This document shows, piece after piece, positions 1 to 64,000 of a DNA stretch of 64,000 nucleotides. Source of the stretch: an uncultured delta proteobacterium (GTDB lineage Bacteria > Myxococcota_A > Polyangia > Haliangiales > Haliangiaceae). The stretch lies in assembly GCA_963848295.1 (NCBI GenBank), contig CAWKDB010000010.1:2336001-2400000 (forward strand). The letters are read 5' to 3'. The notes beneath the pieces are model-generated. The model did not search any database. It was not told the DNA's origin and was given only the letters and a program-made list of their open reading frames with translations. Numbering within the stretch: position 1 is the stretch's first letter; every line of letters starts with the position of its first letter. A program made the translations under genes and the position numbers.

Positions 1-78
1 TGGCGCGGGTTGGGCCCTGACAGCGCCCGAGACGACGACGAGCGCGAGTGCGAATGCGACACGACTGAACCAGGCCAT
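1..78 (-). CDS. 5' end of a secreted protein, truncated by the window edge; possibly an outer-membrane porin of the sulfate operon
   Basis: Read manually from ATG at 78: MAWFSRVAFALALVVVSGAVRAQPAP, a Sec signal peptide with VRA cleavage site. Porin identity is a guess from context. Confidence 0.6.
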   Translation of the reverse strand, partial: MAWFSRVAFALALVVVSGAVRAQPAP

Positions 79-95
79 GACAAGCCTCTGTCACC

Positions 96-159
96 GCCTC
101 CGGAGCTCCGGTCGGCGATCACGAGCGATCGGTTCGATGCCTCTCGTCTTCGAGTCGGC
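96..159 (-). promoter_or_regulatory. Two 21-nt hairpin motifs GCCGAC-NNN-N4-N'N'N'-GAGGC (candidate cis-regulatory RNA)
   Basis: Minus strand 159-139 GCCGACTCGAAGACGAGAGGC and 116-96 GCCGACCGGAGCTCCGGAGGC; identical flanks, covarying inner stem. Confidence 0.5.
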
Positions 160-169
160 GGAACAGCGG

Positions 170-328
170 TCAGGTCTGCGATCCTGCCTTCGCGGGTCTG
201 ATCTTTTCGGTGCGTGCGATCTGGACGATCTCGCCGTCATGCACGGCGATCACGAGCTCGCCGAACTTGAGCCCGACGAGCGCGGCGCGCACGAGCTCCA
301 ACGGCTCTGCATCGCGCGGCTTGGTCAT
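170..328 (-). CDS. YezD/DUF2292 (OscA-like) small protein, 52 aa
   Basis: Below the ORF-track cutoff. [52 protein letters not shown] carries the LxFGxxxIxVHDGxxxQIxxTEK signature; ATG overlaps the cysA stop (ATGA). Confidence 0.85.
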
Positions 329-1389
329 CGCGCTTCCTCTCGCGGGAAGATCCGGGCTGAGCGCACGCGCGCCGAGAGCTCCGCGCCTCGCACGACGCCG
401 AGCTCGTCGAGCTCGCGGAACGGGAGCTCGACGGTCAACACCTCGTTCTCCGCGGTCGTCACGGCGACGCGCGCCGCGATCCCGATCCGGCGCACGTGCG
501 ATACCGTCACCGCGATCGCGCCCTCGACGTCGCCGCGACCGAGCGCGAAGTCATGACCGCGGACGAACGCGCGGGCCGGCCCGGGCTGCACGCCGTCGCT
601 CGGCAGCTCGAGCCCACCCGCGACGAACATCTCGCCGCGCACCTCGCCGCGGAGCACGTTGACGCCGCCGAGGAAGTCCATGACGAACGCGCTCGTCGGC
701 CGGTCGAAGACGTCGTTGGGGTCGCCGGCTTGCTCGATCCGGCCGCGATTCATCACGATGATCTGATCGGCGACCTCGAGCGCCTCCTCCTGATCGTGGG
801 TCACGAACACCGACGTCACGTGCAGCTCGTCGTGCAGTCGCCGCATCCACGCCCGCAGCTCGGCGCGCACGCGCGCATCGAGGGCACCGAACGGCTCGTC
901 GAGCAGCAGCAGCTTGGGCGCTGGCGCGAGCGCACGAGCGAGCGCGACTCGTTGGCGCTGGCCACCGGACAGCTCGCGCGGATATCGCGTCGTCGTGCCG
1001 GCCAGCTGGACGCGCTCGACGAGGTCGCGCACGCGCGCTTCGATCTGCTCCTTGGTCGACGCGTTCGGGCCGCGCCGCACGCTCAGACCGAACGCGATGT
1101 TCTCGGCGACCGTCATGTGCTCGAACAGCGCGTAGTCCTGGAACACGAAGCCGACGCCGCGCTTCTGGATCGGTGCGTCGGTGACGTCGTCGCCAGCGAA
1201 CTTCACGCGACCGCGATCGGGCGCGTCGATGCCGGCGATCACCCGGAGCAACGTCGTCTTTCCCGACCCGGACGGGCCGAGCAGCGCGACCAGCTGCCCT
1301 GCCGGAATCTCGACGCTGACGTCGTCGAGCGCCGGGAACTCGGCAAACGCCTTCGAGACGTGCTCGACCGTGACCTTGAGCGCTGTCAT
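325..1389 (-). CDS. cysA: Sulfate ABC transporter ATP-binding protein
   Basis: GPSGSGKT Walker A, LSGGQRQR signature, [12 protein letters not shown]-terminal TOBE-like region; start at MTALKV overlaps the cysW stop. Confidence 0.95.
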
Positions 1390-2183
1390 CGCGACCTCCT
1401 GACGTGCCATTCCACGATCGTCTTGCACGCGATCGTCGCGGCCGCGATAGCGACGAGGATCGTCGCGACCGCGAATGCCGCCTGATACTGAAAATCGTTG
1501 TAGAGCACCTCGACCTGGAGCGGCACGGTGTCGGTCTTGCCCCGGATATGGCCCGACACGACCGAGACCGCACCGAACTCGCCGACCGCGCGCGCGGTGC
1601 ACAGGATCGCGCCCAGTAGTAGCGGCGACTTCAAGTTCGCGAGCGTGACTCGCCAGAAGGTCTGCCAAGGCGAGGCCCCGAGCGACAGCGCCGCGATCTC
1701 CTGCGCCGGGCCGCGCGCTTCGAGTGCCGGAATGAGCTCGCGCGCGACGAACGGAATCGTCACGAACGCGGTCGTCAGCACGATGCCCGGGACGGCGAAC
1801 ACGATCTTCAGGTGATGCGCCTCGAGGAACCGCCCGATCCAGCCGCGCGCACCGAACAACAGCACGAACATCATGCCGGCGATCACCGGCGACACCGCGA
1901 ACGGCAAGTCGATCAGCGCGACGAGCACGCGCTTGCCCGGGAACTGGAACCGCGTGATCGCCCACGCTGCCGCGAGCCCGAAGCCGATGTTGAGCGGCAC
2001 CGCGAGCGCCGCGACGAACAGCGTCAACCGGATCGCGGACCCCGAGTCCGGCTGCGTGATCGCCGCCCAGTACGGGCCCGCGCCGTCGCGAAACGCGACC
2101 GCGAACACGGTGACGAGCGGCACGACGAGAAACACGGCGAGAAACCCGAGTGCGACCGCGATCAACAATCGGCGCGCGATCAT
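1386..2183 (-). CDS. cysW: Sulfate ABC transporter permease
   Basis: [39 protein letters not shown] motifs; start MIARRLL overlaps the cysT stop. Confidence 0.95.
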
Positions 2184-3067
2184 GGCCCCACCACCGTCGC
2201 CGCCGGAGGCTGCATGGTCGGAGGTGGCGGCGAGCGCCGGCGCAAGGTCGGGATCGTGCGGCCGCGGCGGCGCCACGTCAGGCCGTTGATCGCGATCAAG
2301 ATCGCGAACGAGGCGACGAGCATGACGAGCGACAGCGCGGTCGCGCCGGCGTAGTCGAACTGATCGAGCTTCGTCATCACGAGCAACGGCGTGATCTCGG
2401 TCTTCATCGGCAGGTTGCCGCTGATGAACACGACCGAGCCGTACTCGCCGAGAGCGCGCGCGAACGCGAGCGCGAACCCGGTGACGAGCGCGGGCTGCAA
2501 CGCGGGCAACACGACGCGAACGAACGCCTGCCAGCGGGTCGCACCGAGCGTCGCCGCCGCCTCCTCGAGCCGCGGATCGAGTCCGGCGAGCACCGGCTGC
2601 ACGCTGCGCACGACGAACGGCAAACCGATGAACGTCAGCGCGATGACGACGCCGAGGCGCGAGTACGCTGCATCTATGCCGACCGCGTCGAGGTAACGGC
2701 CGATCACGCCGTGCGGGCCCCAGGTCGCGGTCAACGCGATACCGGCGACCGCGGTCGGCAACGCGAACGGCAGATCGACGAACGCATCGACGATGCGCCG
2801 GCCCGGGAAGTCGTAGCGGACGAGCACCCACGCGACGACCAGCCCGAACCCGACGTCGAGCGTCGCGGCGATCAGCGACGCTCCGAGCGATAGCGCGAAC
2901 GAGGCGAGCGCGCGGTCGGACGAGATCGTGTGCCAGAGCTCGCCGAGTGACATCGAGGACGTCTCGAGCGCGATCGTCGACAGCGGAATCACGACGAGCA
3001 GCCCGAGATACGCGAGCGTGATGCCGAGCGAGAGACCGAAGCCGGGGAGTACGCGGCGCGCCATCAC
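2180..3067 (-). CDS. cysT: Sulfate ABC transporter permease
   Basis: [45 protein letters not shown] motifs. Confidence 0.95.
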
Positions 3068-4071
3068 TACCTCGCGTAGATCGAATCGAACACGCCGCCG
3101 TCGGCGAAGTGCTTGCGCTGGACCGCGGCCCAGCCGCCGAGGTCGTCGATCGTGAACAGCTCGAGCGCGGGCAGCGGGTACTTCGCGGCGGCGATCGCGG
3201 AGCGCGGCCGATAGTGATCGCGCGCGATGATGTCCTGCGCGGGCTCGGTGTAGAGGAACTCGAGAAACGCGCGCGCGACCTCCGTCGTGCCATGGCGCAG
3301 GGCGTTGCTATCGACGACCGCGACCGGCGGCTCCGCGAGGATGCTGCGCGCCGGCACGACGATGTCGATCGCACCGGGCGCTTGCGCCTGCGCGAGATAC
3401 GCCTCGCTCTCCCACGCGAGCAGGACGTCGCCGATGCCGCGCTCGACGAACGTCGTGGTCGCGCCGCGCGCACCCGAGTCGAGCACCGGCACGTGGTGGT
3501 AGAGCGAGCGCACGAACTCGGTCGCGCCGGCCTCGCCTCCGCGTTGCAGCCCGTGGCCCCAAGCCGCGAGATACGCCCAGCGCGCGCCGCCCGAGGTCTT
3601 GGGATTCGGCGCGATCACCGCGACGTCGTCGCGCACGAGGTCGTCCCAGCCCGCGATGTGCTTCGGGTTGCCCTTGCGGACGACGAACACGATCGTCGAC
3701 GTGTACGGCGTCGCGCGGTGCGGCAGGCGGCTCTGCCAGTCGCTCGCCAGCAAGCCGTTCGCCGCGATCGCATCGATGTCGCCGGCGAGTGCGAGGCTGA
3801 CGACGTCGGCATCGAGGCCCCAGATCACCGACCGCGCCTGCTTGCCGGAGCCGCCGTGCGACTGGCGAATCGCGACCGCGATGTGGTGGCTCGCCTCGTA
3901 CGTCGCGGCGAACGCGGCATCGAGGTCCTGGTAGAGCTCGACGGTCGGGTCGTACGAGACGTTCAGCAGCTCGACCGACCCGTCGTCACCGCCCTCGCCA
4001 CACCCGAGCCCGAGCCCGAGCGCGAGCGCGAGCCCGAGCCCGATACTGAACGCGACCGCGAGCCGGGACAC
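3067..4071 (-). CDS. sbp: Sulfate/thiosulfate-binding lipoprotein
   Basis: [41 protein letters not shown] motifs; lipoprotein-type signal ending in GLGC. Confidence 0.95.
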
Positions 4072-4083
4072 GCGGCGCCACGG

Positions 4084-4099
4084 TGCATCGCCTAGGCCA
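4084..4099 (-). promoter_or_regulatory. sigma54 -24/-12 promoter for the sbp operon
   Basis: Minus strand TGGCCTAGGCGATGCA = GG-N10-GC, about 12 nt upstream of the sbp GTG and next to a sigma54 activator gene. Confidence 0.6.
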
Positions 4100-4125
4100 C
4101 CCGGTAAGCAGCTGATGAACCGATG

Positions 4126-4195
4126 TCCGCTATAACAGATTCTACGAAATATCGTGTATCACTCGAAATCTCGTGCGCTATCATGATATTTCGTG
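4126..4195. promoter_or_regulatory. Array of 14-bp pseudo-palindromic boxes (candidate regulator sites)
   Basis: TCCGCTATAACAGA 4126-4139; TACGAAATATCGTG 4143-4156; CTCGAAATCTCGTG 4162-4175; CATGATATTTCGTG 4182-4195. Confidence 0.6.
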
Positions 4196-5716
4196 GGTAT
4201 GGCACTCGACGGCCAGCTGTGGCGCGACGCTTCGCTGTCCGGCGACGTCGCCGATTTTTTCGAGCGGACCGGTGCGCGGCTGCTCGCCACGCTCGATGCC
4301 TCGACGATCGTCGTGCGGGTCGTCGACGGTTCGAGCGATCAGCATCACGTCGATACCGTCGCGGCGATCCGGCGCGGCGCGGTCGGGGTCGCGCACTCGG
4401 GGCGCGCGCGCACACCGCTGGGCGCCGCCGCGATGGCGCGCCTCCTCGCCTGGATCGAAGCGGGTATGCCCGAGCGCGCCGGCGGTCGCGGCGCGTCCGC
4501 GGTCGCGCGCGATCTACTGCGCGGGGTCGGCGAGCTCGACGAGGAATGGTTCGTGGTGCCGCTCGCCGCGCACGCCGAGCCGCTCGGCGCCTTGCTCGTG
4601 GCGGCGCGCGGGCTCGAGCCCCGCCAGCTCGCCGGGATCAGCGAGCCGATCTCCGCCGTGCTGTCGACCGAGCATGCGCGGCGCGAGCTCACGCGGCTGC
4701 GAGAAGCCGCGGAGGCCGACCGCGCGGCCGCCCTCGCCCGCCTGCAGATTCGCGATATCGGCGTCGCGATCGTGGGCGCCGACTCCGGTCTGCGCGACGT
4801 GATGAGGCAGGTCGAGCAAGTCGCTCCGACCGGCGCGCCGGTGTTGATCCTGGGCGAGACCGGCTCGGGCAAGGAGGTCGTCGCTCGCGCGATTCACGAG
4901 CGCTCCGATCGCGCGAGCGGGCCGGTGTTGCGCGTGAACTGCGGCGCGATCGCGCCCGAGCTCGTCGATTCCGAGCTGTTCGGCCACGAGCGCGGCAGCT
5001 TCACCGGCGCGGCGACTCAGCGCCGCGGCTGGTTCGAGCGCGCGGATGGCGGCACGCTGTTTCTCGACGAGATCGGCGAGCTGCCGCACGCGGCACAGGT
5101 CCGGCTGTTGCGGGTGTTGCAGGACGGCACGTTCGAGCGCGTCGGCGGATCGCGCCCGCTCTCGGTCGATGTTCGCGTGGTCGCCGCGACCCACAGCGAT
5201 CTCGCCGCGATGGTGCGCTCCAAGCTGTTTCGCGAAGACCTCTGGTATCGCATCAACACGTTCGTGATCCGGCTGCCGCCGCTACGCGAGCGCGTCGGCG
5301 ACATTCCGGTGCTCGCCGAGCACTTCGCGGATCGCGCGGGGCGCCGATTCGGCGCCGGTCCGCTGTCGCTCACCGCGAGCGACGTCGCTCTGCTCGCCGC
5401 GTACGACTGGCCCGGCAACGTCCGCGAGCTATCCGCGGTGATCGAGCGCGCGGCGATCCTGGGCGACGGTCGCCGGCTCGACGTCGCGCGCGCGCTCGGC
5501 GCGACCGATCGCGTCGCGCTCGCGGCGGACTCGGGAGACCGGTTCCCGACTCTCGACGACGCGATGCGCTCCCACATCGAGCGCGCGCTCGCTCGTGCCC
5601 GCGGCCGGATCGACGGGCCGAAAGGCGCGGCCGCACTACTCGCGATCCATCCGAACACGTTGCGCTCGCGCATGCACAAGCTCGGCGTCGCCTGGGACCG
5701 GTTCCGCCAGGTGTGA
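4193..5716 (+). CDS. sigma54-dependent transcriptional activator (GAF-like N-terminus, AAA+, FhlA-like HTH)
   Basis: GETGSGKE, ELFGHERGSFTGA, FLDEIGE, WPGNVREL, GAAALLAIHPNTLRSRM. Start may be ATG 4199. Confidence 0.93.
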   Translation: MGMALDGQLWRDASLSGDVADFFERTGARLLATLDASTIVVRVVDGSSDQHHVDTVAAIRRGAVGVAHSGRARTPLGAAAMARLLAWIEAGMPERAGGRGASAVARDLLRGVGELDEEWFVVPLAAHAEPLGALLVAARGLEPRQLAGISEPISAVLSTEHARRELTRLREAAEADRAAALARLQIRDIGVAIVGADSGLRDVMRQVEQVAPTGAPVLILGETGSGKEVVARAIHERSDRASGPVLRVNCGAIAPELVDSELFGHERGSFTGAATQRRGWFERADGGTLFLDEIGELPHAAQVRLLRVLQDGTFERVGGSRPLSVDVRVVAATHSDLAAMVRSKLFREDLWYRINTFVIRLPPLRERVGDIPVLAEHFADRAGRRFGAGPLSLTASDVALLAAYDWPGNVRELSAVIERAAILGDGRRLDVARALGATDRVALAADSGDRFPTLDDAMRSHIERALARARGRIDGPKGAAALLAIHPNTLRSRMHKLGVAWDRFRQV

Positions 5717-5718
5717 TA

Positions 5719-5776
5719 TCCGCTATAGTTGACAAGGCATCCGCTGTCGCGCTAGACATGTATCCGTTATGGCGGA
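5719..5776 (+). promoter_or_regulatory. sigma70-type promoter for cysH overlapped by three TCCGCTATAGCGGA-like boxes
   Basis: TTGACA 5729-5734, 18 nt, TAGACA 5753-5758; boxes start at 5719, 5740 and 5763. Confidence 0.55.
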
Positions 5777-6476
5777 TGACAGCTCGACCTTGCCGCGGGC
5801 GCTCGAGGGAGCCCCTGTGTTGGATGTCTTGCGCTGGGCGGCGACCGCCTTCCCACGGGTAACGTTCGCGACCGGCTTCGGCGCCGAGGGATGCGTGCTC
5901 ATCGACCTGATCGCGCGCCACCACCTGCCGATCGATCTGTTCACGCTCGACACCGGTGTGCTGTTTCGCGAGACGTATGCGCTGTGGCGCGAGCTCGAAC
6001 GCCACTACGGCGTCACGATTCGAGCGGTCCGTCCGGCTCAGACGATCGACCAGCAAGCTGCGCACCACGGCGCCGCCCTGTGGTCGCGCGATCCGGACCG
6101 CTGCTGCGAGCTCCGCAAGATCGCGCCGCTGCGCGCCGAGCTGTCCGGGTTCGACGCCTGGATCACCGCGATCCGCAGGGAGCAAACGCCCGAGCGCTCG
6201 ACCGCGCGCGTCGTCGAGCACGACGCGAAGTTTGGTCTGATCAAGGTCAACCCGCTTGCCGCGTGGACCCACGAAGACGTGTGGGGCCACATCTACCTCC
6301 ACGACGTTCCGTACAACCCGCTCCACGAGCGCGGCTATCCGTCGATCGGCTGCGAGCCGTGCACCTCCGCGATCGTGCCGGGCGAGAGCCTGCGCGCGGG
6401 TCGCTGGCGCGGCGCCGGCAAGCGCGAATGCGGGCTGCACGTGGCGGCTCCGGTCCAAGCCAAGGAGAGATCATGA
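5769..6476 (+). CDS. cysH: APS/PAPS reductase (4Fe-4S, APS-type)
   Basis: LDTG, RCCELRK, GYPSIGCEPCT, RAGRW, ECGLH. Confidence 0.95.
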   Translation: MADDSSTLPRALEGAPVLDVLRWAATAFPRVTFATGFGAEGCVLIDLIARHHLPIDLFTLDTGVLFRETYALWRELERHYGVTIRAVRPAQTIDQQAAHHGAALWSRDPDRCCELRKIAPLRAELSGFDAWITAIRREQTPERSTARVVEHDAKFGLIKVNPLAAWTHEDVWGHIYLHDVPYNPLHERGYPSIGCEPCTSAIVPGESLRAGRWRGAGKRECGLHVAAPVQAKERS

Positions 6477-7120
6477 CGCTCTACCCGGTGTTCCTGAAGC
6501 TCGATGCGCTGCCGGTCGTCATCGTCGGCGGCGGACAGGTCGCGGCGGAGAAGCTCGCCGGCCTCGTCGCCGCCGGTGCGCGCGTCACGGTCGTCGCGCC
6601 ACACGTCTCGCCCGCGATTCGCTCGCAGGCGACGGTCATCGACGGCGCCGGCTCGCCCCGCGACGGCGGCACCGCCGAAGGGCGGTGCGGCTTGATCGAA
6701 CGCGAGTTCCGCGCGAGCGATCTCGATGGCACGCGCTGGGTCGTCGCCGCCGCGACGCCCGACGTCAATCGCGCGGTGGCGGTCGCCGCTGAAGCGCGCG
6801 GCTTGTTCGTCAATGCGGTCGACGATCCCGACGCCGCGACCGCCTACCTCGGTGGCGTCGTGCGCCGCGGCGATGTCGAGATCGCGATCTCCACGAACGG
6901 GCGCGCTCCCGCGCTCGCCGGCTTGCTGCGCGAGGCGCTCGATGCGGTGTTGCCGGATGATCTCGAGCGCTGGATCGATGTCGCGATCGCGGAGCGCACC
7001 GAGCACCGTCGCCGGCGCGTTCCGATCGCCGAGCGCCGCCCGTTGCTCCTCCGCGCACTCGATCGGCTGTACGAGCAACGCCTCGGCCCGACCTCGGAGC
7101 AGCCGCGGAGCACGTCGTGA
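6473..7120 (+). CDS. Precorrin-2 dehydrogenase/sirohydrochlorin ferrochelatase (CysG N-terminal half), with a 19-aa insertion
   Basis: MTLYPVFLKL, VGGGQVA, VNAVDDP, ISTNGRAPALA; ATG overlaps the cysH stop. Confidence 0.92.
   Translation: MTLYPVFLKLDALPVVIVGGGQVAAEKLAGLVAAGARVTVVAPHVSPAIRSQATVIDGAGSPRDGGTAEGRCGLIEREFRASDLDGTRWVVAAATPDVNRAVAVAAEARGLFVNAVDDPDAATAYLGGVVRRGDVEIAISTNGRAPALAGLLREALDAVLPDDLERWIDVAIAERTEHRRRRVPIAERRPLLLRALDRLYEQRLGPTSEQPRSTS
6638..6699. repeat. 57-bp in-frame hairpin insertion, copy 1
   Basis: ATCGA direct repeats at 6638 and 6695; perfect hairpin GCACCGCC-GAAG-GGCGGTGC. Confidence 0.8.
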
Positions 7121-7935
7121 CCGGCAGCGTCGCGCTCGTCGGTGCGGGCCCGGGCGATCCCGAGCTGCTCACCGTGCGCGCGGTCGACCGCCTGCGCGCC
7201 GCAGATCTCGTGCTCTACGACGCGCTCACGCCCGAGAGCTTGCTCGCGCTCGCGCCGAACGCGAAGCGATTCTTCGTCGGCAAACGCGCGGGACGTCATT
7301 CGATCGACGGACGGGGCTTGTCCCCGGCCGGCAGCGCCGCCGCAGGACGGCGCGGTTGGATCGAGCAACGGGAGATCCACGGCCTGATGATCCGCGCCGC
7401 GCGGCGCGGTGATCGCGTCGTCCGGCTCAAGTGCGGCGATCCGTTCGTGCTCGGCCGCGGCGGCGAAGAGGCGCTCGCACTCGAGGCGGCGGGCGTGACG
7501 TACGAGATCGTGCCCGGCCTGAGCTCCGCGCTCGCGGCACCCGCGCTCGCCGGCATCCCGGTGACCCATCGCGGGGTCGCGGCCGGGTTCGCCGTGATCT
7601 CCGGCCACGCGGCGAGCGCGTACGAACCGATGATCGACTCGATCGCGCCGGGTGCCCTGACGCTCGTCGTGTTGATGGGCCTGCGCACGCGCACCGAGCT
7701 CGCCGCGCACCTCGTCGCCCGCGGCTGGTCGGCCGAGACGCCGGCGGCGATCGTGCTCGCCGCGTCGCAACCGGGCGAGACGCGCTACCTCGGTACGCTC
7801 GCGACGCTCGGCGAGCTCGCGGCCAGCGCCGACATCGAGTCGCCCGGCGTGATCGTGATCGGCGAGGTCGTCCGCTTGGCGGACGCGATCGGCCGGCGCG
7901 AAGTCATCTTGCCCGAAGCTGCGAGGTCGTCATGA
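7117..7935 (+). CDS. cobA: Uroporphyrinogen-III C-methyltransferase, with a 19-aa insertion
   Basis: VGAGPGDPELLT, VVRLKCGDPFVLGRGGEE, IVPGLSS, GIPVTHRG. Confidence 0.95.
   Translation: MTGSVALVGAGPGDPELLTVRAVDRLRAADLVLYDALTPESLLALAPNAKRFFVGKRAGRHSIDGRGLSPAGSAAAGRRGWIEQREIHGLMIRAARRGDRVVRLKCGDPFVLGRGGEEALALEAAGVTYEIVPGLSSALAAPALAGIPVTHRGVAAGFAVISGHAASAYEPMIDSIAPGALTLVVLMGLRTRTELAAHLVARGWSAETPAAIVLAASQPGETRYLGTLATLGELAASADIESPGVIVIGEVVRLADAIGRREVILPEAARSS
7303..7364. repeat. 57-bp in-frame hairpin insertion, copy 2
   Basis: ATCGA direct repeats at 7303 and 7360; hairpins CGGGG-CTTGT-CCCCG and GCGCCGCC-GCAG-GACGGCGC; 36/52 internal positions match copy 1. Confidence 0.8.
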
Positions 7936-9677
7936 GTGTCACTGCTGCTCCGATCCCGGTCGGCCGCCTCGGCTTTGCGAACCACGAGGACATCGACCTG
8001 TTCGTGCAACGCCTCGATGCGTTCGAGCGCGGCGAGCTGTCCGCCGACGACTGGCGGTCATTTCGTTTGCTCAACGGCGTCTACGGGCAACGCCAGGACG
8101 GCGTGATGATGCTGCGCGCGAAGCTCCCCGCCGGCATCGCGACGCCCGCTCAGCTCGAAGCGCTCGCCGAGGTCGCCGATCGGTTCGCCCACGGCAAAGG
8201 CCACATCACGACCCGGCAAAACGTCCAGTTCCACTTCGTGGCGGCCACCGAGGTCGAGACCGCGCTGCGGTTGCTCGCCGACTCCGGGATCACGACGCGC
8301 GAGGCGTGCGGACATTCAGTGCGCAACTGGACGTGCTGCCCGTTCGCCGGCGTCGCGCGCGGCGAAGCGTTCGACCCGACACCGTACGTCGAGGCCCTCG
8401 CTCGCCACTTGCTGCGCGGCCCGTACTCGTCGTCGCTGCCGCGCAAGCTCAAGCCGTCGCTCGGCGGCTGCTGCGGCACCGACTGTTCGCAGGCGTTCAT
8501 CAACGACCTCGGGCTGCTCGCGCGCTCGCGCGATGGCGAGATCGGGTTCCAGCTGCTCGCCGGCGGTGGCTTGTCGACGCTGCGCCGCAGCGCGCTGATC
8601 GTCGAAGACTTCGTACCCGCCGTCGAGGTCCTCGAAGCTGCCGACGCGGTGGTCCGGGTGTTTCATCGCATCGGCAATCGCCACAATCGGGCGAAGGCGC
8701 GGCTCAAGTGGGCGATCGACAAGATCGGCTCGGAGGCCTTCCTCGCGGAGTACCGCGCCGAACGCGACGTGATTCGCGCCGAGGGTGGCGTGCCACTCGT
8801 GCTACCGCCGCAACCGGAGGTCCGGCCCGCGTTGCGCACTCCGCTCGGCGTGTTCGCGTCGGTGACCCCGGAGTACAGCGCGTGGGCGACCGACAGCGTG
8901 CGCGCCCAGAAACAACACGGCTTCTCGGCCGTCGTGATCCGCCTCGTGCTCGGCGACGTCACCGCGCCACAGCTGCGTTCGCTCGCTCGGTTGTGCGTCC
9001 ACTATGGCGACGGCGAGCTGCGCACGACGAACGAGCAGAACCTCGTGCTGCGCTGGGTCGCGACTGCGCGGTTGCCCGCGTTGCATCGCGAGCTCGCCGC
9101 GATCGGGCTCGCACGCTCCGGTGCGAACACGATCGCCGACGTGACGAGCTGCCCGGGCGCTTCGACTTGCAAGCTCGCGGTCACCGCGTCACGCGGGCTC
9201 GGCGCGACCCTGACCGAGCAGCTCGACGACTTGATCCGGCGCCGTCCCGAGCTCGCCGCCGCGACTCGCGGCCTCGACATCAAGGTCTCGGGCTGTCCGC
9301 ACGGTTGCGGTCAGCACTACATCGCCGGCATCGGGTTCCAGGGCGGGATGCGCAAGGTCGCGGGCCGTCCCGCGCCGCAGTATCTCGTCTATGTCGGCGG
9401 CGGCATCACCGCCGATCGCGCGGACTTCGGGCGGTTGATCGCGAAGGTGCCGGCGCGACGCGCGGGCGCCGCCCTCGAACGGTTGCTCGACTTCTATACC
9501 GAGCACGGCGGCACCGGGCATACGTTCTGGACCGACATCGCGACCGACGAGCTCAAGGGCGTGATCGGCGACCTCGCGACGCTGCGCGACGAGGATGCGA
9601 TCGAGGCCGACTTCGTGGATCTCGGCGAAACCAGCGCGTTCGAGGTCTCGAACAGCGAGGGCGAATGCGCGTCGTAG
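7932..9677 (+). CDS. Ferredoxin-type sulfite/nitrite reductase hemoprotein
   Basis: GVYGQRQ, ITTRQNVQFH, LPRK; siroheme/Fe-S ligands SCPGASTCKLA and SGCPHGCGQH; ATG overlaps the cobA stop. Confidence 0.92.
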   Translation: MSVTAAPIPVGRLGFANHEDIDLFVQRLDAFERGELSADDWRSFRLLNGVYGQRQDGVMMLRAKLPAGIATPAQLEALAEVADRFAHGKGHITTRQNVQFHFVAATEVETALRLLADSGITTREACGHSVRNWTCCPFAGVARGEAFDPTPYVEALARHLLRGPYSSSLPRKLKPSLGGCCGTDCSQAFINDLGLLARSRDGEIGFQLLAGGGLSTLRRSALIVEDFVPAVEVLEAADAVVRVFHRIGNRHNRAKARLKWAIDKIGSEAFLAEYRAERDVIRAEGGVPLVLPPQPEVRPALRTPLGVFASVTPEYSAWATDSVRAQKQHGFSAVVIRLVLGDVTAPQLRSLARLCVHYGDGELRTTNEQNLVLRWVATARLPALHRELAAIGLARSGANTIADVTSCPGASTCKLAVTASRGLGATLTEQLDDLIRRRPELAAATRGLDIKVSGCPHGCGQHYIAGIGFQGGMRKVAGRPAPQYLVYVGGGITADRADFGRLIAKVPARRAGAALERLLDFYTEHGGTGHTFWTDIATDELKGVIGDLATLRDEDAIEADFVDLGETSAFEVSNSEGECAS

Positions 9678-9703
9678 GGCCTGGGCTTCGGTTATGATGA
9701 CGT

Positions 9704-10975
9704 ATGCGCGTCATCGCGGGGCTCGTAACGGTAGCGGCGTGTTACGCGCCGCATCCGCAGCTCGGTGCGCAGTGCGGCCCGAACGGCGAGTGCCCGTCGG
9801 GTCTGACGTGCATCGACGACAAGTGCGGTGGTAGCGAACCGATCGACGCGCCGCTGTCGAGCGAAGGGCTGCCGCCCGACGCGCCGCCGCCCGACGCGAC
9901 CCCGGCGTGCGTGATGTGGGGTGCGCAGCGCTACTTCGATCCGTGCATGCTGCCGATGCCGATGGGCGACCTCGACCTGGTGTCGAACGGCCAGAACCCC
10001 GGCTACATCCTCCATACCGATTCCGGGGTGCTGACCGACCGCAGCAACATGACGCAGATCGCGATCGCGACGATGACGAATCCGAACGATGGCTCACTGC
10101 TCGTGTCGGTGTCGAGCTTGGAGATCGAGTCTGGCGCGAGCCTACGCGTCGACGGTCCGGTGCCGGTCGAGATCGCATCGTGGAGCACGATCACGATCGA
10201 CGGCGGGCTCGATGTCGCGGGCCATCACATTTTCGGCAACTCCGGCGCGGGCAGCAACCCGAGCACGTGCCACGACGGCGGCGGCGGCATGGACGGCGAT
10301 GCGACCGACGGCGCGGGCGGCGGCGGCGGCGGCGGCGGCAACCAGAACGGCGGCGACGGCGGCAACGGCAGCCTCGGCAAGGGCGGCCGGCATGGCTCGC
10401 TCGAGCAAGGGACACCCACGATCGTCCAGGGCGGTTGCGACGGCGGCCACGGCGGCATGGGCGGCGGCGGGCAGTCGGGCAACGGCTCCGGCGGCGGCGC
10501 GGTCCACCTCGACGCCGCAACGTCGATCGCGATCTCCGGCACGATCAACGCGAGCGGCACCGGCGGCAAGGGCGGGTTCGCCCCCTACGGCGCCGGGGGT
10601 GGCGGTGGTTCCGGCGGGTACATCGGTTTCGAGGCGCCGACCGTCACCGCGATGTCGACCGCGATCATCGTATCGAACGGCGGCGCCGGCGGCGGCGGCG
10701 CGGACGATCTGACCGGCAACGGCTCGCCGGGACAAGACGGTCAAACGTCAAGCTCCGCTGCGATCGGTGGCTCCCCCGGCAGCGTGGACGCGTGCAGCAC
10801 CGCCGGCGGCAATGGTGGCTATGTTCAAGCGAATGCCGGTGTCACGGCGGTCGACGCGACGTGCGGCGGCGGCGGTGGCGGTGGCGCGACCGGCTACATG
10901 ATCAAGATCTCGGGAGACTTCGCGACGGTGCCCGGCGCGATCATCTCACCCGCGCCGAAGCCGCCGAACGACTAA
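9704..10975 (+). CDS. Gly-rich secreted lipoprotein with a Cys-rich N-terminal module
   Basis: Signal ending in VAAC, CGPNGECPSGLTC, repeated GGGGGxGG segments; TATGAT 5 nt before ATG. Confidence 0.75.
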   Translation: MRVIAGLVTVAACYAPHPQLGAQCGPNGECPSGLTCIDDKCGGSEPIDAPLSSEGLPPDAPPPDATPACVMWGAQRYFDPCMLPMPMGDLDLVSNGQNPGYILHTDSGVLTDRSNMTQIAIATMTNPNDGSLLVSVSSLEIESGASLRVDGPVPVEIASWSTITIDGGLDVAGHHIFGNSGAGSNPSTCHDGGGGMDGDATDGAGGGGGGGGNQNGGDGGNGSLGKGGRHGSLEQGTPTIVQGGCDGGHGGMGGGGQSGNGSGGGAVHLDAATSIAISGTINASGTGGKGGFAPYGAGGGGGSGGYIGFEAPTVTAMSTAIIVSNGGAGGGGADDLTGNGSPGQDGQTSSSAAIGGSPGSVDACSTAGGNGGYVQANAGVTAVDATCGGGGGGGATGYMIKISGDFATVPGAIISPAPKPPND

Positions 10976-10992
10976 CAACCTCGCGGGATCGT

Positions 10993-12291
10993 CTAGGTCG
11001 TGGCCGGCTTCGGTGCGCTGAGCGCGACGAACAGACCGAGCGCGACGGCCGCGGCGGCGAGCATGGCCCAGCTGACGAGCCAGCCGGCGGTGATCATCGC
11101 GCCACCGATCGTGGGTGCGATCGTCATCGCGAGCGAGCTCAGCGAGCCGGAGATACCGAGCACGACGCCCTGCTCGAACCGACTGGCCGTTTGCGACATC
11201 TGGCTGGTCAGCACCGGGCGCAACACTCCGTTGCCGAACGACGAGAAGATCGCGGCGATGCCGAGCACGATCACGCTGTACGCGAAGCCGAGCACGACGT
11301 ATGCCGCGATCGCAGACACGAAGCCCGCGATCGCGAGCTTGACCTCGCCGAGCCGCTTGACGAGCCGCCCGATCAAGCCGCCTTGCAAGATGATGCCGAG
11401 CACGCCGCTGAACGTGAACAGCCGGCCGACCTCGTGTGATGTCCACGGCCGGCGCCCGACCGCGATCACGTGAAGCACGTGGGCGAACGAGCTCAACGGG
11501 CCGAAGTCGCCACTCGTCCACAGGTCGGCCGTGAACCTCCGCTCGGCGAACAGCGCGAACCCGGACGTGAACAACGAGAACGCGAACGCGAACAGGATGA
11601 ATCGCACGAACAACGACGCGAGCTCAGGGCGACGAAAATAAGTCGCGTAGGTCTCGAAATCGAATAGCCCCGGACGTTGTCCGCCGGGCCCGGCGACCGG
11701 GCTCGGTTGCGCCTCGGGACGCGCATCCTTGGGTTCGCGCAACAACGTATAGGTGCAGAGGATGCTGCAAGCGGACAGGCCCGCGGCGACGAGAAACGGG
11801 ATCTGGATCCCGTAAGGCGACAGCTCGCTCGCGATCGTCGGGCCGATCGCGAAGCCGATGCCGAACGCGATGCCGATCACGGCGAACGACTGCGCGCGTT
11901 TCTCGGGAGCGGTGTGATCCGAGATGTACGCCTGTGCCGTCGAGAGATTTCCCGCGGTGATGCCATCGATGATGCGACCGGCAAACACGAGCCACAGGCT
12001 GTTCGCGAAGCCGACGATCAGGAAGCCGATGCACGTGCCGGCCTGGCTGACCAACAACAGCCGCCGGCGGCCGTAGCGATCGGACAGCTTACCGATCACC
12101 GGCGTCGCGAACAGCGAGCACGCGGCGTAGCACGACGACACGAGGCCAGCGACGAGCGGCGACGCTCCGAAGTGCTCGACGTAGAACCCCTGCAGCGGGA
12201 GCACGATCGTCAGGCCAAGCACGTCCACGAGCACGATCAGGAAGATCGGCAGAAGCGGGGAGCGCGTGCGCACGACGGTCGAGGATGTCAT
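10993..12291 (-). CDS. MFS transporter (TetA/DHA1-like)
   Basis: GKLSDRYGRR motif A, GRIIDGITAG, FGIGFAIGP motif C; many hydrophobic segments. Confidence 0.9.
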   Translation of the reverse strand: MTSSTVVRTRSPLLPIFLIVLVDVLGLTIVLPLQGFYVEHFGASPLVAGLVSSCYAACSLFATPVIGKLSDRYGRRRLLLVSQAGTCIGFLIVGFANSLWLVFAGRIIDGITAGNLSTAQAYISDHTAPEKRAQSFAVIGIAFGIGFAIGPTIASELSPYGIQIPFLVAAGLSACSILCTYTLLREPKDARPEAQPSPVAGPGGQRPGLFDFETYATYFRRPELASLFVRFILFAFAFSLFTSGFALFAERRFTADLWTSGDFGPLSSFAHVLHVIAVGRRPWTSHEVGRLFTFSGVLGIILQGGLIGRLVKRLGEVKLAIAGFVSAIAAYVVLGFAYSVIVLGIAAIFSSFGNGVLRPVLTSQMSQTASRFEQGVVLGISGSLSSLAMTIAPTIGGAMITAGWLVSWAMLAAAAVALGLFVALSAPKPATT

Positions 12292-12341
12292 GAATCGCAT
12301 GCCCTTGCCCGCGCGGCGCGCCTGACCGATACTGGAGCGGC

Positions 12342-12662
12342 ATGACGATCGCGCGACGAGCGATGGCGGCGTTGACCTGCGCCGCATTTCTCAGCGGCTG
12401 CTTCGGCTACAACCACTCCGCAAAGAAGTGGGCGTACCTCGGAGACACGTTGCTGATCCTCGGAGGCGGTGCGGCGATGGGGGCCGATCTCGCCACGCGC
12501 CCCGGACCGTGCATGGCAGGCGTCATCCCGGGCACCGAGGGTTGCCCGCTCTACACCGCGCCGGTGAGCGGCGGCACGGTCGTCGGTGCGGTGTTGCTCG
12601 CGGCGGGCCTGTTCGGCCTCGTGTTCAATGCGACGCGGCCGACTGTGAAAACATCACGTTAA
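12342..12662 (+). CDS. Small membrane lipoprotein, hypothetical
   Basis: Lipobox LSGC, two further hydrophobic segments. Confidence 0.65.
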   Translation: MTIARRAMAALTCAAFLSGCFGYNHSAKKWAYLGDTLLILGGGAAMGADLATRPGPCMAGVIPGTEGCPLYTAPVSGGTVVGAVLLAAGLFGLVFNATRPTVKTSR

Positions 12663-12668
12663 CTGGGA

Positions 12669-13553
12669 CTACTTGACCTGGAACTTCCAGGTCGCGCCGT
12701 CTTCGCCGGTGCCCAGGTTCTGGCTGCCCGGGATGCTGTAGCTGAAGCGGATCTGACCGCGCGCTTCGTAACTGCCCCTCGGCGCGGTGCACGAGGTCGT
12801 CGCGATCATGGTGTGATCCTCGATCTTCAGCTGGTCGCCTTTGAGCGTCATCGCGTCGCACTTGATGTCTTTCGGAGCTGACAAGTCGAACTGCATCGGC
12901 GCGCTCGGGCTGTAGCTCAGCCACGGCGACAGCTGGACCTTGAAGGTGAGCTGGAACTTGTCGCCGACCCTGACGGTCTGTGGGCCCTCTTGCGACGTCG
13001 TGAAGTCCTTGACGGCGCCGGCGAGCGCGTTCGCCTTCGCGTCGCGGGCGTCGAGCTCTTCCGACGCGGAGTTCGCAGCGACGAGCGCGACCTTGCCATC
13101 GACGTCGACGACGATCGACGACGGACCGGGCCCGAGTCCGAGCTGCTTCGTCAACTTCTTGACGCCGGGACCGAACGCGACCGTGCCGCGGCCGATGCCC
13201 TCGCTCTCGCGGATCGGATCGAGCTTCTTCGCATCGCGCTGGCTGCCGTCGATGTAGGCGACGATGTAGATCTTGCCGGCGTCGCGCAGCGTGATGATGC
13301 GCGCGAGATCGTCGGCGCACGGCTTCGCCTTGGCCGAGCAGAACCAGTGGATCACGACCTTGCCCGCGGCATCCGAGGCCGACGGCGCGTCGTACATCCA
13401 TTGCAGCTTCGGCCATTCCGCCTCGCCGGTCAGGCCGAGCGAGCCACCCGGTTTCGGCAGCGTGGCGACCGGCCCCTTCGAGGTATCCGCGGCGGCCGTG
13501 GTGGCGGCGAACGCGAGCGGAAGCACAAACGCAAGCGAGGTTATGCGTGACAT
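12669..13553 (-). CDS. Secreted protein with a thioredoxin-like domain and a beta-rich C-terminal domain
   Basis: Signal peptide; GKVVIHWFCSAKAKPC resembles TlpA-like GKVVxxxFWaxWCxPC; IVVDVDGKV. Confidence 0.65.
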   Translation of the reverse strand: MSRITSLAFVLPLAFAATTAAADTSKGPVATLPKPGGSLGLTGEAEWPKLQWMYDAPSASDAAGKVVIHWFCSAKAKPCADDLARIITLRDAGKIYIVAYIDGSQRDAKKLDPIRESEGIGRGTVAFGPGVKKLTKQLGLGPGPSSIVVDVDGKVALVAANSASEELDARDAKANALAGAVKDFTTSQEGPQTVRVGDKFQLTFKVQLSPWLSYSPSAPMQFDLSAPKDIKCDAMTLKGDQLKIEDHTMIATTSCTAPRGSYEARGQIRFSYSIPGSQNLGTGEDGATWKFQVK

Positions 13554-13583
13554 GGCCGCTTTATAGCGCGACGAGGGGAAGCC

Positions 13584-15203
13584 GTGTGCTTGCGAGCACG
13601 CGGGTCTCGTGCGTTGCTACGGACGGTGCGCGCGCTCGGGATATTCATGGCGGTGGCCGCCTGTTCGGCCGGCCGCACCCCACGGCCGGTGCCCGTCGCG
13701 GTCCCGAGGCCCGTGCCCGCGCCCGCGCCCGCGTCTGTCCGGGCGCCCGAGCCTGTCCTCGAACCACTCGGCGCAGCCTGCGACGCGGCTCGATCGTGCA
13801 CTCCCGCGCTGACCTGCCTGCCGGTCGCCGGCGGGTTCTGCACCGCGCGCTGCGAAGACGCCGCATGCGCTGGCGCGTGCGTGCCGACCCCGCGCTTCGG
13901 CTCGATCTGCGCGCCGCCGTGCTCGACCGACGCCGATTGCCGCGGCGACGACGCGTTCGTCTGCGACCCGACATGGCATGCCTGCCTGCTGCCGAACCTC
14001 GCCGCGATCGTGCCGCGCACCTGCGCCGCGCAAGCTCACCGCGACCCGGCGGCGGGCGAGGTCACCGCGATCACGACCGATGATTCACCCGGCGGTTCGC
14101 AGCGCTCGCCGACCGCGGTCCTCACCGATGACGGCTCGCTCGTCGCGCTGTACTCGCTCGGCGACGGCGACGGGCTCGGCGGCACCGCAACCGCGCCCGG
14201 ATCCGCCGAGGCGCATGCGCGCGACCCGTCGATCGCGCGTGACCATGCCGGCACGCTGTTCGCGGCGTGGCACGAGCTCGACGCGAACGGACTCGCGCTG
14301 CTCGAGATCGCGAGCTCGCACGATCGCGGCGCGACGTGGTCGCCGCCGGTCACGGCCGACGAGCCGCTCGCGTGCGGCGCGCTCGCCGACGGTGCCTGCT
14401 TCGCGCCGCCGGCCATCGCGGTCGGTCCCGATCCGAGGCGGCGCGGCGCCGAGATCCTCTACGTCGTGCACGGCGGCGGCGATGTCGGCGTGCGGGTGCT
14501 CGCGTCGCACGACGCCGGTGCGACGTTCTCGACGTCGGCGACGCCGCTCGCGGGCGGCGCGGCGAGCGCGGCGGTCGGCAGCGACGGCCGGTTGTACGTC
14601 GTCGCGCTCACCGGAGGCCCGCGTGATGGCTACGGCTCCGCGATGCAGCAGGCCGGCTATGCGGTCTCGGCCGACGCTGGCGAGACGTTCACGCACGGCA
14701 CGATCAGTCCGCGCGACGAGCTCCTGCCGTACTACTTCGCAACGCCCGCGATCGCGCTCGACGATCGCCGGCGCATCCTCTATTTCGCGTATGTCCGCGG
14801 CGGTCGCGATGCGACGTGGGACATCGTGATCGCGGCGACCCGCGACGCAGGTAAGACGTGGAAGCGAGCGATCCTCGGCGATCACTGCGCGTGGCACGCG
14901 GTGCCGACGCTCGCGGTCGATCCGGCCACCGGCGTGCTTCACGTCGCGTATTACGACTCGGCCGGCGACGGCGGCTTCACCCATGCGATCTGCACGATCG
15001 GGGCGGCGAAGTGCGCGGTGCTCGGCGCGCTCGACGACGCGCCCGCGCCGGTATCGACCGTGCGCCATGCCGCGAATGCCCTCGGCGATCGCGCGGTGCT
15101 CGCGATCGATGACCGCGCTCGCGTATTGCACGCGGTGTGGACGCGCGCCGGCTCGGCGGCGAGCCGCATCGTGCAAGTCGTCGTCAAGCTGCCGAAGCGC
15201 TAG
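13584..15203 (+). CDS. Lipoprotein with a Cys-rich domain and BNR/Asp-box (sialidase-like) propeller
   Basis: VAAC lipobox; Asp-boxes SHDRGATWS, SHDAGATFS, SADAGETFT, TRDAGKTWK. Start uncertain. Confidence 0.75.
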   Translation: MCLRARGSRALLRTVRALGIFMAVAACSAGRTPRPVPVAVPRPVPAPAPASVRAPEPVLEPLGAACDAARSCTPALTCLPVAGGFCTARCEDAACAGACVPTPRFGSICAPPCSTDADCRGDDAFVCDPTWHACLLPNLAAIVPRTCAAQAHRDPAAGEVTAITTDDSPGGSQRSPTAVLTDDGSLVALYSLGDGDGLGGTATAPGSAEAHARDPSIARDHAGTLFAAWHELDANGLALLEIASSHDRGATWSPPVTADEPLACGALADGACFAPPAIAVGPDPRRRGAEILYVVHGGGDVGVRVLASHDAGATFSTSATPLAGGAASAAVGSDGRLYVVALTGGPRDGYGSAMQQAGYAVSADAGETFTHGTISPRDELLPYYFATPAIALDDRRRILYFAYVRGGRDATWDIVIAATRDAGKTWKRAILGDHCAWHAVPTLAVDPATGVLHVAYYDSAGDGGFTHAICTIGAAKCAVLGALDDAPAPVSTVRHAANALGDRAVLAIDDRARVLHAVWTRAGSAASRIVQVVVKLPKR

Positions 15204-15316
15204 AGTGACGGCGATTCGTGTTGCGCACTGTTGCGCGGCGAGTTCGCCGAGAACCCACGGCGTGCCGGCGCGTCTACATTCCTGCACGACCCATCACCCT
15301 GGACTGGATCACCGCC

Positions 15317-15796
15317 ATGAAGCTCGTAGCTCTCCCCACGTTCGCGGCGTTGTCATTGTTCGCGCTGGTCGCCGCGGCCGACGGTCCAGCCCGCAAACCG
15401 CCTTCCGCGGCCACGTGCAAACCGAGCGGCGACGTTTCCTTCGAGATCGATCACACGATCCACAAGCCGCAGACGTCGACGTTGAAGATCTACGCGAACG
15501 GCGCGTGGACGCTGACGTCGACCGACAAGACCGGCGCGGCCGGCCCGAGCGGTGGCGCCTGCCTCGACGCGGAGACCTCGGCGCAGGTCAACGACCTCGT
15601 CAAGTCCGCGCCATGGACGACCAAGAGCGTCATCCACTGCATGGCGCGCAACGGCGAAGCGACCGTGTACCTCTCGCACGGCAAGCGGCTGTTCACCGAG
15701 GTGATGTGCAACGGGAACCGGCTCGACGACAAGAGCGCGAGGGCGCTCGAGCAGCTCAAGGCGATCGCCGCGAAGCTCCAGCCCGCGGCGCCGTGA
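15317..15796 (+). CDS. Secreted hypothetical protein
   Basis: Signal peptide MKLVALPTFAALSLFALVAAA; four Cys; typical codon usage. Confidence 0.7.
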   Translation: MKLVALPTFAALSLFALVAAADGPARKPPSAATCKPSGDVSFEIDHTIHKPQTSTLKIYANGAWTLTSTDKTGAAGPSGGACLDAETSAQVNDLVKSAPWTTKSVIHCMARNGEATVYLSHGKRLFTEVMCNGNRLDDKSARALEQLKAIAAKLQPAAP

Positions 15797-15816
15797 ACGC
15801 AGCGTAGCGTACGAGC

Positions 15817-16692
15817 TCAGCGCAACCGCTTCGCGCTGAACGCGAAGCTGATCGAGCTCGCCGGGCCGCCGCGCGCCACGCCGTCCGGTGCGCGAATCAC
15901 GACATCGCCTTGGATGATGTCGTGGAACGTCGTCGAGTCTGCGACCTCTGCGGCCGAGACCACGCCGTCGCCATCGCTATCGGCTGCGAGCCGCACCGTA
16001 TCGGTCGCGGGTAACGACGTGATGAACGACGCGATCGGCGGCGCGATGGCGCCGCGAGCGACGTCGACATCGATCGCGCCGCCGAACCAGCCGACCAGCG
16101 CATCGTTGGTGACCGTCGCCGCGATCATCATGCCGTCGCCCTCGGTCCAACCCACGCCGGCGATGCCGAGCGGATCCGCGAGCGCGACGAGGGGCACGCG
16201 CAGCTCGCCATCGCTCGCGGCGAGGCCGTTGTCGCGCAGCGTGCCGACCGCTCGAGCGAGCACCTTCGGGATCATCATGCCGCCGGCACCATCGGCGAGC
16301 TGCATCCCGCGATCGATCGTGACGCGCGCCTGGCCGTCACTGCACGCGTCGATCGCGATCAGCCACGGCACGTCGGTCGCGAGCCGCTCGGGAAATCGCC
16401 CGGCGACCGCGAACATCGGCTCGAGCGACGTGATCGCATCGTGCGCGAGGCCGAGCGCGTCGTCGGGATGGCCATCGCCGTCGAGGTCGAGCCGCTCCGC
16501 GCGCGGCGCCGCCGGGTCGAGCGAGACCAGCCGATACGTCGTGGTCTGCGCGGCGCAGGTCATCGGGGCGTTATCGAGCCGAGCGGCAGGATCTGGATCG
16601 TCCGGGTTGTCCGCGCAGCCGCCGGACAAAACCGCGCAGACCGTCCACAACCGGACGCTCGTGAATCGAGGAAATAGGTAGTTGCGAGTCAT
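15817..16692 (-). CDS. Hypothetical lipoprotein with DxDGDG Ca-binding-like motifs
   Basis: LSGGC lipobox-like; DLDGDGHPDD and DSDGDGVVS. Start uncertain. Confidence 0.65.
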   Translation of the reverse strand: MTRNYLFPRFTSVRLWTVCAVLSGGCADNPDDPDPAARLDNAPMTCAAQTTTYRLVSLDPAAPRAERLDLDGDGHPDDALGLAHDAITSLEPMFAVAGRFPERLATDVPWLIAIDACSDGQARVTIDRGMQLADGAGGMMIPKVLARAVGTLRDNGLAASDGELRVPLVALADPLGIAGVGWTEGDGMMIAATVTNDALVGWFGGAIDVDVARGAIAPPIASFITSLPATDTVRLAADSDGDGVVSAAEVADSTTFHDIIQGDVVIRAPDGVARGGPASSISFAFSAKRLR

Positions 16693-16740
16693 GCAGCGGC
16701 AACGAGCAAGCGGCGGACCATCGGAGTAGATTCGCCGCCG

Positions 16741-19700
16741 ATGGCAGCGCGGCGGGTCGAAGGGACGGCACTGTTGGTCGCCGGACACGGCGCGATCGAC
16801 GGCAACTTCGACGCGTCGGCGATCCACACGCTCGGCAAGATCGGGGAAACCCTGCTCGCGACCGGCGCGGTCTGGCAGATTCGCCGCCTCAGCGCGGTCG
16901 CCGGCGAGCGCTATCCCGCCGATCGCCCGACGCTCAAGCAGCACCTCGACGAGCTCGTCACCCAACCGGTGCGCGCCGCGATGATCGTCGTGGTCGGCGT
17001 GATCGACGAGCTCGCGACCGGGTCCGCGCTGATCACCGGGCGTAATCACCGCGACTATCCCGACGACGCGACGCTGTCGCTCGCCTGGATCCGCGAACGG
17101 CTCGAGCGAGCGCGCGCCGAGCAGCTGATCGTCGTCGTGTCGGGCCGTGGCGCAGGCCCGGAGCGCTGGCGCGATGCACTCGCGACCGGCCGGCCGAATC
17201 ATCTGATCGCCGCCGCCGCGAGCGACACCGGCGCGCCGATGATCGACGCGCTGCTCGCGGGCTTGCGCGGCGACGCGCTCGATCACCGCACCGGCACGGT
17301 GACGATGAAGAGCCTCGGCGATCACCTCGCCGGCCGGCTCGCGACCGCGGCGCTGCAGCGCGCCGACACGTCGCAGACGCTCGCGCAGTCGCCGCCGCTC
17401 GCCGGCCTGTGGGACGTTCGCCGCTCGCAGCTGACCGCGACCCGGCGGCGCGGACCGCAACCGAGCGGCGAGCTCGACGATCTGACCGGCACCGTGCTGC
17501 CCGGCCGGTTCCGCGTCGACGGCATGATCGCGCGCGGCGCGTTCGGCACGGTCTATCGCGCGCGCCAGCTCGCGGTCGAGCGCGACATCGCGATCAAGGT
17601 GTTGCACGCCGACATCGATCCCGGATCCGACGACGGCCGGCTGTTCGTCCACGAGATCCGCAGCGTCGGCCGCATCGATCATCCGAACGTCGTGCGGATC
17701 TATCAAGCCGACATCGCGCAGGACGGCCGGCTGTTCTACGCGATGGAGCTACTGGACGGTCGCGACCTGCAACAGCTCGTCCCGAGCCCCAAGCTCGCGG
17801 GCGACGGACCTGCGCCGGCGCTCGAGGTCGACGTCGACTCGCCGGTGCCGCAAGATCGCGCGGTCGAGCTCGTGCGCCAGTTGCTCGCGGGCCTGGGCGC
17901 GGCGCACGATGCCGGCCTCGTCCACGCCGACGTCAAGCCGGCGAACGCGATCGTCATCGGCGAGCGCTTGGTGCTCGTCGACTTCGGCTTGGCGCGCTTG
18001 CGCAACCCGGATCGTCCGGCGGAATCGGCGGGCGGCACGCCGGCGTTCATGGCTCCCGAGCAGCTCGCCGACGGTCGCGTCGATGCGCGCAGCGATCTGT
18101 TCTCCGCCGCGCTCGTGCTCGTCGCGCTGCTCACCGGGTGGCGGCGCAAGACCGCGCAGGAGATCGTGCCGCCGCTCGACGGCGTCGCCGATCCGAAGCT
18201 GCGCGCCGTGCTGGCCCGCGCGCTCGCGATCGATCCGGCGCAGCGCTACCCGACCGCGCGCGAGCTCGCCGCGGCGTTGATCGGCACGGCGCTCGCGTCG
18301 ACCGACGTCGCGCCGCCGCCGGTGCTGCCGTTTCGGTTGTTCGCGCCGCTGACCGAAGCCGATCGCGAGCGCTTGCACGGACGCGAAGCGGATATCGCGG
18401 AGCTGATCGAGCACGTGCTGTATCGCCGGACCGTGATCTACACGGCGCCGTCGGGCACCGGCAAGACGTCGCTGCTGCGCGCCGGCCTCGTGCCACGGCT
18501 CGAAGCGCTCGGCGTCGCGGTCGCGTACGTGCGGTGCCGCAACGCGCCGGTCGGTGCGATCGCGCAGGCGATCGTGCCGGGTGCGAGCTCGGTCGCCGAG
18601 GCGATCACGCACCACACCGCGCAGCGCGGCGGCAAGCTGGTCATCGTGCTCGATCAGCTCGAAGCGGTGCTCGCCGACGACGCGGCGAGCGAGCGGCTCG
18701 AAGCCGAGCTCGCGTTCGCGAGCTGGCCGGCGGAAGCCGACGTCGCGCTCGTGCTCGCGATTCGCGAGGATTATCTCGCGCGGCTCGTCGCGCGCGTCCA
18801 GCGGCTCGAGCCCGGCACCCCGGTCTTGCGGCTGCGGCCGCTTCGCCCGGCCGGCGCTCGCGAGGCGATCGTCGCGCCGATCGCCGAGGCGCGGCTCGCG
18901 ATCGAACCGGGGTTGCTCGAGACCCTCCTCGCCGACTTGCAAGGCGCCGCCGCCGCGCTCGCGCCCGAGCTCGGCTGGGGCAGCGAGCCCGCGGTGTATC
19001 CGCCGCACCTCCAGCTCGCATGCTCGGTGCTGTACGAGGCGCTAGATCCCGACGACACCACGCTGACCCTCGCGCACTACCGCGCGCTCGGCGGGTTCGA
19101 CGCGATCGTCGGCGAGCACCTCGAGCGCGTGCTCGACGTCGAGCTCGCCGGTGGCCGCGATGCGATCGCGCGCGACGTGCTGATCGAGCTCGTCACCACA
19201 TCGCACGAACGCGCGATGCGACCGGAGGCGGAGCTGCTCGATAGCGTCGGCGGCAAGCACAGCGTCGCCGAGGTCGCCGACGTCCTCGAGCTGCTCGGCG
19301 CGCGCGGCCTGATCGTGCGGATCCGTGGCGAGTCGAGCGAGCCGGCGTGGGAGCTCGTGCACGATAGCCTCGTGCCGCGCGTGCTCGCGTGGCTCGACAG
19401 CCGCGACCTCGCGCGCCGCCGCGCGATCGAGCTCGTGCGCTATCACGTGCGCCGCTCGCGCTCGGACAACCCGAGCTTGCTCGGCCGGCGCGAATTGCGC
19501 GAGCTGCGCGGTCACGCCGTCGCGATCGCGGAGATCGACGCGCAATGGCGCGCGCAGCACGACGATCGCTGGAGCCCGGCGACACTCGTCGCGCACTCGC
19601 GCTCGGTGCTGCGCCGGCGCACCGGCTCGATCGTCGGCGTGGTCGCAGCGGCGTTTGCGGTCGCCGGCGTCGGCCTTTACGAGGTGCGCGCGAAAGAGGC

Positions 19701-20832
19701 CGAGGCGCGCGCCGAGCAATCGCTGCGCGATCGCGACCTCGGCCGGTTCGTGATCGAGGTCAGCGCGTTCGACTGGGATCCACACGGCCTGCGCGCGCTA
19801 CCGGTCGACGCGCACGAGCTACCCGAGCTGCATTGGGAGCTGCGTTATCCCGATCCCGGCGATCCCGATTCGCCCGGCGCGCCGTTCGAGCCGCGCCACC
19901 TCGAAGAGCGCGTCGCGGTGCCGGGGTCGAGCCCGACCGCGGTCGCCGAGCGCGTCGAAGCGCGCGGCGGCCCGGCGTTCCTCGTCGTCACCGGCCGCGG
20001 CCGACGGGGCGAGACGTGCGCGCCGTCGATCGTGCCGCTGCATCAGCTTCCCGGTTACATGCAGCGCGAGCGGATCGAGCCGACGCTGCACGTTCGCATC
20101 CCGACCTGCGCCGCGTCGCACGCCGGCATGACCGCCATCCCGGCAGGCCCGTTCATCTTCCACGGCCGCGGCGAGCCGCCGATGAACCTAGACGCTTTTC
20201 CCGAGCTCGCGGTCGAACAGCGAGTGACGCTGCCGGCGTACGCGATCGATCGCACCGAGGTCTCGAATGCGGCGTTTCGCGTGTTCGGCGACCAGGTCGG
20301 CGTGACCGGCATCGCGACACCGCAGTACCCGATCGGAGAACCTTCGCTCGAGCATGCCGGAGAACCCGACCGACCCGCGGTCGCGACCACGTGGGCGGAG
20401 TCGCGCGCGTACTGCCGGTTCCTTGGCAAGCAGCTACCCACCGAGCAGCAGTGGCAACGAGCGCTCCGCGGCGGCGAGCGCTTGCCCGACGGCTCGCCGA
20501 ACCCGATCCCGAACCGCAATCTGCCATGGGGCACCGACGTGACACCGTTTCCCGGCAACATCGTGGTCGGCACCACCGTCGTTGGCTCGGCGGCGGTGGG
20601 TTCTCATCCCGGCGATCGCAGCCCCGAGGGCGTGCTCGACCTCGGCGGGAACGTCCGGGAATGGACCGACTCGCAGTCCACGTCTCAGAGCTTCAGGATC
20701 GTGATGGGCGGTGACTGGATGTACGCCACGACCGAGAATTATCACGACCTGGTGGACGTGCCGAGCGATAGCTCGGCGAGCCAGCGCCTGTTCAACATTG
20801 GCTTTCGCTGCGTCGCTGCGGTCGCGCGTTAG
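16741..20832 (+). CDS. Multidomain protein: caspase-like (inactive) - Ser/Thr kinase - nSTAND1-like NTPase - TM - FGE/SUMF1 domain
   Basis: Kinase GAFGTVY, AIK, HADVKPAN, DFG, APE; NTPase APSGTGKTS, LDQLE, IREDY, ELVHDSL; TM; FGE IDRTEVSN, LPTEQQW, DLGGNVREW, IGFRC. Confidence 0.88.
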   Translation: MAARRVEGTALLVAGHGAIDGNFDASAIHTLGKIGETLLATGAVWQIRRLSAVAGERYPADRPTLKQHLDELVTQPVRAAMIVVVGVIDELATGSALITGRNHRDYPDDATLSLAWIRERLERARAEQLIVVVSGRGAGPERWRDALATGRPNHLIAAAASDTGAPMIDALLAGLRGDALDHRTGTVTMKSLGDHLAGRLATAALQRADTSQTLAQSPPLAGLWDVRRSQLTATRRRGPQPSGELDDLTGTVLPGRFRVDGMIARGAFGTVYRARQLAVERDIAIKVLHADIDPGSDDGRLFVHEIRSVGRIDHPNVVRIYQADIAQDGRLFYAMELLDGRDLQQLVPSPKLAGDGPAPALEVDVDSPVPQDRAVELVRQLLAGLGAAHDAGLVHADVKPANAIVIGERLVLVDFGLARLRNPDRPAESAGGTPAFMAPEQLADGRVDARSDLFSAALVLVALLTGWRRKTAQEIVPPLDGVADPKLRAVLARALAIDPAQRYPTARELAAALIGTALASTDVAPPPVLPFRLFAPLTEADRERLHGREADIAELIEHVLYRRTVIYTAPSGTGKTSLLRAGLVPRLEALGVAVAYVRCRNAPVGAIAQAIVPGASSVAEAITHHTAQRGGKLVIVLDQLEAVLADDAASERLEAELAFASWPAEADVALVLAIREDYLARLVARVQRLEPGTPVLRLRPLRPAGAREAIVAPIAEARLAIEPGLLETLLADLQGAAAALAPELGWGSEPAVYPPHLQLACSVLYEALDPDDTTLTLAHYRALGGFDAIVGEHLERVLDVELAGGRDAIARDVLIELVTTSHERAMRPEAELLDSVGGKHSVAEVADVLELLGARGLIVRIRGESSEPAWELVHDSLVPRVLAWLDSRDLARRRAIELVRYHVRRSRSDNPSLLGRRELRELRGHAVAIAEIDAQWRAQHDDRWSPATLVAHSRSVLRRRTGSIVGVVAAAFAVAGVGLYEVRAKEAEARAEQSLRDRDLGRFVIEVSAFDWDPHGLRALPVDAHELPELHWELRYPDPGDPDSPGAPFEPRHLEERVAVPGSSPTAVAERVEARGGPAFLVVTGRGRRGETCAPSIVPLHQLPGYMQRERIEPTLHVRIPTCAASHAGMTAIPAGPFIFHGRGEPPMNLDAFPELAVEQRVTLPAYAIDRTEVSNAAFRVFGDQVGVTGIATPQYPIGEPSLEHAGEPDRPAVATTWAESRAYCRFLGKQLPTEQQWQRALRGGERLPDGSPNPIPNRNLPWGTDVTPFPGNIVVGTTVVGSAAVGSHPGDRSPEGVLDLGGNVREWTDSQSTSQSFRIVMGGDWMYATTENYHDLVDVPSDSSASQRLFNIGFRCVAAVAR

Positions 20833-21725
20833 TTCGCGCGGGGTAACGGCGAGAGTCTTGCGATGAGCGCGCGTACCTCGCCCGGCTCGGTCGTTGCGAA
20901 ACACACGCCGGCCGCGCGCTCGCTCGGGAACACGCGCAGCATGGCGCCGTCGAGCAGGATCTGTGCGCGCCAGTAGCGTCCGGCGTCGATCGCCGGCATC
21001 GCGAGCTCGCACATCGGCGTCGCGAGTAGGCCCGGCATTTCGCCACCGGCGTTGCGATCGACTAGTCGCAGCAGCTCGCAAGCCTGGTCGAGCGAAGCGA
21101 CTGCGCGTGGCCAGGCGACCGCAGGAAGTGCAGCGAGCAACGACGTCGGCAGCGACTCGACATCGAGCAAGCGCGGCCATGGCTCGCCGCGGACAACGGG
21201 TGTGATCGTTTCACCTTGCTCGCGCAGCTCGGCCGCGGACACGAGCAGGTACTCGTGCTCGGTCGCGAACCCGCGCTCGTCGTAGTGCGCGGCATAGGTC
21301 ATCGTCCGCGTGCCGAGCACGTCGAGCCCGGTGATGTCGGCGAGCGCGAGCAACGTCGACCGCGCAGACTTCGTCCGAGCAGTCTCGCAGCCGAGCAGTC
21401 GGATCGCAGTGATGCCGAGCCGGCGAAACACGTCTTGATCCGCGAGCCCACGAAAGAACGCGGCGACGCTCGGTTGAGCCGCGTCGATCGTCCAGTCCCC
21501 GAGCTCGAGCTGTGCATCGCGCGCACCCGAGTGCCCGATCAGATCGAGCGTCGTAGGCGGTGGTACGTCGCACGCCGTGCTCAACAGCGTGCCGAGCAGC
21601 TCCTCGAGATCGCTGCGGCCATCGACGCGATGGACGTGATCGATGCGATTCTGGATCTGCAACAGCGACTGTTCGGAGTTGCGGGTGATGATCGAAACGT
21701 GGTGGTTGGGGCTTGATTCGCGCAT
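20829..21725 (-). CDS. Hypothetical protein with a possible clan CD (caspase-fold) His/Cys dyad
   Basis: TLDLIGHSG and IRLLGCETA; start overlaps the upstream stop (TAATG). Confidence 0.7.
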   Translation of the reverse strand: MRESSPNHHVSIITRNSEQSLLQIQNRIDHVHRVDGRSDLEELLGTLLSTACDVPPPTTLDLIGHSGARDAQLELGDWTIDAAQPSVAAFFRGLADQDVFRRLGITAIRLLGCETARTKSARSTLLALADITGLDVLGTRTMTYAAHYDERGFATEHEYLLVSAAELREQGETITPVVRGEPWPRLLDVESLPTSLLAALPAVAWPRAVASLDQACELLRLVDRNAGGEMPGLLATPMCELAMPAIDAGRYWRAQILLDGAMLRVFPSERAAGVCFATTEPGEVRALIARLSPLPRAN

Positions 21726-22411
21726 TACAGGACCTCTTCGCGTGCGAAATAGTCAGCATGCCCAGACGCCGGTGGTCTCTTCGGCCCCGCCAGCACCAAC
21801 AGCCCGATCGTTTGAACGTCGAGAAACAGCGCGCCCTTGTCGCCGGTGCTCGCGACCGTCGTGAAGCCGTTCGCGACCGGGTCGGCGACGGCGCCGAGAT
21901 CGAGCCACCAGGTGCCGGCCGGCACCTGGCCCGGCACGAGCGACGTGCCCGCGTTCCACACCGACACCAACCGCAGCGAGCCTTGCGCACCGGAGATCTC
22001 AGCGTAGAACCCGGCGAACCGACGGTCCGCATCCCAGTCGAGCACCGAGGTCAGCTCGAAGTCACGACATTGGTCTTGCGGCGTCAACCGCGGCGGCTGC
22101 GCGATGCCGCGCGCCGGCAGGTTCGTCCAGTAGCCCTGCTCGAGCCAGCACGCGCCGATCATCGTGCCGCCCGGGAACACCGGTCCGATCTTCGTGAGCC
22201 CGCCGTTGACCGGCGAGTCGTCGACCTGGATCGCGGCCTGCGTGATCGTCCCGTTGCGCACGCCCTGCGGGCACAGCGCGAGATCGACCGGCACTTGCTG
22301 CGCCGGCGCGAACCCGAGCGTGCCAGGATCGGCCGGCCACCAGGAGCACGCGGTCGCGCTCGAGAACGATCCTACATATGCGCCGAAACCAAAGAAGACG
22401 GAGCGGGTCAT
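21725..22411 (-). CDS. Hypothetical protein
   Basis: 228-aa ORF translationally coupled on both sides (ATGA and TAATG overlaps). Confidence 0.7.
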   Translation of the reverse strand: MTRSVFFGFGAYVGSFSSATACSWWPADPGTLGFAPAQQVPVDLALCPQGVRNGTITQAAIQVDDSPVNGGLTKIGPVFPGGTMIGACWLEQGYWTNLPARGIAQPPRLTPQDQCRDFELTSVLDWDADRRFAGFYAEISGAQGSLRLVSVWNAGTSLVPGQVPAGTWWLDLGAVADPVANGFTTVASTGDKGALFLDVQTIGLLVLAGPKRPPASGHADYFAREEVL

Positions 22412-23952
22412 GATCCTCCAGGAGTTGGTGAGCCTTTGCGACCGCCACCAACCCCGTGGTCATCCGTGCGCCTGATCTCGAGGTCGTTGATCAAGTTGTA
22501 GACATGCGAGCGCGCGAGATCGAGCTCGCGCGCGGTCTCGGACACGTTCCAGTCGTTCGACTCGAGCGCCTGCAGCAAGTGCCTGCGCTGGAACTGCCGA
22601 GTCGCGTCTTGCAGAGTGACCGCGTCGTTCGCGTTGCTCGCCGCCTTCGGGAAGATGTGAAAGTCGTGCAGCGTCGAGGCGTGCTCGCCGTTCGCGCGGA
22701 TCGCCGCCGCTTCGACCGCGTGGGCGAGCTGGCGCATATGACCGGGCCACGGCGCTTCGCGACATGCGGCGCGCGCTCCCCGTGACACGGTCAGCGGCGT
22801 CAACTTGTGGCGCTCGCACGCCTCGGCGCAGAAGTGCTCGACGAGCGAAGGGATGTCTTCGCGCCGCTGATCGAGCCCCGGCACCTCGACCGGCACGACA
22901 TGCATCCGGTAGTAGAGGTCTTCGCGAAACTGCTTCGCCGCGACGCGCGCTTCGAGGTTCGCGTTCGTCGCGCTGATGATCCGCACGTTCGCGCGCAGCG
23001 CCGAGGCGCTGCCGAGCGGGTGGTACTCGCGCGTCGCGAGCAGCTGGAGCAACTTCGCCTGCGCGCCGGCTGACAGCTCGGCGATCTCGTCGAGGAACAG
23101 CGTGCCGCCTTCGGCCGCCGCGACCTTGCCGGTGACCTTGCGGGTCGCGGTCGAGTGCGCGCCGCGTTCGGCGCCGAACAATTCGCTCTCGATCAGCGTC
23201 TCCGGGATCGCCGCGCAGTTGAGCTCGACGAACGGTGCGTTCGCCCGCGGACTGTTGCTTGCGATCGCTCTGGCCAACATCGATTTGCCACTTCCAGACG
23301 GGCCCGTGATCAACACGTTCACGTCCAGCGGAGCGACGTGTGATGCCGTTTGCAGGAGTTGCGCCAACGCGCGCGACCGCCCGATCATCTCCTCGCAACG
23401 CATGCGACTCCGGACCTCGCGCGTGAAGTCGTAGCGCTCGGGATCGGACGTCCTCACGAGCCGGTCGGCGAGCGGCGCGAGCTGGCGCGCGAACAGCTCG
23501 GCGCGCTCGGCATCGGTCGCGCTGAACGGCCCCGGCTTCGCGCGGGCCTGTAAGTAGATGACGCCGATCGGCGGGACACCTACCGGCGCACACAGCACCG
23601 CCTGGATCTCGTGCTGGCGCACGCTGCCGAGATCCGCGAACCGCTCGTCGAGTTGCGCCGATGGCGTCTCGATCGTTCTCCCCTCGGAGATCGCGCGCTG
23701 GATGATGCCGCGCGAGATCGACGCCCGGATCGTCTCGCGATCGCGATCCGAGCAGTGAAAGCCCTTCCAGTAGCGCGGCTGGGTCGAGTCGTCATCGTAG
23801 AGCTCGAGGTATCCAGTCCGCGCACCCGTGACATCGGCGATCAGCGCGAGCGCCTGATCGAGCAACGGATCGATCTCGCGCTGCCCGCCGAGGTCGAGCA
23901 ACTGGCGATAGAAGTCGCGCTCGCTCGTCAGATCATCTTCGCGTGACGACAT
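22408..23952 (-). CDS. GAF + AAA+ + Fis-HTH sigma54-type regulator with GAHSTA in place of GAFTGA
   Basis: GPSGSGKS, ESELFGAERGAHSTA, FLDEI, FREDLYYR, WPGHMRQL, WNVSETARELDLARSHVY. Confidence 0.92.
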   Translation of the reverse strand: MSSREDDLTSERDFYRQLLDLGGQREIDPLLDQALALIADVTGARTGYLELYDDDSTQPRYWKGFHCSDRDRETIRASISRGIIQRAISEGRTIETPSAQLDERFADLGSVRQHEIQAVLCAPVGVPPIGVIYLQARAKPGPFSATDAERAELFARQLAPLADRLVRTSDPERYDFTREVRSRMRCEEMIGRSRALAQLLQTASHVAPLDVNVLITGPSGSGKSMLARAIASNSPRANAPFVELNCAAIPETLIESELFGAERGAHSTATRKVTGKVAAAEGGTLFLDEIAELSAGAQAKLLQLLATREYHPLGSASALRANVRIISATNANLEARVAAKQFREDLYYRMHVVPVEVPGLDQRREDIPSLVEHFCAEACERHKLTPLTVSRGARAACREAPWPGHMRQLAHAVEAAAIRANGEHASTLHDFHIFPKAASNANDAVTLQDATRQFQRRHLLQALESNDWNVSETARELDLARSHVYNLINDLEIRRTDDHGVGGGRKGSPTPGGS

Positions 23953-24043
23953 TTGCCGGCACGATAGACAATCTGCGCGACCTCACCAAGCAACACACGC
24001 TGGCCACACCCGACAACGCGCCTCGCCTCCGCCGCACCGCGAT

Positions 24044-24094
24044 TGTCCACTCGAGTGGACACTTCGATGTGCGACTCGTCCTGTAAATTGGACA
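24044..24094. promoter_or_regulatory. Two GTCC-N8-GGAC palindromic sites
   Basis: Perfect palindrome TGTCCACTCGAGTGGACA 24044-24061; CGTCCTGTAAATTGGACA 24077-24094; 33 bp apart. Confidence 0.6.
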
Positions 24095-24136
24095 CTTTGG
24101 TGGCCTAAAACGGGACAGCTGGCGCCGTAGGCCCGG

Positions 24137-24433
24137 TCACGGCCACGTTTTCCGGGCGGTGATCTTGCGACTGCGCTTCGGCGCTTCGAACGTCTTTCCG
24201 GCTGGAGCTGCCGCCAACCACTCGAACCAGCCGTCGGGCCAGAGTCGGTGGCGCGTCTGCCTCGGATGCTCGAGCAGCCCGACGATGTACGCGCTCTGCC
24301 GCGGAACCGGCTGCTCGTCGCGTTCCCATCGCGACACGGTCTCCGGTCTTACATCGAGCAAGGCCGCGAGCTCGACAGCGCGGAGCCCTGCGGCCTTTCG
24401 CACGAACTTGAGCTCGCGGCCGGTGCGAATCCC
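24137..24433 (-). pseudogene. XRE-HTH fragment resembling the C-terminus of MqsA/YgiT-type antitoxins
   Basis: GIRTGRELKFVRKAAGLRAVELAALLDVRPETVSRWE is preceded directly by an in-frame TGA; HTH-like sequence extends upstream of the first available GTG. Confidence 0.55.
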
Positions 24434-24454
24434 TCAGGTCCGGCTAAGGCCCGG

Positions 24455-25499
<1,045 letters not shown>

Positions 25500-25637
25500 G
25501 CAAACCTCCGCAGTCGGCCATTCCACGACGCGTGCCGCTCGCAACCGCGCGGAACCTCTACGCGGGCGTGTCCGGTTCGGCCGAATCTGTCCGGCCGCCG
25601 GACGAACCCGGACGGCCAAGTCGTCTACCATCGCGCC

Positions 25638-26072
25638 GTGACCGATCCGATCGAGCAATTCCAAGCGCAGCTGACGACGCTACGCACGTCGGACATCGCC
25701 CCGCAGACGTGGACGCTGGCCCAGGCGATCGCGCACTGCGCGCAATCGGTCGAGTGCTCGCTCGCCGGCTACCCGAAGCTGCGCTCGGGGCTGTTCCGCG
25801 CGACGATCGGTCCGCTGGTCAAGCGCAAGTTCCTTCGCGCCGGTCGGATGAGCCACGACGTGACTGCCGCGATCGCCGGCGGCACCGCGATTCCCGCGAC
25901 GGTCGCGCTGCCCGACGCGTGCGATCGAGCCAGCGCCGCGCTCGCCGCGTTCGTCGCGTTCGACGGCGAGCTCGCGCCGCACCTCGCGTACGGCCGGTGC
26001 ACGAAGCCGGAGTACGCGGAGCTGCACTGGCTGCACTTCGCCGATCACCTGCGGTCGTTCGGCCTGGCATGA
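25638..26072 (+). CDS. DUF1569/DinB-like protein
   Basis: [35 protein letters not shown] 6 nt before GTG. Confidence 0.8.
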
Positions 26073-26782
26073 TCGGCATCATCGGCGCGATGGCCGAGGA
26101 GCTCGCCGCGGTCACCGAGCTGGTCGATGCACACGAGGTCGTCGAGCTCGGCGGCCGGCGCTACCACCGCGGGCGCGATGCGGTGTGCGTCGTCAGCCGG
26201 ATCGGCAAGGTCGCCGCCGCGATGACGACCGCGATCCTGATCGAGCGGTTCGCGCCGCGCGCGATCGTGATGACCGGCGTCGCCGGCGCGGTCGATCCGC
26301 GGCTCGCGATCGGAGACGTCGTCGTCGCCGATCGGCTGATCCACCACGACCTCGACGCGCGCCCGTTGTTTCCGCGCCACGAGATCCCGCTGCTCGGCAC
26401 CGCGACGCTGCCGACCGATCGCGCGCTCTCCGATCGGCTCGCCGACGCGGTCGCGACGATCGCGCCGCCGTCGTGGTTGCCCGCGCCGCGATCGTGGCGT
26501 GGCCTCGTCGCGAGCGGCGATCAATTCTTCGCGTCTCCCGACGCCACCGCCGCGCTGCGCGCGCGATTGCCCGAGGCGCTCGCGGTCGAGATGGAGGGCG
26601 CCGCGGTCGCGCAGGTCTGCTACGAGCACGGCGTGCCGTTCGCGATCGCGCGCGTGATCAGCGACACCGCGAACCACGCCGCAGCGGTCGACTTCAAGCG
26701 GTTCCTCACCGACGCCTGCGGTCCGTACGCGCGCGCGCTCGTCGCGGCGGTGCTTACTTCGTCGCCACGAACGTCGGCGTGA
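26069..26782 (+). CDS. mtnN: 5'-methylthioadenosine/S-adenosylhomocysteine nucleosidase
   Basis: [44 protein letters not shown]. Confidence 0.93.
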   Translation: MIGIIGAMAEELAAVTELVDAHEVVELGGRRYHRGRDAVCVVSRIGKVAAAMTTAILIERFAPRAIVMTGVAGAVDPRLAIGDVVVADRLIHHDLDARPLFPRHEIPLLGTATLPTDRALSDRLADAVATIAPPSWLPAPRSWRGLVASGDQFFASPDATAALRARLPEALAVEMEGAAVAQVCYEHGVPFAIARVISDTANHAAAVDFKRFLTDACGPYARALVAAVLTSSPRTSA

Positions 26783-28274
26783 ACGCGACGCCGGCCTCGA
26801 ACGGATAGTCGACCGTGCGGTAGTCGCCCGTCGTGTGCGCCAACGGATAGCCGCGCCGGCACTGGATGCGGAACACGTACGACGTCGCGTTCGTGAACTG
26901 GGTGGTGTCGACGACGATCGACGCCGGGAAGTCGAGCACCTGATAGCGCCGCATCGGGGTCAGCGTCCCGCCCGCGTTTTTCATGAGGGTCGCGACGCAG
27001 TCATCGGTGCGCGCGGTCGAGATGTTGCTCGTGTCGTCGAGCTTGAAGGCCAGGGTGATCGTCGGATCGCTCACCGGCACCATGCCGCCATCGAAGAACT
27101 GAGCGCCGTCGATCGTCGGCTGCACCGCGATCCCGACGTCGAATTGCAGCTTGGTCTCCACTCCCGGAACGGCGAGCGCCGCCTCTTCACACCCGCTGTA
27201 CTCCGCAACGCCGAGCTCGGTCTTGAGCAACGACACCGATCCGATCACCGCGGTCGGCAGCCGCACCGGCGCGCTAGCGAACGGGTTGACGAACGTGACC
27301 GACGAGTCTTGGCTCGTCAGGTGGGCGAGCTCGATCGCGACCGACCCGTCTAGCGCGCCACTCGCCGACGGCTCGGTGAACGCCGGCATCGCCGCGCTCG
27401 CGAGCACGCCGAACGATCCGACGAGGTAGCCATTCCCCGGATCATTCTCGACGGCGTCGTTGTTCAAGCGCGTTTCCGTGCTGCTCGTCTGCGGATCCCA
27501 TATCAGCTCGGTCGACGGCGTGGTCTCCCAGGTCGACGCCGCCGTTGCCTTCCCGTTGGCTTGCAGCTGGGAGATCTGCTCCCACGCGAACCCGTTCGCC
27601 GGCAAGCCGGTGCCCATGTCGGAGCGACGGAGCAACAGCTCGTAGTCGCCGTCCGCGCTGGTCAGAGCGGCGAGCGGGCCGCCCATCGGCGTCGCTTGAG
27701 TCGAGTACGACCAGTCGTCGGTTCCCGCCAACGTGTAGTCCCCCGGGCCGGACGCCCAGCCGCCGGTGCTGTACTCATACGCGTAACTGCCTAGGGTCGT
27801 CGGTGCGCCCGCTGGAGCGAAGTGGACGACGGCGTTCGCCGGGACCGTGCCGCGGTCGACCGGTCCCCACAGCGGCACCGTGAGGTGCGCGGCGCTGCGC
27901 GACCACTGGATCTCGGTCGGGATGTCTCCCGGCACCTGGTAGACGATGCGATACGGCTGACCCGCGAGCGAGAACGGGACCTGGAACGAGCCGTCGCCGG
28001 CGTACGTCACCGGGGTCAACGCACCGGTCAGCGCACCGATCTCGATCGTCGGCGCGGGGGTGATCGCGGCGTCCTGCGAGACGATGTCGTTCAGCGCCGA
28101 GCCGCCGGGCGTGACGAGCTGGAGCTGGGTCAGGAACAGCGTGCCGAGCGGGACGTCCGGGTTCGGCGCGCCGTCGGTGCCAGGCGGAGCATCCGCGAGC
28201 TTGGTGCCGTTGATCCCGAAGATCTGGTCACAGCCGCAGGTGCTCGCGAGTGCGGCTACGAGCATCAGCCTCAT
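26754..28274 (-). CDS. Hypothetical lipoprotein
   Basis: MRLMLVAALASTCGCDQIFG lipoprotein signal; DAPPGTDGA linker. Confidence 0.7.
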   Translation of the reverse strand: MRLMLVAALASTCGCDQIFGINGTKLADAPPGTDGAPNPDVPLGTLFLTQLQLVTPGGSALNDIVSQDAAITPAPTIEIGALTGALTPVTYAGDGSFQVPFSLAGQPYRIVYQVPGDIPTEIQWSRSAAHLTVPLWGPVDRGTVPANAVVHFAPAGAPTTLGSYAYEYSTGGWASGPGDYTLAGTDDWSYSTQATPMGGPLAALTSADGDYELLLRRSDMGTGLPANGFAWEQISQLQANGKATAASTWETTPSTELIWDPQTSSTETRLNNDAVENDPGNGYLVGSFGVLASAAMPAFTEPSASGALDGSVAIELAHLTSQDSSVTFVNPFASAPVRLPTAVIGSVSLLKTELGVAEYSGCEEAALAVPGVETKLQFDVGIAVQPTIDGAQFFDGGMVPVSDPTITLAFKLDDTSNISTARTDDCVATLMKNAGGTLTPMRRYQVLDFPASIVVDTTQFTNATSYVFRIQCRRGYPLAHTTGDYRTVDYPFEAGVAFTPTFVATK

Positions 28275-28299
28275 CTCGGTGATCCTCGCACGGGCCGAG

Positions 28300-28665
28300 T
28301 CACTTTCGCCATTCCGCAGCGAGGGCGCAACCCGGCATGCCGAGCCTCCTGGCCTCGCCGTCGAGCGCATCCGCCTTCGCGGTGCCGACCAGCGGCTGGA
28401 TCTTGACGAGGAAGTCGTGCGACTCGGGCGTCTTCAGGTGTGGCCCGAGCCACATCGCGATCATCGCGGCGCGGGCATTCGGCTCTTGCTGGTCCGCGCC
28501 CGACAGCTTCAGGACATCGCACAAGGCGGCGATGTCGTCGCGATAGCCCTGCGTCGTCGGCTGCGCACCGCTGCCGCTGCCCGGACCACCGCTGCCGCTG
28601 CCGCTGCCGCTGGTTCCGCGCTGGCAGGCCGCGGCGACCACGAGGAGGCACGCGAGGCGAGTCAT
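28300..28665 (-). CDS. Small hypothetical lipoprotein
   Basis: MTRLACLLVVAAAC lipobox, GS linker. Confidence 0.7.
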   Translation of the reverse strand: MTRLACLLVVAAACQRGTSGSGSGSGGPGSGSGAQPTTQGYRDDIAALCDVLKLSGADQQEPNARAAMIAMWLGPHLKTPESHDFLVKIQPLVGTAKADALDGEARRLGMPGCALAAEWRK

Positions 28666-28741
28666 GGCGAACACTCTGCACCCTCGCGATCGTTGCGTCC
28701 ATGCCTTCCGGGCGCGACGAAGATATGGCTAGATTTGGGCC

Positions 28742-29152
28742 ATGGCATACGTCGTTGCTGACCCGTGCGTGAAGTGCAAGTACACCGACTGCGTCGCGGT
28801 GTGCCCGGTCGATTGTTTCTACGAAGGTAAGAACTCGCTCGCGATCAACCCCGACGAATGCATCGACTGCGGAGCGTGCGAGCCCGAGTGCCCGACCACC
28901 GCGATCTTCGAGGAGAGCGAGCTGCCGGCGAAGTGGAATGTCTACAAAGACATCAACGCGCTCGTGTCCGGCGCGAAGAAGCCAGCCGACGTCGATAGCG
29001 CATCGTGGCCCGATCACCTCAAGAGCGCGGCCGCGACGGCCGAGACCTGGCCGAACATCACCGAACAAAAGCCGGCGCTGCCGGGTGCCGATGACGCGGC
29101 CAAAGAAGACAGCAAGATCGCCGCCCTCACGCTCGAGGGTGGCTCGAAGTAG
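28742..29152 (+). CDS. fdxA: 7Fe/8Fe ferredoxin (FdxA family)
   Basis: [40 protein letters not shown]. Confidence 0.92.
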
Positions 29153-29163
29153 TCACGGTCGCT

Positions 29164-30093
29164 TCACTGCTTGCGAAATCGAGCGGTCTCGCCGGCGTTC
29201 TCGCCGTGCGCGACGAGCACCGAGCACGGCGCGTGGCGAATCGTGCTCTCGGCGACGCTGCCGAGCAGCAGCCGGCGAAACCCGCTGTGGCCGTGCGTGC
29301 CGACGGCGATCAGATCGTGACCGCCCTGCTCCGCCGCGTGAGTGATCACCGACGGTGCCGGCCCTTGCACGAGCTCGACGTGCAACGGGTGACCAAGGTT
29401 GGCGTGGGCCGCGACGAGCTTGTCGGCTTGGCTCTTCGCCGAAGACAACACCGCGTCGCGCACCGTCGACCACGGGAACCGCGCCTGGCCGAGCAATGTC
29501 GCGCCCCACGAGCCGGCCGGCAGCTGCCACGCGTGGATGATCTCGATCGGGGCGCCGGCGTCCGCGAGCATCGCGGTATGGGTGAGCGCGCGCGTCGCGG
29601 CGGGCGAGAAGTCGGTCGCGACCAACGGCCGCTTGAATCCGGTCGCGCTGGTCGGGCCTCGGCAGACGAGCACGTCGCACGGCGCGAGCCGCAACGTCGC
29701 GGTCGCGACGCTGCCGAGCAGGAACCGCGAGATCCCCGTAGCGCCATGGGTGGCGACCACGAGCAACTCGGCGCGGCGGTCTTCGGCGACGGTCGCGAGC
29801 AGCTCGGCCGGAGGGCCGACGCGGCTGACCAGCTCGGTGTCGACGCCTCGCGCTTTGATCGCGACGAGCTGCTCGGCGAGCCGGCGAGCGGACTCCGCGT
29901 GCACCGCGGCCGAGACCTCCCCGAGCTGCTTCAGTAGGTCGTTCGAGGCGTTCTCGATCGGCTCGTCGGTCGACAGCGCATGAACCACGACGAGCTTCGC
30001 GCGATGCTGCAAGGCGAGCCCGACGGCGCGCTCGAGCGCCTGGTCGCTCATCGCCGAGAGATCCACGCCGACGATGATCGTGGTGAGCGCCAT
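29164..30093 (-). CDS. Tandem universal stress protein
   Basis: Two Usp domains: THGATGISRFLLGSVA and GTHGHSGFRRLLLGSVAE. Confidence 0.93.
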   Translation of the reverse strand: MALTTIIVGVDLSAMSDQALERAVGLALQHRAKLVVVHALSTDEPIENASNDLLKQLGEVSAAVHAESARRLAEQLVAIKARGVDTELVSRVGPPAELLATVAEDRRAELLVVATHGATGISRFLLGSVATATLRLAPCDVLVCRGPTSATGFKRPLVATDFSPAATRALTHTAMLADAGAPIEIIHAWQLPAGSWGATLLGQARFPWSTVRDAVLSSAKSQADKLVAAHANLGHPLHVELVQGPAPSVITHAAEQGGHDLIAVGTHGHSGFRRLLLGSVAESTIRHAPCSVLVAHGENAGETARFRKQ

Positions 30094-30194
30094 CTCAGCG
30101 CTCCGATTCGGCTAGCGAGCCCGTGAACGCGAGCGTCAGCTTCGACAGCGCCATTGGCCGACGCTATCATCCACGCCGCGCGAGTCAACCGCGA

Positions 30195-31883
30195 TCACGG
30201 GCAGGCCGCGTTCGGAGCTTTCGGTGTGCCCAGGTTCACGCCGTCGCCGTACGCGGTCGTGCCGGGGCAGAAATTCGCCGCGGTATCGTTCGAGGTCTCG
30301 TCGAGCTTGCTCGGATCGAGCTGCGCCGACACGCCATCGGTCGACCGCGACCAGGTCACGGCATCGAGCACGGTCGTGCCCGCGAGCACCCGTACGTCAC
30401 CGGCCGTGTTGACCATCGTGAAGCCGAACGTCGCGTCGACCGCCGGCAACATGCCGTTGCTCGCCGGGTCCGACGAGTGCGCGAACAGCGCGTAGCCACC
30501 GGGCGCGACCGGCTTGCACTCCGGCGACGAGATCACGTCCGGCACGCGCGTATCGCTGACGCGATCGAGCCCGAGCCCGTTGAGATCGAATGCCGCGCTG
30601 CTCGTGTTCGTGATCTCGAACCACTCTTCTTCAGGCTCGACCTTCGGATTCGGCATGATCTCGCTGATCACGAGCGCGCCGGTCAGCGGCGGCACGATCG
30701 CGCGCGACAGGCCGCTGACCAGATCCGTGCACATGCCGGGCGGCGGCTGCGACGAGCACGCGAGGTTGTCGGCGGCGGGCGTGCCGAGGTCGCCGAGCCC
30801 GTACGGTTCGGTGCCATCGCAGAAGTTCGCTTCGTCGTCGTTCTGTTGCGGATCGATGTGCGCTGGATCGAGCTGGCGCGACGCGCCGTTCGTCGAGTGG
30901 GTCCACGTGACCGAGTCGATCACCGTGTCGCCGGCCAGGATGCGGACATCACCGGGCGCATCGACCGTGCCCGCGATCAACGAGAACGTGAACGTCCCGG
31001 CGACGACGCCATCCGGCAAGCCTCCGTTGAACGCGGTATCGACCGACTTCGCGAACAGCGCGTAGCCGCCGGCCGGCACGTGCAAGCAATCGGTGCCGCC
31101 GACGAGGTCGGGCTGCTTCGTGTCGGCGGCGCGATCGAGGCGCAAGCCGACGAGGTCGACGTCGGTCATCGCGCGCGCTTCGAACCACTCGCCATCGGCA
31201 TCGGGCACCTTCGACGGGCTCGGCATCACCTCGCTGATCACGAGGTCGCCCGGCGTCGGCGTCATGACCATGCGCGTCGAGCCGTTGTCGAGGCACTGAC
31301 CGATCGCGACCGGGATGCAATCGTTGTCTTGGCCCGGCGTCCCGAAGTTTCCGGGCTCGAACTCGTTGACGTTGTCGACGCACCAGTTGGCCTGGTCGTC
31401 GTTGAAGCTCGCGTCCGGCGAGGACTCGGCCGAGAGCTCGCGCGAGTGGCCCGGGTCGACCATCCCGTAGGTCGTCGTATCGATCGTGGTGTCGCCGCAC
31501 GCGAGCGAGAGCGTCCCTCCGGTGTTCGCGAGCTGCCCGAGATCGTCGCCGTAGCCGTACTCGACCCACGGCAGTGTCGCGTCCTGCGCGGTATCACCGA
31601 GTGTGAAGAACTGCCCCGGCGCGATCACGATCTCCGCCATGACGTGGCGCTTGTCGTTCGAGCCATCGGCATCGCCGTGGATCAGCGTCAGGCCCTCGAG
31701 CTCGATCGGCTGGTCGGCGCTGTTGTAGATCTCGAACCACTCGCGACCAGCGTCGCCGTTCGAAGGGTCCGCGAAGATCTCGCTGATCACGAGATCGCCC
31801 GGCGCGATCATATCCGTACATTGTGCCGGCCGACTCGAGGGTCGACACGCGGCGAACGCGAACGCGACAATCAGCCAGCGCAT
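30195..31883 (-). CDS. Lipoprotein with three lamin-tail-like domains
   Basis: Three repeats of LVISE(I/V)xxxP...EWFE...GTP; FAAC lipobox. Confidence 0.85.
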   Translation of the reverse strand: MRWLIVAFAFAACRPSSRPAQCTDMIAPGDLVISEIFADPSNGDAGREWFEIYNSADQPIELEGLTLIHGDADGSNDKRHVMAEIVIAPGQFFTLGDTAQDATLPWVEYGYGDDLGQLANTGGTLSLACGDTTIDTTTYGMVDPGHSRELSAESSPDASFNDDQANWCVDNVNEFEPGNFGTPGQDNDCIPVAIGQCLDNGSTRMVMTPTPGDLVISEVMPSPSKVPDADGEWFEARAMTDVDLVGLRLDRAADTKQPDLVGGTDCLHVPAGGYALFAKSVDTAFNGGLPDGVVAGTFTFSLIAGTVDAPGDVRILAGDTVIDSVTWTHSTNGASRQLDPAHIDPQQNDDEANFCDGTEPYGLGDLGTPAADNLACSSQPPPGMCTDLVSGLSRAIVPPLTGALVISEIMPNPKVEPEEEWFEITNTSSAAFDLNGLGLDRVSDTRVPDVISSPECKPVAPGGYALFAHSSDPASNGMLPAVDATFGFTMVNTAGDVRVLAGTTVLDAVTWSRSTDGVSAQLDPSKLDETSNDTAANFCPGTTAYGDGVNLGTPKAPNAACP

Positions 31884-31941
31884 GACGGCGCTATCGACCG
31901 GTAGCGTTCGCGGTTGCGGGCTCACGTAGACCTGCGATTTC

Positions 31942-32820
31942 TCAGCGGGTCGAGATGTAGACGTCTTTGGTGCCGAGCGCGTCGCTCGCGTAGACGAACG
32001 TATGGAGATCCTGCGAGATCCAGCCGTCCTCTTCGTCGAAGGTGTCGGTGTCGAACGGCGGGACCAGGCTCGGAGGATCGAACGGATCGTTCACGGTCGG
32101 GCGGGTCGACGTGTAGATGTCGGTCGTGGCGCCGCGGTTCGATGCGAAGTAGACGGTAAGGCAGTCCTTCGACAAGAAGGTCGACTGCTCGTTCGAGGTC
32201 GTGTTGAGCTCGGCCACCGCCGTGCCCAGCCCGCTCCCGAGCGTGCCCTGGAACAGGTCCTGATCGCCGGCCGCGGTCGCGCGACTGACCATGAACACGT
32301 TGTTGTCGCAGACCGCGAGCCACTTCTCGTACTTCGTCGGATCATTGACCGATGTGACCGCGACCGGGACCCCCCAGGGGCTGCCGACGTCGGCGCGGGT
32401 CGTCATGTAGATGTCGCCGTTGCGGCCGAAGTAGAGGATCTTGTCGTCGTAGGACAGGCGCGGGCTCTCTTCGGCCACGGTCGTGTTCACCGCCGCCACC
32501 GCGACCGCGGGGCCCCACGGATCCTGCGCGGTCGCGCGCGTCAGCACGAAGATGTCGTTGCTATCGCCGGCCACCGACTTCTTGAAGTACAGCTCGGTCA
32601 GCGTCGAGTTCAGCGTGCAGTCGTCCTCGTTGGTGGTCGACAGATCGGCGCCATCGACGAGCTGCGCCGCGCCCCACGGTCCGAGCGCATCCGGCATCTG
32701 GGTATCGCGCGCGACATCGAGCGGGTTCGCGTCGGACGCGACCGAATCGCTCGGAGCACCGCCCAGCGACGCACCGCACGCGGCGAGCGCCATGGCCCCC
32801 AGCGCGATCCGGCAGCGCAT
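31942..32820 (-). CDS. Lipoprotein with PD40/TolB-like repeats
   Basis: LAAC lipobox; repeated LSxD..LYF.SxR...DIY.STR units. Confidence 0.75.
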   Translation of the reverse strand: MRCRIALGAMALAACGASLGGAPSDSVASDANPLDVARDTQMPDALGPWGAAQLVDGADLSTTNEDDCTLNSTLTELYFKKSVAGDSNDIFVLTRATAQDPWGPAVAVAAVNTTVAEESPRLSYDDKILYFGRNGDIYMTTRADVGSPWGVPVAVTSVNDPTKYEKWLAVCDNNVFMVSRATAAGDQDLFQGTLGSGLGTAVAELNTTSNEQSTFLSKDCLTVYFASNRGATTDIYTSTRPTVNDPFDPPSLVPPFDTDTFDEEDGWISQDLHTFVYASDALGTKDVYISTR

Positions 32821-32980
32821 AACTAATGATAACCGCTGGCTCGCCAAAGTGGGCAGAAACTGCCGCGAACTCCTCGACGATCGAGGCGGGTCGGGCGATC
32901 TGCCTCGACTGTGGTGCGGCCTTCACGGCGTCGGCGACCGTCGCGATGTGCACGGCTGCGTAACCTCTCGGCATTGTCGC

Positions 32981-32996
32981 TGGTACCGAGTTTGCT
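32981..32996 (+). promoter_or_regulatory. sigma54 -24/-12 promoter
   Basis: TGGTACCGAGTTTGCT = GG-N10-GC; followed by AGGAGG and ATG 33025. Confidence 0.65.
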
Positions 32997-33024
32997 CATC
33001 ACCGCGATCCTAGGAGGATTGCAG

Positions 33025-33360
33025 ATGCAGCTTAAGAACGCGCTCGTCAGTCTGTTGTTCGCCGGTGTCGCGGCTGGAGCCGCCGGCTGTGTAGGCGAAG
33101 GTCAGGTCGCGGTTGCCGGCCCGACGGCGGAAGTCGAAGTCGATGCCGAACCACCACCGCCGCCGGCGGGGGAGATCGTCGTGTCGGCACCGCGGCCGGG
33201 GTTCGTGTGGATCGAAGGTCGCCACCGCTGGGTCGGTGGTCGTTGGGTGTGGGAGCGCGGTCGTTACGAGCGCGAACGCGCGGGCTATCACTACGTGCAA
33301 GCTCGCTACGAGATGCGCGGCCGACGCCGCGTGTGGATCGAAGGCGGCTGGCGGCGGTAG
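33025..33360 (+). CDS. YXWGXW-repeat-like lipoprotein
   Basis: AAGC lipobox; PRPGFVWIEGRHRW, WVWERGRY, VWIEGGW. Confidence 0.8.
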   Translation: MQLKNALVSLLFAGVAAGAAGCVGEGQVAVAGPTAEVEVDAEPPPPPAGEIVVSAPRPGFVWIEGRHRWVGGRWVWERGRYERERAGYHYVQARYEMRGRRRVWIEGGWRR

Positions 33361-33371
33361 TCTGCGGGGCC

Positions 33372-34469
33372 TTGCATCGGCTCCTGGGATTCGTCGCGGC
33401 GCTCGTGTTGGCGGGCTGTAGCCGTAGCCCCGCGCCGCCAGCGCCGATCGCGATCGATCCCGCGACCGCTGCGACCTATCTGCGGACGTGCGCGCCGTGT
33501 CACGGCGCCGATGGGCACGGTTACGCGGCCGATCACGCGCCCTCGCTCGTGACCTCGACGTTTCTCGAGAGCGCGAGCGACGAGTTCCTGAAACGCTCGA
33601 TCGTCTACGGCCGGCCCGGGACGGCGATGGCAGCGTACGGCAAGGCGATGGGCGGCCCGCTGGACGACGCGAGCATCACCAAGCTCGTCGGGTGGCTGCG
33701 GGCGCATGGTCCGGCGGCGAAGGCGTTGGCCAGCGCGTCGAACACCGGCGATCCGGCTCGCGGTGCTCCGCTCTACGCGCAGCGCTGCCAGCCATGCCAC
33801 GGCGACCGCGACACGCGCGGCGAAGGCGTGCACCTCGCCAATACGAAGTTCTTGGCGCTCGCGTCGAATGCGTTCATCCGCTACGCGATCGTCAACGGCC
33901 GGCCCGGCACGAAGATGCTGCCGTTCGGCGCGACGCTGACCGGCGAGAACATCGACGACCTCGTCGCGTACATCCGGAAGTTCGCGGTGGCCAAGACGGT
34001 CGGCTCGCTGCCCCCTCCGACCGGGACCGAGCCGCTCGTGCTCAACCCGAAGGGGCCGCCGGCGGTGTTCGAGCTCAAAGAAGATCGCTACGTCGCGGCC
34101 GAACAAGTCGCGACCGCGCTCGCGCAGCACGCCCGGCTCGTCATCATCGACGCGCGTCCGGCGTCGGATTGGATGCGCGTCCACATCACCGGCGCGGTCT
34201 CGATCCCGTACCTCGACATGAAGCGGCTCGACGAGCTGACCAACGACGGCACGTGGATCGTCGCGTATTGCGCGTGCCCGCACCACCTGTCGGGCCTCGT
34301 CGTCGACGAGTTGCGCAAGCGCGGGTTCAAGCATGCGGTCGTGCTCGACGAAGGCATCCTCGAGTGGCATCGTCGTGGCTATCCGGTCGTCGCGGCACCC
34401 GGCGTCGAGCCACCGCCGAAACAGCTCCCACCTCCGCCGCCGCCGCCGCCGCCGGCACTTCGTCCGTAG
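33372..34469 (+). CDS. Lipoprotein: two c-type cytochrome domains fused to a rhodanese domain
   Basis: LAGC lipobox; CAPCH and CQPCH, each with a PGTxM ligand; rhodanese IIDAR, HITGAVSIP, YCACPH. Start TTG 33372 inferred. Confidence 0.85.
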   Translation: MHRLLGFVAALVLAGCSRSPAPPAPIAIDPATAATYLRTCAPCHGADGHGYAADHAPSLVTSTFLESASDEFLKRSIVYGRPGTAMAAYGKAMGGPLDDASITKLVGWLRAHGPAAKALASASNTGDPARGAPLYAQRCQPCHGDRDTRGEGVHLANTKFLALASNAFIRYAIVNGRPGTKMLPFGATLTGENIDDLVAYIRKFAVAKTVGSLPPPTGTEPLVLNPKGPPAVFELKEDRYVAAEQVATALAQHARLVIIDARPASDWMRVHITGAVSIPYLDMKRLDELTNDGTWIVAYCACPHHLSGLVVDELRKRGFKHAVVLDEGILEWHRRGYPVVAAPGVEPPPKQLPPPPPPPPPALRP

Positions 34470-34557
34470 CCCCGAGGCCAATCGAACGATCGGCTGTCTG
34501 CGCGGAGCGAAGGACGGCCGAACCCTCAGGCCGAGGGGGCCCCGTTTGCGGGACTAC
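34466..34557. repeat. REP/REPIN-like intergenic element with GTAG termini
   Basis: Inverted termini GTAGCCCCG / CGGGACTAC (8 of 9 match); internal hairpins TCGGCTGTC..GACGGCCGA, CCCTC-AGGCC-GAGGG, CCCG-TTTG-CGGG. Confidence 0.4.
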
Positions 34558-35516
34558 GACGCCTTCGCCGCGAGAGCCTCTTCGGCGAGCTCGTCGAAGC
34601 TCATCCGCTGACTGCGCGCGAGCTCGGCCGGCGTGAACAAGAACTTCGCGGCGCGCGGATCGGCGCCCATCGCGCGCAGCAGCGCCGGGCCGAAGATCCG
34701 GCCGAGCACCGGCTGGTTGTAGAGCCACTGCATCGCGCGCATGAACCGCGAGAACGGCGTGCGCGCGACCGTCGGCTTGCGCGTGATCAGCTGGATCCGC
34801 TTGAACGCCTCCGCCATCCGCCGGCCCGACGGATCCGTGTGATCCATCGGCGCGACGAACACCTCCTGCAGGAACGGCTTGGCGTGCCACATCATCGTGA
34901 CCAGGGCACGGGCGCCCGACACGAGCTCGCGAGGCGATGGCAGCGGCCGAGCGCGAATCTCCGCGAGGTGCTCGTCGGACGAGTACAGCTCGGTCATGTG
35001 AAAGTCGACCGCGATGTGGCGGCTCTCGTCGCGGTTGATCAGGTGCATCGCCCGCCGGCTCATGTCGTCAGCGACGTAATCGTCGAGCGAGCGCAACAGG
35101 GCGACGTCGAGGATCAGCTCGCCCGACGTGATGTACGCGTTCGCGATCTCCGGCGAGGTCCGGCGCACGAGCGCCAGGAAGTGCGGCCGGAACCGCGTGA
35201 GCGAAGCGCTCTCGGCGTACGCGCGGTAGCGGTGCACGTCGTAGTGGTCGGCGAGCCGGGCCGCGACCGCGGAGTGACGCTTCTCGTCGGCGACGAACGT
35301 CGCGAAGATCTTAGCGAGCGTCGGATCGTTCGTCTTTTCGCGTTGCACCTCGAACAGCGCGCCGGCGAGGAGCTCGATGCCGGCCATGTCGGTGAAGTAC
35401 TGCACCACCGCCTGCTCTTTTTCCCGAGGCAGCTCGGGCGGCGGCAGGGACCAGTCGAGATCGTCGATCGACCACTGATCGCGGATGCACTTGTCGAGCA
35501 TGCGGCCCAGGTCCAT
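34554..35516 (-). CDS. Ferritin-like diiron protein (desaturase/AurF-like)
   Basis: Two ExxH motifs (DEKRH, DESRH) plus GIE and GE ligand positions. Confidence 0.8.
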   Translation of the reverse strand: MDLGRMLDKCIRDQWSIDDLDWSLPPPELPREKEQAVVQYFTDMAGIELLAGALFEVQREKTNDPTLAKIFATFVADEKRHSAVAARLADHYDVHRYRAYAESASLTRFRPHFLALVRRTSPEIANAYITSGELILDVALLRSLDDYVADDMSRRAMHLINRDESRHIAVDFHMTELYSSDEHLAEIRARPLPSPRELVSGARALVTMMWHAKPFLQEVFVAPMDHTDPSGRRMAEAFKRIQLITRKPTVARTPFSRFMRAMQWLYNQPVLGRIFGPALLRAMGADPRAAKFLFTPAELARSQRMSFDELAEEALAAKAS

Positions 35517-35546
35517 GACCTCACCATTTTACTGCATACTCGACGC

Positions 35547-37025
35547 GTGAGACGCGCGGTCTTTGCGCTGGCGGGGCTTGCCTTCGCCGGCGCCTGCGGC
35601 AATGGCGGCACGCCCGACGGCGGCACGCTGGCCAAGATCAAGGCGCGCGGCGAGATCGTGTGGGCGGCGGACGTCCAGGGCGGCGAGCCGTACGTCTATG
35701 AAGATCCTGACAATCCGACCCAGGTCATCGGCTTCGAGGTCGACATCATGAACGCGATCGCGCGCCGGCTCGGCATCAAGGCGCGCACCGTTCAGTACAA
35801 CTGGTCGAACCTGGTGCCGTCGCTCGAGCGCGGCGACTACGACGTCGCGATGAACGGGCTCGAGGCGACCGGGGACCGGCGCGAGCGCATCTTGTTGTCG
35901 GACCCGTACTACGTCTACGCCGAGACGCTCACCGTTCGCAACGACGCGCCGTATCGCTCGATCTTCGAGCTCGCCGGCAAACGCGTCGGCACGCTGAACC
36001 AGACGTTCGCCCACGACATCTTGCGAATGATCCCGACGATCGAGCCGGTGCTCTACGAGGGCAACGACGAGCCGTACCGCGATCTCGAGGACAAGCGCAC
36101 CGACGCGGTGCTGCTCGACGACGTGATCGCGAATCGCTACGGCTGCACGCCGCAACACCCGATGCTGAAGTGCGTCCCGTACGACGTCGCGCGCGGCACC
36201 TACGTGATCGGCATCCGCAAGAGCGATCCCGAGCTCAAGGCGGCGATCGACGGCGCGTTACGAGCCATGAAAAACGATGGCGAGCTCGAGCGGATCTTGC
36301 GCAAGGCCAAGCTGTGGAACGCGCGCCAGACCGACGATGCCGAGGAGACGGTCGCGAACGTTCGGCCGCGCCACTTCGACTTCGATCAGCTCGAGCTGTT
36401 CGCGTCGGCCGCGGTCGTCACGCTCGGCCTGTCGCTCGCCGCGTTCTTGCTCGCCGTGCCGATCGGGATCGCGCTCGCGGTCGCGCGCGTCTACGGTGGG
36501 CGCTTCGCCGGCGCGCTCGCGCGGATCTACATCGAGCTGTTTCGCGGCACGCCGGTGCTGCTCCAGCTCTACGTCCTCTACTACGGCCTCGCGCCGTATT
36601 ACAGCCTCGGGCCGATCCAGGCCGCGATCTTGGGCCTCGGCCTCAACTACGGCGCGTACGAAGCCGAGGTCTATCGCGGCGCGCTGCTCGCGATCCCGCG
36701 CGGACAGACCGAAGCGGCCAAGGCGCTCGGCCTCGGGCCGCGCCAGATCTTGCGCCACGTGCTCGTGCCCCAGGCGCTGCGGCTCGCGCTGCCGCCGATG
36801 ACGAACGACTTCGTGTCCCTGCTCAAGGACAGCTCGCTGGTCAGCGTGATCACCGTGATCGAGCTGACCAAGCGGATGACGATCGCCTCGGTCGATCTGC
36901 GCGGCTGGCTCTTGCCCGGCCTCGCGTGCGCGGCGTTCTACCTGCTGCTGAGCCTGCCGCTGTCGGAGATCGCGCGGCGGCTCGAGAGGAGGTTGGCGCG
37001 TGATCAGCGTCCGCAAGCTCTCTAA
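35547..37025 (+). CDS. Polar amino-acid ABC transporter, fused substrate-binding and permease domains
   Basis: FAGAC signal, GFEVD, YIELFRGTPVLLQL, YEAEVYRG, LLKDSSL. Confidence 0.92.
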   Translation: MRRAVFALAGLAFAGACGNGGTPDGGTLAKIKARGEIVWAADVQGGEPYVYEDPDNPTQVIGFEVDIMNAIARRLGIKARTVQYNWSNLVPSLERGDYDVAMNGLEATGDRRERILLSDPYYVYAETLTVRNDAPYRSIFELAGKRVGTLNQTFAHDILRMIPTIEPVLYEGNDEPYRDLEDKRTDAVLLDDVIANRYGCTPQHPMLKCVPYDVARGTYVIGIRKSDPELKAAIDGALRAMKNDGELERILRKAKLWNARQTDDAEETVANVRPRHFDFDQLELFASAAVVTLGLSLAAFLLAVPIGIALAVARVYGGRFAGALARIYIELFRGTPVLLQLYVLYYGLAPYYSLGPIQAAILGLGLNYGAYEAEVYRGALLAIPRGQTEAAKALGLGPRQILRHVLVPQALRLALPPMTNDFVSLLKDSSLVSVITVIELTKRMTIASVDLRGWLLPGLACAAFYLLLSLPLSEIARRLERRLARDQRPQAL

Positions 37026-37743
37026 GGCGCACGGCGCGCGCAAGGTGCTGCACGAGCTGTCCGCCGACGTGAAGCCGGGCGAGACGATCGCGGTCGTCGG
37101 GCCATCGGGCGGCGGCAAGTCGACGCTGTTGCGCTGCATGAACTACCTCGAGGCGTTCGACGGTGGCTCGATCGAGATCGCCGGGGTCGAGCTGGTCCCG
37201 GACATGGGCCGCAAGCATCGCGAGCGCCTGCGCGTGCTGCGAACGCGGGTCGGCATGGTGTTCCAGCAGTTCAACCTGTTCCCGCACCTGTCGGCGATCG
37301 ACAACATCACGCTCGCGCCGCGGCTCGTCCGCAAGCTCGCCCCGCGGACCGCCGAGCTGCGCGCCGCCGAGCTGCTCGCCCGGGTCGGGCTCGAGGATCG
37401 CGCGCAGTCGTATCCGCACGAGCTGTCGGGCGGCCAACAACAGCGCGTCGCGATCGCGCGCGCGCTCGCCCAGGACCCCGACGTCATGATGTTCGACGAG
37501 CCGACGAGCGCGCTCGATCCGGAGATGCGCGACGAAGTGATGACCGTGATCCGCGACCTCGCGGCCGGCGGCATGACGATGCTCGTCGTGACCCACGAGA
37601 TGGCGTTCGCGCGCGATATCGCGTCGCGGATCTGGGTGATCGACCGAGGCACGATCGCCGAGGACGGCGCGCCCGCTCAGGTCATCAGCGAGCCGCAGAG
37701 CGCGGTCGCGCGCGACTTCTTCGGCCGGCTGAAACGGCACTGA
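37000..37743 (+). CDS. Amino-acid ABC transporter ATP-binding protein (GlnQ family)
   Basis: GPSGGGKST, MVFQQFNLFPH, LSGGQQQR, FDEPTSALDPE. Confidence 0.93.
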   Translation: MISVRKLSKAHGARKVLHELSADVKPGETIAVVGPSGGGKSTLLRCMNYLEAFDGGSIEIAGVELVPDMGRKHRERLRVLRTRVGMVFQQFNLFPHLSAIDNITLAPRLVRKLAPRTAELRAAELLARVGLEDRAQSYPHELSGGQQQRVAIARALAQDPDVMMFDEPTSALDPEMRDEVMTVIRDLAAGGMTMLVVTHEMAFARDIASRIWVIDRGTIAEDGAPAQVISEPQSAVARDFFGRLKRH

Positions 37744-37746
37744 GCG

Positions 37747-37926
37747 CTAACGCGGCTTCGCCAGGATTCGGCACAGCTCGCTGATCGCGGCCATCTCGCG
37801 AAGTCGTGCCGCGACGCCGTTCGGCGTCATGTCGACCCCGCGCTGCATCGGAGAGGTCTCGACCGCGCTGCGTCTCGCGACCTCGAGCAGCCTCGCGCCG
37901 ACGGCTTCAGGTGTCATCGCCACCAT
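37747..37926 (-). CDS. Small 59-aa protein with an internal repeat; candidate partner of the nucleotidyltransferase
   Basis: Read manually: MVAMTPEAVGARLLEVARRSAVETSPMQRGVDMTPNGVAARLREMAAISELCRILAKPR; AGGAGG upstream; overlaps the NTase stop. Confidence 0.65.
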   Translation of the reverse strand: MVAMTPEAVGARLLEVARRSAVETSPMQRGVDMTPNGVAARLREMAAISELCRILAKPR

Positions 37927-38389
37927 AGGCGACCTCCTGGAGTCGCTGGATATCGACGATGTCTTGCGGCCGCCCGGCGGCGAGCTTCGACGTGATCAGA
38001 CCCTCGCGAGACACGACCGAGAGCTCGCGAACAACCCCATCGGGCGACGCGAACGCGACGCGCGAGCGCGTCCGCCACGCCGAGTCGACGCTCCCCTCGG
38101 CATGGAGCACGTCGAGCATCAGGGTCCGGCCATCGGTCTCGACCTTGGTGAACCGTTGAATCGAGACCCCGCTCGCGAATGTCCTCGGCAGCGCGTCGAG
38201 CGTGAAGCCGCACGATCGCGCCACCTCGCGAAGGCGCGGAACGTCAGCGGCACGGGCGAGAACATCGATGTCCATCGTGGCGCGCGGCGCCCCGTGGATC
38301 GCGAGCGCGATACCGCCGCAGATCGCGTAGTCGATCGCGGCCGCATCGAGTGCGGTCGTCAGAGCCACGACTTCGCCGAACAGATCCAC
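37907..38389 (-). CDS. Nucleotidyltransferase-fold protein
   Basis: YAICGGIALAIHGAPRATMDIDV and LITSKLAAGRPQDIVD; TAAGCT 7 nt before GTG. Confidence 0.85.
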   Translation of the reverse strand: MDLFGEVVALTTALDAAAIDYAICGGIALAIHGAPRATMDIDVLARAADVPRLREVARSCGFTLDALPRTFASGVSIQRFTKVETDGRTLMLDVLHAEGSVDSAWRTRSRVAFASPDGVVRELSVVSREGLITSKLAAGRPQDIVDIQRLQEVAYGGDDT

Positions 38390-38471
38390 GAGATTTAGCT
38401 TAGCGAAGCGCGAGCCACCCGAGATGACGTAACCCGCTTGACCGCCGTCGCGGTCGGGGTGAAAAGACCGC

Positions 38472-39665
38472 ATGACTCGCATCACCGCCGGCTGGATCCT
38501 CGCGTTCGCTGCCTGCGGCGGTGGCCATGCAACCAGCGACGCGCCGAACGGCGGTGACTCGCACGCGGTCGATGGCGCGACCGGCGATGCCGGCTGCGGC
38601 CGCGTTGCCGCGCCCGTCGATCGCGTCCGCCGGGTCGTGATCTCGCATCCGTACGACGCGGCGAGCGACGAAGCGAACGCGTGGGAGGTGCTCGACCTGT
38701 CGACCGCCGGCGTGCTGACCCGCCCGAACCGCACGTTCACGATGGGCCGCGCGACCGACGGCGTGATGGCGTTTACCCCGGACGGCGAGATCGGCGTCGT
38801 CGCGCAAGAGGACGGCTCGCTCGGGGTCGTCCAGCTCGCGAGCGACGGCACGCCTACGGTGATCGCCGCGGCGTTCACCGGCAGCTTCTATGCGACCGGG
38901 GTCGCGATGGCGCCGTCCGGAGATCGGGTGTACGTGCTCGACGGCAACACGCGCGACAACGGCGGCGGCATCTACGCGGTCGACATCGCGTGCGACGGCA
39001 GCGTCACCGACGCCGGGCTCGTCGCGGCCGCGAAGCTTCCCGGCGGGCTCGCGTTCGTGCCGGGGAGCGACCGAGCGGTGGTCGCTGCGAGCGACTTCCT
39101 GACCTCGACCGCCGGCGACAGCGCGCACCTCGTCACGCTCGGCGCCACGCCGACCTGGATCGGCGGCGCGAACGCATTCGGCGACGCCATGGCGATCATC
39201 GGCGGCACGACGCTGACCGCCGACGCGGGGCACTTCTTGATCGGCGACAATAGCCAGTTCTCGGGGATTCCGAATCGCGTCGCGGTGGTCTCGGTGAGCG
39301 CGGATGCGGTGGCTGCGGTGACCGTGATCGCGAACGTCGGCGACCCCGAGGCGATCGTCGCGTCGCCATTCGGTGATGTCGCGCTCGTCAGCGATGGGTT
39401 CGGCAACGCGTTCCACGTGCTCGATGTCGGCGGCGCCGGCTGGGAGCTGCGCGGTGACGTGACGTATGTCGGTGCGGCGCCACAGCTACCCGCGGGCGCG
39501 GTCGAGATCACGGCCGGAATGCTCGCCGGCACCGCGCTCGTCGCCGAGAACCTCGGCGTGCGGATCGCGACGTTCGGTCGAGACGGCTCGGTCACCGATC
39601 ACGGCGCGTTCGCGCTCGGCAGCGGCACCGAGAACATCACCGGCGCGATCGGCGTCACTCCGTGA
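38472..39665 (+). CDS. Beta-propeller lipoprotein
   Basis: FAAC lipobox; repeated xAFTPDG / MAPSGD / ASPFGD blades. Confidence 0.75.
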   Translation: MTRITAGWILAFAACGGGHATSDAPNGGDSHAVDGATGDAGCGRVAAPVDRVRRVVISHPYDAASDEANAWEVLDLSTAGVLTRPNRTFTMGRATDGVMAFTPDGEIGVVAQEDGSLGVVQLASDGTPTVIAAAFTGSFYATGVAMAPSGDRVYVLDGNTRDNGGGIYAVDIACDGSVTDAGLVAAAKLPGGLAFVPGSDRAVVAASDFLTSTAGDSAHLVTLGATPTWIGGANAFGDAMAIIGGTTLTADAGHFLIGDNSQFSGIPNRVAVVSVSADAVAAVTVIANVGDPEAIVASPFGDVALVSDGFGNAFHVLDVGGAGWELRGDVTYVGAAPQLPAGAVEITAGMLAGTALVAENLGVRIATFGRDGSVTDHGAFALGSGTENITGAIGVTP

Positions 39666-42070
39666 TCGTCAAGCCGCTGCGGGTCGCGCTGGGCGCAGCG
39701 GTCATCGCGGCGATCTTCGCCGCGGGCGCGCTCGCGGTGAACCCGGTGCCGCACGCGATCCTCGCCGCGGTCGGCGGCGGCACAGCGTTCGAGCGCGAGG
39801 GCGGTCTGCGCCTCGAGTGGCAGCCGCCGCCGGGCGGCGTCACCCGGCCGATCCTCTTGGGCAACAACGTCGCGGTGCACGATGGCGATCACCGCATCGT
39901 CATCGAGATTCCAGGCGTCGCGAAGGCCGATGTCGCCCACACCGCCGACATCGTGATGTCGGGCGGCATGCAGATGCGCCTCGAGCTCGAGACGAACGAC
40001 ATCGTCAAGCTCGCCGAGGCCGCGGGCATCACCAACAGCCACGGGCCCGTCACGTTCGAGCCCGAGACCTGGCTCCCCGAGACGAGCGACCAACAACATA
40101 CCGCCTACGCGCTCGTAGGGTCCGACCGCGCTTCGATCGAGGCGGTCGTGGCGAGCGCGCGCGCCGCGGGATGGCGTCAGCCGCCCGATGGCGAGCTCGT
40201 GCTCGAGCATTCCATCGGCGAGCACGATCGGAGCCGGTGGATCGCCCATCTGCTGTCGACCGAGGTCCTGGTCGACGACACGATGCTGGAGTCGGCGTCC
40301 ACCGGCTTCGACCCGCTGACCGATCGTCCGATCGTCATGCTCGAGTTCACGCGGGCCGGCGGCGAGCGATTTGGCGACGTCACCGAGCGCTTCTCCGGTC
40401 ACAAGTTCGCGATCGTCGTTGGCCGAGAGATCGTCTCGGACCCCGTGATCAACGGCCGGATCGGGGGCGGCCGCTGTTCGATCACGATGGGCGGCGGCCA
40501 TTCGATCGACGAGCTCGAGGCCGACGCCGATCGGCTCGTGCATGCGCTGTCCGCGGGCAGCTTGCCACCGGGCGGCACGCTCGTGTCCGCGAGCTACGTC
40601 GCGCCGACCCGCGGAGGTGCCGAGACGATCGGCGCGATCGCGACCGCGGCGCTGGCGGCGCTGATAGCGGCGCTGCTCGCCTGGTTCGCGGTAAAGCTCG
40701 CGCGGCCCGCGTGGGCACCGTTCGCGCCGCGGTCCGCAGGCGCGCGACCCTGGCTTCGCCTCGCGACGATGCTCGGCGTCGTGATCGTCGTCTACTTCGG
40801 CATCGACCTGACCTTGCCGATCGTGGACCGGCAGGAGCTGCTCCATCTTGTCTACGGTCCGGACCGCGACCCGTCGCTCGTCCGCGGGAGTCTATTCGCG
40901 CTGGGCGTGTTCCCGGTGATCACCGCAGCCATCGCGGTCGAGTTGCTCGTACTCGCCGTGCCGGCATGGCGCCCGCTACGCACGCGAAGCCCGCAAGACC
41001 GACGCCGGATCGCGTGGGCGATCGCGGCGGTCGCGATCGCGCTCGCGCTCGTCCAGGGTTACGCGCACGTCGACATGCTCCAGCAGCTCGGGTTCCGCGG
41101 CCCGACCCTGGTCGACCAGGGCTTGCTCGTGCGGATCGAGGGCGCGCTATCTCTCGCCGGAGGCACGATGATGATCGTGCTGCTCGCGGCGCTGATCGCG
41201 AGCTTCGGCCTCGGCAATGGCTACGCCGCGATCGTGGCGATCACGTGGGCGTTGCGCCTGGTGGCCATCGCTCGCACCTGCTCGCTCGACTCGCATCAAG
41301 TCGCGCTCGCGGTCGGCGCGCTCGTGACGATCGCTGCGCTCACCGCGACGTTCTTACGCTGGCGCATCGCCCGCGACCAGGAGGTTCCGCTCGCGCTGCC
41401 GAGCTCGGGCATGATCTCGATCTTCCCGGCGGGCGGGTTGTTCGCGGTGATCGGGATCGTGACCGGGCTCGACCTGTGGTCCCGCACGGTCGCGCGCGTC
41501 TACGACGCGACCTACGAGCTCACGTGGAGAGTGTCGGCGGTCGTGGTCATAGCGGTCGGGTTCGGCGCACTGTGGTCGCTGGCGTTCACCCGACCGGGCG
41601 CGCTCGCGAAGCTGGCCGGTCGCGCGAGCCTCGCTCCGCCGGCGTGGAGCAGCTGGTGGCGCGCCACGGCGCTGTCATGCGCCTGGCTGATCGCGATAGC
41701 CGCGATCATCATCGCGGTCGCGCGTTGGACGATCCCGCCGCTCGTGTTCGAGGGGCTGACGACCGTGATCGCGACGGCGACCGCGCTCGATCTCGTCGCC
41801 GATTGGCGCGGCCGGCGCGGGGCGATGGTGGCGGTGTGGTCGCTGCACGATGCGCAGCACGTCGAGCTCGCGCGCAGCGTGCTCGCGACCGGCGGCGTGC
41901 GCAGTCACGTCAGCGCGACGCACGTGCGCGCGTTGTTCGCGCTGTTCGGCCCGTGGGCGCCGATGACCGTGTACGTCGCGCGCGACGACGCGAAGCGAGC
42001 GACCGAGCTCCTGCTCGCGCTGTTCGACGACCGCCGGCCGCCGCCGAACGTCGAGCAGGCGTTCGCCTGA
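39662..42070 (+). CDS. Fusion of SecD-like periplasmic domain, divergent SecY-like membrane domain and DUF2007-like tail
   Basis: SecD-like RIVIEIPGV, FAIVVGREIVSDPVI, LSAGSLP; SecY-like SLFALGVFPVITA, GGTMM..GLGNG, PSSGMISIF, ATATALD. Confidence 0.75.
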   Translation: MIVKPLRVALGAAVIAAIFAAGALAVNPVPHAILAAVGGGTAFEREGGLRLEWQPPPGGVTRPILLGNNVAVHDGDHRIVIEIPGVAKADVAHTADIVMSGGMQMRLELETNDIVKLAEAAGITNSHGPVTFEPETWLPETSDQQHTAYALVGSDRASIEAVVASARAAGWRQPPDGELVLEHSIGEHDRSRWIAHLLSTEVLVDDTMLESASTGFDPLTDRPIVMLEFTRAGGERFGDVTERFSGHKFAIVVGREIVSDPVINGRIGGGRCSITMGGGHSIDELEADADRLVHALSAGSLPPGGTLVSASYVAPTRGGAETIGAIATAALAALIAALLAWFAVKLARPAWAPFAPRSAGARPWLRLATMLGVVIVVYFGIDLTLPIVDRQELLHLVYGPDRDPSLVRGSLFALGVFPVITAAIAVELLVLAVPAWRPLRTRSPQDRRRIAWAIAAVAIALALVQGYAHVDMLQQLGFRGPTLVDQGLLVRIEGALSLAGGTMMIVLLAALIASFGLGNGYAAIVAITWALRLVAIARTCSLDSHQVALAVGALVTIAALTATFLRWRIARDQEVPLALPSSGMISIFPAGGLFAVIGIVTGLDLWSRTVARVYDATYELTWRVSAVVVIAVGFGALWSLAFTRPGALAKLAGRASLAPPAWSSWWRATALSCAWLIAIAAIIIAVARWTIPPLVFEGLTTVIATATALDLVADWRGRRGAMVAVWSLHDAQHVELARSVLATGGVRSHVSATHVRALFALFGPWAPMTVYVARDDAKRATELLLALFDDRRPPPNVEQAFA

Positions 42071-42083
42071 GCTCCGCGGCGCG

Positions 42084-42782
42084 CTAGAACAGCTCGCCTT
42101 GCGGCTTCGCCGGTTCGACGACCGGCTCGATGCACCGCGGATCGTCGTGGTCGGCCTTGTTGACCCAGGTCGAGACCTGGTCGGCGTACCAATCGCCGAC
42201 CTCGGGGACCCCGAGCAGCGCGTGAGCGCCCGCCGCGTCGAGCGCGGGATCGAGCCATGCCGCGTACAGCGACGGCTCGAGCAGCACGGGCATCCGATCG
42301 TGGATCGGCGCGACGAGCGGATTCGCCGGCCCGGTCACGATCGAAAAGCTCGTCACGTCGCCCGCGCGCATCCAGATCCCGGCGAACGCGACGTGCCGGC
42401 CGCGCCGCGGATGAAAGTACATCGGCAGTGCGAGCTTGCCCGCGCGTCTCCACTCGAAGAACCCGTTCGCCGCGACGAGACAGCGCCGGCGCGCGAGCGC
42501 GTCGCGAAACATCGGCTTGGCATCGAGCGATTCGACGCGCGTGTTGATCATCAACGGCGGCTTCTTGCCGCTGCCCGGCTTCGCCCAGTGCGGCACGAGC
42601 CCCCACCGCATGAGCTCGAGCACGCGCGCGCCATCGCGCAGCGTCACCACCGGTGCCGGTTGCGTCGGCGCGACGTTGAACCGCGACTTCCACCACTCGC
42701 TCTCGGTCGCGCCCGGCGCGATCGCGGCTTCGAGGTCGGAGGCGACCTCGTCGGGACTCATCACGGTGTAGCGACCGCACAT
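42084..42782 (-). CDS. SRAP/HMCES abasic-site protein
   Basis: MCGRY N-terminus, FNVAPTQ, RWGLVP, GFFEW, IHDRMPV. Confidence 0.95.
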   Translation of the reverse strand: MCGRYTVMSPDEVASDLEAAIAPGATESEWWKSRFNVAPTQPAPVVTLRDGARVLELMRWGLVPHWAKPGSGKKPPLMINTRVESLDAKPMFRDALARRRCLVAANGFFEWRRAGKLALPMYFHPRRGRHVAFAGIWMRAGDVTSFSIVTGPANPLVAPIHDRMPVLLEPSLYAAWLDPALDAAGAHALLGVPEVGDWYADQVSTWVNKADHDDPRCIEPVVEPAKPQGELF

Positions 42783-42827
42783 CGTCGGGCGAGACCGGGG
42801 CCTCGCATGCGCGCGATCGTACGCCGA

Positions 42828-43991
42828 TCAGCCGAGGCGGAGCACGCAGACCTGCAAGTAGCGGTCGCGCGGCTGAGCGACGAGCGTCGGATACTCCGGG
42901 GGCAAGCCGCCCTGCTCGAGGATCGCGGCCGGTCGGCCGGCGAGGCCCTTGTGCGCGAGCTTGCTCAGCGACGCGAGCTCGTGCGTGTTCGCCGCGAGCC
43001 ACAGCACGCCGCCGTCGGGGACGACCGCCGCCGCTTGCTTGATCAGCGCGGGATAATCGCGGTCGAGCGTCCACGGCTGGCCGCGCGCGGTCGAGAACGT
43101 CGGTGGATCGATGATGACGAGATCGTAGTGCTCGCGATCGCGTGCCGCGCGCGCGAGGTAGCGCACCGCATCGCCGGTCTCGAACCGCCACCGATCGCCG
43201 GTCAGGTTCGAGCGACCGAAGTTCGAGCGGGCCCACGCGGCGACGCCCGGCGACGTATCGACGCTCGTCACCGCCCGTGCTCCCGCTCGCGCGCACGCGA
43301 CGCTGAGCGCGCCGGTGTACGAAAACAGATTGAGCACGCGGCGTCCGCCGGCGAACCGCGCCAAGCCACGGCGCTGCTCGCGCATGTCGGTGAACAGGCC
43401 GGTGTTGAGCCCGCCCAGCGGATGGACCTCGAACGGCACGCCGTGCTCGGTCACGACGTACGCGTCGTCGGGCGAGCGACCGACGAGGTCTTGCGCGACC
43501 TCGGCCGCGCCGCCCCGCGCGCGCAGCTTGACGACCGCGCCGTCGAGCTTGGCGAATCCGACGATCGCCTCGGCGAGCTGGCGGCCGAGCGCGCGCAAGC
43601 CCTCGCCGTAGACGTAAACGATCGCGGTCTTGCCGAGCACGTCGCATGCGAAGCCCGGCACGCCATCGCCGGCTCCGTGGAGCAAGCGATACGCGTGATC
43701 GACGCCGGGCAAGTCGAGCTGGGTGCGCCAGGCGAGCGCGCGTTCGACGCGCAGCGCGAGCAAGGCTCCGCCGATCGCCGGCAAGCCGTCCGCGGGTACC
43801 GCGAGCACGCGCAACTTCGCGTTGCCGAGATCGGCGATCGCGAGGCCGAGCTCGTCGCCGTTGCCATCGACGAGCTGGACGTGCTCGCCATCGCCGAGCG
43901 CCGCGGCGCCGTCGAGGCGCGCGAGCTCGAGATCGCGCCCACCGCCGGCGAGAAACTGCGCCGCCGCGCCGGCGAGCGCGAGTGACTTCAT
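42828..43991 (-). CDS. RlmI/RlmK-like class I SAM-dependent rRNA methyltransferase
   Basis: GDGVPG, TGLFTDMREQR, VLNLFSYTGALS, IIDPPTF. Confidence 0.85.
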   Translation of the reverse strand: MKSLALAGAAAQFLAGGGRDLELARLDGAAALGDGEHVQLVDGNGDELGLAIADLGNAKLRVLAVPADGLPAIGGALLALRVERALAWRTQLDLPGVDHAYRLLHGAGDGVPGFACDVLGKTAIVYVYGEGLRALGRQLAEAIVGFAKLDGAVVKLRARGGAAEVAQDLVGRSPDDAYVVTEHGVPFEVHPLGGLNTGLFTDMREQRRGLARFAGGRRVLNLFSYTGALSVACARAGARAVTSVDTSPGVAAWARSNFGRSNLTGDRWRFETGDAVRYLARAARDREHYDLVIIDPPTFSTARGQPWTLDRDYPALIKQAAAVVPDGGVLWLAANTHELASLSKLAHKGLAGRPAAILEQGGLPPEYPTLVAQPRDRYLQVCVLRLG

Positions 43992-45331
43992 TGCGTCGGC
44001 GGGGTCGCGCTCGAGACGAGCAGCGACATGCCGTTGCCCACCCGCACCGAGCCCGGCGCGAGCGAGGTGAGCACGCTGCCCGTGGTGCGGAACGCGTTCG
44101 CGTCGGTCGCGACCGTGCCGCCATAGGCGGCGAGCGAGCCGGTCAGCGCCGGCGCGGCGCCCGGTAGGTACGCCGCGAGCCCCGACGGTAGCTGGGGCGG
44201 TGCGAGCGCGGTCTGCGTGGCGCCGGGCGCGAACGAGATGCCGACCTGCGTCGGGTTCCCGCCGGCGTTCGCGTACGACAGGCTCGCGTACATGCCGAGC
44301 ACCGGCGTGGTGTACGCGGTCCAACCTACCGCCGGCAGGCCATCGGCGGCCGGCGTGAGCGTGACACCGGTGATGAACGGCAGCGCGTCGGCCGTGAGGT
44401 TGATCGCGTCAGCCGGCAGATCGTTCGAGCCCTTGTAGATGCCGGTCGTCGCGGTCGCGTCCTGCGACTGCACGATCAGCGACTCGTGATAGCCGGTCCA
44501 CAGGACCTGCGGCTCGGGGAACGTGAACAGCGGCCCTTGCGGCACCGCGCCGCCCTGTACCGCATCCGGCACGAACTCGGCGTTGCCGTTGCGGTCGGTG
44601 ATCTGCGCCGTGATCATGCCCGCGGTCGCGGGTGGACTCGCGATGGTGATCGTCGCGGAGTCGAGCGTGGTGACGAACGCGTTCGCGGTGAACATGCCGG
44701 TCGTGTTCGCCGCCGGCGGCATCTGGGCGAGCAGCGTCGAGGTCGCGATCAGCGCGCCGGTCGTGTCGTACGCGGTCACGAGGATCGCGATGTCGCCGTT
44801 CGGGTCGAGGCAAGTGCTGTCGAGCGGCAGGTCGAACGCGGTCCCGATCGTGACAGCCACCGGGCCGCTCGCGCAGCCGGCGCTGCCCATGTACGTCACG
44901 CCGCCGGTGGTGGCGGCCGGCGGGGTGACGATCGCCGTGCCGTACGGGACGATCGCCGTGCCACTCGGGCCGATCAACAGATCGTCGTTGGCCTGCACGC
45001 CCATGATGATCGCGACGGTATCGGCGATCGCCGTGCCGGACTTCGGGATCGCCACCGCGACGCTGCCGCCGAGGGGCACCATCGCGGCCGCCTTGCCGCC
45101 GGCATCGGTCGTGACCATCGTGGTCGGTGTGCCACTGGCATCGGCGAACGACACCATCGCGTTCGCATTCGGTCCGGCGATGCCGCCGAGGTTCTGCACC
45201 GTGATGGTCACGGGGACCAACATGGCGTCGACCGGCGCGTCGGTGCCGCCATCGGGCCGGTTTTGGGCCGGTGGCGTCTTCCCGGCGCACCCGCACGCGA
45301 GACATACCCCGAGCAGTGTAGTCCGCTTCAT
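43988..45331 (-). CDS. Hypothetical Thr/Ala-rich lipoprotein
   Basis: CLACGC signal, PDGGTDAPVDA linker. Confidence 0.7.
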   Translation of the reverse strand: MKRTTLLGVCLACGCAGKTPPAQNRPDGGTDAPVDAMLVPVTITVQNLGGIAGPNANAMVSFADASGTPTTMVTTDAGGKAAAMVPLGGSVAVAIPKSGTAIADTVAIIMGVQANDDLLIGPSGTAIVPYGTAIVTPPAATTGGVTYMGSAGCASGPVAVTIGTAFDLPLDSTCLDPNGDIAILVTAYDTTGALIATSTLLAQMPPAANTTGMFTANAFVTTLDSATITIASPPATAGMITAQITDRNGNAEFVPDAVQGGAVPQGPLFTFPEPQVLWTGYHESLIVQSQDATATTGIYKGSNDLPADAINLTADALPFITGVTLTPAADGLPAVGWTAYTTPVLGMYASLSYANAGGNPTQVGISFAPGATQTALAPPQLPSGLAAYLPGAAPALTGSLAAYGGTVATDANAFRTTGSVLTSLAPGSVRVGNGMSLLVSSATPPTQ

Positions 45332-45368
45332 ACAGTAGAGCGTATCGCGGGCCGGGCCGGTTTGGTCG

Positions 45369-46706
45369 CTATTCGTCGCGCTTGCGCGGGCGTGCGATGC
45401 CGTACTCGTCGAGCCGATTGATCAGCGTGCGCCGCGAGATCCCGAGCAGCTCGGCCGCGCGGGTCTGATTGCCGGCGCACTTGTCGAGCGCCTCCAAGAT
45501 CCGTTGCTTCTCGAGCTCGGCGACGGTCGCGCGCACCTGGCTCGGCATGTCGGGCGCGAGCATCGACCCGGGCGGCGGTGTCATCGTCGGAGAGGTCCGC
45601 ATGCGGTGCGGCGGCCGCTGCGGCTGCTCGATCGCGAGGTGCTGGCGCTCGATCGTCGAGCCGGTCGCGAGCAACACGGCGCGCTCGCACGCGTTGCGCA
45701 GCTCGCGGATGTTGCCCGGCCACGTGTTCGACGCGAACCACGCCTTCGCGTCGTCGGCCAGCACGAACGAGCGCCCGAGCGGGCCGGCCGCGGCGGCGAC
45801 GAACTGCTCCGCGAGCGGCAGCACCTCGTCCTTGCGATCGCGCAGCGCGGGCAGTGCGAACGTCGCGCCGGCGACGCGGAAGTACAGATCGCGGCGGAAC
45901 CGACCGGCCTCGACCTCGGCGGCGAGATCCTTCGTCGACGACGAGATGAACCGGACATCGACCGGGCGCGCCGTCGTGGCACCGACCCGGCGGAGCGCGC
46001 CGTCTTCGAGCACGCGCAGCAGCTTGAGCTGGAGCGCTTGTGGCAGCTCCGAGACGTCGCGCAGGAACACGGTGCCGCCGTCGGCGTGCTCGATCGCGCC
46101 CGCCTTGTTCTGCGCCTCGATACCGAAGGTTTCAGCCTCGAGCTGAGCCTCGCTGATCGCCGCGCAGTTGATGCGCACGAACGGATGCGAGCGCCGCGGC
46201 GACATCTCGTGGATGCGCTCGGCGAACCGCTCCTTACCCGTGCCGTTCTCGCCGGTGATCAGCACCGACAACTTGCCCATCGCGATGCGCGATGCCGAAG
46301 CTTCGAGCGCCGCGATCTGAGACGCGTGTGGCGACGATTCGCGGCGCGAGCCGGTGCGCGTCTGCACCATCAACGTGACCGCGCCGACCAAGAACGGCAT
46401 GCCGACGCCGAGCCGGACGCGGTGGTTCGCCGCGATCCTCGCTCCATCGACATACGTACCGTTCGAGCTGCCGATGTCTTCGATCTCGACGTCGACGCCG
46501 AGCACCAGGTTCGCGTGATGGCGCGACACCGATCCGGAATCGATCGAGACGTCGCACGTCTGCGCGCGCCCCACGGTCAGCGTGCCGAGAGCGGGCAACG
46601 GCACGACCTGGAGCGATGCGCCATCGATGACGAGCAGCACCCGATCGCCAAACGGCGCCTGGCGATCGATCTGCTCGGTCGTAGCGCTGCGCTCGTCGTC
46701 GATCAC
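45369..46706 (-). CDS. FHA + AAA+ + Fis-HTH regulator lacking the GAFTGA loop
   Basis: FHA GR..SRHH..SSNGT; GENGTGKE; TFGIEAQNKAG; FLRDV; WPGNIREL; GNQTRAAELLGISRRTL. Confidence 0.9.
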   Translation of the reverse strand: MIDDERSATTEQIDRQAPFGDRVLLVIDGASLQVVPLPALGTLTVGRAQTCDVSIDSGSVSRHHANLVLGVDVEIEDIGSSNGTYVDGARIAANHRVRLGVGMPFLVGAVTLMVQTRTGSRRESSPHASQIAALEASASRIAMGKLSVLITGENGTGKERFAERIHEMSPRRSHPFVRINCAAISEAQLEAETFGIEAQNKAGAIEHADGGTVFLRDVSELPQALQLKLLRVLEDGALRRVGATTARPVDVRFISSSTKDLAAEVEAGRFRRDLYFRVAGATFALPALRDRKDEVLPLAEQFVAAAAGPLGRSFVLADDAKAWFASNTWPGNIRELRNACERAVLLATGSTIERQHLAIEQPQRPPHRMRTSPTMTPPPGSMLAPDMPSQVRATVAELEKQRILEALDKCAGNQTRAAELLGISRRTLINRLDEYGIARPRKRDE

Positions 46707-46851
46707 GGGCGATAGCCTACGCGGTAGAAAGCCACGTGCGCAACGGGGGCGAACCGCCTCCGCCCTGACCGTGGACCAACGATCTCGCGCACAAGGACGC
46801 TTGCAAATTTGGCTGGCCAGGCGGCGGGCCCGCGGTGGTAGGTTCGCCGCG

Positions 46852-47760
46852 ATGACCGTTCAGAAATGGTTTCCGTTCGCCCTCCTCGGCGCGTTGGCGG
46901 TGGCGGCTTGCGGCCCCGCTGGCCGGGGCGGCCCCGACGGCGGTGGTGGCGGTGGCGGTGGTGGCGGTGGCGGCGGCGGCGGTGGGGACGGCGGCGACGG
47001 CTGCTCGGACTCGTCGAAGCTGGTCTACGTCGTCGACGTGAGCAACGAGCTCTCGAAGTTCGACCCGACGACCAAGACGTTCACCGACCTCGGGATGTTG
47101 TCGTGCGAGGACCCGCTGTTCGGCGGCACGCCGTTCTCGATGGGCGTCGATCGCGACACGAACGCGTGGGTCGTCTACAGCGACGGCGTGCTCTACAAGG
47201 TCGACATCTTGAACGGCCTGACCTGCACCCAGACGGCGTGGGGCTCGCCGGATAACCTCGACGAGTTCGGCATGGGCTTCTCGACCGACACCGCCGGCGG
47301 CTCGACCGACACGCTGTTCGTCTCGGGCGGCCCGGATCTCGAGACCGGCACGCCGCCGGCGACGACGACGCTCGCGAAGGTCGACCTCAGCACGTTCAGC
47401 GCGACGACGGTCGGCACGGTCGACGGCTCGCCCGAGCTCACCGGCACCGGATCGGCCGAGCTGTGGGGCTGGTTCCCCGATGCGAGCGCGCCGAAGATCG
47501 AGAAGCTCGACAAGACGAACGGCTCGGCGCTGACGACCTTCCAGTCGACCCTCAGCACGCTCGCCGGCACGCCGATGGACTGGGCCTTCGCGTTCTACGG
47601 CGGCGACTTCTGGGTATTCCTCGAGCGCGACACCGACGATGCGACGAAGGTCTATCAGGTCGACGGCACGAGCGGCATGATCACGAGCACGACGAACACC
47701 GGCTCGCGCTCGATCGTCGGCGCTGGCGTCTCGACCTGCGCTCCGATCGTCATCCAGTAG
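46852..47760 (+). CDS. Lipoprotein with poly-Gly linker and beta-propeller-like domain
   Basis: VAAC lipobox; WAFAFYGGDFW; ends IVGAGVSTCAP. Confidence 0.75.
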   Translation: MTVQKWFPFALLGALAVAACGPAGRGGPDGGGGGGGGGGGGGGGGDGGDGCSDSSKLVYVVDVSNELSKFDPTTKTFTDLGMLSCEDPLFGGTPFSMGVDRDTNAWVVYSDGVLYKVDILNGLTCTQTAWGSPDNLDEFGMGFSTDTAGGSTDTLFVSGGPDLETGTPPATTTLAKVDLSTFSATTVGTVDGSPELTGTGSAELWGWFPDASAPKIEKLDKTNGSALTTFQSTLSTLAGTPMDWAFAFYGGDFWVFLERDTDDATKVYQVDGTSGMITSTTNTGSRSIVGAGVSTCAPIVIQ

Positions 47761-47790
47761 CGCGCGTGTCGTCTCGCGTCCGCGCCGTAA

Positions 47791-50064
47791 CTACGCGCGC
47801 AACGCGACCGCGCGCATCTGCTGTGCTTTGAGCACGACATACGCGGTCATGTTGACGATGTCCTCGACCGTGACCTCGTTTTGCAGCGCCGCACACGGCT
47901 TGCCGATCCCGAGCATGATCGGGCCGACCGCGCCGGCACCGCCGAGCACCTTGAGCGTTTGATACGCCGCGTTCGCCGCGGCGAGCGACCCGAACACCAG
48001 CGTGTTCGCCGGCCGGCTCAGCCGAGAGAATCCGAAATACTGCGCGCGCCGTTCGGGATCGAGCGCCATCTCGGGCTGCATCTCGCCGTCGATCTCGAGC
48101 TCCGGCCGGCGGCGGCGCACGAGCTCGAGCGCGTGCTGGATCTTCGCGACCTCCGGGTGATGGACCGAGCCGAAGTTCGAGTACGAGATCATCGCGATCC
48201 GAGGCGTGATGCCGAAGCCCTGCACCGCATCTGCCATCTGAAGCGTGATGTCGGCGAGCGTCTCGGCGTCGGGATCGATGTTGAATACGGTGTCGCCGAA
48301 GAACCGCACTGCGTTCTTCAGCACCATCAGGTACATCCCGACCGCGACCTTGCAGCCGGATTGCAGCCCGAAGATCTCGAGCGGCGGCCGCACGGTCTCG
48401 GGGTAGTTGAGCCGCAAGCCGGTGACCATGCCGTCGGCGTCACCGCGATCGACCATCAACGCGGCGTAGTAGTCGCTCTTCTGGAGCAGCGCTTGCGCCG
48501 CGAACGACGTCAGGCCTTTGCGTTGCCGCAGCTGGTAGAGCCGCTCGACGTAGGTCGGCTGGCTCTCGATCCGCGGATCGATGATCTCGGCACCGTGCTG
48601 GAGCAGATCCAGCGACAGCTCGTCGCACATCGCGGCGATCTCGTCTTTGCGGCCGAGCAGCACCGGCTTCGCGATGCCCTCGTCGACGATCTGCTGGACC
48701 GCGCGCAACAGCCGTGGATTCGCCGCGTGCGGGAACGCGATCCGCTTCGGCTCGCGCCGCGCCTCGCGCCCGATCGTGCGCATGATCGAGTACGCCGCAT
48801 TCGAGCCCTTCGACACGAGGGACTCGCGGTATTCTTCGATGTCGAATTTGACCCGAGCGACGCCGCTGTCCATCGCCGCCTTCGCGACCGCGGGCGCGAC
48901 CCACCACAGCACGCGCGGATCGAACGGCTTGGGGATGAAGTAGTCCGGCCCCATCTTGATCGCCTTGCCGCCGTACGCGCTGACCACGGCATCGGGCACC
49001 GGCTCGCGCGTCAGCTCGGACAGCGCGCGCGCCGCGGCGAGCTTCATCGCCTCGGACACCGCACTCGCGCGGCAATCGAGCGCACCGCGGAAGATGTACG
49101 GAAAGCCGAGCACGTTGTTGACCTGGTTCGGATAGTCCGACCGCCCGGTCGCGACGAGCGCATCGGGCCGCGCCGCGATCGCATCGGGATACGAGATCTC
49201 CGGATCGGGGTTCGCGAGCGCGAAGATGATCGGCCGCTCGGCCATCGTCTTGACCATGTCGGGCGTGCATACGCCGGCGACCGACAGGCCCATGAACATG
49301 TCTGCGCCCTTCATCACGTCGGCGAGCGTGCGCCGGCCGTCGTCGGGAATCGCGAACTTCAGCTTGTGGCGGTTGAGGTCGTTGCGGCCCGCGTGCACGA
49401 CGCCCTTCGTGTCGACGAGCACGACGTTTTCTTTCGAGACGCCGAGGCTGCAGAAGAAGTCGACGCACGCGATCGCCCCGGCGCCCGCGCCCGACACGAC
49501 GACCTTCAGCGTCGCGAGCGGCTTCTTCGCGAGCTCGGCCGCGTTGAGCAAACCCGCGCCGGAGATGATCGCGGTGCCGTGCTGATCGTCGTGGAACACC
49601 GGGATGCGCATCCGCTGGCGCAGCTTCTCTTCGATCTCGAAGCACGCCGGCGACGCGATGTCTTCGAGGTTGATCCCGCCGAACGTCGGCTCGAGCGCGG
49701 CCACGATGTCGACGAACTTGTCGATGTCTTTCTCGGCGATCTCGAGATCGAACACGTCGATGTCGGCGAACTTCTTGAACAGGCACGCCTTGCCTTCCAT
49801 CACCGGCTTGCCTGCCGCCGCGCCGATGTCGCCGAGCCCGAGCACCGCGGTGCCGTTCGAGATCACCGCGACGAGGTTGCCGCGTGCGGTGTACTCCCAG
49901 CTCTTCTCTTCGTTCGCTTCGATCTCGAGACACGGCTCGGCGACCCCGGGCGTATACGCGAGCGAGAGATCGATCTGACTGACCAACGGCTTGGTCGGGA
50001 CGACCTCGATCTTTCCCTTGCGCCCCCGGCGGTGGTACTCGAGCGCGTCATCCTTTCGACTCAT
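47791..50064 (-). CDS. maeB: NADP-dependent malic enzyme with PTA-like domain
   Basis: [48 protein letters not shown]. Confidence 0.96.
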
Positions 50065-50150
50065 GAGTGGAACGTAGACCCCCGAAGCATTCGAGGCAAA
50101 TCAGCGTCAGGAGCCAGCGTTCCTCTCGAGCACGTGGCAATGTCCGGGGC

Positions 50151-53090
50151 ATGTCGACCCGCTCTCTAGGTCTTGGTCTCGCGCTGCTGTTCGCGTGTGG
50201 CAGCTCGAAGCCGCAAGTCACGGTCCCAGCTCCTGTTCCGACGGCTCCAGATGTCGCCGTCGCGCCCCCTCGGGCGCCGGTCAACCCGGACGCCGCGCCG
50301 ATTCCGCTGTGGCCCGAGGTCAAGAAGGGGACGCTCCCGAACGGCCTCACGTACTACATCTTCAAGCACGGCAAGCCCGAGAAGCGCGCCCTGCTCTGGC
50401 TCGCGGTCGATGCGGGCTCGGTGCAAGAGGACAACGATCAGCGCGGCCTGGCGCACTTCGACGAGCACATGGCGTTCAACGGCACGAAGCGCTATCCGAA
50501 GAACGCGCTGATCTCGTACCTCGAGAAGATCGGCATGCGGTTCGGCGCCGATCTCAACGCGTACACGACGTGGGATCAGACGGTGTATCAGCTCGAGGTG
50601 CCGACCGACGATCCGCAGTACATCGCGGGTGGCCTCGACATCCTGCGCGACTGGGCCGGCGACGTCACGTACGACCCGAGCGAGGTCGGCGTGGCAGGCA
50701 AAGGCGACAAGGAGCGCGGCGTCGTGCTCGAAGAATGGCGGCTCGGTCGCGGCGCGAGCAAGCGGTTGTTCGACAAGCAAGCGAAGGTGCTGTTCGCCGG
50801 CTCGCGCTACGCCGATCGCATCACGATCGGCGATCCCGATATCATCAAGAACGCGCCGCGCGACACGCTCTATCGATTCTACAAGGACTGGTATCGGCCC
50901 GACCTGATGGCGGTGATCGCGGTCGGCGATTTCGATCCGGCGGAGATGGAAAAGCAGATCATCGCGCGGTTCTCGGATCTGAAGGCGCCGGCGCACGAGC
51001 GCACGCGGCCGATCGGCGGCTTTCCCAAGGGGACCGGCACGCGGGTGTCGATCGAGACCGACAAAGAGGCCAACGCGACGTCGGTGACCGTGGCCAACCT
51101 CGTGCCGCATCGCGAGGTGGCGAGCAAGCTCGACTATCGCCGGTTGCTGGCGGAGCGGCTGTACTCGATGATCCTCGACGAGCGGTTGCACACGATCGCC
51201 CGCAAGCCCGACGCGCCGTTCATTCGGGCCTTCGGCAGCGTGTCGCCGATGGTGCGCGATGTCGACGCGTTCGAGCGCGTCGCCGAGGTCAAGACCGGCA
51301 AGGTCGAAGACTCGCTGCGCGCGCTGTTCACCGAGGTGTTGCGGATCGAACGCAACGGCATCACCGCGGGCGAGCTCGAACGGGCGCGCACGAACATGGC
51401 GCGTAGCTACGAAGAGCTGGCCGACACCGAAGCGACGCGCGACAGCCGGCAATTCACCGACGAGATCACGCGCAACTTCTTCGTCCACGAGTTCATGGTC
51501 GGCAGCGCGGTCGAGCGCCAGATGGCCCTCGCGGTGATACCGACGATCACGGTCGACGACCTCGACGCCGTCGTCAAGACGTTCAGCGGCGCCGACAATC
51601 GCGTCGTGTTGATCTCCGGCCCGGACGGCCAGACGCTGCCGACGAAGGACCAAGTGCTCGCGATCATCAGCGACGTGTCGAAGGCGCAGATCCCGCAGTG
51701 GGAAGACAAACCGATCCCGAAGTCGCTGCTCGCGACGCTGCCGACCCCGGGCAAGATCGTCAAAGAGAAGAAGGTCGACGCGATCGGCGTCACCGAGTGG
51801 ACGCTGTCGAACGGCGCGCGCGTGATCGTCAAGCCGACCGACTTCGAGCGCGACTCGGTCGCGATCGTCGGGTTCTCGGCGGGCGGCGAGGCGACGATCT
51901 CGGACAAGGACTACCCGAGCGACAAGTTCGCCGACGACATCGTCGAGGTCAGCGGGCTCGGCACGTTCGACGCCGAGACGCTCGGCAAGATCCTGACCGG
52001 CAAGGAAGTGTACGCGCAGACCTCGATCGACCCGACCACCGAGTCGGTGTTCGCCGGGGGCTCGGCGCGCGATCTCGAGACCGCGATGCAGCTGGTCTAT
52101 CTGCGGATGACCGCGCCGCGGTCCGACCCCGAGGAATTCGCGGTGTGGCAGCACAATACCGCCGAGCGGATCACGAACCAGTTGCGCTCGCCCGAGGCGC
52201 GCTACCGGCGCGAGTCGGCAGCGGCGCTGTACAAGAACAACCTGCGTCACGTGGCGGCGGAGCCGGGTGACCTCGCGAAGGTCGACGCCGCGAAGGCGCT
52301 CGGGTTTTACGCGAAACAATTCGGCGATGCATCGAGCTTCACGTTCGTGATCGTCGGGGCGGTCGAGCTCGACAAGCTCAAGCCACTGGTCGAGACCTAC
52401 CTCGCGAGCCTGCCGGCGAAAGCTCACAAGGCCAGAGAGATCGACCTCGGCATCCGCAAGGTCGGCGGCGTCGTGAAGAAAGAATGGAAGCTCGGCGAGG
52501 AGCCGAAAGCGTCGGTCAGCATCGACTTCCACGGCGACGAGTCGTGGACGCGCGACAAGGAGCGCGACATGTTCATCCTCGGCCAGGTGCTGTCGATGCG
52601 CCTGCGCGACGTGCTGCGCGAGGACCTGGGCGGCGTCTACGGCGTGCGCGCGAGCGGCTCGCTGACGCGATCGCCGCATCAAGAGCGCAGCTTCGTGATC
52701 CAATTCGGTTGCGATCCAGCGCGGGTCGACGAGCTGACGAAGGCCGCATACGCGCAGATCGCCGAGATCGCGGCGAACGGCACGACGAAGCTGACCAAGG
52801 ACGGCGAGCCGGTCGACTACCTCGAGAAGGTCAAGCAGACGTACTTGCGAGCGCGCGAGACCGAGATGCGCAAGAACAGCTTCTGGGTCGGCTGGCTGGC
52901 CAAGGCCTACAAGTATGGCGACGATCCGACGCTGATCCTCGATCCGACCAAGGTGGTCGCGCGGATGACATCGAACAACGTCAAGGCCGCGGCCAAGCGC
53001 TTCCTCGATCTCAAGCAGACGTACACCGCGGTGCTGCTGCCAGCGAAGGACGCGCCGGCGGCCCCGGCTCCTGCGCCCGCGAACAAGTAG
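50151..53090 (+). CDS. M16 family zinc metallopeptidase lipoprotein (PqqL-like)
   Basis: LFAC lipobox, LPNGLTY, AHFDEHMAFNGT (HxxEH), NAYT, ERGVVLEEWR, LREDLGGVY. Confidence 0.93.
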   Translation: MSTRSLGLGLALLFACGSSKPQVTVPAPVPTAPDVAVAPPRAPVNPDAAPIPLWPEVKKGTLPNGLTYYIFKHGKPEKRALLWLAVDAGSVQEDNDQRGLAHFDEHMAFNGTKRYPKNALISYLEKIGMRFGADLNAYTTWDQTVYQLEVPTDDPQYIAGGLDILRDWAGDVTYDPSEVGVAGKGDKERGVVLEEWRLGRGASKRLFDKQAKVLFAGSRYADRITIGDPDIIKNAPRDTLYRFYKDWYRPDLMAVIAVGDFDPAEMEKQIIARFSDLKAPAHERTRPIGGFPKGTGTRVSIETDKEANATSVTVANLVPHREVASKLDYRRLLAERLYSMILDERLHTIARKPDAPFIRAFGSVSPMVRDVDAFERVAEVKTGKVEDSLRALFTEVLRIERNGITAGELERARTNMARSYEELADTEATRDSRQFTDEITRNFFVHEFMVGSAVERQMALAVIPTITVDDLDAVVKTFSGADNRVVLISGPDGQTLPTKDQVLAIISDVSKAQIPQWEDKPIPKSLLATLPTPGKIVKEKKVDAIGVTEWTLSNGARVIVKPTDFERDSVAIVGFSAGGEATISDKDYPSDKFADDIVEVSGLGTFDAETLGKILTGKEVYAQTSIDPTTESVFAGGSARDLETAMQLVYLRMTAPRSDPEEFAVWQHNTAERITNQLRSPEARYRRESAAALYKNNLRHVAAEPGDLAKVDAAKALGFYAKQFGDASSFTFVIVGAVELDKLKPLVETYLASLPAKAHKAREIDLGIRKVGGVVKKEWKLGEEPKASVSIDFHGDESWTRDKERDMFILGQVLSMRLRDVLREDLGGVYGVRASGSLTRSPHQERSFVIQFGCDPARVDELTKAAYAQIAEIAANGTTKLTKDGEPVDYLEKVKQTYLRARETEMRKNSFWVGWLAKAYKYGDDPTLILDPTKVVARMTSNNVKAAAKRFLDLKQTYTAVLLPAKDAPAAPAPAPANK

Positions 53091-54059
53091 TTAGCCGCGG
53101 CAGCTGCCGACCGCGACGAGCGCACCGTCGCTGTCGTCGTGCCGGCCTGCTTCGTCGTAGCGCCACGTGCCTTCGACCGGCGAGTCGCACTCCGCGCCGA
53201 CGACCTGGATCAGCTGGTAGCCGGTGCCGCGCTCGCGATCGGGCACGATCACGGCGTGACCGAGCAAGCTCTTGGTCCACGGGATGTACGCGAGCCGGCC
53301 GCCGCACCGCACCGGCGCGAATGCGTAGTAGCGCAGCTCGCTCTCTTGCACGACGAACATGTCGCCGGGCTTGACGACACACAGCGGCGTTCGCTTCGCG
53401 AGCTCGCGCGCAACCCACGCGTGTTCAGCCACGAGCGTCTCGTGCGCCGCCGGGTCCTCGGAGTCGTTCATCGCGGCGGTCGCGCGGTCGACGTCGCGCT
53501 TGCTCCACGCAGGGACCGGGGCGCCGCGATCGACGACGGTGACGTGGCTCGGCGGATCGTGTGGGGTGCCCAGCTCGTCGTTCTCGGTCAGGCCGTGGAC
53601 CACGGCGTGATGTCGGGCGATCACCGGCGCGGTCGCAGCCGCCGCGGTCGCCGCTGCCCGATCGCCGAAGTTGCCGATCACGACTGCGATGCCGCGCGGC
53701 GTGATGCCGAGGTCGTCGGTGTGGACGACGTACGGCAAGCCGAACGCGAGCTTGCCGTCGAGTGCCGCAACGATCGCGCGGGCCTCGCGCGCATCGGACA
53801 CGACGTACGCGACGACCGCATCCGGCCGATCGCAGTCGTAGCAAGTCACGTAGGGCTCCCAATACAGCCCGGCGGTCGCCTCGGGGCGAAGCGGCGGCGG
53901 CTCGGCCTGCTTGGCCGCTGCGGGCGGCGCGGCTGCGGGCGGCGGCGCGACGGCGGGCGGCGCCGGCGCGATCGCGATCGGCGCGACCGCGGTCACCGGC
54001 ATCGGTGGCGGCGCGCTGCCGCACGCAGCCGCCAAGGTCACGATGACGAAGCGATGCAT
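53091..54059 (-). CDS. Hypothetical lipoprotein
   Basis: LAAAC lipobox, Pro/Ala linker, Cys-containing domain. Confidence 0.65.
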   Translation of the reverse strand: MHRFVIVTLAAACGSAPPPMPVTAVAPIAIAPAPPAVAPPPAAAPPAAAKQAEPPPLRPEATAGLYWEPYVTCYDCDRPDAVVAYVVSDAREARAIVAALDGKLAFGLPYVVHTDDLGITPRGIAVVIGNFGDRAAATAAAATAPVIARHHAVVHGLTENDELGTPHDPPSHVTVVDRGAPVPAWSKRDVDRATAAMNDSEDPAAHETLVAEHAWVARELAKRTPLCVVKPGDMFVVQESELRYYAFAPVRCGGRLAYIPWTKSLLGHAVIVPDRERGTGYQLIQVVGAECDSPVEGTWRYDEAGRHDDSDGALVAVGSCRG

Positions 54060-54100
54060 CTACCTTTCGGACGCGGCATGCCCACCGAGAGTCGCACGGC

Positions 54101-54712
54101 TCACGGCTTCGCGTAACTCGCGCGCAACGCCACGATCGCGTCGTTCGTCACCGCGCACTCGTCGGCGAGCCGGCACACCAGCTCGAGGTCGAGGGCCGGC
54201 ACGAGCTCGCTGCGTGCGCATAGCTCGTACCCGAGAGCTCCGAGCACGTAGACCGAGATCTCGTTGTAGCGCCACCGCCAGACCTCGCGGACTCCGAGTC
54301 GCCGATAGATCTCGAGCTTGTCGATCCCGCCGCTGGTCCACTCGACCTCGATCGCGAGACTCGGCCGGTCGGTCGTCTGATCGCGTCCGACGATGTAGCA
54401 CTCGTCCGATTCGGCTGCGGCCTGTTGCTCCTGATCCTTGAGTGTCCACTTGCCGTAGCCGGCGAACACGATGCCGTGATCGTACGCAAACGCTTCGAAC
54501 ATGCGGCTGATGAAATGGCTGAAGTGCTCGTGATCGCGCGACGTCGTCATCAGCTGCACCACTCCGTCGAGGTAGTGCATGCGCGGGATGGTCTTGGAGC
54601 GGAGCTCCAGGAGCTTCTCGTAGCCGTTCCAGTCGACACGCATCGTCACGATGCGGTCCGCGTGCGGCACGTACTCGCCGCGCGGCACGGGGGCATCGGT
54701 CGAGACGTTCAC
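54101..54712 (-). CDS. Uma2 family (PDDEXK) endonuclease
   Basis: AESDECY, LAIEVE, KLEIYRRLGVREVW; TAGCAT 7 nt before GTG. Confidence 0.88.
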   Translation of the reverse strand: MNVSTDAPVPRGEYVPHADRIVTMRVDWNGYEKLLELRSKTIPRMHYLDGVVQLMTTSRDHEHFSHFISRMFEAFAYDHGIVFAGYGKWTLKDQEQQAAAESDECYIVGRDQTTDRPSLAIEVEWTSGGIDKLEIYRRLGVREVWRWRYNEISVYVLGALGYELCARSELVPALDLELVCRLADECAVTNDAIVALRASYAKP

Positions 54713-54818
54713 TCCCTGCATGCTACCAGACGCAGCTGCAGCGAACGTGCCGTTTCAACTGCGCGAGATCGCAAACGCTCGTGTCCGCTTTGTCCAGCGC
54801 TGTCCGAAGCTCGGACGC

Positions 54819-55607
54819 TCAGCCGTCGATCAGGATCGTGGCGTCGAGCCGCGCGGCGAGCGCGAGCGAGCGCAAGAACGCCGCGAGCTGCTCGATATCG
54901 GCGTCGGGCTCGCTCGGCACGCTCGCCGCGGCGAGCACGCGGGACTTGCCCGGCTCGTCCTTGAGATCGATGAGGCTCGTGTCGTGCGGGATGACGCCGC
55001 AGAACAGCGCGAGCATCAAGCAATGAGTCGGCGCGAGGTTGCCGACCATGAACATCATCTGGAACAGCTGGTCGCTCGAGATCTCGATCACGCCGTCATC
55101 GCCCTGCCAGCGCACCCCGTACGGCGCGCGGCTCTCGAAGTACGTCGTGCCCGCCGCGCGCAGCTTCGCGGTCGGCACGCCGTCCCAGCCGAATTCCCCG
55201 AGGCCGCGGACGAGCAGCGCGCCCGCCGTGCAGCCCAGCGTGTCGGGCAGGCGGCCCATCAGCCAGGCCTCGACCCGCTCCGGAATCGGATAGCGGATCC
55301 GCCGGTGACACGCGAACTCGCGCGGCAGCTCGGCGGGGCACTGCGCACAACCCGAGGCGACCGCATCGAGCGGCGCCGATTCGTTCATCAGGTCTTGTAG
55401 CGTCACGCCCCGCGCGCTGTCGCCGTCGGGCTTGCGCACGGTGAGCTGGATTTCGATCTCGCCCGGCTCGCGCAGATCACCGTCCTCGCGCATGTGAGCG
55501 AGCATCGAGCGCGCGACGATGCGCGTCCGGTTGAGGGCGACCAGGCGATCGATGCCTAGCTCGCGCTGGGGCTCGCACTTCATGCCCAGGACGTAGTCGA
55601 TCGCCAT
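54819..55607 (-). CDS. Hypothetical protein, possibly metal-binding
   Basis: MAIDYVLGMKC, CAQCP, ACH; GAGG upstream. Confidence 0.7.
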   Translation of the reverse strand: MAIDYVLGMKCEPQRELGIDRLVALNRTRIVARSMLAHMREDGDLREPGEIEIQLTVRKPDGDSARGVTLQDLMNESAPLDAVASGCAQCPAELPREFACHRRIRYPIPERVEAWLMGRLPDTLGCTAGALLVRGLGEFGWDGVPTAKLRAAGTTYFESRAPYGVRWQGDDGVIEISSDQLFQMMFMVGNLAPTHCLMLALFCGVIPHDTSLIDLKDEPGKSRVLAAASVPSEPDADIEQLAAFLRSLALAARLDATILIDG

Positions 55608-55686
55608 CGAACGTCCTCTTAGCAGACAGCTGTGACACTGCCTCACCCTTGTTTCCGCCGGCGATCGTCGGTAGAACCACGACTGC

Positions 55687-55760
<74 letters not shown>

Positions 55761-55771
55761 CGAGTTCGCGG

Positions 55772-56480
55772 ATGCCGAAGACGCTAGCGGAGATCGCGAT
55801 CGAGGCCAGCCTCGTCACGAAGGCCAACGCCGCGAAGGCCGGCCGGATGGCGGAAGCGCGCAAGCTGCCGCTCGTCGTCGTGCTGATCCGCGAGCTCGGC
55901 GTCGACGAGGTCGCTTTGATCGGCGCGCTGCGCAAGCAGACCCGCGTCCAGCTGCTCGATCCGGCCGAGGTCCAGATCGATCCCGATGCGCTCCGGCTCG
56001 TCGCAAAGCGACACCTGCGCTCGATTGCGCGTGCTGCCGATCTCGCTCTCGACCGACGGCGCGACCCGGACGCTGCGGCTCGCGATGGCCGATCCGACCG
56101 ACGAGTCCGCCGTCGCCGAGATCGAGGCGCTCGCGCGCTGCGAGATCGAGGTGTGTGCGCTGCCGCTGTCCGCGATCGACGAGCTCGTCGACAAGGGCTA
56201 TCGCCAGATCTCGACCGTCGTCGTCAATCGCTCCCGCCCGTTCGGCGACAACCTGTTCGTGACCGCCCGCACCCGGACGCCGACCCGGCCCGGCTCGAAC
56301 AACGAAGAGTCCGAGGTCTCGGTCACCGCGCAGATCCCGATGTCGATGCTGCAGCCGCCGGCCGGGGCGACCGACCTGGAGGCTCGGTTCGCAGCGTTGT
56401 GTCGCTTACTTGTTACCAAGGGACTGGTCTCGGAGGCCGAGCTGGTCGAAGCAATAGCGAAGGCGAAACCCGAGGCGTGA
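55772..56480 (+). CDS. GspE/PilB N-terminal (MshEN-like) domain protein, frameshifted at about 56005-56007
   Basis: First frame to IDPDALRLV; second frame CARLRVLP..LRLAMADPTD; C-terminal LLVTKGLVSEAEL. Confidence 0.75.
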
Positions 56481-56585
56481 TCCGGGTTTGCCGGTCGCGG
56501 CGCAGCTTTTCGTAATGCGCCTTTTCAAGGTTCGTGCGCTATGCTCGACGGGTCGTCCGTTAAGCGACCTATGCCGCCACATGAC

Positions 56586-58967
56586 ATGAGCTCGGCTTCT
56601 TCGATCATCTGCACCGGTTGTCAGCACAGCTACGTCCACTCGGCGTTGTTCTGTCCGAATTGCGGCCGCCCCAAGGTTCGCGAGACGGCTGGCGACGCAC
56701 TGGTCGGCAAGTTGCTCGGCGAGCGGTTTCAGGTCCAGGAGCTGATCGGCCAGGGCGCATCCGGCACGATCTATCGCGCGGAGCACATCACGTTGCGCCG
56801 GCGCGTCGCGATCAAGGTGTTGCACACCGAGCTGTCGCGCGACGATCTCGCGGTCGAGCGGTTCCGCCGCGAGGCGACGACGGTCGCCGAGATCGACAAC
56901 GAGCACATCGTCGAGATCCACGACTTCGGTCGCACGAACGACGGCCGGCTCTATCTCGCGATGGAGCTGCTCGAAGGCGAGACGCTCGACGGCGTGCTCG
57001 CGCGCGAGCACCAACTGTCGGTCGAGCGCACCGCCGACATCTTGATCCAGGTCGGCGAGGCGCTGATGGAGGCGCACGCGATCGGCTACGTCCACCGGGA
57101 TCTGCGTCCGCGCAACATCTACCTCGCGGTCCGGCGCGGCAAAGCGAACTTCGTCAAGCTGCTCGACTTCGGCCTGTCGAAGCTCGTCGAGAGCGATTCA
57201 CAAGCCGCGTCGACCAGCCTCGGCATGACGTTCGGCGATCCGCGCTACATGTCGCCCGAGCAAGCGCGCGGCGATCGCATCGACCGGCGCGCCGATATCT
57301 ATCAGCTCGGCTGCATCGCGTACGAGATGCTCACCGGCTCGCCGCCATTCACCGGCAGCCGCGTGTTCGACATCCTGACCAAGCAGGTCACCGAGGTCCC
57401 CGCGCCGTTGCCGACCAAGCGCCCGGGCGTGCCGCTGTGGATGGAAGCCGCCGCCGCGAAGATGCTCGCGAAGGATCCGGAGAACCGGTTCGCGACGACG
57501 ACTCGCATGGTCGAGGCGCTGCGCCGCGGGCTCGAGACCGGCGAGGTGATGGAGGACGATATCGCTCGCCGGCGCGAGAGCATTCCGCCGCCATCGGTGT
57601 CGCGCGTGATGCAGCGGTTCGGCGTCTCGCAGGATCAGCCGATCCCGTCGAGCCCGGTGCCATCGCCGAACGCGCCGCCGCTGCCGGATGCCACTCCTGC
57701 GCCGACCCCCGCGCCTGCTGCCGCCGCCCCCGCGCCGAAACCGCAAGCGGTGGTCGTCGAGGAGGCCGAACCACGCAAGCGCACTGGCACCCCGCGCGTC
57801 GGCGTGCCGGTCGCTGCGGAGCCCGCGCCCGAAGTCGTGCAAGCGCCGGTCACGGGCTCGATCGAAGCGCCGGCCGGGCGGAGCAAGCGCTCGAGCTCGC
57901 ACGGCGATCCGATGGGCATCTCGCAGGTCTGGTACGAGGACGGGGATCGCGCGTCAGACGAAGCCGACGGCGGGACCAAGCCGGCGCGCGCGCGCAAGCC
58001 GACGTCCCCGAGCACCACCGATCTCAACTTCTACGAGGATGAACCGCGGCGCCGAGGTCACGGGCTGTTGCTCGTCGTCCTCGGCGCGTTCGCGCTCGGC
58101 GGCGTGATTGCATTCGCGGTGACCCGCGGCGGTGACAACCCGCCGAAGCAAGTGGCGGCGGCCGCGGCAACCGAGACCCCTGCGGTGATGGTCGACGCCG
58201 CTCCCAGCACGATCATCGGCGAGGCCGACGCCGCCGTCGTCGCCGAGGTGACTCCGCCGCCGGTCGCGAACCCGCCGCCGGTCGCGAACCCGCCGCCGGT
58301 CGCGAACCCGCCGCCGATCAAGGTGACCACCCCGGCGGTTGCGAATCCGCCGAAGGTCAAGACGCCCACGACGCACCAAGACCATCCGGCGAAGACCCCG
58401 AAGGACGTCGACCTCGGCAAGTATCTACCGCCGCTCACCGTGAATCCGCCGCCGCTGGTCACGCACACCGCCGTGACGGCACCGACCGTCGCGCCGCCCG
58501 CGCCGAAGCATCCGAGCGTGACCGGTGGCCCTGAAGATCCGTACGGCGCCGCGTCCGGCGGCGATCCCGGCGACGGCGCGTCCCCGGACAAGAAAGCCGA
58601 GTTCTACGCGAGCCTCGGCGCGCAACAGCTCGCCTCGCACGACATCGCGAACGCGGCCGCGAACTTCTTGAAGGCGTCCGAGCTCGACGGCAAGAACGCC
58701 GCCGCGTTCACCGGCATGGGCGAGATCGCTCTGAGCCAAGGCTTGTTCGGCGACGCCGTCACCCACCTGCGCAAAGCCGCTCGGCTCGCGCCGAAGAGCT
58801 CGCACATCTTCACGCTACTCGGCGAGGCGTACCTGAACAGCGGACAGAACGCGATCGCGGCCGAGAACTTCAAGAAGGCGCTGCAGCTCGATCCCGACAA
58901 CGCGCAAGCCCGCGACGGCTACAACGAGGCGTCGAGCCGCGTGCCGCCGCCCTCCGACGACAACTGA
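56586..58967 (+). CDS. Ser/Thr kinase with N-terminal zinc ribbon, TM, Pro-rich linker and TPR repeats
   Basis: CTGC..CPNC, GQGASG, HRDLRPRN, DFG, YMSPE; FKKALQLDPDN. Start may be 56541 or 56571. Confidence 0.92.
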   Translation: MSSASSIICTGCQHSYVHSALFCPNCGRPKVRETAGDALVGKLLGERFQVQELIGQGASGTIYRAEHITLRRRVAIKVLHTELSRDDLAVERFRREATTVAEIDNEHIVEIHDFGRTNDGRLYLAMELLEGETLDGVLAREHQLSVERTADILIQVGEALMEAHAIGYVHRDLRPRNIYLAVRRGKANFVKLLDFGLSKLVESDSQAASTSLGMTFGDPRYMSPEQARGDRIDRRADIYQLGCIAYEMLTGSPPFTGSRVFDILTKQVTEVPAPLPTKRPGVPLWMEAAAAKMLAKDPENRFATTTRMVEALRRGLETGEVMEDDIARRRESIPPPSVSRVMQRFGVSQDQPIPSSPVPSPNAPPLPDATPAPTPAPAAAAPAPKPQAVVVEEAEPRKRTGTPRVGVPVAAEPAPEVVQAPVTGSIEAPAGRSKRSSSHGDPMGISQVWYEDGDRASDEADGGTKPARARKPTSPSTTDLNFYEDEPRRRGHGLLLVVLGAFALGGVIAFAVTRGGDNPPKQVAAAAATETPAVMVDAAPSTIIGEADAAVVAEVTPPPVANPPPVANPPPVANPPPIKVTTPAVANPPKVKTPTTHQDHPAKTPKDVDLGKYLPPLTVNPPPLVTHTAVTAPTVAPPAPKHPSVTGGPEDPYGAASGGDPGDGASPDKKAEFYASLGAQQLASHDIANAAANFLKASELDGKNAAAFTGMGEIALSQGLFGDAVTHLRKAARLAPKSSHIFTLLGEAYLNSGQNAIAAENFKKALQLDPDNAQARDGYNEASSRVPPPSDDN
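58254..58316 (+). repeat. 18-bp coding tandem repeat (PPPVAN x3.5)
   Basis: CCGCCGCCGGTCGCGAAC three times plus a half unit. Confidence 0.85.
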
Positions 58968-58999
58968 GCCGGCGAACCCGATTCGCCCGAATTTGAAGC

Positions 59000-59152
59000 T
59001 CAGCGCTTCTTGCCGCCCTTGGTTCGGCGCTCGGAGACTTCTTTGGTCGGGGCGATCCACGAGCTCGGCGTGCCGTGATTGGCGACACCGAGACGGAGGC
59101 GGCGGGTCGACGACGAGAGCGACAGCTTCGGAACTGCTTTCCCGAGGTGCAT
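59000..59152 (-). CDS. Candidate 50-aa basic small protein
   Basis: MHLGKAVPKLSLSSSTRRLRLGVANHGTPSSWIAPTKEVSERRTKGGKKR; TAGGCT 5 nt before ATG; sits in an intergenic gap. Confidence 0.5.
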   Translation of the reverse strand: MHLGKAVPKLSLSSSTRRLRLGVANHGTPSSWIAPTKEVSERRTKGGKKR

Positions 59153-59234
59153 GATTCAGCCTAGGGGCGCCCGATCCGCGCGGGCAACTTCCTGAGCGCC
59201 GGGGAGATCTCTCCCGCGCTAGAGCTGTGAGAGG

Positions 59235-60386
59235 ATGGGGATCGTGGCGGCTGCGTTTCACGTGTACGTCGAGGGGGCGAGCGCACCGTCGCCGGGCGCG
59301 CTGCGCAAGCTGGCCGAGGCGATGGCGACGCGCTATGGGGTGCCGGCGGCCGATCTCGAGGCGCGGCTGTCGCGCGGCCGGTTCCGGGTCAAAGCGAACG
59401 TCGACCGCGCGACCGCCGACGAGCTGCTCCACGACCTCGAAGCGATCGGCGCGCGCGCCACGATCGAGGATGCGAGCGCCCCGACCCGGCCGAGTGGCCC
59501 GCTCGCGAGTCAACCGCCCCGGCCGACGACGCCACCGCCGACCACTCCGCGTCAGACGCTGCCACCCGCGACTCGCGGGGGACCGACCACACCGCCGGCC
59601 GGCACGCCGTATCAGAGTGGCCTATCGGCCGCGTTTTCGAGCGAGCCATCCGCCGCGGCGAGCCTCGGCGCGCTCGAACAGAACAGCGGCTCGTTCTCGC
59701 TCGCGTCGCTCGACGGCGTCGACTCGCCGGGCGGCTCCGCTGCGCCGAGCGAGGAAGTGCTCGCCGCGAGCTTCGGGCCGGCGCCGGCCCCCGCACCGCG
59801 GCCGGCCAAGCCGAGCGTGCGCCCGAAGGATGTCCCGGTCGACCTGTTCGCGCCGCCCGATGCCGAAGACGCGGTGATGAAGATGGAGCTGGCCGACGAC
59901 GAGCTCGCGCATCAAGCGCGCAAGAAGTCGACGATCCCGCCGCAGACCGAGCCGATCGCGCCGGCCGCGACGACGGGCACGCCGGCGATGCGCCGTTCGA
60001 ACCCGTCGATCCAACCGCCAACCCAGGCGATCGCACCGCGGGTGTCGTCCCGGCTCGGGCCGCTCGCCGATCCGCGTGCGCGGTTCGCCGCCGGCATCCT
60101 GCTGTCGATCCTCATCGGCTTCGTGCCGGCGCACCTCGTCGGTCGCTGGCGCGAGCACTCGGCGTATGGCGAGGTCGATCGCAAGGTGATCGCGGCGCAA
60201 GACCAGGCGGTAACGATCGAAGCGTGGCAAGCGCTCGATCAGCTGCGGGGCAGCGAGCTCGTCCGCAAGCAGAGCGATCAGCGCCAGATCGCGATCACCG
60301 CCCTACTCGTGTGGGCGTTGTTCGGCGGCGCGATCGGTTACGTGTGGTTCCGGCGCATCCGCTGGGACGAGCTCGAGGACGCGTAA
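59235..60386 (+). CDS. Hypothetical membrane protein (Pro-rich linker, two C-terminal TMs)
   Basis: Long ORF with typical codon usage; two hydrophobic segments. Confidence 0.7.
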   Translation: MGIVAAAFHVYVEGASAPSPGALRKLAEAMATRYGVPAADLEARLSRGRFRVKANVDRATADELLHDLEAIGARATIEDASAPTRPSGPLASQPPRPTTPPPTTPRQTLPPATRGGPTTPPAGTPYQSGLSAAFSSEPSAAASLGALEQNSGSFSLASLDGVDSPGGSAAPSEEVLAASFGPAPAPAPRPAKPSVRPKDVPVDLFAPPDAEDAVMKMELADDELAHQARKKSTIPPQTEPIAPAATTGTPAMRRSNPSIQPPTQAIAPRVSSRLGPLADPRARFAAGILLSILIGFVPAHLVGRWREHSAYGEVDRKVIAAQDQAVTIEAWQALDQLRGSELVRKQSDQRQIAITALLVWALFGGAIGYVWFRRIRWDELEDA

Positions 60387-60432
60387 CTTACTGGTAACGC
60401 CGGAACGCCCGGTGCGGGGCTAGGGTCCCGCC

Positions 60433-60666
60433 ATGGCATCGAAGCGCTGTCCGACGTGTGGCCTCGTCAATCCGGCAACGGCGGATCGCTGCGATTGCGG
60501 ATGGTCGTTCGCGCGCCAGGAGTTGGGCGAGCCGCCGCGGATCGCGAAGCCCGGGGCGGCAGGCACGGAGTTTCTCAGCAAGGTCGGCATGCGGCTCGCC
60601 GTACGTGTAACCCTCGTCAGCATCGCCTTCGCGATCGCGTTCGCGATCAGTCGCTGCAGTCACTGA
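60433..60666 (+). CDS. Small zinc-ribbon membrane protein
   Basis: CPTCG..CDCG, C-terminal TM; TAGGGT 6 nt before ATG. Confidence 0.7.
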   Translation: MASKRCPTCGLVNPATADRCDCGWSFARQELGEPPRIAKPGAAGTEFLSKVGMRLAVRVTLVSIAFAIAFAISRCSH

Positions 60667-60671
60667 CCGCG

Positions 60672-61598
60672 TCACTCGTCGTCGTCGTCTTCGACTTCGA
60701 TCACGCGCTTGCGGCGGGCGCGCGCGCGCTCGTCGGCGGCTTGTTCCTTCGCTGCGAGCACGGCTTTCTTGGCTTCGCGCTTCTTCGTCACCCGCCAGGC
60801 GAGCACGATCGAGAGGTTGTAGAGCACGATCATCGGCGTCGCCATCATGATCTGCGACACCGCATCGGGCGAGGGCGTGAGGATCGCGCCGATGATGAAC
60901 GCGAGGACGATGAACCAGCGGTTGAACTTCCACAGCCCGCGATGGGTGACCAGCCCGATCATCGCGAGGAAATAGATCAGCAGCGGGAGCTCGAACACCG
61001 CGCCGAACGCGATCATCATGTCGCGCGTCAGGTCGAGGTAGTCCTGCATCATGATCTGAGGGTGGAGCTCCACCGTCGTGTACGAGATCAAGAACCCGTA
61101 CAGGTTCGGCAGCACGAAGTAGAAGCAGAACAGCGCTCCGCCGACGAAGAAGATCGCCGAGAACACCGCGAACGACGTCGCGACCTTGCGTTCGCGCTTG
61201 TACAGACCGGGAGCGATGAACTTCCAGATCTGATAGAACATGAACGGGCACGACAAGAAGATGCCGGCCCACATGCCGATCGACATCGTGACCCAGAACG
61301 GCTCGGTCAATCGTTGGTACGCGAGCGCGGGCGAGCCTTGCTTGACGAGCTCGGGGTTGGCGTACCAGACGTTGAACAGCGGTTGCTTCAGCCAGTCGAA
61401 GATGTAGTCGGCGAAGTACCAGCACACGACGAACGCGATGCCGAAGATGATCGCCGCGTTGCGCACGCGATCGCGCAGCTCGATGAGGTGCGCGAGAAAC
61501 GGCATCCGGCCCTTCTCGAGCTCGGCCTCCTTTTGCTTCTCGGCGGCGATTTCGCGATCGAGGTCGTCGTCGTCGTCAGCCGGCGCCTGCTTAGCCAT
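60672..61598 (-). CDS. tatC: Twin-arginine translocase TatC
   Basis: MPFLAHLIELR, YQIWKFIAPGLY, FELP, AILTPSPD. Confidence 0.96.
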   Translation of the reverse strand: MAKQAPADDDDDLDREIAAEKQKEAELEKGRMPFLAHLIELRDRVRNAAIIFGIAFVVCWYFADYIFDWLKQPLFNVWYANPELVKQGSPALAYQRLTEPFWVTMSIGMWAGIFLSCPFMFYQIWKFIAPGLYKRERKVATSFAVFSAIFFVGGALFCFYFVLPNLYGFLISYTTVELHPQIMMQDYLDLTRDMMIAFGAVFELPLLIYFLAMIGLVTHRGLWKFNRWFIVLAFIIGAILTPSPDAVSQIMMATPMIVLYNLSIVLAWRVTKKREAKKAVLAAKEQAADERARARRKRVIEVEDDDDE

Positions 61599-62151
61599 GC
61601 TTCGGCTCGACTACGTCAGCGGGCTCGGCGGTCTTCGCGACGGTACCGGCGACCGGGCGCACCATCGCGGCGAGCTCTTCGTGGTCATCGGGCTCGGACG
61701 TATCGCCTTCGCCAGCGGTCGCCGGCAGCGTGATCGCAGGCTTGGCTTCGCCACCCGGTTCCGGCGCGACGTCTTCAGGTGCGGCGTCTGCTTCCGGTGC
61801 GACGACCGGCGGATCGGCGAGTGCGAGCTCGGTCTGCGCGGAGATCGGCGGCTTCTCGGCGGCAGCCGGCGCGGGGCCGTCGCCTTCGATCTTGTTCGCG
61901 AGCTGCGGCGCGACCTTCTTCTTCGGCCTGGGCGGAGCTTCCTCGCCGCGCAGCGCGCTCTTGATGTCGCGGATCGCGCCGCCGACCCGCTCGTCGTTCT
62001 CGATCTGCTCCTGAAGCACGCGCGTTTGCTTCCTGATGTCGCGAATGCCCTTGCTGATCGTCTTGGCAGCTTCAGGCAGTTTGTCGGGCCCCAGGAAAAG
62101 GAGCGCGACAACCAAGATCACGAGGATCTCGCTGCCTCCAATGCCGAACAC
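61591..62151 (-). CDS. tatB: Twin-arginine translocase TatB (TatA/B family)
   Basis: MFGIGGSEILVILVVALLFLGPDKLPE; directly upstream of tatC. Confidence 0.88.
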   Translation of the reverse strand: MFGIGGSEILVILVVALLFLGPDKLPEAAKTISKGIRDIRKQTRVLQEQIENDERVGGAIRDIKSALRGEEAPPRPKKKVAPQLANKIEGDGPAPAAAEKPPISAQTELALADPPVVAPEADAAPEDVAPEPGGEAKPAITLPATAGEGDTSEPDDHEELAAMVRPVAGTVAKTAEPADVVEPKHG

Positions 62152-62231
62152 CTTCGCAGCATAGCATTGTCGTCGGGGGAAGCGGGTCTTCTCGCCGCGC
62201 TGTCTCGCGCGCAATCGGCGTGAATTACACC

Positions 62232-64000
62232 TTAAAACTCGCGCGTGGCGCGTCCGAAGTCATTCGGTACGGCGCTGGGCTGGCCGGCGACGTCGGTCGG
62301 CGCCGTGCCCTTGCGAAACCACAAGTCGAGACCGCCGGTGTGTGGCGCGGCGAGCAGGCCGGTCTCGCGATCGATCGTCGCGCGTTCGAGCCCGGGCGGC
62401 GGTGGCCCGAGCACCGGAACCTTGGGGCGATCGGCCTCGGCGGCGCGGATCGCGGTGAGCCACAGCGGCAGCGCCGCGTGCGCGCCTTCGCCTTCGCTCG
62501 CCGAGCTTCAGCTTCGGATCGTCGAAGCCGATCCACACCGCCGCGAGCGTTCGGCCGGTGAAGCCGATGAACCAGGCATCGGTGTTGTCGTTCGTCGTGC
62601 CGGTCTTGCCGGCGGCGGGGCGACCGAGCGTCGCGCCGGCCGCGGCGGCGGTGCCGCGCTCGACGACCGCGGACATCATGTCGACGAGTTGATACGCGGT
62701 GCGCGGATCGAGCCGCTGGCCGCCGTCGGCGCCGATCCGCTCGTCGGGCTCGCTGCCGGCGAGCGCGGCGAACCGATCGTAGCGCCGCGCCGGATCGATC
62801 CACGGATCCTCGGGCACCGCGCGATCGACGATCAACGCATCGCCCCGGCGCAGCCGGGTGACGAACCGCGGCGCGATCGCCCAGCCGTGCCGCGCGATCG
62901 TCGCGTACGCCCCTGCGAGCTCGATCGGCTTGACGCACGACGCGCCGAGCGCCATCGGACGCAAGTCGGTGAGCGCGGTCGTGATCCCGAGCCGGCGAGC
63001 GAGCGCGATGATCGGCGCGGCGCCGACGCGATCGAACACGTCGATCGCCGGCGCGTTGAGCGATGCGGCGAACGCATCGACGGCGAGCACGACGCCGCGG
63101 AACTTGCCGCTCGAGTGCGGCTTCCACGACGTGTTCGTCGCTTCGTCGTACTCGGTGACCGGAGCGTCGCGCAGCGCGGTGCCAGGCGTGATCGCACCCG
63201 CATCGAGTGCCGCGCCGTACACGATCGGCTTCCACGCCGAGCCGGGCTGGCGACATGCCTGCGTCACGCGATCGAACTTGTCGCCACCATGGCCCCACAC
63301 GAGCCCGCCGACGATCGCCTCGATGTAGCCGGTGTGGTGGTCCCACACGAGCAGACCGAGCTGAGGCAGCGTGTCGCCGTGGCGCCACTCCAGCGCGTGC
63401 ACCCGCGCCGCGTGAGCGAGCTGGCCGCCGAGCGCCGGCAGCGCCGCGGTCTCGATCGTGAGACCGCCGCGCGCGAGCTCCTCGGGCTTCTCGCGTGCGA
63501 CGAGCTGGCGCACGTACTCGGTGTACCAGGGCGTGATCGTGCCGTAGCTGCGATGGGGATGATGCAGCTCGATCGGAGCCGCGCTCGCGGTCGCGCGTTG
63601 CGCCTCGGTGATCAGACCTGCCCGTGCCATGCGGGCGAGGATCTCGTCGCGGCGAGCACGCGCGGCGTCGAGGTGATGAAATGGATCGAGCCGACCGGGC
63701 GCTTGGATCAAGCCCGCGAGCATCGCCGCTTCGGGCAGGTCGAGCTGCGCGAGCTCGCGATCGAAGTACGCGTGCGCGCCGGCGGCTATGCCGTACGCGC
63801 CCTCACCGAGGAACACGAAGTCGAGATAGGTCTCGAGCACATCGCGCTTGCTCCACTTGCGCTCGATCGCGCGCGCGAGCAACGCCTCTCGCACCTTGCG
63901 CCGAGCGGTGCGCGCGCTGCCGATCTCCGCCGGCAGCAAGTTGCGCGCGACTTGCTGGGTGATCGTCGACGCGCCCTCGACGACCCGGCCGGCGCGGTAG
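62232..64000 (-). CDS. Class A penicillin-binding protein (PBP1A family), 5' truncated by the window, frameshifted near 62490-62500
   Basis: GASTITQQ, RKVRE, RQPGSAWKP, SLN, GKTGTTN, DAWFIG; C-terminus continues in another frame (AALPLW..IDRETGLLA). Confidence 0.92.

Follow-up and report, generated by a model that had tools for sequence, protein, structure and literature searches.

A 57-bp two-hairpin repeat inserted in frame at (T)CGA cores in genes of an uncultured delta proteobacterium

How repeats of the RPE, SDR and CGTC types enter genes has been open since 2000, because to our knowledge neither an enzyme nor a precise junction is known for them. The palindromic elements of Rickettsia (RPE), and likewise those of Wolbachia (WPE), are short structured sequences that extend unrelated conserved proteins in frame, and no mobiliser is reported for them (PMC2229807, PMC10969869). 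Intragenic REPs are often located in DNA repair genes and tRNA synthetases, and CGTC REPs occur without a linked transposase, as far as the available text of PMC3733652 describes them. The TnpA of IS200/IS605 releases its element as a single-strand circle and selects tetranucleotide targets by pairing with guides within the element (excerpts of PMC5027513 and PMC8266576), and members of this family show a lagging-strand bias (excerpts of PMC5027513).

The genome under study (G000) comprises 7.78 Mb with 68% GC in an assembly that is 85% complete, and the window is the whole 64-kb stretch of it that was analysed (G000:C10:2336001-2400000). Within the window, the sequence-only reading had proposed a 57-bp insert bounded by ATCGA repeats in each of two neighbouring siroheme genes. 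Indeed, two 62-bp spans at 6638-6699 and 7303-7364 (+) carry ATCGA at each end, 57 bp apart, align with each other without gaps (36/52 internal identities) and lie in frame in their host genes (Pfam NAD_binding_7/Sirohm_synth_M and TP_methylase, respectively). These copies, A and B, are the only ones within the window (Table 1). Positions 2180-9677 of the window form a sulfate uptake and assimilation cluster comprising minus-strand ABC transporter genes, a sigma-54 activator, PAPS reductase, the split cysG halves and sulfite reductase, where the transporters and the activator are named from reading the sequence.

Table 1. Positions of the two element copies and their host genes, numbered from the first letter of the window
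Feature	Position	Strand	Remarks
Element copy A	6643..6699	+	57 bp; family positions 6-62 under the best-fitting boundary, as suggested by filled/empty pairs; ends in its own ATCGA
Copy A target core	6638..6642	+	family positions 1-5; likely host-derived; single core in relatives
Copy A hairpin 1	6641..6667	+	pairs 4-30 and 6-28 to 13-21; imperfect in copy A; family covariation
Copy A hairpin 2	6669..6688	+	8-bp stem, 4-nt loop
Element copy B	7308..7364	+	57 bp; family positions 6-62
Copy B target core	7303..7307	+	one copy only in relatives
Copy B hairpin 1	7306..7332	+	family covariation
Copy B hairpin 2	7334..7353	+	one C-A mismatch
Host gene 1: precorrin-2 dehydrogenase (CysG N-terminal half)	6473..7120	+	sole copy found in assembly; dN/dS 0.26 vs G096
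Host gene 2: uroporphyrinogen-III C-methyltransferase (CobA/SUMT)	7117..7935	+	sole copy found in assembly; dN/dS 0.22 vs G096

Orthologues had been expected to show empty sites at both genes. For cobA this is the case: the insert is missing in 13/13 aligned homologues and corresponds to a 19-residue gap against PDB 2ybq and 2ybo, the 12/12 near relatives matched by motif, G010 among them, are insert-free with a single core, and six distant loci gave no motif match. For the dehydrogenase the expectation holds in part, in that relatives are ~15-19 residues shorter and several carry a single ATCGA, but the loop is naturally variable. This loop is insertion-tolerant in general, because G046 and G004 (loci L120 and L016) carry unrelated extra residues there. 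Both sites are filled in G096, a genome ~90% identical to G000. A further contig (X4, ~88% identity) spans copy A to 7 bases past its end and is too short to bridge the site.

The distribution of filled and empty sites shows movement of the element, most of it after G000 and the ~90%-identical genome diverged. When the best 24 copies of G096 are compared with G000, 15 coincide with exact 57-bp gaps and one more with such a gap beside a nearby indel, the rest being one 66-bp gap, one decayed copy, three shared copies and three unplaced ones. Similarly, 161 unique single copies of other genomes comprise 27 with exact 57-bp empty sites, five that are shared and 129 without a close orthologue. The G000 copies in SNF2 and Lhr are absent from G096 in 5/5 cases (57, 57, 57, 54 and net 51 bp). 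One acyltransferase site lacks the element in G000 but carries it in G077 and in G006, the two copies being oppositely oriented, and therefore gains, not only losses, occur. We consider the repeat to be almost certainly a mobile non-autonomous element, and the earlier description of it as non-autonomous, target-specific, of a length divisible by three (3n), in frame and matched by empty sites in orthologues stands throughout.

As had been predicted, further copies are present genome-wide: an iterated profile (E<=0.01) recovers 173 at 149 loci of G000 versus none in the reversed genome, with an average identity of 71% (125 copies). According to a codon-model gene caller made for the analysis (6717 genes in G000), 104 of these loci are inside genes, 14 straddle gene ends and 31 are intergenic. 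TCGA sites in G000 are 90% genic, and relative to this share coding copies are depleted (p 2e-11), yet they still form the majority. While copies A and B are sense insertions in the same orientation, as described previously, sense copies are the minority class within genes, where 67/104 are antisense to the gene. The reading frames used follow target supply, and the main codon phase in G000 holds 59 antisense versus 24 sense copies (p 2e-5), an excess not seen in other genomes (37 sense and 30 antisense by rough gene calls). Element loci are mildly clustered, with 13 neighbours at <2 kb versus 5.8 expected (p 0.0055). Multi-copy loci number 11, all same-direction, nine of them at exact 57-bp spacing and with up to five copies. 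The inner junctions of two arrays carry flank bases, which indicates that tandem arrays likely arise after insertion by local duplication.

Pfam families could be assigned to 51 of the best 60 of 96 host genes, and the hosts named in this way include ArgRS, Era, EF-G, RecG, UvrD, SbcD, two Lhr, SNF2, PlsX (341 residues over 322 profile positions) and a SurA-like protein. ArgRS, Era, cobA and the dehydrogenase are each the only copy found in the assembly. The ArgRS gene (L071, G000:C11:700343-702295) carries five tandem copies that amount to 95 extra residues within the catalytic domain region, and the array is missing in 5/5 relatives searched. Repair and helicase genes recur among the hosts (SNF2, SbcD, UvrD, two Lhr and RecG; L036, L039, L048, L058, L074 and L076), and one Lhr gene carries copies at three sites; a similar lean to repair genes is reported for REPs in the accessible part of PMC3733652.

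The sequence-only reading had assigned a single hairpin to both copies. This hairpin is real, but it is the second of two and hairpin 1 had been missed: the element consists of hairpin 1 at positions 4-30, hairpin 2 at positions 32-51 and an 11-nt tail ending in the core. The compensatory change from A-T to G-C quoted for it is likewise seen, but the second quoted copy also has one C-A mismatch. Single copies fold no better than shuffles (z -0.81 and -0.97, + strand), and the structure is established by family covariation rather than by single-copy folding. Across 54 aligned copies, 93% of cells pair under the two-hairpin model, compared with 31-57% when it is slid, and 88 double-sided stem changes are present versus 19.9 in shuffles, a count reached in 0/500 shuffles that is no probability, the copies being related. 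Within the stems, G-T outnumbers A-C (69:35 in G000, 31:4 elsewhere), and thus the forward strand is the folded strand. This G-T tolerance fits RNA as well as DNA, and DNA and RNA folding energies agree and do not tell which molecule folds. Five orthologous pairs show 7% divergence versus 10% in the flanks, with 5/10 changed pairs broken on one side; with no clear in-place conservation in these pairs, the structure was likely selected during spread. Selection on structure after insertion had been hinted at by the cobA pair and was not borne out by the same five pairs. No Rfam family scored above its gathering score (best E 0.96), and no covariation was found for terminal pairing of the element.

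The two ATCGA copies, described earlier as direct repeats, are not a 5-bp target duplication: the left copy is for the most part target, and the right copy belongs largely to the element. On the left, positions 1-2 are variable (60/94 have T at position 2), right positions 58-59 are conserved, and no left-right concordance was found at positions 1, 2 and 5, which argues that there is no 5-bp duplication. At the 27 empty sites, the base of the empty allele agrees with the left copy at position 1 (12:2) and at positions 3-5 (6:1), is mixed at position 2 (3:2), and agrees with the right copy at position 6 (9:1), in a comparison with relatives that are 10% diverged. Counter-cases are one SNF2 site, which follows the right copy at positions 1, 2 and 5, and ArgRS, which follows the left copy at position 6. 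The data are best fitted by an element that ends with a core of its own and enters just after (T)CGA; the junction may lie anywhere inside the core. Target specificity is retained from the sequence-only reading, but for a looser (T)CGA core and not strictly ATCGA. An over-represented palindrome as target was rejected, no 6- or 8-mer palindrome lying above Markov expectation.

The CG is almost constant at either end of the element, and right ends with AG instead of CG recur that do not match the empty site. The apparent loss of CG at position 4 in 8/27 empty sites presumably reflects wobble-position divergence in antisense hosts. In addition, stem position 28 is correlated with the base that follows the right end, A28 coinciding with T in 10/21 versus 15/73 (p 0.023) and, in a second set that overlaps the first and has lineages in common with it, in 7/14 versus 9/50 (p 0.031). 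The correlation is weak, as if the foot of the stem pairs with the target.

Of 175 foreign copies, 170 have a first hairpin that is defined, and these measure 57 (125), 54 (37), 51 (2) and 63 bp (1), besides five that are not 3n, so that 165/170 are 3n; the 54-bp subfamily is present in other genomes. Foreign copies within coding-like flanks are 3n in 67/67 cases, and the non-3n single copies of G000 lie outside genes in 6/6 cases, a pattern that the gene caller partly presupposes. Coding-like flanks on both sides are present at 3/45 outside-gene loci, compared with 56/76 in-gene controls passing the same test; two of the three are in frame and stop-free and one is at a gene junction. No gene broken by the element was found among these 45 outside-ORF loci, and the four host genes tested against G096 have dN/dS values of 0.07-0.26, which is to say that they evolve under purifying selection. 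Together, the 3n lengths, the unbroken genes and the low host dN/dS suggest that the insert is very probably translated rather than removed from the RNA. The 18-19 residues it adds would likely form tolerated loops, judging from alignment gaps, from which loop placement was read. With ~90% of cores within genes, only 3n lengths and mostly stop-free frames would persist.

A covariance model (E<=1e-6) matches 40/85 other genomes of the genus. It gives one weak match apiece in 3/55 genomes from elsewhere in the order, and single weak matches were obtained in 6/133 genomes of the class outside the genus. G000, G096, G035, G031, G046 and G084 each have at least 51 copies among the best 59 scored. 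A right-half pattern run over 185,579 species genomes yielded 70 loci, mostly titled Kofleriaceae and otherwise Deltaproteobacteria or Acidobacteriota bins, and metagenomes contributed at least 123 loci; viral contigs, phage and plasmid records gave no match. The element is nearly confined to one genus.

A RAYT/TnpA or an IS110-type enzyme had been suggested as mobiliser, and neither suggestion is supported in G000, where none of nine Y1 matches has a copy within 1.7 kb and where, in an assembly 85% complete, no IS110 domains were found. Remote Y1 candidates of G000 are likewise not flanked by the element, and 86 transposase/RT loci gave a single degenerate match (E 2e-6). Y1 proteins, weakly RAYT-like, are present in 88/91 genomes of the genus, and their counts do not follow element counts across genomes. 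Among candidates rejected, the conserved Y1 gene of G000 (L001) has a close orthologue in G096 only and a profile that does not follow the element, and the leader of a multi-copy Y1 family is a different repeat. This family (L002-L007 and other G000 loci) encodes ~230 residues behind a conserved structured leader of ~400 bp, is only weakly RAYT-like and includes decayed copies. No recurring enzyme emerged among the neighbours of 382 loci, where representatives were read and belong to kinases and other large families, and a search for an autonomous parent by half-elements returned only shorter variants and decayed copies.

The flank test itself can succeed, since two other Y1 genes, serving as positive control, are flanked by repeats of their own. 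These Y1-like genes (G000:C10:1101369-1102322 and C10:2679446-2680555) have long C-terminal tails, and the inverted short repeats around them occur 49 and 117 times in the genome and have no relation to the 57-bp element; the pair resembles TIRYT/subclass 2.1 as described in the accessible part of PMC6006769. Elsewhere on the same contig, two IS91/ISCR-like frames lie back to back beside an integrase gene (G000:C10:52700-54600), and a 2.3-kb insertion sequence (G000:C10:55265-57604) recurs in near-identical copies in at least eight other places.

The repeat is non-coding in origin. An HUH single-strand route fits best, with a confidence short of even, because one strand folds, into two hairpins, the tetranucleotide target shares the core and no duplication is seen, features that mark HUH transposition (PMC8266576, PMC5027513). 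The element is likely selfish, and we suggest, on a similarly tentative footing, that its folded strand is cut and rejoined at the core by a trans-acting HUH-type (Y1-like) transposase. Such a transposase would peel the forward strand out after the terminal TCGA of the element, the excised strand would circularise with its junction in the foot of hairpin 1, and the circle would be pasted after a chromosomal (T)CGA; the same core on the target and on the element end would mimic a direct repeat. No lagging-strand bias was found (74:74, with the origin placed by GC skew in an incomplete assembly). Neither a spacer between the left cut and the hairpin nor a guide fitting the IS608 pattern was found, covariation being negative, and none was seen for a guide in the hairpin 2 loop. 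A more specific version, which we hold to be doubtful, is a minimal self-guided single-strand transposon, where the 3' arm of hairpin 1 would pair across the circle junction and read both sides of the target, the enzyme would be an undescribed in-trans HUH type, and selection at the level of the element would have quantised its length to codons (57 and 54 bp).

The strand-specific fold with its G-U tolerance, the conserved structure under a diverse sequence (mean identity 71%) and three full RT matches in G000 would also suit movement through RNA, in which a reverse transcriptase of the host, be it of a retron, group II-like or other kind, would write the copy into the nicked TCGA core. We regard this as unlikely: no copy lies within 7.5 kb of the three RT matches (best E at RT loci 0.0016), the ends are precise and without target duplication, and some partial copies are without the 5' half, others without the 3' half. 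Distinctly unlikely is a site-specific recombinase (tyrosine, serine or IS110-type) that would cross a 57-bp circle in within the core; the core is palindromic, 4 bp long and common to both, the junction could be anywhere from position 2 to 5 and G000 has 15 tyrosine recombinase matches, but the target is far looser than recombinase sites, the element is asymmetric between strands, IS110 was not found in G000, as stated above, and a double-strand circle of 57 bp would be very short.

Head-to-tail arrays at exact 57-bp spacing and an IS91/ISCR-like gene in G000 recall a miniature IS91-type rolling-circle element that would start with CGAY, end at position 59 and insert before CGAY, and for IS801 CGAC is one of the reported targets, with the transposase able to work in trans (PMC3189936). 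This route is improbable, given that positions 3-5 follow the left copy, that the inner junctions of two arrays copy flank bases as local duplication would, and that Y2 was not found in G096, G035, G046 and G031 (four of the six richest genomes, 77-96% complete) and G093 has 17 Y2 matches with one weak element match. The invariant CG, ends that can pair weakly and active DDE-like insertion sequences in G000 are compatible with a classical MITE that a DDE transposase would insert while duplicating the 2-bp CG, a route which recurrent AG right ends, terminal pairing without covariation and the internal position of the hairpins render very improbable. Finally, the copies might be kept for a function at their sites, as an RNA control element or a protein motif, rather than as parasites. 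The conserved structure, the antisense excess of G000 and the repair helicases among the hosts point in this direction, but most sites are lineage-specific, insertions occur in several frames and on both strands, among the genomes compared only G000 has the antisense excess and the five orthologous pairs show little conservation in place, so that this is the most improbable of the explanations.

Whatever moves it, the family offers many filled/empty pairs, a defined core and a covarying two-hairpin structure, and copy numbers across the ~90 genomes of the genus run from zero to >100; profiling can therefore be used to search for the enzyme, and a 57-mer to test it. It also serves as a natural map of where bacterial proteins tolerate insertions, with ~100 such points in proteins that include ArgRS, Era, EF-G, RecG, UvrD, PlsX and Lhr, and a case of a parasite whose length is shaped by the genetic code. 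Were the HUH-type element to find its target through a guide, it would be a very small retargetable insertion unit. If it is indeed self-guided, it would be among the smallest transposons known and a natural in-frame linker-scanning mutagen, one that may have grown a 95-residue loop in an essential tRNA synthetase.

With IS200/IS605, the element shares strand specificity and two subterminal hairpins on one strand, the right one 11 nt from the end, and its best-fitting junction would likewise place it 3' of a tetranucleotide without duplication. It differs in that no parent with the same ends was found, no lagging-strand bias is seen, the left hairpin lies at the junction and the size is far smaller; the comparison includes the non-autonomous derivatives of this family (PATE). 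Classical MITEs were set aside, as terminal inverted repeats and a target duplication were not found and a 2-bp CG duplication is disfavoured. So were integron attC sites (57 bp, GTT-like tail), because the junction is not at G-TT and two hairpins are present.

The RPE analogy drawn by the sequence-only reading is apt for behaviour, namely in-frame fusion into conserved proteins, but not for build. RPEs are long stem-loops of 105-146 bp with terminal inverted repeats in the accessible part of PMC2229807, whereas the element has 54-57 bp and two internal hairpins. Also unlike RPEs, it resides in a large GC-rich host genome, has a defined target core and uses several frames; a single genome holds ~100 coding loci, and a close relative shows many exact empty sites. 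Nostoc SDR5 is similar in being a very small repeat with precise insertion into a short palindromic CGATCG-like site, as far as PMC4390886 relates; however, by this citing description SDR5 targets the over-represented octamer HIP1, and the target here is a 4-5 bp core, with HIP1 at an observed/expected ratio of 0.98 in G000.

GTAG and CGTC REPs, including the intragenic REPs of Opitutus terrae, resemble the element as short hairpin repeats, some of them in genes (available text of PMC3733652). In the same text REPs have one hairpin and an unpaired tag and are mostly intergenic and in inverted dimers, whereas the element has two unrelated hairpins and is 70% intragenic and head-to-tail. As a CGTC REP, described there with an unpaired terminal CGTC, one 8-9 bp stem and a CCA tail, it was rejected: its reverse-strand CGTC sits in the paired foot of hairpin 1, it has two stems, and its multi-copy loci are same-direction in 11/11 cases, compared with dimers that are mostly head-to-head and negligibly head-to-tail. 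As a GTAG REP/REPtron it was likewise rejected, position frequencies revealing no GTAG or GGAG foot 5' of the hairpin and no Y1 gene being flanked by the 57-bp element. No description of the element was found in the openly available full-text articles searched; the intragenic repeats listed in the supplements of PMC3733652 may bear on its novelty. On the features tested, the element belongs to none of the RPE, REP, MITE and IS200/IS605 groups. In-frame palindromic inserts are already known as a kind; what sets this element apart is its build, its scale, the 57- and 54-bp subfamilies, the empty sites and the ArgRS array.
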